A stretch of 38,924 nucleotides of DNA, from NCBI RefSeq assembly GCF_004010195.1, contig NC_057753.1:6229179-6268102 (forward strand), given 5' to 3'. This document shows, piece by piece, positions 1-38,924 of the stretch (positions are counted from its first letter, which is position 1; each line of letters starts with the position of its first letter). Under the pieces are notes generated by a model, which was not told where the DNA came from, did not search any database, and saw only the letters and a program-made list of their open reading frames with translations. Made by a program: the position numbers and the translations under genes. The stretch comes from Chiloscyllium plagiosum. Lineage: Eukaryota.

Positions 1-597
1 ATCTTTGTAAGTTGCCACCCAGGTAAATAGTGCGGTGAAGAAGGCATATGGCGTACTGGCTTTTATTGGTAGAGGAATTGAGTTCCGGAGTACTGAGGTC
101 ATGTTGCAGTTGTATAAGACTCTGGTGCGGCAGCATCTGGCGTATTGTGTGCAGTTTTGGTCGCCATACTACAGGAAGGATGTGGAGGCACTGGAACGGG
201 TGCAGAGGAGGTTTGCCAGGATGTTGCCTGGTATGGTATGAAGATTATATGAGGAAAGGCTGAGGCACTTGGGGCTGTTTTCATTGGAGAAAAGGAGGCT
301 TAGGGGTGACTTGATAGAGGTGTACAAGATGATTAGGGGTTTAGATAGGGTCATAGCTTTATAATAAGGGTGGTAGGTATAGGACAGATGTTAGGGGTAG
401 ATTCTTTACTCAGCGAGTCGTGAGTTCATGGAATGCCCTGCCAGTAGCAGTGGTGGATTATCCCTCTTTATGGGCATTTAAACGGGAGTTGGATAGGCAT
501 ATGGAGGATAGTGGGCTAGTGTAGGTTAGGTGGGCTTGGATCGGCGCAACATCGAGGGCCAAAGGGTCTGTGCTGCGCTGTATTTTCTATGTTCTAT
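1..597 (+). mobile_element. CR1 (HER1-like) LINE, 3' fragment with 3'UTR and microsatellite tail
   Basis: ORF 35..241 (KKAYGVLAFIGRGIEFRS...LYKTLVRQHLAYCVQFWSPYYRKDVEALERVQRRF) is the CR1 ORF2 C-terminus; it ends in GGGCCAAAGGGTCTGTGCTGCGCTGTA followed by TTTTCTATGTTCTAT. Confidence 0.93.
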
Positions 598-1039
598 TGT
601 GCACGTAAGAAGTCTTTAAAAAAGTTTCAGAAAGCTGGATTTTTAAAAAAAAACAGAATTGGCAACATGCCGTATTTGGACTTCTGTAAAATTTGGGAAA
701 TTTTGAATTTTGGAAATACAATTCTCTTTGAACAAAATTCTGATGCTATGTTCTGAATACTGAGAACGATGAAAAAGGAATTAAGGAAGGCAAATTTAAC
801 AATAAAGTTATGCCTTTTTTCTCAAGTATAACTTCATTTTGCTGGAGGAGGAGCGACGGATGACGTAATTCCAGACAAGTTTTACGACCCTCTCCTTTCT
901 TTCTCCATATGAGAATGCAGAGTAACATTTCCCGCTTGAAATGATAGTTAGTTTCTTTGGAATTTTGAGCCTGTTTAGGATGTTATTTTATTGTTACTGG
1001 ATGAAATAATCTGTGCAACGGGAGCTGGTGGATTTTAAA

Positions 1040-1233
1040 AAAAGGATTAAGGAAGGGTGAAATCGGCGAAGATCACAGAAAATAAATAAGGTAATATTAA
1101 GAAGCTGGCAGCAATTGTTACAAGGAACATACATAAACAGGAAGATGTGGCTTCATCAAAAAGAAGTGTTTTACGTGTGGAATAAAGGTGGGCATTATGC
1201 CAGCAACTGTCCCAATCAGATTATCAAATGTTA
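1040..1233 (+). mobile_element. Degenerate Gypsy-type gag fragment with CCHC zinc knuckle
   Basis: 1167-1210 reads CFTCG/[frameshift]KGGHYASNC (CX2CX4HX4C). The upstream GGCGAAGAT segment resembles the gag at ~29610. The fragment runs into the gap. Confidence 0.55.
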
Positions 1234-1733
1234 NNNNNNNNNNNNNNNNNNNNNNNNNNNNNNNNNNNNNNNNNNNNNNNNNNNNNNNNNNNNNNNNNNN
1301 NNNNNNNNNNNNNNNNNNNNNNNNNNNNNNNNNNNNNNNNNNNNNNNNNNNNNNNNNNNNNNNNNNNNNNNNNNNNNNNNNNNNNNNNNNNNNNNNNNNN
1401 NNNNNNNNNNNNNNNNNNNNNNNNNNNNNNNNNNNNNNNNNNNNNNNNNNNNNNNNNNNNNNNNNNNNNNNNNNNNNNNNNNNNNNNNNNNNNNNNNNNN
1501 NNNNNNNNNNNNNNNNNNNNNNNNNNNNNNNNNNNNNNNNNNNNNNNNNNNNNNNNNNNNNNNNNNNNNNNNNNNNNNNNNNNNNNNNNNNNNNNNNNNN
1601 NNNNNNNNNNNNNNNNNNNNNNNNNNNNNNNNNNNNNNNNNNNNNNNNNNNNNNNNNNNNNNNNNNNNNNNNNNNNNNNNNNNNNNNNNNNNNNNNNNNN
1701 NNNNNNNNNNNNNNNNNNNNNNNNNNNNNNNNN
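1234..1733. other. Assembly gap (500 N)
   Basis: Run of N. Confidence 1.
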
Positions 1734-1749
1734 CTCTTTACTTTTCACT

Positions 1750-3200
1750 TCGTGCGGTGAATTATGATAGTGGGATCTGATTACCACACAATCTGGGAAA
1801 ATACCAGGATATTTCTGTTTTAAGTCCTCAGTTTCTTGGTCTTCCTTGGGCTTCTCCACAACAAGGGGTGTCACTCCCATCTTCGATCATGCAAAATCAA
1901 TCCCAAGAACAAACTGAATTCCTGGAACGGATACTCTGTCAATCACTTCCACTGTCACTTCCCCAGTCTTAAGTTGTCACTCCAACCTGATCTTAGTTGG
2001 GGAACGCTTTATTTCTCTCCATCTGTTCCATAAATTATCACACTCTCGGGTAACAGATCAGAAAGAGTGCATATTCGCTCATCCCCTTTTATTATCAGCG
2101 ACTGATTAGTTTCTGTATCTCTCAAAACTATAAGTTCCTATCCTTCTTTCCTCCTGTTTTTTCAGAGTAAATTTTACTAACAGAGGCGAATACTTTGTAG
2201 AGGTCAGGTACTATTTCAATCCCCAGCCCTACCTAGACTGTCCACTCTCCTATAGCTCCTCGGCTCTTCTTGGGATGTCCTTTACTACCTTCATTAATGC
2301 CACTGCTTTAGATTCTTTTACCAAATCTTTTCCCACAGCGCCTTCCTTTAACGACCAGCACTGTGACTTTACATGTCCCACCTTCTGGCAGTGAAAACAT
2401 CTTTCGCAGTGTACTTCTGAAACTACCGGCGCTGTAATGTTCTGTGACCTACTCCATTACAGTGAAAACACCTGAGGCCTTTTACGTCTTTTCCACCCAC
2501 TTCCGCTTCTTTTTTATCCTATTGTAAATTCTTACCAGTTTCTCTATTCTTGGATTAGTAGTGTAGGAGCTCCCCGATCTCCCAACTTGCATCTCTCACA
2601 GGTCAAAATTCTGTCCGGAAGCTTGTCTTATGCACCACCATGTACTCATCTGGTAATTCTGCTGCCCTCCTTACATCCTGAAATCGATGTTCCTCTACGT
2701 GCATTCTTACTATCTCTGGAAGTGAGTTTTTAAACTCCTCCAGCAGAATAATCACTCTTAGAGCCTCAAATATCGTATCCATTTTCAAAGCACGCACCCA
2801 TCGATCAAATTGACTGTGTTTAATTCTTTTGATCTCAACGTAAGTCTGACCTGGTTTTTTCCTTAATGTTTCAGAACCACTGCCTATATGCTTCTGGTAC
2901 AAGCTCATAGGCACTTACAATAGCCAGGGTAACCTCTCCATAATCTCTTGACTCCTCCTCTGACAATGCGCCAAATATCTCACTAGCTCTGCCGACCAAT
3001 TTAGTCTGAACTAGCATTACCCATTACCCATTCCGACCACCTCATCTGCCTAGCCAATTTACCGAATGAAATCAAGAAAGCTTCAACATCTTTCCCATCA
3101 AAATGTGCCAGAGCTTTGACATTTTTAAAATTTATATATCACTACCTTCTCTTTTAATCTCTATCCATGTAAACGTGACTTTGCTGACTAACTCGCAATT
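1750..3200 (-). mobile_element. Gmr1-like Gypsy LTR retrotransposon remnant: SCAN-like gag, two zinc knuckles, aspartyl protease
   Basis: ORF 2603..2914 gives RKKPGQTYVE...FDRWVRAL...ILLEEFKNSLPEIVRMHVEE...AAELPDEY. Knuckles: CFHCNGVGHRTLQR (~2470-2429) and CFHCQKVGHVKSQC (2399-2358). Protease motif LIVLRDTETNQSLI (~2134-2092). Post-protease motif GIFPDCVVIRS (~1810-1775). Many stops and frameshifts. Confidence 0.88.
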
Positions 3201-3510
3201 TAGAATGTTTAGAGAAAAAAATTGTGAATGTTAGTTAGTTTATTATTCTCTGTTTTATCTTAAAAAAATAAAGTTTTTTTATTTTATGTAGTTCTCGGCC
3301 ACTCGAATGTTTTGCAGATTACTGCACGGGATAAACCTTTTCTGTGTTGCTGGCTTTAAATTAAGCAGGAGAGTTCACACCGTGTTGTAACATTATATTG
3401 CAGTTGCAAGAGGTAGCATCTTTGGAGAAGAAAAGATTGAAAGGAGATTCAATAGATTATTTCGAAATAACGAGGAGACTCGCCGTAGTGGAAAGAAATA
3501 TACTGGAAAT

Positions 3511-3590
3511 CAAAATCCAAACCGAAATTGCTCGCAAACCTCAGCAGGTCTGTCAGCTTATATGGAGAGAAAGCAAAGCTAAACTTTGTT
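3511..3590 (-). mobile_element. Short Penelope-type terminal-repeat fragment
   Basis: GAAATTGCTCGCAAACCTCAGCAGGTCTGTCAGC...GGAGAGAAAGCAAAGCTAAAC resembles the GCTGGAAAGGCACAGCCAGTCAGGC motif at 9308; very short and decayed. Confidence 0.4.
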
Positions 3591-3974
3591 TGCAGCGCTA
3601 ACACCCTGCAAGGGTAATTTGGCTGGTACTATTCCATCTTTCTTCTGTCTAAGTCCAATTTTTTGCCTTTTCTGAGAATTGAAAACTTCTTTTTTTAATT
3701 CGATTGTAACAGCCTCCATCACACACGCAGATCCTCATCGAATGCTATTTTAAAATATTTTCGTCGTGTTAAATTGGTTACATTACCGATTCCTTTTGGT
3801 CATTGTGCGTTGGTCAGATCATTTGGCCAAGTGGAACTCTGTATCTATTCTGTTCAGGAGTTTGTTGTATCTTAAAGGTTTGTCAAGAAAGGCCGAATTA
3901 ATTCACTTGCAATTGTTTGAGGATCTCAGCCAATTATTAAGTGTAACTCCTATTCGTTTGAAAATATGTACTTT

Positions 3975-6850
3975 AATATAGGTGCAGGAGTAGGCCATTC
4001 TGCCCTTCGAGCCTGCACCACCTTTCAATATGATCATGGCTGATCAACCTTAATCAGTATCCTGTTCCTGCCTTACCTCTATAACCCTTGATTCCACTAA
4101 CATTGAGAGCTCTATCCAACAATTTTTTAAATGAATCCAGAGACTGGGCCTCCACCACCCTCTGGGGCAGAGCATTCCACACAGCCACCACTCTCTGGGT
4201 GAAGAAGTTTCTCCTCATCTCTGTCTTAAATGGTCTACCCCGTATTTTTAAGCTGTGTCCTCTGGTTCGGCACTCACCCATCAGTTGAAACATGTTTCCT
4301 GTCTCCAGAGTGTCCAATCCTTTAGTAATCTTATATGTCTCAATCAGATCCCCTCTCGGTCTTCTAAACTCAAGGGTATACAAGCCCAGTCGCTCCAGTC
4401 TTTCAGCGTAAGGTAATCCCGCCATTCCAGGAATTGACCTCGTGAACAGACGCTGCACTCCCTCAATAGCCAGAATGTCTTTCCTCATATTTGGAGACCA
4501 GAACTGCACACAGTACTCCAGGTGCGGTCTCACGAGGACTTTGTACAGCTGCAGAAGAACCTCTTTGCTTCTATACTCAATCCCTCTTGTTATGAAGGCC
4601 AGCATGCTATTAGCCTTCTTCACTGCCTGCTTTACCTGCATGCTTATCCTCATTGACCGGTATACAAGAGCACCCAGATCTCTTTGTACTGCCCCTTTAC
4701 CTAAATTGATTCCATTGAGGTAGTAATCTGCCTTCCTGTTCTTGCCATCAAAGTGAATAACCATACATTTATCCACATTAAACTGCATCTGCCATGCATC
4801 TGACCACTCACATAATCTGTCCAGGTTACCCTGTAATCTCCTAACATTCTCCTCACATTTCACCCTGCCACCCAACTTAATATCATCAGCAAATTTGCTA
4901 ATGTTATTATTAATACCATCTTCTATATCATTAACATATATTGTAAAAAGCTGCCCTCCCGGCACTGATCCCTGTGGTACCCTACTGGTCACTACCTGCC
5001 ATTCCGAAATGGAGCCTGTTATCACTATTCTTTGTTTGCTATCAGCCAACCAACTTTCAATCCAAGTTAGTACTTTGCCCCCAATACCATGCACCCTAAA
5101 TCTGCTCACTAAACTCCTATGCAGGACTTTATCAAAAGCTTTCTGAAAGTCCAGATACAGTACATCTACTGGATCTCCCTCGTCCAGCTTCAGAGTTACA
5201 TCCTGAAAAAATTCCAGAAGATTAGTCAAGCATGATTTCCACTTCATAAATCCATGCTGACTCTGACCTATCCTGTTACTACTATCCAGATGTGTCGTAA
5301 TTTCATCATTTATAATATCCTCGAGCATCTTTCCCACCACTGAGGTCAGACTAACTGGTCTATAATTTCCTGCTTTCTCTCTCCCACCTTTCTTAAAAAG
5401 TGGTACAACATTAGCTACCCTCCAATCAGCAGGAACTGATCCCGAATCTATCGACCTCTGGAAAATAATCACCAATGCATCCACGATTTATCGAGCCACC
5501 TCCTTCAGTACCCTGGGATGGAGACCATCAGGCCCCGGGGGCTTATCAACCTTCAGACCTAGCAGTCTCTCCAACACCAATTCCTGACAAATATAAATTC
5601 CCTTACGTTCAGGTCCTTCAGCCTCTGTTACCTCAGGGAGATTGCTTGTGTCTTCCCCAGTGAACACAGATCTGAAGTACCAATTCAATTCTTCTGCCAT
5701 TTCTTTGTTCCCAGTAATATATTCCCCCGTTTCTGTCTTCAAGGGCCCAATTTTAGTCTGAACCATTTTTTTTGCCTTTTGCATACCGAAAAAAGCTTTT
5801 GCTATCCTCCTTTATATTTTTGGCCAGTTTACCTTCGTACCTCATTTTTTCTCTGCGTATTTCCTCCTTCGTAATCCTCTGTTGTTCTTTAAAAGGTTCT
5901 CAGTCCACCGTTTTCCCACTTATCTTTGCTATGTTGCACTTTTTCTCTTTTAACTTTATATGTTTCTCAACTTCCCTCGTCAGCCACGGCCACCCATGCC
6001 TCCTCCTAGGATCTTTCTTCCTTCTGCATTATACACAGAGAGATATGCTATTGTTCCTCCACTGTCATCCCCGCTAAGGTATTGCACCATTGAACATTGG
6101 CCAGCTCCTCCCTCATAGGTCCATAGTTCCCTTTATTCAACAGAAATATTGTCACTTCCGATTGTACCCTCTCCCCCTCAAATTGCAGATTGAAGCTTCT
6201 TGTATTATGGTCACTACCTCCCAATGGCTCGTTCATTTCGAGGTCCCGGATCAATTCTGGTTCGTTGAACAATACCAGATCCAGAAATGCCTTTTCCCTC
6301 GTAGGCTCCAGCACCAGCTGTTCTAAGAATCCATCTCGGAGGCACTCCACAAAGTCTCTTTCTTGAAGTCCAATACCGTTCAGATTCTCCCAGTATACCT
6401 GCATGTTGAAATCCCCGATAACAACTGCAGTAACATCTTTTCGACAGGCCAATTTCAGCTCCTGATTCAACTTACATCCGACATCCAGACTACTGTTTGC
6501 GAGTCTGTAGATAACTCCCAGGAAGGTCTTTTTACGCTAAGAATTTCTCAGCTCTATCCATAGTGACACTACATCCCCTGATTCTAGGTCCCCCCGTGCA
6601 AGGGACCCAATATCATCCCTTACCAACATGGCCACCCCACCCCCTCTGCCCGTCAGTCTGTCCTTACGATAGCACGTGTAGCCTTGAATATTCATTTCCC
6701 AGGCCCTGTCCACTTGAAGCCACGTCTCAGTTATCCCCACAATATCGTATCTGTCAATTACCAAAAGAGCCTCAAACTCATCCATCTTATTTCAAATGCT
6801 TCGTGCATTCATGTATAGTATTTTTAATTTGTTACTACCCTCAACCGTCC
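3975..6850 (-). mobile_element. CR1 LINE with near-complete but disrupted ORF2 (APE endonuclease + RT)
   Basis: Endonuclease start KLKILYMNARSI* (~6830-6795), then GITETWL, GGGVA, IGDFN and GGSDHN in ORFs 6537..6785 and 6048..6470; linker 5488..5784; RT ORF 4054..5484 (YLDFQKAFDKV, VPQGSV, KFADD); CR1 3'UTR at ~3975-4050. Confidence 0.96.
4054..5484 (-). pseudogene. CR1 ORF2 reverse-transcriptase portion (476 aa open frame)
   Basis: NYRPVSLTSVVGK, QHGFMK, LDFQKAFDKV, RVPQGSVPG, SKFADD, VRPHLEYCVQFW. Stops separate it from the endonuclease, so it is not a full ORF2. Confidence 0.9.
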
Positions 6851-7214
6851 CATCAACTCCTATTTCACTAAACTTTACAGCATGATCCCTTTTTGAAACA
6901 ATTCAGACAAAGAAAACCCGAAATATGAGCTCTAAGAATCTTTTATTGATAACTAATGCACGATGCACATTAAGGAGTCAATCAGTTATCAGGGTTCCTA
7001 GATCTAGTAGAGTGAAAGGAGCAGAGTTAACTAATGTGACGAGAACGAAATGGAGTCTTAAGGTATCAGTGAACAATTTATCTTTGATATTATCATTGAG
7101 CTTGCAGAAGGGAAGGGAAGACGAGAGGTTTTGTTTTCATGCAAAGGAAGGCAATTACAAGCATATGAAGTTGGTCAATAGAGATGTCTAAGAAGTAGGT
7201 CTGTAACTGAGTAA

Positions 7215-7422
7215 AGTCGCCTATACCCCAAGAACCAGATGATTGCTCTCTCATTTTATTAGACATCCGGTGGTAGTTTAATTTCGTAGAAAATCACCGC
7301 ATGTCAGGCAATGAAAATGTTGAAAAGGTAAGCGCAGTAAGCGCAGCCCGTGTGGGTATTAAACTGACACAGTTGCCTTGCTCTGCATTACTACTTAGCT
7401 GTCCAGCCAAATTAGCGAGCTG
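7215..7422 (-). mobile_element. Degenerate tRNA-derived SINE (family distinct from HE1)
   Basis: The minus strand begins TCAGCTCGCTAATTTGGCTGGACAGC...AGTTTAATACCC (decayed A and B boxes) and ends TATAGGCGACTTT. A related plus-strand piece lies at ~22685-22775 (ends TAGGGCGACTTT). Confidence 0.5.
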
Positions 7423-9295
7423 ATTGGGCAGACATTTAATGAGATATGTCATAAAATACCGCAAAGCTACATTTCTATGAAAGGAAGACTTAGACTGACG
7501 AATAAATTATCCTCCGCACAATGATTTAAAGAACGGCATTAACGTGAAGGAAAAAAAAAGGCTTAAGTCTGAGAAGATACCTGCTCGCTCTGAAGATCGG
7601 AGCCAAAAGCGTAAAAAATTCAGTAGTGGAATTAATTGAGAATTTTCGACTCTGGAATATGGCAGTTTAGTGTGATTAATTTCGCAATTGACTGATACTG
7701 AAATGACCAGGATGGAAATACATACGGGCATGATATGAGAACGATGCATTGAAGTGAACAGTAAAGCACTATTCAATAGACTTGTGCAGTAGCATCGAAG
7801 ACTGAATAGGATTTTGTTGATCTTTGGGATAATCATGAACATAGAACATAGAATATAGAATGAAGAACATAGAACAGTACATCACAGTACAGGCCCCTCG
7901 GTCCTCGATTTTCTGCCGCCCTTATATCATACCCTAAGTTGTGATGAACCTACGTCCCCTTCTTCAGGGGACTTCCATGTCGTTGACATGTCCCTAATGT
8001 ATCTGACTCTATTATCACAGCTAGCAGCGCATTCCAAACACTCACCATTCCCTGAGTAAAGAACCAACCTCTGACATCTCCCCTGAATCTTTCTCCAATT
8101 ACGTTAGTGCTGTCGACCCTCTTGATTGACACTTCCGTCGTGGAAAAAAAATGTCTCTGCCTATCCACTCTATTTATGACGCTCAACATCGTGGATTCCT
8201 CGATCAAGTCATCTGTCATCCTTCTTCACTGCAATGAGAAATGTCCGAGCTCGCTCAACGTTTCTTCATAAGCCAAGGCTATCAGTCCATGCAGCATCCT
8301 GTTAAATCTCTGCACCCTCGCTAAAGTTTTCACAACTTTTCTAAAATGAGCCCACCAAAAGTGAGCATAATATTCCAATTTTGGTCTAATCAGAACTCGA
8401 TTGAGCTGCAGCATAACCTCGTAGCACTTAAATTTAATTCCCCTGGTAATGAAAGCCAACGGAACATCAGCCTTCTTAACAACTCTATCAATATAGGTTA
8501 CAACTTGGAAGGATCTATGAACATGGAGATCAAAATCCTTCTGTTCTTGCAAACTGCCAAGAATGCTGCATTTAACCTTGCATTCTTTATTCAAAATCGA
8601 CCTTCCAAAGTAAACATCTTCATACTTTTCCAAGTTGAATTTATCTGCCAATTATCACCCCAGTTCTGCATCCTGTCAATGTTGCATTGCAAGCCACAAT
8701 AGGCCTCCTACCATCCAATAATCCAACAACCTTCTAGCAAACCTACTCACGCACCCTGCCATTTCCTTATCCAAGTCATTTATACAATTTAAAAAAAAAA
8801 AACAGAGGTCTCAGAACCGATCCCTGCGGAACACCATTGGTCACCGAGTTCCAGGCTGAATACTTTCTATCTCCCATCACCTTCTGTCTTAGATGGGCCA
8901 ATCAATTCTGTGTCCAGACAAGTTTCCATATATCCCATTCCATCTTACTTTCTGAACGAGCCTACAATGAGGACATTTATTAAACACCTTGCTAAAATTA
9001 ATGGACACCACATCTACTGCTCTACATTCATCAACGTGTCTTATCACATCCTAAAATATTTCAATTGAGTTTGTGAGGCATGACCTGCCACTCACAATGT
9101 CATGCTGATTATCGCTAATCAAATCATGGATTTCAAATTAATCTAAATTCTTGTCGCTCAGAATCCTCTCCAATACTTTGCCACTACTAACCTAAACCTG
9201 ACTGATCTGCAATTCCCAGCATTGTCCCTACTCAGTTTTTTTTGAAGAGGGAATAACATTTGCCATTCTCTAATAACCTGGCACTAATCCAGTGT

Positions 9296-9700
9296 CAAAA
9301 CGTGTGAGGCTGGAAAGGCACAGCCAGTCAGGCCATATCGGAGGAAAAGGAGAGTCGACATTTCCAGCATAGTTTCTTCATTACGAACGCAGTGGGAGGG
9401 AGAGGGGGAAGGGGGCTGAGAGATAAATTGGGGGTGGGGGGGGGGGGAGGGTGGTGGCGCTGGAAGGAAGGTAGCTGGGAATGCAGTAGGTAATTGAAGG
9501 TGGTGGGGTGAATGTGACAGGTCGCTGAGGAGGGTGTGGGTGTAATGGGTAAGTGGTAAGTAAGATTGTCAGCTTGGACAGTTAAAGAGGGGACTACAGA
9601 TTTAAAGTGTTTGATCTGGAATAAATTGGGCAGACGGGCGATTCGCGAACTGGTGAAGTCAACATTGATCCCGTGTGGTTGCGGGGGAGATCCCACGATG
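9296..9700 (-). mobile_element. Penelope-like element terminal fragment nested in CR1, with decayed hammerhead motif
   Basis: CR1 homology breaks at ~9295 and resumes at ~9708. Minus strand 9386-9351 reads GTAATGAAG-AAACTATGCTG-GAAATGTC (decayed CTGATGA...GAAACGTC). G-rich tract at 9393-9460. Confidence 0.6.
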
Positions 9701-10982
9701 AAAGATGATGTCGTGAGAACACAAAGGTCATCGCCAGAGGTGCAACAATCCCTTCCCTCACTTCCTGTCATACCTAAGTGTATATCCCGTCTGGCCTAGG
9801 GAGTCTATCGAACCTCATTTTTTTTTCAATATTTTTAGCACATCCTGCTTCCTAACAACAATCTGTTCGAGGATATAGTCCTTTACACGCTGTCCTCAGA
9901 AACATCCAGGTCTGTCTCAATAGTCAACATTGAAGCAAATAATTCATTAATGAGCTCCCACTCCTCCAGCCCCAGGCTGAAGTTCCCTCCACTAACCTTG
10001 ATTGGTCTTGATTGGCCCTACCCACACTTCAGCTATTCTTTTTGTTCCTTTCAGTAGTGTAGAACGCCTTAGATATTCCCTTAATCCTACCAGCTAAAGC
10101 ATTTTCATTCCCCTTTCCAGCTGTCCTGAGTCAATTCTTCAGTTCCTTCCTGGCAATCTTCGAGCCCTCTAAAACCCTTCCTGATCCTTCAGTCCCCAAC
10201 TTTAAGTAAGCTTCTTTCTTCCAGTGACTAAATGTTCCACATCCCTAATCATCCACGTTTCTTTCGACATACCATTCCTTTCTTCATTCAGTGGGACAAA
10301 ACTATCCAGCACTATCAGCAAGTGCTTCCTAAACAACCTTTAGATTTCCTGAGAATGTCTATTCCCAATTAAGGCGCCCCAGTTCCCATCGAATAGAGTT
10401 GTAATTCAGCCCTCCCGCAATTTAATACTTTCCCATGCAATCTGCTTCTATCACTCTCCATAAGTGTAGTAATGGCCATGTAGTTGTGATCATTATCACT
10501 GAAATACTTTCCCACCGAGAGATCGGAAACCTGGCATGGCTTGTTGCCAAACACCAACTTCTAATATAACCTCCCATCTTGACAGACTAGCTACATATTG
10601 CGTCAGTAACGCTTCCTGGGCACACCTGACAGAAACTAATCCATCCAATCTTTTTGAACGAAGGAGGTTACAATCAATATTAGTGAAGTTAGTCACCCAT
10701 GGCAATAACCCTGCTACTTCCACACATTTCCAAAATCTGCCTCCCAATCTGTTCTTCCGTGTCTCTGTTGTTATTGTGGGGTCTGTAGAAAACTCCGAAT
10801 AGCTGACTGCTCTTATCCTGTTTATGATGTCCAGCCATACTGACCCTGTAGTTAAACCCGCCTCAACGTTGTCCCTTCCTACAGCTGTGATACCATTCTT
10901 GACTAACAATGCCATTTCTCCACCTCCTTTACCTCCTCCACTCCATTACTTTAGATACATGCAACATGCCCCATTACTTGTT

Positions 10983-11299
10983 GGCACAGTGGCTAAATGG
11001 TTAGCACTGCTGCCTCGCAGCACCAGGAACCTGGGATCGATTCTCCTCTTCTGTGTGGAGTTTGCAAATTGTCCCTGTGTCTTCGTGGGTTTCCTCCGGG
11101 TGCACCGGTTTTCTCCCACAATCCAAAGGTGTGCAGGTCAGGTAAATTGGCCATGTTAAATTGCCAATAATGTTAGGTGCGTTAGACAGGGTAAATATAA
11201 GGTAGGGGAATGGATTTGGGTGGGTTTTCCTTCGGAGGGGCGGTGTGGACTTGTTGGGCTCAAGAGCCTGTTTCCACACTGTAGAAAATCTAATCTAAT
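10983..11299 (+). mobile_element. HE1-type tRNA-derived SINE, full length
   Basis: GGCACAGTGGCTAAATGGTTAGCACTGCTGCCTC (A box), GGGATCGATTC (B box), central CTGTGTGGAGTTTGCA...GTGGGTTTCCTCCGGGTGC domain, CR1-like 3' end GCCTGTTTCCACACTGTAG and (AATCT)n tail. Confidence 0.92.
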
Positions 11300-13635
11300 A
11301 ATTAAAAATCTAATCCGTGGAACATCCAGCAACCATTCCTCCACCTGTGATATCCAAGTCTCCTTAATGGTCACAACATAAAAGTTCCAAGTATTGATCC
11401 ATGCTCTGAATTCATCACCCTTGTTCCTCTTGCATTAAATCTTGCATTAAAATAGACACAAATCAACGCATCACACTGGCTGTACTTTTGCAATATCAAG
11501 TACCAATTCCTCCTCACAGACTCTGTGCGAGCTGTATCTGGCTGTTGACTGCCCCTTCCATCATCTGATCCGTAGCTCAGGTTACCACCTTCCTGCCAAC
11601 ATAGCTTCAACGATCCTGAAGACCCCTAGCACATCTATGGAACAAGATTTTGTTACTGCTCCAGTTCAGATGTTAGCAGTCTTTATTCTCCAGTTCCACC
11701 GCCAGCAAAAAGTATCCTAATCGTCCACATATCTGAAGCCCTACCTCCTACGCTGGGCTTTTAGTATTTTAGTGTAGTCACAATAAAAAAAAGTTTATCC
11801 CAGAAACTGAGAAACATTGCGATTGATGTTAAAGGTTGACACATGAAAAAAATCGAACAACATATGAATCCGGAGCAGAATAAAACCACTTTAACCTTAT
11901 CATCCTTCTTAATTGTTAAACACGATCATGGGCATTCTTATAATTGGCCTAATTCCACTTTTATGTCAGAATTATTGTAATCTCATCACCACACATACTT
12001 ATTTACACATTTTAAAATCAATTCTGAGTCAGTCACGAGTTTAGTCAAAGGCAAAACAGCGATTGTTCTTCTGGTGTAGAGTTCCTAAGCTTGTAGTAAA
12101 CTGGTAAAAACTGTTAACCTTCAAATATGACATGACTGGGTCGCCCCTTTAGGCAGAAATCACATCCATTTATTTTAACATCGTCCTGGAAGAGAAATAT
12201 CCTTTCAGCTCCCAACCTGCCAATATCTTCAGAATCTTTAAAACTACTCCTTTATATGACTTAATACCAATATTAACCGGATCCTGAGTACCTTGACAAT
12301 GCAAATCAGTCATGAAATTTTTAATAATCCTACATAATGCAAAGTTCTATGGAGATAGCAGTTAAGTTTAATAACATGTTCGAATTTCTTGTTTCAATAT
12401 GAAGTACTTGCAATCAATAATTCAAGTTGGAACATATTTAGTGGAACAAACAGTCAAGGAACAACATTGACAAGGCATAATAAAATAACCATTCACAGAA
12501 GACAAAACGAGAGAAAGGTTATCCCTTTAGAAACTTAAAATAAACTTGACTTATAAATTCGCGCTGAATACATTTGATTATAATGAGTTCACCAAATAAT
12601 TACAGTCCCGATACAAAAAAATCTCCAGTTCCAATGTGCGAACATTTCTTTTTTTGGCGGAATTGTAGCTTTGAGTTGCCATCACAACATACTTCACACC
12701 GGTTATGTCCATTTTAGTGAGTTAACGTTATGATCTTGACAGTGCAATTGTTCTCCAGTCTTTAGTTTGAATTAGGATATATTTCCTCTCCCGATGGCGA
12801 TCACCGCGTCATATTCGGCTCAGTAGCTGACAGAGTGACAAACTTTCTCTGCTGTGTTGGCAACACCAGATCATAGTGCGGTAGATGCTGAAAGTCGCCC
12901 TTTGTGAACACGGATTTTCTCTACCATTTTGAGGATATGATCTTCTCAATGTCTAAACCACTTTGACTTCCCACGCCATTGAATTCGTCGACAATTTCCA
13001 GCCCCATTTGGAAATCATAGTATTTTTTCTAAGGATGTCATATTAATGTTTTCAGAACTTGGGCGCCACCCTCCAACCCAACAACTCAACAAGCCATAAG
13101 TTACACTTTTTGAGCAGGTGGAAATGCCAATCATATTACTGAATCATGCTGACTGAAGTGAGACCAAGAGTTGGCTTCTCTGTCATTATGTCTTATTATT
13201 TTCACGTTGACAATTCCATCATTCTGATTACTGACACGAACTGTGTAGTTCACAATTTGGAATCATGGGTGTCTCTTAAATGTAATGCAAGAGAATCAGT
13301 CTTAGTATCTATGGCATTAGTTGATTGTATTATAAAATTCATTACAATACGATATGACAAAAAGATAATTGATTTCACGGAGGGTGGTCTCCAAATTCCA
13401 TTGCCCCTAGGCCAGCCTTGAAGAGTATGGCGTGGCAATCATTCTAATTGTTTTTCGTCCAGTCCAATCTAAATCAAACCCTTACCATCTCACACAATTT
13501 CCAACGATTCGCCTGTCTTTGTCAAGTCTGTGTTGAGAGTTTGGAGCTCATAGTTTACTGGTGTATGGAAAACACAGAAATTAATAACTGACTACTCCCA
13601 GTTGATTATTTTTTCAAATAAATGAAAAGGGAATT

Positions 13636-14513
13636 TTATGTAACCAAAAATTTCACTGCGTTGGTGAACTTCGCTCTGAACTTGGACTGTGTTGCTGCAT
13701 AAATAAAGGTGTTTGTACAGCAACTTAAATTCCGCAACATAATTCCAACTTGTTGAAATATATATTCAGAAAAATAGTAACTATAGGGATCAATTCCTAA
13801 ATCTTGGTAATAAAAGAATTCAATAACATTCACCAACCACAGAAGTATGAAGCTGCCAGATACGCAGAAGAGTAAAATCATAGACTTTCTTCTGCTCTCC
13901 ATCTCTGGATCACTGTCATTCTTTCCCTTGTTCCGACATTTCAGTCCTTTACGAACCTGACTGACAGTTATGATGTGCCTGATTGTCAGAGCATTGACCA
14001 GCAGAATTAAAGCAAATGGAATCAGTGGTGTCATAATCTTAACAAACCAGTCAAATCCCAACCAGCCAACTTCGGTATAAAATGTTTGCTTATCAATGCA
14101 TCCCCATGGTACATTGTTGACTATCTCTCCAGGTTCCTGAGTGAAATAAAATGGAATGTTTTTTAAAAGCAGCACGATGCTTGTCGTTGCAAGAACCACA
14201 GCTGCAGCTTTTTCAGTGCAATATTTTGTTTTAAACTTCTGGCAACAAATAGCCACAAATCTATCAAAAGAGAAAATGATTGTAAACCACACAGAACAGT
14301 CTATGGCTCCACCTCGCAGGACCTTGCAAAGACTACAGATTGGTGTGATGTCCAAAAAACACACAGGGAAATAATAAGTGTTGATCTGGTTGAGTATGAC
14401 CTCTGTGATAATGACCAGTAGATCTGCTATTGCCATTGCCAACAGGTAACGAGAGGTGCAGTTGGAGAGGCCACACTTTCCACGAGAGAGGATCAAGATT
14501 GACACTAAATTAA
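13636..14513 (-). CDS. Exon 2 of a class A (rhodopsin-like) GPCR, GPR139/GPR142-like (second half of TM1 to C-terminus)
   Basis: Open frame with hydrophobic helices: YLLAMAIADLL (TM2), PICSL...SFDRFVAICC (TM3), ECL2 VPWGC, TPLIPFALILLVN (TM5), SGSFILLW (TM6), SCCTNTFIY (TM7), helix 8 SKFR. Acceptor TTGCAG|TT AAT TTA GTG at 14514/14513; stop TAA 13638-13636. Confidence 0.93.
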
Positions 14514-14654
14514 CTGCAAGGTAGTAAAGGGAAATGAGACTGAGAATTATTGATCAATGAACCTGTGTGTCTCACTAAACTAGTATGAAATGTCAAGATT
14601 GCACTTAAAAATGATGGGACAGAGTTGGGTAAGAAACTAAAATGTCAAATTCCA

Positions 14655-14999
14655 TCACAGATCTCTGGAATCCCTACATTGTGGAAACAGGCCAGTTGGC
14701 CGAACAAATCCACTCCGAAGAATAATCCACCGAGACCCAATACCCTACTCTATTACTCCGCATTGATCCCCAACTAATGCAGCTAAGCGACAGATGTTTG
14801 ATCACTTTGGGCACTTTAGCATTGTCAATTCATCTGACCTGCACGTCTTTGGATTGTGAGAGGAAACTGGAACACCCAGAGAAACACACAGACACGGGAA
14901 GTATGTGCAAACACTGCACAGATAGTTGCCGGAGCCTGGAATGAAACTCAGAATACTGGCGCTGTGAGGTAGTAGTGCTTACTAGTGATCTCCCGTACC
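14655..14999 (-). mobile_element. HE1-type SINE
   Basis: The reverse complement follows the same layout as 10983-11299 (AGCACTACTACCTCACAGCGCCAG head, CTGTGCAGTGTTTGCAC core, GCCTGTTTCCACAATGTAGGGATTC end). Confidence 0.85.
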
Positions 15000-15369
15000 T
15001 ACCTGCAAGTAAAGCTCCCAACGTGCGTTTATGTGTTTAATGAACTGTGAAAGTTATCCTCGAGACAGTTATTTATAGGGGGCTGCTTGGCAATTTAAAC
15101 ACATCAAGTAGTCTTAAAGTCTATGATTTAATCACATTTGTAGGTTTATACATGACAACAATGGCTGCCACATTACAACACACAAAATATACAGATAGTG
15201 TTGGGGTGAATAATTTGGGTCACGAGCATTGATGCTCACTACCTAAAAACTCCTGTTCAGTACAAAAACACGCTTATCTTTACAGAAACATGTTACGTTC
15301 TTGTCTGTCCTTCAAGTCCTTGCGAAGGAGAAGGGAAGCAGCTATATTAATGAAACGAATGCACATTAA

Positions 15370-15995
15370 CCATCCGTACCATGCTATCACTTTTATTAAC
15401 AGGGGATTCAGTATCAGAGCCATGAGGATTCGCTGCAACTCAATAAAACCCTGGTTATACCACACTTGGAGAATTGTGTCCAGTTCTGGTCGCCTCATCA
15501 CAAGACGTATGCAGATGCACTAGAGAGGAAGCAAAGAAGATTTACCAGGATGCTGTCTGGATTGGAGGACATGACTTGCAAATAAAGTTTGAGTGAGCTA
15601 GGACTTTTCACCCTGGAGAGAAGAAGAAAGGTAGCTGACTTGATTGAGGCATGCAAGTTAATTAAAGTCATAGATGTAGTAGATAGCCAGAGACTTTTCC
15701 AAGGGGCAGAAATTGCAATCACGAGCAATCATAATTTTCAGGATACTGGAGGAAGGCATAGGGGTGATGTGAATGGCCAATTCTTTATGCAGAGGACGGT
15801 GGGTGCGTGGAATGAACTGCCAGCGGTGATAGTAGACTCAGAGTCATGAGGTACATTTGAGCGACTGCAGGACAAGCATATTGATGACAAAAAATTGAGT
15901 AGTGGGTAGGTCAGGATAACAGTGCATTATGATAAAAGCTTGGCACAACATCGTGGGCTGAATGGACTGTATTGTGTTGTACTGTTCTTTGTTCC
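15370..15995 (+). mobile_element. CR1 LINE 3' fragment
   Basis: AITFINRG..., LGLFTLERRR...DLIEACKLIK, FFMQRTVGAWNELP; tail GTACTGTTCTTTGTTCCATA. Confidence 0.88.
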
Positions 15996-16071
15996 ATATC
16001 TTGTTGCTACAATCACAGCTACAGCGTTCTTTATCCATTGTTTGCTGACATCGCCTTACACATAGCTTCAA

Positions 16072-16260
16072 AGATTTGCAACTTAGGTGAATCGGCCATT
16101 TTCAATTGCGTAACGTGTTCAGGGAATTGTAAGTTACGTGCAATAGGATAAATGTTAAATAATATGGAAGGTGTCTGGGTCTATGTGGGTTGGTGTTTAG
16201 ATGGTCAGCATGGACTTGATGGGCCAACTGTCTTGTTTCCACACTGTAGAGGTTCTATGA
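16072..16260 (+). mobile_element. HE1-related SINE, 3' half
   Basis: TTAGGTGAATCGGCCAT...GGACTTGATGGGCCAACTGTCTTGTTTCCACACTGTAGAGGTTCTATGA parallels the 3' half of the SINE at 10983. Confidence 0.7.
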
Positions 16261-16296
16261 ATAAGGGGAAAATGAAAGAAAAGTAAAACATAAATC

Positions 16297-17378
16297 ATAG
16301 AACATAGAACAGTACAGCACAGAACAGGCCCTTCAGACCACGATGTTGTGCCGACCACTGATCCTCATGTATTTACCCTCAAATGTCTGTGACCATACGC
16401 ATGTCCAGGAATCTCTTAAATGTCCCCAATGACCCTGCCTCCACAACTGCTGGTGGCAACGCATTCCATGCTCTCACAACTATCTGTGTAAAGAACCCGC
16501 CTCTGACATTCCCTGTATACTTTCCTCCAACCAGCTTAAAACTATGATGCCTCGTGTTAGTCATTTCTGCCCTGGGAAATAGTCTCTGGCTATCGACTCT
16601 ATCTATGCCTCGCATTTTTTCTATACCTCAATTAGGTCCCCTCTCCTCCTCATTTTCTCCAATGAAAAATGTCCAAGCTCAGTCAACCTCTCCTCATAAG
16701 ATAAGCCCTCCAATCCAGGCAGCATCCTGGTAAACCTCCTCTGAACCCGGTCCAAGGCATCCACATTTTCTTATAATAGTGAGACCAGAACTGGACGCAG
16801 TCTTCCAAGTGCGGTCTAACCAAAGTCTTATAGAGCTGCAACAAGAGCTCACGACTCTTAAACTCAATACCCTTGTTAATGAAAGCCAAAAACACCATAT
16901 GCTTTCTTCACACCCCTGTCCACTTGGGTGGCCATTTTAAGGGATCCCTTTGTTCCTCCACACTGCCAAGAATCCTATCCTTAATCCTGTACACAGCTAT
17001 CAAATTCGACCTTCCAAAGTGCATCACCTCGCATTTATCTAGCTTGAACTCCATCTGCCACCTCTCAGCCTATCTTTGCATCCTGTCAATGTCCCGCTGC
17101 AGCCGACAACAGCCCTCTATACTGTCAACGACAGCTCCAGCCTTTGTGTCATCTGCAAACTTGCTGACCCATCCTTCAATCCCCTCATCCAAGTCATTAA
17201 TAAAAATTGCAAACAATAGAGGCCCAAGGACAGAGCCCTGTGGAACACCACTCACCACAGACTTCCAGGCAGAATATTTTCCTTCTACTAACACTCGCTG
17301 TCTTCTGTTGGCCAGCCAATTCTGTATCCAGACAGCTATATTCGCCTGACTTCCATTCCTCTTGATCTTCTGAATGAG
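16297..17378 (-). mobile_element. CR1 LINE, 5'-truncated (RT core to tail)
   Basis: GVPQGSVLGPLLF, SKFADD (17070..17294), VRPHLEDCVQFW (16683..16898), FFTQIVVRAWNALP; (CATAGAA)n tail at 16297. Confidence 0.93.
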
Positions 17379-17879
17379 TACATGATGATGAACAAAACAA
17401 AACAGCCAATACCTTCACCTCAGAAAAAATTGTAAAGGTTACATACAGTGGGATCTTTCAGGAAACTCACTGTAAATTTCAATCATATTTCAACTTTGTC
17501 GGTCTGATCGACATAACCTCTCAATGTACCACTGCCATTCTCAAGAAAATGATGTATCTGGCCAACCACTGACCAGACCCTTCAGTAGTTTGGTACCCGT
17601 TTCAGAATTTGGACAGCAAGGGAACAGAATTGGCCCAGGATCAGAAACTTGCCCATTAGGATCCTCGCAGAATTTCCTACCGAATACGCTTGGACACTAG
17701 GCTGAGTTAAATATTTCTCGATAGCCGATCCAAATTATAGGATCTGTAATCCCTCACGTTAAATAAATCATCATGTGTTCAAAAATCCTTCGAGATTAAA
17801 CCATTTTCATGGGACTGGATGATAACTTCATCTGGAATCCCGCAGTTTGAAATTCTAAATTGCTCATGGATAAGGAAAT

Positions 17880-19015
17880 CCTCAACATCAGTACCCAATA
17901 CTTACTCTCTTACTATAGTACTAAATGAATTCACGTTTGGTGGCCACATCGCACTCTAACTTTCTTTACAATTTTGTTGAGAACACCATCTTAATAAAGT
18001 GGTTCTCAAGCAACGTTGAGACTGAGTGCATGAACGAGATAGACAGCTTAGTGACATGGTGTAAGGACAGCAATCTCTTCATTAACGAAGGAGCTGATAA
18101 TCTTCTACAGGACACACCCCTTTCTGAAATATGGATGCTGAGATAAAGACAATGAAGAATTCCTATGAGTACCGATCACCAACAATCTGTGCAAGTTCTT
18201 TCACTTCGAAGTTACACTGAAGAAAAGCAGACACACAGATGTATCTACTCCCTAAGAAGGCTAAGACTTTTTAACATGTGCATAATGAGTCTTACCATTT
18301 TTGTGTAGTTGAACCACGGAAGGCATCCTATTCAGATATATCACAGCTTGTAATCCCCACTATTTTTTGCAAGATTGTGAAAATTACAACGAGTTCTGAG
18401 CTTCGACCAGACCGTCATGCAAATCAGTCTTCCATCTACAGATTCAGCCTACAGTTATGGCTACCTCAGGAAAATAACCAATACAATCACTGACCCCTCC
18501 CACTTCCCATATATTCGTTTAGAAACGTTACAAAGCAAATTCCCACGGATTTATTGGCAACATCTTCAACAACGTATGAAACTTTTGAACGAACATTCAA
18601 ATACGAAAGTTGACCTCTCTTTAAATCTTTCCTTTAGGTGTAACACAATCTTCTTTATTTTACTCTGTTAGCCTAATTAAGTTGAATTGAATTTATTGTC
18701 ACGTGCATTGAGGCAGAAGGAAAAGCTTTGTCTTGCGAGCAATACAGGCAGATCACAGAGTAAAGTAACATAGATAAGTAAATATTAGGTAAATAGCGGC
18801 ATCAGCAAAAACACAGGTACAGGCGAATTATAAGAGTTTGTGCGTCCATTGAGTATTTTAATAACAGTCGAGCAGAATCTGTTTCAAAACTGGCTGATGC
18901 GTGTGTTTAGGCTTCTGTATCTTCAATTATATTCTGCCTGAATAGCACACAATGATTTTCACTGTATTTCAGTACATGTGACAGTAATTAATTTGATCAA
19001 ATAAATTAAACCAAA
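17880..19015 (+). mobile_element. Rex1/Babar-type LINE 3' portion, containing an inverted 3'-end copy at ~18680-18925
   Basis: ORF 17925..18146 (SHSNFLYNFVENT...NVETECMNEIDSLVTWCKDSNLFIN) matches the Rex1 RT signature (SNxIxKFADDT...EIxxLVxWCxxNNLxLN). Tail TTTTCACTGTATTTCAGTACATGTGACA at ~18956-18984; reverse copy TTTATTGTCACGTGCATTGAGGCAG at ~18692. Confidence 0.7.
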
Positions 19016-19029
19016 TTTGATAAGATAAT

Positions 19030-19620
19030 TGGGACAGTATGTTGCGGTTGGACAGGACATGGGTTGAATCACTTCTGAATTGTTGCATTCAGTTCTGGTC
19101 TCCCTGTGATAGAAATGATGTTGAGAAACTTGAAATCGTTCAGAAAAGATTTCAATAATATTGTGAGGCCTGTAGGGTTTGAACAATAGGGAGAGGCTGA
19201 ATAGGGCTGTGTCGATTTTCCTTGGAGTATGTGAAGCTGAGGATTGATATTACAGAGGTTTATAAAATCATGAGGAGCATAGATGCCATGAATAGCACAG
19301 TTTTTTTCCCCCGGGGTTGGAGAGTCCAAAACTAAAGGGAATAATATAATGTGAGAGGGGTAAAACTTAAAAGAACCTAAGCAGCAGCGTTTTCACGCAG
19401 AAGGTGGTGCTTGTATAGAATGAGCTGCCTGAAGACGTAATGGAAACTGGCGCATTTGCAACATTTAAAAGGGAACTATTGGATACATGAATAGGAATGG
19501 TTTAAGGGGAAATGGATCAAAAATAAACTGGCAAATGGGACTACATTTATTTAGGATATCTGATCAGCATGAGCAAATTTAACTGAAAGACATGTTTCCA
19601 TGTTGTACAGCTCTATGAGT
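19030..19620 (+). mobile_element. CR1 LINE 3' fragment (decayed)
   Basis: TTCAGTTCTGGTCTCCCTG (QFWSP), GAGGTTTATAAAATCATGAGG (EVYKIMR), TTTTCACGCAGAAGGTGGTG (FTQKVV), CR1-type 3'UTR. Confidence 0.82.
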
Positions 19621-20699
19621 GTATTTCTACGGACTGACTTGCAATTAGCTGAGAGATAAGAGGCATTTCTTTCTGTGTGCATGAATCTTATTGAATTGCA
19701 ACGCTGTAGAAGAGCATGCCAGATAGCGATGAGCAGAAAACTAACGGAGGCGATACTTCTCTTAACAGTTAAAGTAAGGAAGAACAGGCATGAATTCCAG
19801 AGGTGTGGGCAAAACTGGCATTAGCGCAATAACCGAATCTCCGAGGAAAAGGGCCAGTCCACAATCCAAAGTCACTCCATTGTCGCTATTTTCGATTATG
19901 CTGACTGTCCAAAAACACTAGAGTCTTCGCTATAAACTGAAGTTTTTAATGATTTATGAAATAGTCATTTTTACAAATCATAACATTATCATCATAATGA
20001 CTATTTATTGGAAGGATTTAGGAGATAATGAGAAAAATGGTTAAATTATGTACAATTAACGTGACAATTGAGAGAGACTCAATGTCAATCTTGCAACTTG
20101 AAATGAGTGATTCAGCAAAGTGTTCAACTAGTCTGATCATTGTTGTTTCCCATACCTCCGAAGATTCTTTTCTAAGGACCGATTGTAGTTACTAGCCAAT
20201 AGCAAGTCCATTGAAATATCCCTTCATTTAGAAGACATATTGTATCTCGTGGAAAATAGATGGAGTACATTTTAAGGATAGTCTTACTCTTTGCACGGGG
20301 TTTACTGATGTTTGTCGTGACTAAAGAATGGGCATCAGTACCAATGCCAACGCAGCAGTGAGAAAGAGGAGGAAAATACATGATTGGTGCACGTTCTACC
20401 TGGATGTGGCCGATGATTCCGAAAATTATGTAATTATAGTTCTTTTCTTGAGGCTGATGTTAAAGCATCAATATCGGAAACAGCACTGGAATGGTCAAAC
20501 ATCTTGATAAGCAATGTGAAAGATAATCCAACACCTTGTATTTGTTAAGATATTTGTGAACAGCTGGTGTTCTTTGGCGAATCAGAGCAAAACAAAATGT
20601 ATTACGACTCAGATTCTTAAAAAAAAAGTAGATTTGTTGGGGGTAAGAGCAGAACAAGTTGCCGTGTAACAGTAGGCCAATAGGGGAATAAAACGTGAA

Positions 20700-21030
20700 C
20701 ACTTTTAGGGTACATTTCAATTTAACTATCAAACAGGAATGAAAACTTTGCATTGACAGTATTGTCACCACAAACAGAATGTCGACAGGAAGCAACAGGA
20801 AAGCCATTCAACTAATTTCTAATGAACAGAATATCCATTAACTACAAAAATATGGAGAACGTTATTCTTGTATTTAATCAGAAGGCAAAACAAGTTCAAT
20901 CGACTATGCACTCGTTAAAGTAACTAAATTGATGGGAAAATAATTAAGTGAAACATATATAAAAAGTGAAAGGCCGGAAGTATAACATAAGTAATACATG
21001 TGCGGGATGTGGTTCAGAAGCATAACAATA
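20700..21030 (+). mobile_element. Possible highly decayed APE endonuclease of a non-CR1 LINE
   Basis: TTAGGGTACATTTCAAT (GDFN-like, ~20705), EGKTSSIDYALVK (20881-20919) and GGTTCAGAAGCATAAC (GSDHN-like with frameshift, 21011-21026), in the right order and spacing. Confidence 0.35.
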
Positions 21031-23525
21031 CTTGTTCAAATATATGCAGATATTAGAATAACAGTTTGAATAATATTATAAATTGAAAACTAGCTGAGTA
21101 AGATAGTTGCAGAATCCTATGATTGAGTCAATTATTTGTAAGAAGTTCTACACTCCTCGAAGCCTTACTCGAACGTCAGATTTCAGAGCAAATAGAACAT
21201 GTGGCATAAAGGGCATCAACGTTTTTAATATTAAAATGAAAGAAATGACAGTGAAGTGTGGCATCAACTTTAAAATAATTTATCAGATGATTGCTGGAAT
21301 GTGTGAATCATTTTTCGACAAGGAATAGTGATAACTCAGCGTTCTTTAAATTTTTAAGTAAACACACCGGGGCCAAGAAATTGTGTTTGTTTCAAAATTG
21401 TTGGCAGCACCGATTTTGTAGTACACTCAATCAGATAAAGAATTCCACAAAATAACTGAAAACATTTGTATTAATTAATGTTCGCTCCAATTTGATGCCA
21501 TTATGAAATTTTGCTGATTTTTTTTTTAATGTTCGTACTGATTTGTTGTTGCATATAATTAATATTCAGCTTTATATATAATTAAAATTAATGTACATAA
21601 TTTTCGGGATCTGTGTTTTTATGTTTCTGGGGCAAATTTCACAAAGGTGAGGACAGATTGAGATAGGAGAATAACCGTTTTGAAAAAGAAAACTGCGCAA
21701 ACATTGGTATAAGCTGGTATTTAACTAAAACTCCAATCAGAATTCTGCAATGAAGTACCCACAGCCGTACATTTGACCTGAATAACGGCATGTCAAACAT
21801 GTAAAAACTCGTGAACAATAGATTCTCGCTGTTGACTTGAGGTAATAATCAATGCGACAAAAAACATTATTCCGCTGCAAGAATATGCATCTGGTTTCTA
21901 AATGCATGAGTTTATGTATCGTTTTCGTGAGTCGAATGACACTTCTTCCACAATTATTGCTGAGAGAAAGGAAGCAGATGCGTTCCGGATAGCGTTTCCT
22001 ACTTCACTCATCAGAATACATCACAAGAAATATCGAATCAAAGAGAAACAGCGTTTGTAATGTATGAAAATATAGGGCTGATATGTTACAAGTCGATACT
22101 CTTAGTAGGGTTACTGTCATGGGGAACACACATCAGTCAGTAATAACTGTGAAATAACAATTTTTTTTAATCTGAAACCATACTGATTGGTAAAGATGTT
22201 GGTGTAAGCAAATAAACAAAGAATAACTGGCAAGCATTTTCTGATTTTGGAAACGTTGCACTTTTGTGTTTTGCCTTTCTGCAAAAAGCATGCCCGTGAT
22301 TATACACAGAATTCACAGGCAGTGCATACAAGACTGCCTTATGTGTTCTTACCAAATGTGAGGCTAAATTATGGTGCATCGATAACATCCTGTATTATCA
22401 TACCATGTGTCATCATATGTCATTGATAATAACGAACAGATAGATTTCAGACCATTATTCTTGGCCAGCAAACGTCTTCAATCTATCCAAAGTTACACTA
22501 TACTTGTTAGGTATCTCAACATGTTTAAACTACTAATGGAACTAGTTGTCTCTCATTGCTGTTACGCAGTAAGAACACGAGTGGGCTTTGTCAGTACCAG
22601 AGTGCTATCATCAGGCCAAATAGTCCATCCACACGACATGCGAATGCACAGCTTGTTTTACAATTTTGATTCAGATACGACACAATGTACCTGGCGTTAC
22701 AACTGCGGTTAAAACACCACTAGCTGTTTTTCTCCATCACGGGAACAGCTTTACAGTTTAATTTAGGGCGACTTTTGATCCTTTAATGTGAAATTATTAT
22801 TTTTCTTTTCTGTTCCAGTTAATCAATTCGACAGAAAACCGAGAAACATAAAGATATTTCAGTTTGCACATTCTTTGGCGAAAAAATCCTAAAAGCGCAA
22901 TACTTTTCCCCTTTACATTGTTAAACTCTGAGACAAACGCATGAACTGAAGAGAGAAAAAACCCAAAAATGACAATTAGGTAAAATTAATCATTTGCATA
23001 TCGCGACAGCCACTCAGTACAATTTCATAGTTATAGATCTTCCAAAAAATTATATGTTCACTTGAGTTTTCCACTGCACACTGACCATGCTCAGTAGAAT
23101 TCTACAATGAAGGTTTCTCCCTTCAATATATCAGGATTACTTCAGTAATTAGGGTAGCGATTAAGATAATTTCATGTAAACGTGCTCCACAGATTATAAA
23201 ACAATGCTGACAGTAAGACAGGGTCGCTTAGTTCACAATATAACCATGTTTATAATGGCCTACACTCTCGCTTCTGCCCTACCGTTAGACTCTATGTAGA
23301 TTTCCGCTCATCAGTAAATTCAGGAATGGTTCTCTGGTCAATAACCTACAGCCAGTGTGATCATACTCGAACTCTGATAAACTCTTCCTACTGACAGCTG
23401 ATCCAAAGTCGCATAATTTTTGACAAATGAAATCATTTTTCACTTCAGAGAGCCTGTGTATGCCAGACAACCTGTTACAGGACAATACATACTTTAAAAA
23501 AAAAACATCTATAGTTAACACTTAC

Positions 23526-23592
23526 CAGGAACGCCGATGATGGCAAGAGCTGTATAGAATATTTTATCAATATTGTGAAATGTATCATGCAT
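23526..23592 (-). CDS. Exon 1 of the GPR139-like GPCR (MHDTFHNIDKIFYTALAIIGVP)
   Basis: ATG at 23592-23590, 22 codons + 1 nt, then consensus donor GTAAGT. It supplies the missing first half of TM1 in the phase required by exon 2 (total 945 nt, 314 aa). Confidence 0.88.
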
Positions 23593-23669
23593 TATTAGTA
23601 CTAATTATCAATTCCTTCATGCTGCAAGCATTCTCACTCTGTTATAAACTGTACTTACTAAGAGTCTCT

Positions 23670-23678
23670 AATATATAC
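23670..23678 (-). promoter_or_regulatory. Candidate TATA box of the GPCR gene
   Basis: GTATATATT on the minus strand ~80 nt upstream of the ATG. The position is plausible but the region is AT-rich. Confidence 0.4.
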
Positions 23679-24269
23679 ATTGTGTAATCTCCACGGGACT
23701 GATGAGATTACAAAATCATTCTATTCTGTTTTCCAATAATTGTAATGAGCATATTATGACATTGGGTGCAGACGGTATTATGATAAAATATATTAATATA
23801 CGAGATTGAATTTGAAGTAATCAGTAACTGAACAACTTTACTTATCAAGTAACAAAAAAAATCAATTACGCTTTCAATCAACAATTATCACCTCACTCAA
23901 AGACCATTAGTACCATCCGTCATTTTAGTATTTTTTTCTCATTCAGCAATGACCACGCGATGCAAATTAGAGACTGTCGACCTCATTGCTGTTCTGCTGC
24001 ACTCTGGGATGTGGCTGCCTTCTTTAAAATTGAATATTCGTTTAAATTGTTGAAGAGATTTATTTTTGCCATTATCTATTATACTGTACAAAAAAAACGG
24101 CTTGATTAATTTCACAAGACAAATAATTACAATATCTCTATCTGCTGCACCTCAAATTCGTGATAACAAAAGTGAATGAAGACTCTGCAAAAGTTAATTG
24201 ATGCCTAGGCTCTTATAAATATGGAGCCTTCAACTGACATATAACCGCTTTCCTACTACCAACATATTT

Positions 24270-24590
24270 CATAGAATAGAATCAATACAGCGTGGAAGCA
24301 TGACATTCAGCCCATCAAGTTTATACCAACGTTCTGAAGAGCATCTCATCCAGACCCACTTCATCCCTGTAAACGTGCATTGCCTATTGTCAAACCCACC
24401 TAATCTGCACAACATAGGTCAGTTTAACCTGCATATCTTTGAAGTGTGGGAGGAAATCAATGCACCACGAGAAAACCCAGGTCGACACTAGGAGAATGTG
24501 CAAACTCCAAACAGACAGTTACACAAAACTGAAATTAAACCTAGGTCTCGAGCACTCCGAGCCTATATTGTTAGCCACAGAGTCACCTTG
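24270..24590 (-). mobile_element. HE1-type SINE (decayed)
   Basis: CATAGAATAGAATC tail, GGAGAATGTGCAAACTCCAAACAGACAG core and AGCCACAGAGTCACC head (reverse complement of the SINE layout). Confidence 0.78.
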
Positions 24591-25599
24591 ATCAATGTCC
24601 TTCGTAAAAGTCGTGATAGCAAGACAGCAATCATGTTTTTTTTTTCAAACCGGCCACCTGGGTAACTTTCAAATTGAATGCCTACAGTAATATTTCCCCT
24701 TAAGCAGAATGGATTCTTTTTCCTGAAACATCTCCAAAAACCTTAATGCATTGCATTCAAATTATAATATATTGTCATACCCAATATTGGCCATATAAAT
24801 GTTAAACGATCATAACGCTAACACAACTCTTGAGGTTTCCTTCCCACTCTTGGAATACTTCTGTTGATGAGAACTCATTTTTTTGAAAACAAAACAGCCA
24901 CAAAATATTTCTATCTTATTGCTGAATTCTTAGAAGAGTGCAGCACTGACACCCACAACACACATACTGAAAACCATTTTGAACAGATTTGCTTAAGATG
25001 GTTAAATGGATGCGACAGTCCATCCTTCACTGAAATTTTCTGCATTTATTAAATAAAGCAGTTGGTTGACAAACCACAGAGATAAATTTTAGTAGAAATT
25101 TCGAAAGAATGATCCATTTCCAAGAACTGTAGTGCTGCCCCCTGTTCATTGATTTTATTTCACATCCTTTGTGATCGTCCGTTCATATCCAGAGATTTGG
25201 CTTCAGAATGTTGCTTAGGCTTTCGTTCATTTACTCGAGGCAATTTAGCATCCAAGCCTCCATCTCGAAGTCAATCAAAAATTGCAAAGATGCAGTAAGT
25301 ACTCCTTCCATGTGTGAATGCAACTCACCATGTCAATGACATACACCACAGACTTTTATAATTACTTCATTGATTAATAACTGAAATTGAGCTGGTTCAT
25401 TTTTCATGTTGTCTGACATGACGTTAAAATGGTGCAATCCATTGTTGTCACGATACCGAAAGTTGTTTTCTCTCCTCTTTAGACAAAGCAGACTGCCAGT
25501 ATTCTCTGAGTTAGCCCAATCAAAAATATAAATTACTTGTTCCAAATAATCAATGCAGTCTTTCATATGAGTAACAATGCCTTACAAATTGCTTAGTGT

Positions 25600-26790
25600 T
25601 CTTCGATGAAGTGACCAGGAAGTTTGATGAATGAAGGGCAGTAGATGTAGTCTATGTGAATTTCAGGAAGGCCTTTGGTACGGTTCCACATGTTGTACCG
25701 CTCTGGAAGGATAGATTGCATGGCATCCGGGGGAGCTGGCAAATTGTATATATAATTGGCTTATTAGTTGGACACGGTGCTTAATACTAATGAATGCTTG
25801 TCAGACTGGAGGCTTGCAACGCGTGGGATTCCTCATGGGTTGATGCTGGGCATATTGCTGCTTATTATCTACTTCAACGATTTGAACGAGAATGTCTAAG
25901 GCATGACCAGTATGTTTGGAGGTGACACTAAAATAGATGGTATCGTGGACAATGAGAAAGGTTGCCAGAAAATTAAGCAGGGCCTTGATCAACTAGGGAA
26001 GTGGACCAAGAAATTACAAATGGAGTTTAGCATAAATAAATGTGAGGTCCTATATTTTGGAAAGTCAAATTAACGCGGGATTTCAGTGGTGAATGGTAAG
26101 AACATAAGGGATGTAATGGACCAGATGGACCTTGGATTCCAGGTGCACAATCCTCTGAAAGTGAATCACGGTTAGCCATGGCAGTGAAGAACGCTTTGGA
26201 ACACTGGCCTTCATCAGTCAAGGCATCGAGTTTAGAAATTGGGAAGACATGATTCAATTCTACAGGACGCTGGTGAGGCCACACTTGTATCACTCTTTTT
26301 GTCCCCTTGCTATAGGAAATTCGTTATTAAACTTGAAAGAGTGCAGAAGAAATTAGCAAGGATGTTGCATGGACTCAATGGTCTGAGTTATAGGGAGAGG
26401 TTGGATAAAGCTTTGACTTCATCTTTAGAGCGAAGGAGACAGAGGAGGATACCTTAAATAAGTCTATAACATCATGAAATGCAGGGCTAGGTTGAATGCA
26501 CACAGTCATTGTTTTTTCCCAGGATTGCAGAATCAATGTCTAGATGACATCAGTTTAAGGTTAGAGAGGAAAGAAAAAAGAGACCCTTTGTACGCAGAGG
26601 GTAGTGTACGTACAGAATTAGCTGAGAACAAAAAAAAAATGTTTGAGGTGAATACAATAACGACATTTAGACAAATACAGGGTTAGGAACGGTTCCGCAG
26701 AATATTGGCCAAGAGCAGGGTAAGTATTGATGGACATTTATGATTGGCATGGATCTTTTTGATACAATGAACCTGTCTCCATGCTGTAGG
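25600..26790 (+). mobile_element. CR1 LINE RT-to-3' fragment (decayed)
   Basis: EGAVDVVYVNFRKAFGTVPH at ~25630-25690, FGGDTK (decayed FADD), SPCYRKFVIKLERVQKK (26239..26457), CR1 3'UTR. Confidence 0.87.
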
Positions 26791-26824
26791 ATACTCTGCC
26801 TCTCCGAGTCTAAAATATACTTTG

Positions 26825-27350
26825 CTGTAGACTGACTCTGTGATAGTCCATATCTAATAATTGTTTGCTCAGTTTTTTGCCACTTCTGTTATGGGTGACC
26901 TCCAGGTGTTGCAACTCAGTTCGATTTTTTGAACACTTGTTCAATCTCTTTTCGAATATGTGTCACCTGTAGAAGGTTAAGTTCATAAGGATGTTGCTTA
27001 AGTGGAACTACATTTTGCGTATCAACAGCATGCATAATTAGATTAGTTTTTTTTTTACTTGCTTATTCCTAATTAACTATCCATCTGATTGCAACAACCC
27101 TTTCAGGTTACTTCTATTTTCCTTTGGAAGGTGAATCAGTAATTTCTCAATTTTGACAACTTACTCATTGTCCAATTCAATTTGAGAACTGTCCAATTTG
27201 GTATTATCCCAACTTGGATCTTCACTCTATTCTGCAACAAACAAAATATTCACTTTTTGCTTTCCTTCCTTGGCAAAGTACCTTTTGAGCGTATTCACAT
27301 TACACGTCTGTGATGTTTCTGTCCATCTGACGTTCTTATTAAATAATTCA
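26825..27350 (-). mobile_element. Gmr1-like Gypsy pol fragment: integrase C-terminus followed by RT N-terminus
   Basis: The minus strand reads LNYLIRTSDGQKHH...VNTLKRYFAKEGKQ, then MHAVDTQNVVPLKQHPYELN...RKEIEQ...SCNTWRSPI...DYHRV. It is homologous to 33190-33720 on the plus strand. Confidence 0.82.
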
Positions 27351-30128
27351 ACTCCTCCTATCTAATTCCGAGTTAGAACCCTCACTCCACTGATTACCAC
27401 ACGCTGAGAAGCCCGCCTCGTCTCGTAATCTGTTAAATATGTAAGCGATTGTAAGAAAATTCCTGTTTTCCACTATTTCAGAAAAGAAATTTGTTCGCAA
27501 AACCTTATCAATTAATCAATCATTATCTGATCGGAAGTCCATTTTAATACTCCTCAAATTAAACAATTTAGAAACGATAAATTAACTCAGTCTCTCAAAG
27601 TCCATTGAGTCCCCGATTCTTCCTTCTTTCCGATTTTCCAAATCTGCTGCCTCCTTCAGTTCATATGATTCCCCTTTCTCTGTCTGGCCTGACTTGTATT
27701 TTTTAAAAATATATTCGAATGTCTTTGTATGAAAATCTTAGGTATGTTTAATGGAGCGTGCTTTCTGAAATTTCTTTCAGAACTGTTCAGAGCTGTTGGG
27801 TCTCTTTCTGTGCAGTTGTTTTTCTCCGATTTTCAAAAACACTCGTTTTTATCCCCTGGGTAACATCTGAAGTTCTTATCATCGGATTGTTTTTGGTCTG
27901 TTACGACATCTTCAGATATTAAATTCGAATGGCTTTGAAAGGGCTGAGTGTTTGATTAAAATCATTTGGACAGGTTTGAACTGTTGTCAAAACAACAACC
28001 AAAACTCAGATATCCATTTCAAGCCAATTGTTACATGCGTCCATTTTGGAACAGCCTGTCGCCCAGCTGTGCTGTTTGCTGTCAATGATTGCTACACCTG
28101 AAACTCAGAAGAGCACTTACTCTCTTAAAGGGAACTCGACTTCCTTTTTGATCCATTATTATTCTAACCAGCTTCGTAATAATGAGGCTCAGTAAACCTT
28201 ACTTTTAAAGATTGACCTACTGTTGGAAGTAATACTAACACTTTATTTCTACTTGCAAATTAGCGAATTTTTACTCTTGTCTTTTTCCTGTTTCTTCCCA
28301 TCCTGACATTCGTTTACATGTTACCAATCCAACTTACCTACTTTATTTAATCTCATCCAAAAACTTGAAGCATAATGCAAATATGTGGTGTTAAGCTCTG
28401 AATCACCAATTCTCCTTCATTTCTTTCAGTGATATTCTCACTTCATGCCCAACAACTAATTCAAGTGAAGTGAATTTGAGAGATGCATTTGGTGAATCTC
28501 TAAATATAAATAGTGCAAATTGTGACGATTCTCCCGTTTTAAAAAAAGTTTTATCTGTTCTTGTTTTTATTCAAGAGATGTTGTAAAGGCAGGGATGCTA
28601 ATATGTCTGAAAATGGCTACTGTAAGCAATGGCAGGCAAGTGGTCAGTTGTCCCAGTTCAGGATTTTGTATGGGATTGGTTTGCTTCGGCAAGCAGTCAG
28701 AAACGTTTGCAAAGCTGATGGAATTGACAGACAAGTGGAAGATGGAGTTGACTTCACCTGTCAGGCAAATGAAAAGACAATAGCAAACGAAATTAAGCAA
28801 CTTGTATTTCAATTAAAAGTGGAGGAAAAAGAAATAAAGAACGAAAGGCCCCAGCAGAACAAAAAGCACAGAATCGCTTCAACAGAACACAAAGAAGATG
28901 AGACAGAAGGAAAGGAAAAACAAGTGAAAAAAACAAGCGAAAGGAAGAACGAAAGAGTTTGAACTCCATAAAGTGGCATTCAGAGACCAAAGTCGGTTTA
29001 AAAGGATGAAGGTGAAGGTAGAACTGAGGCAGAGTGAGGAAAATAGTGAGAATGAGCAAATGCATCGTAACCAAACGCCAGACAGGGATTTGTTTCAATA
29101 ATTAAAAGATTACCCAAAGTAGAAGAGAAAGTTTAAAAGATGTTGCGTCTCATTTGAGAAGATAACTAAACAAATACAGTGGCAAGTGACCATGTGAGTT
29201 TTGTGGATTCAAAGAAAGCTGGTAGGTAGAGCTCGTGGGGTACTTTCACTACTATCAGAGGATGTATAGATAACGGTTCAGCAAATCTAAGGATTAAGAC
29301 TGATCAACGTACATTGAGTTTGAAAGGATATAGCAAAGTAATTTGATAGGTGGATAAGGGCATTAAAAAGAGCAAACTTATGATGCTCTCAGAGAGGCGA
29401 TTATTTTAAAACAGTTAAAGAATTCACTTCTGGAAGCAATGAGAATTCATACGGAAGAGCACCGAGTTAAAACGGCAAGATTAACAGCTGAAATGGCTGA
29501 CGATTATGAATTGGTTCATGAATCAAAAGTTGGCCTCTAACATCAATTTGCGTTCGTGACAGATAAAAAATTGGGAAAAGAGAAATCTTCATTGATAAGT
29601 GAACAGTGGGTTTCGGCGAAGATAATAAGGATAACCTATCACAGGGTTAAAAGGAAACCTACGAAGGGAAATGAGAATTTAAAATTTGTTGTATTGTCCC
29701 TGCAACAAAATTGGCCATATGAAATCACACTGTTGGTGGGTTTAAAAAAAACACTAGGAAGGCGGATGTCGGAAAAAGGATCAACCAGTGAATTTTGTTG
29801 GAGTTGTAAAGGAAAGCACAGTGGAGGCTACAAAGCAGAATGAACAACCTTGTCGTAGGTTAGTTGAAGAGGAAGTGCAAGATCATCTAAAACCATACTT
29901 GCAAAGGTTAGGTTTACTTAAGAGACCAGGAGCAGCAGGTAAAACGGTAATATTATTAAGGAATGCAGAATCATGTCAATCTTGCATGTTGAGAGGTGAA
30001 GAGATATTTTTATCAGGATTATTGCAGGAAGAATAAAATGAAGTACCAGTACGTTGAAATCTTGGGGGGAGAAACGAAGTGCTCAATTACGTAGAGTGAG
30101 GTTAGAGTGTCCAGTAAAAAGTGGAGAC

Positions 30129-31683
30129 ATAGAACATAGAACAATACGGCACAGAACAGGCCCTTCGGCCCACGATGTTGTGCAGAACTTCTAACTTAGA
30201 TTAAGTACCCATCCATGTAACTATCCAAATGCCGCTTAAAGGTCGCCAATGATTCCGACTCTACCACTCCCACGGGTAGCGCATTCCATGCCCCCACCAC
30301 TCTCTGGGTAAAGAACCCACCCCTGACATCTCCCCTATACCTTCCACCCTTCACCTTAAATTTATGTCCCCTTGTAACACTCTGTTGTACCCGGGGAAAA
30401 AGTTTCTGACTGTCTACTCTATCTATTCCTCTGATCATCTTATAAACCTCTATCAAGTCACCCCTCATCCTTCGCCGTTCCAACGAGAAAAGGCCGAGAA
30501 CTCTCAACCTATCCTCGTACGACTTCCTCTCCATTCCAGGCAACATCCTGGTAAATCTTCTCTGCACCCTCTCCAAAGCTTCCACATCTTTCCTAAAGTG
30601 AGGCAACCAGAACTGCACACAGTACTCCAAATGTGGCCTAACCAAAATTCTGTTGAGTTGCAACATCACTTCATGACTCTTGAATTCAATCCCTCTGCTA
30701 ATGAACGATAATACTCCATAGGCCTTCTTACAAACTCTATCCACCAGAGTGGCAACCTTCAAAGATCTATGTACATAGACCCCAAGATCCCTCTGTTCCT
30801 CCACCTGACTAAGAACCCTACCATTAACCCTGTATTCCGCATTCTTATTTGTTCTTCCAAAATGGACAACCTCACACTTGGCAGGGTTGAACTCCATCTG
30901 CCACTCCTCAGCCCAGCTCTGCATCATATCTAAGTCCCTCTGCAGCCGACAACAGCCCTCCTCACTGTCCACAACTCCACCGATCTTCGTATCATCTGCA
31001 AATTTACTGACCCACCCTTCGACTCCCACATCTAAGTCATTAATAAAAATTAAAAACAGCAGAGGACCCAGAACTGATCCCTGCGGAACTCCAATTGTAA
31101 CTGGGCTCCAGGCTGAGTATTTACCATCTACCACCACTCTCTGCCTTCGACCGGTTAGCCAGTTTTCTATCCAATTGGCCAAATTTCCCTCTATCCCATG
31201 CCTCCTGACTTTCCGCATAAGCCTACCATGGGGAAACTTATCAAATGCCTTACTAAAATCCATGTACACTACATCCACTGCTCTACCCTCATCCACATGC
31301 TTAGTCANNNNNNNNNNNNNNNNNNNNNNNNNNNNNNNNNNNNNNNNNNNNNNNNNNNNNNNNNNNNNNNNNNNNNNNNNNNNNNNNNNNNNNNNNNNNN
31401 NNNNNNNNNNNNNNNNNNNNNNNNNNNNNNNNNNNNNNNNNNNNNNNNNNNNNNNNNNNNNNNNNNNNNNNNNNNNNNNNNNNNNNNNNNNNNNNNNNNN
31501 NNNNNNNNNNNNNNNNNNNNNAAGTACTTGTTCAAGACCTCTCCTATCTCTTCCGACTCAATACACAGTCTCCCACTACTGTCCTTGATCGGACCTACCC
31601 TCGTTCTCGTCATTCTCAGGTTTCTCACATACGCATAACATGCCTTGGGGTTATCCTTGATCCTATCCGCCAACGATTTTTCA
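30129..31683 (-). mobile_element. Young 5'-truncated CR1 LINE inserted in the Gmr1 protease
   Basis: Uninterrupted 366-aa ORF 30196..31296 (YMDFSKAFDK, GVPQGSVLGP, SKFADD); (ATAGAAC)n tail at 30129; linker region 31522-31683 beyond the gap. Confidence 0.95.
31308..31521. other. Assembly gap (214 N)
   Basis: Run of N. Confidence 1.
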
Positions 31684-31729
31684 TCGTAGTAAGAGTACTG
31701 GAAGACGTCGTAGTAAGAGTACTGGAAGA
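31684..31729 (+). repeat. Direct repeat, 2 x TCGTAGTAAGAGTACTGGAAGA (22 bp, CG spacer)
   Basis: Exact copies at 31684-31705 and 31708-31729, at the CR1 5' junction. Confidence 0.95.
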
Positions 31730-33905
31730 ATTCTCGGCTCCAGAAATAAAATTTCTCCTTGCTACCGATATAGCTGGGTCACAGGTAGGAATGCTGCCTA
31801 CTATGTTTAAAAGCCAGTGAAAACGCTGGCAAACTAATATTACAGTTAATATAACCTTGGATTTTTCCTGGTTGGGTGGTAACGAGGTCACAAAGCCATC
31901 AGCTGAAGTAGGAGGTGAAATAAGAGAATATAGATACGAAAGTTGAAGTGCAATTATCAAAAAACAAACAATTGATAAAATGGTTGATAGAAAACAGGAA
32001 TAATTGAAGGACAAACTGGACAGCTTTACTTCAGAAAGATAATTGAGGTACAACAGAAAGAGGAAAAGCTGAAGCAATAGTTTGAAAAAGCGGAGATGGA
32101 AGAAGAATATGAATATATCTCTAGGTGTTGCGAAGTTAAAAATGATGGCTTCATGAGGAAACGGAGACCACGACATATTCAGGCAGATGTGAAATCTGCA
32201 ACAGTTCATGAAGTCATCTTACCAGTCGGTTATAGAAAGGAGTGTTGCGAGTAGCGCATAAACTCACAAATGGCGATCACATTCGTGTAAAACTCAAGTT
32301 AAAACGCAGAAACATTTGTATTGATCTGGATTGCACAAGAACGAAGCTAAGTTTTGCCAGTCATGTTATATATGTCAGCTAATTGTAAAACCGAAGGCAG
32401 ACGTAACATCTACAACTTTAATAACCATTCCTGCATTTGAGCAATCTTTTACAAGAGTCTTAACTGATGGTGTAGCATCCCTACAGTAGAACAATAAATT
32501 GGAATCAGTATTTGTTAACAATAATGGATTTATCCATTTGATGTCCAGATATCATACCATTATGCAAGTCAAAAATAAAAGGATTATAGAAGTTCTTCTC
32601 AAACCTTTCAGAAGATAGGGATTGGTCACAGAGATACAATCAGATCCTGGGTCAATCATTACATCAAATTTATTCAAGGTAGTGATGAACAAGTTATGAA
32701 TAAAACAATTCACATCCACTGCGTAACATATAGAAATGCAGGGCGTGCTAGGAATGTATGATCAGAATCTAAACACCACGTTGAATGTTTATGCTCAAGA
32801 TTCTCCAGACCATTGAGATAAAGGATTCGGTTTGTGCTTTCTTTCTATTGCAGATGCAACAAATTAATCAAAAAAAATTCTATTTCCATTCGATTTACGA
32901 CGTGATTTGAGAATACTACTGAAATTAATTAAGAAGACATTGATGAGTCAATGTTCAGAGACTACATATGTGGACTGAGTATCAAATTTTAAGGATCTTT
33001 TAGATAAAGTAGGGGAGTTGACTGGACAACATTTAAAATATCACAGCATATGACAAAAAATGAGAACAATGAATTCAAAAATTCGCAATTTCGCTAAATG
33101 TGGTAAAATATTAGTGTTACTTCCAGTGATGAGTGAACATTTAAAATCAAGGTCTAGTGAACTTACCAAGTTGGAAAGAGACTGAATGAGCTGAACTATT
33201 TGATAAGAACTCCAGACAGAAAGAAAGAAAACTCACAGAGTGTGTCATGTCAAAAAGTTAAAAGATATTTTCCTAGGGAAGGAAAGCAAATGGAGAATGC
33301 GTTACAACACAGAGTGACAAGCCAAGGCGAAATGGCTTTTATTTGGACTTTCTTCCATTTCAATTGAACAATGGGGACGTTGTCACAAATCAGAATAAAC
33401 TATTGAGTTGCCTTCGAGAGGAAAATCAAAATGATCTGAAAGAGTTATTGATATCGCACAGGGAGATATGTGGATTTATGCTAGAAATACTAATCTAAGT
33501 ATATGTATAATGTACACAACGGAAGGATATTGCAATTAACCAATGTTCTTGCAGCCTTAACTATCGAAAGTTGGCTAAGATTCAAGAAGAGACTGAATGC
33601 ATGCTCCAAGACAAAGTAATCAAAGTGAGTTGCAATGACTTGTACTCACCCATAGCAAATAGAGCCAAAGCAAGACAGTACCCAACTGTTATGTGTGTAC
33701 TATCGCAAAGTCAATAGATTTACAAAGTCTGACTCAAATCCGAATCCATGTTTAGAAGACTTTATTGAAAAGTTGGGACAAGCATCTTGTACATCTAAGT
33801 TGGACCGGCGCAGACAATACTGCCAGGCAACTTTGTCCAAAAGAGCGATGTCAATTTTGAAAGTCCTAATGGTCATTGGACTGACTCAAATTAAAGTCAT
33901 GCCGT

Positions 33906-34490
33906 TGTGATGGTACTGCTTCTTTCCCAAGGTTATGCTCTCCTGTTTTCTAAGAGGTTATAGAAGACACTTGCTCCAGTAAATCTGGCTGTGGATGGTT
34001 TGGACCCAGTTTGATACTGCCTCAGTCAAAAGGTTTTCTAGTTTTTTTTTGTAAAAAGTAAACACTTGTGCAATGAAAGAGGAGTGGCCAGCTCTCCCAG
34101 CTCAGCTAATCTCTGGTTTGATTTTATTTTTGTTTGGCTATTCAATGAAAGCAATCAGCAATTTTAATGCTGCTTGATCCAAAGGAACAGGTCCATGCTA
34201 ATCGTCCCCCTCTCTGACTTGTCTCCTGTAAAACCGTGTATTTGATTTTAGCTTTTGTGCCAAGAGATGTTTTGCAAGTACTGGAACACCAATATTAAGT
34301 TGGGATAATCTGCCGTGTGTTGTATAGTCTAAATTATTTTGGTTTCTGTTCTCTTTTGTTTATGTTTCATTTGATGACCATGAAACTAACTGGATTAACA
34401 AGTCAAATCACTCCTGTCATATCCGTGTTACACCTGCTTAACACTAGCAAAGTTAGTGTCTTGGCCACATTCTTGAAATGTTTTTGGGCT
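33906..34490 (+). mobile_element. Probable LTR of a second Gmr1-like element
   Basis: Non-coding block starting TGTGATGG exactly where RT homology stops (KVMP|) and ending just before a new gag start; the 3' end and PBS appear deleted. Confidence 0.6.
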
Positions 34491-35540
34491 TTTACAAGAG
34501 CTGAGAAATGTAAATTTGCTGGAATTAGCAAACAAGCGTGTGTCGGAATTACATCCTTCTGTGTTGAAGGGACAGATAATCTCAGCAACTGCCCAGCATT
34601 TAAATTTTCTGGAAACGCCATCAGAATCTTTTGAGATGGTTAAAATTCATTTCAAAATGAAGCAGCTTCAGTTAGAAGCAGATGACAAGGAAACGGCAAC
34701 AGGAGTTAAACCGTTTGAATTACAATGAACATCAAAGAGAAACAGAAAAATAAATGAGAGAAGAGAAAAGGGAGAAAGAAGAGAGCGAAAAGGAGAGGGA
34801 TGAGGAAAAAGAAAGAGAGTTTGAACTTGACAAATTGGCACTTAGACAGGACAATCAGCTTAAAAGGATGGAGATGAAGACTGAAGGTAATATTAATGAT
34901 GAAGAGAGTGAGGATGACACATCCATGGTCTGTTGAGAATCTGTTTAGATATCTTCAAAGCATTGCGCATATTTGATGAAAGTATATGGAAGATTTTTCT
35001 CATCTCATTTTAAAAGGTAGCCACAGAATTGCGGTGGCTCATGAACATGTGAGTTTTGCTAATGCAAACAAAGTGTTTAGGTAAGGCCAGTGAGATATTA
35101 ACATAACTATGAGAGGACGAATCTGGGGTTACGAGAAGATGAAGAAATCTCTCTTACGTGCACATGAGCTTGTGCCAGAAGAATACGGGCATCGTTTCAG
35201 GAATCCAAGGAGGGACCCTGGTTAAAAGTACATTGATTTCCAAAGGACCAAACAAAGAAATTTTGATGGGTGGATAAGGACATTGTAAATGAGCAAACCT
35301 ATGACGCTCTTCGAGAGATGATTATTTTGGAGGAGGTCAAAAATTCAGTCTGAAAAGTCGTGAAAACTCATATGTAAAAGAAGAGAGGTAAAAGGGAAAG
35401 AATGGCAGCTGAAATGGCTGATGAATATGAGTTGATCCATAAATCAATGTTAGGCTTTCAAAGTTATTTTTAATTCTTCAGGGATATAAATCGTGGAAAA
35501 GTGAAATCCTCACCTGGAAAGGGAAAGGTCGATCACCATA
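34491..35540 (+). mobile_element. Gmr1-like gag (second copy, decayed)
   Basis: LQELRNVNLLELANK start, E/K/R-rich coiled coil (34754..34936), AHELVPEEYGHRFRN, FDGWIR, IILEEVKNSV, AAEMADEYELIH. It parallels 28690-29620 and 2603..2914. Confidence 0.87.
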
Positions 35541-35544
35541 ACGG

Positions 35545-36555
35545 ATATGTCTGGCATTTCTCAGCCCCGCTCTGCATCCTGTCTATGCCGCGCTGCACCC
35601 TGCAATAGACCTCTATACTATCGATTCACCTCCAACCTTTGTGACATCTGCAAATTTACTAACCCACCACCCAACCTCCTCATCCAAGTCATTTATAAAA
35701 ACTACAAATAGAAGAGGCCCAAGAACAGCCCCCTGTGGGACCCCACTCAACACTGACCTCCAGGCAGAATACTTCCCATCTACAACCACTCTCTGCCTTC
35801 TGTCAGCCAGCCAATTCTGAATTCAGAAATCCAAATCTCCCTATTTTCCATACTTACTGACGTTATGAATGAGCCAACCATGGGTAACCCTATCAAATGC
35901 CTTGCTGAAGTCCATATACACCACATCCACTGCTCGACCATCGTCGGCCTGTCTTGACACCTCCTCAAAGAACTCAATACAATTTGTGAGGCGTGACCTG
36001 TCCCTCACAAACGATTTTTGACTCCCTTTACTCACACAATGCCTTGCTAAATAGTCATAAATCCTATCCCTCAGAAATCTTGCCAAAATTCTGCTGACCA
36101 CAGACGTAAGACTGACTGGTATATAATTGTCAGGGATTTCCCTATTACCCTTCTTGAAAAGAGAAACAACATTTGCATCCTTGCAATCCTCCGGTACGAC
36201 TCCTCTGGAGAGTGAGGAGGCAAATATGCTCGCCAGCGGCTTGGCAACCTCGTTTCTCGCTTCCCGGAGGAGGACGGCATAAATCTGGTCTGGCCCTGGA
36301 GACATATCAATCTTAATGTTTTCCAAGATTTCTAGCACATCAACTTCATCAAGCTTGATCTGGTCAAGACTGTATCCCAGCTCCTCTAGGTTTTCATTTA
36401 CAACAAGTTCCCTTTCCTTGGTGAAAGCTGAAGTAAAACAAAAACTTATTTTGGGCTTCCCCTATCTGCTCAGACTCCACGCACAAGTTCCCTTCGCTAT
36501 CCCTGATCGGCCCTACCTTCTCCATGATCATTCTCTTATTCCTCACGTATGTATA
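35545..36555 (-). mobile_element. CR1 LINE internal fragment (linker to RT core), truncated at both ends
   Basis: SPGPDQIY, NYIPVSLTSVV, YMDFSKAFDRV (35841..36338), then GVPQG and SKFADV; no 3' tail. Confidence 0.92.
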
Positions 36556-36569
36556 AACTGTGTTGAGGC

Positions 36570-36892
36570 CTTATAGTTAAGATTATACAGATGATTTGGA
36601 TAACGGAATTCCATTTATGCATCTTGCGATCAGAGATATGACAAATGAATCGACAAAATACAACTCTGTACAATTAGTTTTTGGACAAAAAGTAATAGAT
36701 TGATTAAGGAGAAAATTATAAGTCAGAATTCAGACATTAGATATTGGCATATATGCCGACGTTTCGGTAACAAGTAAATAAATGGAACAGAGCAGATGGA
36801 GCTGTCGAGACAATTCAAAAGTATGAGAACAGACAATGAAATGGGAATGCGAGAAGAAAACAGAAACTCCCAATTTTGCTGTCGGAGATAAG
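36570..36892 (+). mobile_element. Gmr1-like integrase C-terminal fragment
   Basis: GIPFMHLAIRDMTNESTKYNSVQLVFGQKV and ETPNFAVGDKV, homologous to ~32820-33120. Confidence 0.75.
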
Positions 36893-36982
36893 GTGATTTG
36901 GAGATGCCAGTCTTGGACTGGGGTGTACAAAGTTAAAAATCACACAACACCATGTTATACTCCAACAGGTTTAATTGGAAGC

Positions 36983-37020
36983 ACGCTAGCTTTCGGAGCG
37001 ACACTCCTTCATCAGGTGAT
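36983..37020 (-). ncRNA. Minimal hammerhead ribozyme motif in the Penelope terminal repeat
   Basis: Minus strand AUCAC-CUGAUGA-A-GGAGU-GUC-GCUCC-GAAA-GC-UA-GCGU: intact core boxes, 5-bp stem II, palindromic AGCU in place of stem III. Confidence 0.75.
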
Positions 37021-37439
37021 AATGGAGGGCTCAATCCTAACACAGAATTTATAGCAAGAATGTATTGTGTGATGTAACTGAAATTATACATTGAAAAATT
37101 GATTTCCTGTTAAGCCTTTCATTTGTTAGAGTACAGTGATAGTTTCAGTTATTTCATGCTTAAATCACAAAACATTTTTTTAAACGTTGCATTCTCGGGT
37201 TAGCCATTAACAATGGTGATAGCAAGACAGTATGTTGAAGGTGTTGGCCCCCAGTGTTCTCCGTTATGCCATGATGTTTAGATTGATTGTAATCTAAAAA
37301 GTGAGATCACGGAGTTTTTCATAAATTCATGCAGTTTTTGAGCTCAGAGTTCTACATGAATACATGCAGTTTTTGAGCAAAGTACAATGCAAGTACAAAT
37401 ATATGTGTGCATGTGGGTCTTTGTCTGTCTGTCTGGTTT

Positions 37440-37650
37440 GGGGGTTGTGAGTGTGAGAAAGTGTATGTGTGTGGTGAGTTCAGAGTGTCTTAAGTCTGTG
37501 AGGGAGTGCATGTGTGAGTGTGGGAGAGTGTGTGTCTTTCAGGGTGTGTAAAGGTGTCTGTGTGCACCTCTGTGTGCATGTGTGTCCGTGTGTATGTGTG
37601 TGTAGAAGTGTCTCTGTGTGTGTGAGTGTGCAGGAGTATCTGTGAGTCTG
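37440..37650. repeat. Degenerate (TG)n/(CA)n low-complexity tract
   Basis: Directly visible TG-rich sequence within the Penelope 3' region. Confidence 0.9.
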
Positions 37651-37666
37651 TATAGTGCAATGGTGG

Positions 37667-38135
37667 TCACCTGTAATGTGACATGAACCCAAGGTCACGG
37701 TTGAGGCCCTCCCTATGGGTACCGAACTTGGCTATCATCCTCTGCTCGGCCACTTTTCTCTGCTGCCTGTCCCGAAGTCCACCTTGGAAGATGGTCACCC
37801 AAAGGTCCGAGGCTGAATGTCCAGGAGCATTGAAGTGTTCCCCAACTGGGAGGGAGCCCTCCTGTCTTTTGTTTGTTGTGCGGTGCCCATTCATCCGTTG
37901 TCGTTGTCTTTGCTCGGTTTCCCCAATGTACCATGCCTCTGGGCATCCTTGCCTGCAACTTATGAGATAGACAACGTTGGCTGATTCACATGAGTATCTG
38001 CCATGTACATGGTGGGAGGTGTCCCCAAGTGTAATGGTGGTATCTATGTCCACACTCTGACACATCTTGCAGCGCCTAAAGTGACAGGGTTGTATGGAGT
38101 TGTCCTGAGAGCCGGGAAACTTGCTACGAAAATGA
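37667..38135 (-). pseudogene. Penelope GIY-YIG endonuclease domain (open frame, RT missing)
   Basis: VVY...YIG bipartite motif, conserved R, E and GLN motifs, Cys-rich linker. The upstream ATG at 38182 probably lies in flanking DNA. Confidence 0.85.
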
Positions 38136-38324
38136 ACGTGGGATATGGAATTTGCAGAGGTATTATTGCGTTGCTCACTCATTCCGCGTGTGTCAATTTA
38201 TCTTTGGTTCAGTGATTCAATTCATGAGCATTTATGGAAGTTTTGACATTTGTAACATCACAAGAATTATCCCTCTCGACATAAAGTCATTATAAAACTC
38301 ACGTGTTTGAGTCTACAGGATTAC

Positions 38325-38700
38325 CTTATAGAGTCATCGAGTCCGACAGCACAGAGACAAGTCCTTTTGCGTAAACTGGTCCATGCTGATTAATTTGGTC
38401 ACTCGCACTGACCACATTTTTACACACTTGACCTATATACTTATCATTTTTTACTATACATGTATTTGTACAAATGAATTTAGAAGCTGTTTATGTACTC
38501 GAGTCAAGAAATTGACTGGGAGCTCATTCCTTTTGCATACCAAACTCAATGTAAAAAGTTGTCCCTCAAATTCCCTTTTATTCTTTCCCTTCTAAACTTA
38601 AACTGATGCCCTCTCGTCCTCCGTTCCCCAACCCTGGCAAAACAACTGAGCGCATTCACCCTATTCATGCCTCTCATCGTCATATAAACTTCAATAAGAT
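38325..38700 (-). mobile_element. Old CR1 3' fragment
   Basis: (AGAGTCAT)-type tail at ~38330; CCTCTCATCGTCATATAAACTTCAATAAGAT is the reverse of LIEVYMTMRG. Confidence 0.7.
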
Positions 38701-38924
38701 ATAGAAGAATACAGCGCAGTACAGGCCCTTTGGCCCTCGATGTTGCGCCGATCCAAGCCCACCTAACCTATACTAACCCACTATCCTCCATATACCTATC
38801 CAATGCCCGCTTAAACGCCCATAAAGAGGGAGAGTCCACCACTGCTGCTGGCAGGGCATTCCATGAACTTACGACTCGCTGAATGAAGAACCTACCCCTA
38901 ACTTCAGTCCAATATCTACCCCCC
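38701..38924 (-). mobile_element. CR1 3' end, same subfamily as 1-597, cut by the window edge
   Basis: The reverse complement aligns by eye with ~370-592 (e.g. GGTTAGGTGGGCTTGGATCGGCGCAACATCGAGGGCCAAAGGG). Confidence 0.92.

What the first reader, a model, noticed from the sequence alone, without database searches (positions are those of the whole stretch)
13636..23592. Intact two-exon GPR139-like receptor with a hidden 67-nt first exon: candidate member of an expanded cartilaginous-fish GPCR family
Seen: exon 1 (23592-23526) and exon 2 (14513-13636) splice in phase to a stop-free 314-aa 7TM protein, while almost all other coding sequence in the window is decayed. Established: mammalian GPR139/GPR142 respond to aromatic L-amino acids, and sharks have very few canonical OR genes. 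From recollection (unverified), shark annotations contain many 'probable GPR139' paralogues. Inference: this is a divergent paralogue rather than the GPR139 orthologue. Its compact build (N-terminus of ~10 aa, short C-tail) and TE-rich setting resemble chemoreceptor clusters. It could belong to an uncharacterised amino-acid or peptide chemosensory repertoire and is the best candidate for an undescribed system here.
Basis: partly seen in the sequence, partly recalled or inferred. Interest (0 to 1): 0.7.

Follow-up and report, generated by a model that had tools for sequence, protein, structure and literature searches.

The report
Shark receptor family with diversified pockets
This intact shark gene belongs to a large, apparently undescribed family of cell-surface receptors in sharks, rays and chimaeras whose ligand-binding pockets vary from copy to copy, as in smell and taste receptors, but where the receptors are made and what they detect is still unknown.

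Summary
The gene model is confirmed: a 67-nt exon 1 and an 878-nt exon 2 splice in phase to a 314-aa class A GPCR. Exon 1 scores 49.0 against -5.6 for the next of 439 candidates. It is not GPR139: about 20% identity, and 1 of 4 Trp/Phe-critical residues kept. It belongs to a family named in 21 chondrichthyan species, with 2335 hits and at least 99 horn-shark clusters. Its sister group is an apparently single-copy gene of amphibians, sturgeon and reedfish. The 14 pocket positions are the most variable transmembrane class in sharks (2.63 bits against 1.78 and 0.99) and the least variable in amphibians (0.11). That points to a diversified ligand-detecting repertoire. A chemosensory role is my best reading (about 0.5); immune or barrier sensing is the main rival. 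No spliced read was seen and the tissue is unknown. Ten paper searches found no description of the expansion. This scan noted the family before in other genomes (e1-7813824, e1-7939187).

The parts
23526..23592 (-). Coding exon 1 (67 nt): ATG, about 10-aa N-terminus and most of TM1; ends in phase 1
   Evidence: Best of 439 candidates, 49.0 vs -5.6. 53 of 120 top homologues have an exon-1-like N-terminus of 30 aa or less. In-frame TAA at 23607-23605 upstream (read).
14514..23525 (-). GT-AG intron, 9012 nt, holding LINE-type retrotransposon remnants (about 16300-17430) and other repeats
   Evidence: Donor and acceptor; repeat families; repeat-level read depth.
13636..14513 (-). Coding exon 2 (878 nt): end of TM1 through TM7 and helix 8, with stop TAA at 13638-13636
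   Evidence: Family HMM i-E 6.9e-154. The same stop position is found in Hemiscyllium P0002 and Scyliorhinus P0005.
23668..23698 (-). Possible core promoter: TATA-like TATATATTAG (23677-23668) and an Ebf/O-E-like site (23698-23688); weak, function not shown
   Evidence: Read. The Ebf-like pattern was recalled and chosen after seeing the site; it occurs once in the window, and 35 of 100 shuffles also give a match.
12174..12372 (-). Nearest candidate polyadenylation signals (hexamers starting at 12372, 12325, 12174), implying a 3' UTR of about 1.3 kb; inferred
   Evidence: no read support for the 3' end.

Best explanation
The gene is an intact member of a chondrichthyan-expanded family of GPR139-related class A GPCRs that works as a diversified detector array. 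Each paralogue keeps the same activation and G-protein face and carries its own ligand pocket. Shown: gene structure, fold, family membership, expansion, the sister gene and pocket-focused variability. Inferred: a water-soluble ligand (peptide, amino-acid derivative or other polar metabolite) binds a polar pocket (E2.57, R3.32, D3.37, N6.51, E6.54, Y6.58, E7.31) under an ECL2 hairpin held by the C3.25-ECL2 disulfide. It signals through W6.48/F6.44, D2.50, DRF and N7.49/Y7.53 to Gq/11 or Go, then PLC and a TRP channel. My best guess for the cells is external chemosensory cells (olfactory microvillous neurons, taste or solitary chemosensory cells). Odds by step: family member 0.97, diversified ligand repertoire 0.85, external chemosensation 0.5.
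For: Expansion: 2335 of 3341 candidates pass E 0.001, and all 120 listed carry shark names. 73 of those 120 are horn shark, and 99 horn-shark 90%-clusters appear across; 29 of the 120 share one contig length, suggesting a cluster. 18 of 20 divergent representatives looked up are named sharks, skates, rays or chimaera; 2 show no organism. Tree: 43 chondrichthyan rows form one side of a branch (SH-aLRT 93), sister to 8 amphibian, sturgeon and reedfish rows (99) (quick tree). Pocket: 14 transmembrane positions taken from the GPR139 ligand contacts (PMC8807744) have mean entropy 2.63 bits in 242 members, against 1.78 for 70 other outer-half and 0.99 for 111 inner-half positions (p 0.00024). In 22 amphibian sequences the order reverses: 0.11, 0.34, 0.53. 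Horn shark alone gives 2.09, 1.26, 0.66 (p 0.00034), with 93 distinct pocket signatures in 98 proteins. In 56 independent close pairs the pocket differs at 200 of 779 sites against 711 of 3768 other outer-half sites. This copy departs from 2 of 64 near-invariant columns, both conservatively (family median 1). Cartilaginous fishes have only 43.8 (20-62) known olfactory receptor genes (PMC10869828 passages).
Against: Nothing here shows where the gene or family is expressed. Laying two single-cell RNA runs (about 2 and 6 in 100 read, tissue not given) showed roughly one read on exon 2, none in the exon-1 bin and no joint at 14513/23526 among those shown. Pocket diversity marks any multi-ligand family, including immune and itch receptors (established knowledge), so it does not pick a tissue. 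No dN/dS was possible, so positive selection is not shown. In catshark no GPCR was among the top 50 'brain & olfactory epithelium' genes (PMC11979771 section 11), though sparse receptors would not be expected there. The sequence set is biased to near relatives of the query and to horn shark, and is clustered at 90%. True GPR139 and GPR142 are missing from the tree. The window shows no cluster.
Confidence: 0.5

Rival explanations
1. Immune or barrier-surveillance repertoire: the paralogues detect microbial, parasite or damage-derived peptides on leukocytes, mast-like cells, skin or sensory afferents, working like FPRs or MRGPRs.
For: Pocket hypervariability and birth-and-death expansion fit this equally well. 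The next PDB neighbours of the family profile after GPR139 include CysLT1 and chemokine receptors besides neurotensin and ghrelin receptors, all far weaker (55 bits or less vs 73).
Against: The closest characterised relatives, GPR139 and GPR142, are neuronal and enteroendocrine (PMC7318219 passages). No immune expression data were obtained.
Confidence: 0.25
2. Internal nutrient or neuropeptide sensors: an expanded set of brain or gut receptors keeping a GPR139/GPR142-like role with aromatic amino acids or endogenous peptides.
For: GPR139 is the best structural and profile match. The wider clade includes FMRFamide, MIP and proctolin peptide receptors (PMC12208981 and PMC8514136 passages).
Against: The Trp/Phe-critical residues are lost. 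221 distinct pocket signatures in 242 members would need an equally large endogenous ligand set, which I do not know to exist (recalled, not searched). The amphibian sister gene, with F3x33, W6x48 and N7x38 in 22 of 22, looks like the fixed-ligand form.
Confidence: 0.12
3. Largely non-adaptive expansion by repeat-driven duplication; many copies are redundant or decaying and this one may be silent.
For: Many database models are broken or have odd N-termini (60 of 120 lack an exon-1-like start). The locus is repeat-rich. No spliced read was seen.
Against: The frame is intact over 945 nt and 62 of 64 near-invariant columns are kept. The subfamily-specific stop is shared with a catshark protein 70% identical. 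The pocket diverges faster than other outer-half positions, the reverse of the amphibian pattern. Of three exon-2 variants listed in a DNA-like run, two are synonymous and one moves to the family consensus (206 rows not shown).
Confidence: 0.1
4. It is the 1:1 shark orthologue of GPR139 or GPR142.
For: 117 of the 120 top hits are auto-named GPR139; two exons as in GPR139.
Against: About 20% identity to human GPR139 against 70% for zebrafish. It has many much closer paralogues and nests deep in the shark clade.
Confidence: 0.01

Closest known systems
GPR139 (PDB 7vug, 9m42) and GPR142
   Same: Best match by sequence, profile and fold. Two-exon gene. W6.48 kept, and no proline at 7.50 in this protein.
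   Different: About 20% identity. F3x33, H5x43, R6x51 and N7x38 are not kept. P6.50 is present in only 16 of 242 members. C3.25 and the ECL2 cysteine are present in 234 of 242, where human GPR139 aligns an aspartate at 3.25. Multi-copy rather than one conserved orthologue.
Unnamed 'probable GPR139' gene of amphibians, sturgeon and reedfish (e.g. Pleurodeles XP_069092602)
   Same: Sister group of the shark family (SH-aLRT 99); shares the D-x-E-x-x-R motif before TM6 and the C3.25/ECL2 pair.
   Different: One cluster per named species, nearly invariant pocket (4 signatures in 22), 23-29% identity to this protein. It may be one of the 'NMOGPR' or 'Orphan 139-like' rows tabulated in PMC5207463; I could not establish which.
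Vertebrate chemoreceptor families OR, TAAR, V1R/ORA, V2R/OlfC, T1R, T2R
   Same: Works like them in pattern: lineage-specific expansion, compact 7TM build (for the class A-type families), variable pocket on a conserved signalling face.
   Different: Not a member of any: only Pfam 7tm_1 is hit and the nearest relatives are GPR139-clade receptors. The three shark or vertebrate repertoire papers searched do not mention it.
FPR and MRGPR expansions; invertebrate Srw/FMRFamide-receptor-like expansions (roles recalled)
   Same: Peptide-type class A receptors recruited into multi-ligand repertoires. Atlas neighbours include FMRFamide-receptor-like clusters where 17-69% of members carry 7TM_GPCR_Srw.
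   Different: Different branches of class A; no Srw hit for this protein itself.

Membership tests
Class A (rhodopsin-like) GPCR | 7tm_1 domain above cut-off and seven-helix fold | tested here: met
   61.2 bits vs cut-off 30.5; model pLDDT 86; TM-score 0.72 to GPR139.
Class A (rhodopsin-like) GPCR | N1.50, D2.50, D/ERY, W6.48, P5.50, N7.49/Y7.53, C3.25-ECL2 cysteines | tested here: met
   N24, D53, DRF 106-108, W248, P188, N290/Y294, C82/C161; P6.50 and P7.50 absent.
GPR139 orthologue | High conservation across vertebrates (70% human-zebrafish) | tested here: not met
   20-21% identity vs 70% (PMC7318219).
GPR139 orthologue | Trp/Phe-critical residues F3x33, H5x43, W6x48, N7x38 | tested here: not met
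   G, V, W, I; residue list from the PMC5430874 abstract.
GPR139/GPR142 clade (broad) | Closer to GPR139 than to other solved receptors | tested here: met
   Family profile 73.3 bits vs 55.4 for the next receptor; top Foldseek hit.
GPR139/GPR142 clade (broad) | Groups with true GPR139/GPR142 in a tree; same intron position | not testable with these tools
   No true GPR139/142 protein was returned as a usable id. Two exons are stated; the matching intron position is only recalled.
Chondrichthyan GPR139-related expansion | Nests within the chondrichthyan clade and keeps its conserved columns | tested here: met
   With P0002 (100) and P0005 (99) inside the 43-row clade; 62 of 64 near-invariant columns kept.
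Chemosensory receptor repertoire (functional class) | Large lineage-specific paralogue number | tested here: met
   At least 99 horn-shark clusters; this genome's own count not available.
Chemosensory receptor repertoire (functional class) | Variability concentrated in the ligand pocket | tested here: met
Chemosensory receptor repertoire (functional class) | Positive selection (dN/dS above 1) at pocket codons | not testable with these tools
   Only protein sequences of relatives were available.
Chemosensory receptor repertoire (functional class) | Spliced, sparse expression in sensory cells | tested here: inconclusive
   No junction read in thinly sampled runs of unknown tissue.
Chemosensory receptor repertoire (functional class) | Activation by external chemicals | not testable with these tools
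   Needs a functional assay.
OR, TAAR, V1R, V2R, T1R, T2R | Family-specific profile or nearest-relative match | tested here: not met
   Only 7tm_1 at E 0.001; none among the 60 PDB rows shown.

The most novel reading that the evidence does not exclude
A further vertebrate chemoreceptor family, recruited from the GPR139/FMRFamide-receptor branch. It expanded before sharks and chimaeras split and in some species outnumbers all known olfactory receptor genes together. It is expressed sparsely in chemosensory cells and would overturn the view that cartilaginous fishes smell with the smallest vertebrate repertoire. Its single-copy sister in amphibians, sturgeon and reedfish preserves the ancestral fixed-ligand receptor.
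Probability: 0.4. Interest if true: 0.92.

Novelty: new variant of a known kind. Interest (0 to 1): 0.72.

Why it matters
Cartilaginous fishes are reported to have the smallest olfactory receptor repertoire among vertebrates (mean 43.8 genes) despite many sensory neurons (PMC10869828). One shark already shows at least 99 members of this family, hidden under the automatic label 'probable GPR139'. If they are chemosensory, that puzzle changes; if immune, they are an unrecognised innate repertoire in the oldest jawed-vertebrate lineage. Existing shark RNA-seq can decide this quickly. The conserved sister gene in Xenopus and axolotl offers a laboratory route to the ancestral ligand.

Tried and rejected
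Whole-genome paralogue count: no genome held. Run search: no RNA holder listed; this is no evidence either way. Read laying (4 of 17 listed runs, likeness 90): X7 laid nothing, so it is no test. X6 gave repeat-derived reads and about one read on exon 2. X1 gave one 133-nt piece on exon 2 with 3 differences, but RNA is only a guess for that run. X2 behaves as DNA; its summed depth over exon 2 (1166 and 9605, against about 5-41 in unique bins) suggests many similar copies, but the tool states it is no copy number. 65 joints were not shown. A second copy or pseudogene in the window: none. The 26-bp satellite upstream of exon 1 reported in e1-7939187: not found here. Structured RNA: 0 Rfam matches. 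The Ebf-like promoter motif is not above chance for the window; PMC5608512 passages gave no letter consensus to test it against. The careful tree did not finish in two runs, so only SH-aLRT support is quoted; a FastTree of 215 rows gave the same sister pairing (0.964). Papers: searches (GPR139 or GPR142 with shark, cartilaginous, expansion, -like) returned 4, 1, 1, 0, 0, 4 and 12 papers, none on this family by listing; one search was swamped by non-GPR139 papers; one search listed 28 general papers; search 28 supplied pocket papers. The supplement of PMC11979771 was too large to read and may hold expression values for these genes. Yun et al. 2015, the likely source of the 'Orphan 139-like' rows, is not held.
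Full report
Observation. Exon 1 (67 nt) ends at a GTAAGT donor, exon 2 (878 nt) follows a pyrimidine tract and AG, and the 945-nt join gives 314 aa without an internal stop. To test exon 1 against chance I scored every phase-1 GT donor with an open 21-codon frame between 14600 and the window end. The profile came from 52 homologue N-termini and left out this gene. The proposed exon scores 49.0 and the next of 439 scores -5.6. Exon 2 is Pfam 7tm_1 and folds confidently (pLDDT 86). No second family copy lies in the window. The other long frames that could be named are retrotransposon pieces (5 of 13 scanned).

It is not GPR139. Human GPR139 is the best PDB match, but weakly: E 1.7e-8 and 20-21% identity by structure. 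True orthologues keep 70% from human to zebrafish (PMC7318219, passages). Mutagenesis names F3x33, H5x43, W6x48 and N7x38 as critical for Trp and Phe (PMC5430874, abstract), and the cryo-EM letter adds R6x51 (PMC8807744, first of three parts). This protein has G, V, W, I and N at these places. Of 242 full-length family members, 18 keep none of the five, 166 keep one, 52 two, 6 three and none more.

The family. 2335 of 3341 candidates passed E 0.001; I saw only the best 120, all named as sharks, 117 of them labelled GPR139. The closest is Hemiscyllium ocellatum P0002 at 87%, whose model starts at residue 49 and so lacks exon 1. By hand count 73 of the 120 are horn shark, and three listings give 99 horn-shark clusters at 50-98% pairwise identity. 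At 50% clustering 582 representatives pass, 111 of them at 1e-30. Of 20 divergent ones looked up, 18 are named sharks, skates, rays or Callorhinchus and 2 show no organism. 21 chondrichthyan species are named across. The two named Callorhinchus rows pair with different elasmobranch rows (100 and 83), so diversification probably began before chimaeras split off (inference). If most of the unseen hits are family members, the average would be near a hundred per annotated genome; I could not check this.

The sister gene. The most informative distant hit was a salamander protein. Searching with it gave 25 hits of 1675 candidates: 20 amphibian clusters, one per named species, 1 sturgeon and 4 chondrichthyan at 32-33%. 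A profile search gave 81 hits among the 8000 candidates scored: 21 amphibian, sturgeon, reedfish, 54 named chondrichthyan and 4 others. No amniote, teleost, lungfish or coelacanth was named, though these word-based searches cannot prove absence. In a 62-row IQ-TREE quick tree the 43 chondrichthyan rows (two without a shown organism) form one group (93), sister to the 8 amphibian and fish rows (99). A separate coelacanth, silverside and two-further-vertebrate lineage and an anchovy row lie outside, then amphioxus. The careful search did not finish, and true GPR139 and GPR142 are absent from the tree.

The pocket test. I fixed 14 transmembrane positions from the published GPR139 ligand contacts, mapped through the PDB alignments; three ECL2 contacts were left out because the alignment is gapped there. 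I had already seen the per-column table when I ran the test, but the set came from the paper. In 242 members (P0002 dropped for lacking its N-terminus) mean entropy is 2.63 bits in the pocket, 1.78 at 70 other outer-half and 0.99 at 111 inner-half positions (p 0.00024). In 22 amphibian sequences it is 0.11, 0.34 and 0.53. Of the 25 most variable transmembrane positions in sharks, 17 are invariant in amphibians, against a background of 48%. Horn shark alone repeats the pattern. Among 56 independent close pairs the pocket differs at 25.7% of sites, other outer-half positions at 18.9% and inner-half positions at 9.4% (Fisher p 2.8e-5, sites not independent). Against P0002 this protein differs at 3 of 14 pocket and 31 of 252 other sites, too few to test. 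The ancestral-type gene therefore guards its pocket while the shark copies vary theirs. This fits diversifying ligand recognition but does not prove positive selection.

Is this copy functional? It keeps 62 of 64 near-invariant columns. Its stop lies 11 residues earlier than in 83 of the top homologues, but at the same place as in P0002 and catshark P0005, which group with it at 99-100. So the short tail is an old subfamily trait, not fresh damage. Expression was not shown: no junction read appeared in thinly sampled runs of unknown tissue.

Mechanism. Shown: structure, family, sister gene and variability pattern. Inferred: a polar ligand binds under a disulfide-held ECL2 hairpin and the conserved inner face couples to a G protein. 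Gq/11 is primary for GPR139, and catshark olfactory neurons are Go- and TRPC2-positive (PMC10116579, passages). I put external chemosensation at 0.5, immune or barrier sensing at 0.25, internal peptide or nutrient sensing at 0.12 and non-adaptive expansion at 0.1.

Literature. Ten searches of the open library found no description of the expansion; most I saw only as listings. Passages searched in PMC10869828, PMC10116579, PMC6368271, PMC11979771 and PMC12294341 do not mention it. A table in PMC5207463 lists 'NMOGPR' and 'Orphan 139-like' with unclear members, so non-mammalian relatives have been noticed in print; the source paper was not held. Subscription journals and one unreadable supplement may bear on novelty. 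Two earlier notes of this scan describe the same family in other genomes; they are unchecked and I do not count them as support.

Verdict. A real, intact gene in a large and apparently undescribed receptor expansion with a chemoreceptor-like signature; tissue and ligand remain open. New variant of a known kind; interest 0.72.

Noticed in passing
Database models P0001-P0120: The small first exon is often missed: 60 of 120 models have an exon-1-like start, 47 another N-terminus, 4 start at exon 2 and 9 do not align at N1.50. Some wrong N-termini (P0053, P0073, P0106) match LINE pieces of this window, and others duplicate exon-2 sequence, suggesting fused tandem copies.
   Followed up: partly
window 23631-23585, minus strand: Two short upstream ORFs: a 4-codon one from 23631 and an 11-codon out-of-frame one from 23620 that overlaps the main ATG (read). 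They could damp translation if they lie in the mRNA.
   Followed up: no
Proteins P0236, P0289-P0308, P0316: Conserved, apparently single-copy orphan GPCR in frogs, salamanders, caecilians, sturgeon and reedfish with S1.50 and N2.50 in amphibians instead of N and D; not found in amniotes or teleosts by two searches.
   Followed up: yes
Proteins P0234, P0235, P0258, P0267 and P0265: Further vertebrate lineages auto-named GPR139 or unnamed (silverside, coelacanth, two UniRef entries; anchovy separately) that are not GPR139: the coelacanth protein scores only 70 bits to human GPR139.
   Followed up: partly
window 4054-6536 and 30196-31305, minus strand: LINE-type elements with long open reverse-transcriptase frames (477 aa and at least 369 aa) and an endonuclease piece, so not all other coding sequence is heavily decayed.
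   Followed up: partly
window 1061-2914: SCAN-domain fragment (2606-2914, 25.4 bits, below cut-off) and a zinc-knuckle-like stretch beside an assembly gap; probably LTR-retrotransposon gag remnants (label recalled).
   Followed up: partly
window 37667-38197, minus strand: 176-aa open frame that looks by eye like a Penelope-type GIY-YIG endonuclease piece (recalled); no Pfam hit at E 0.01.
   Followed up: partly
window 1234-1733 and 31308-31521: Two assembly gaps of 500 and 214 N; neither touches the gene.
   Followed up: no
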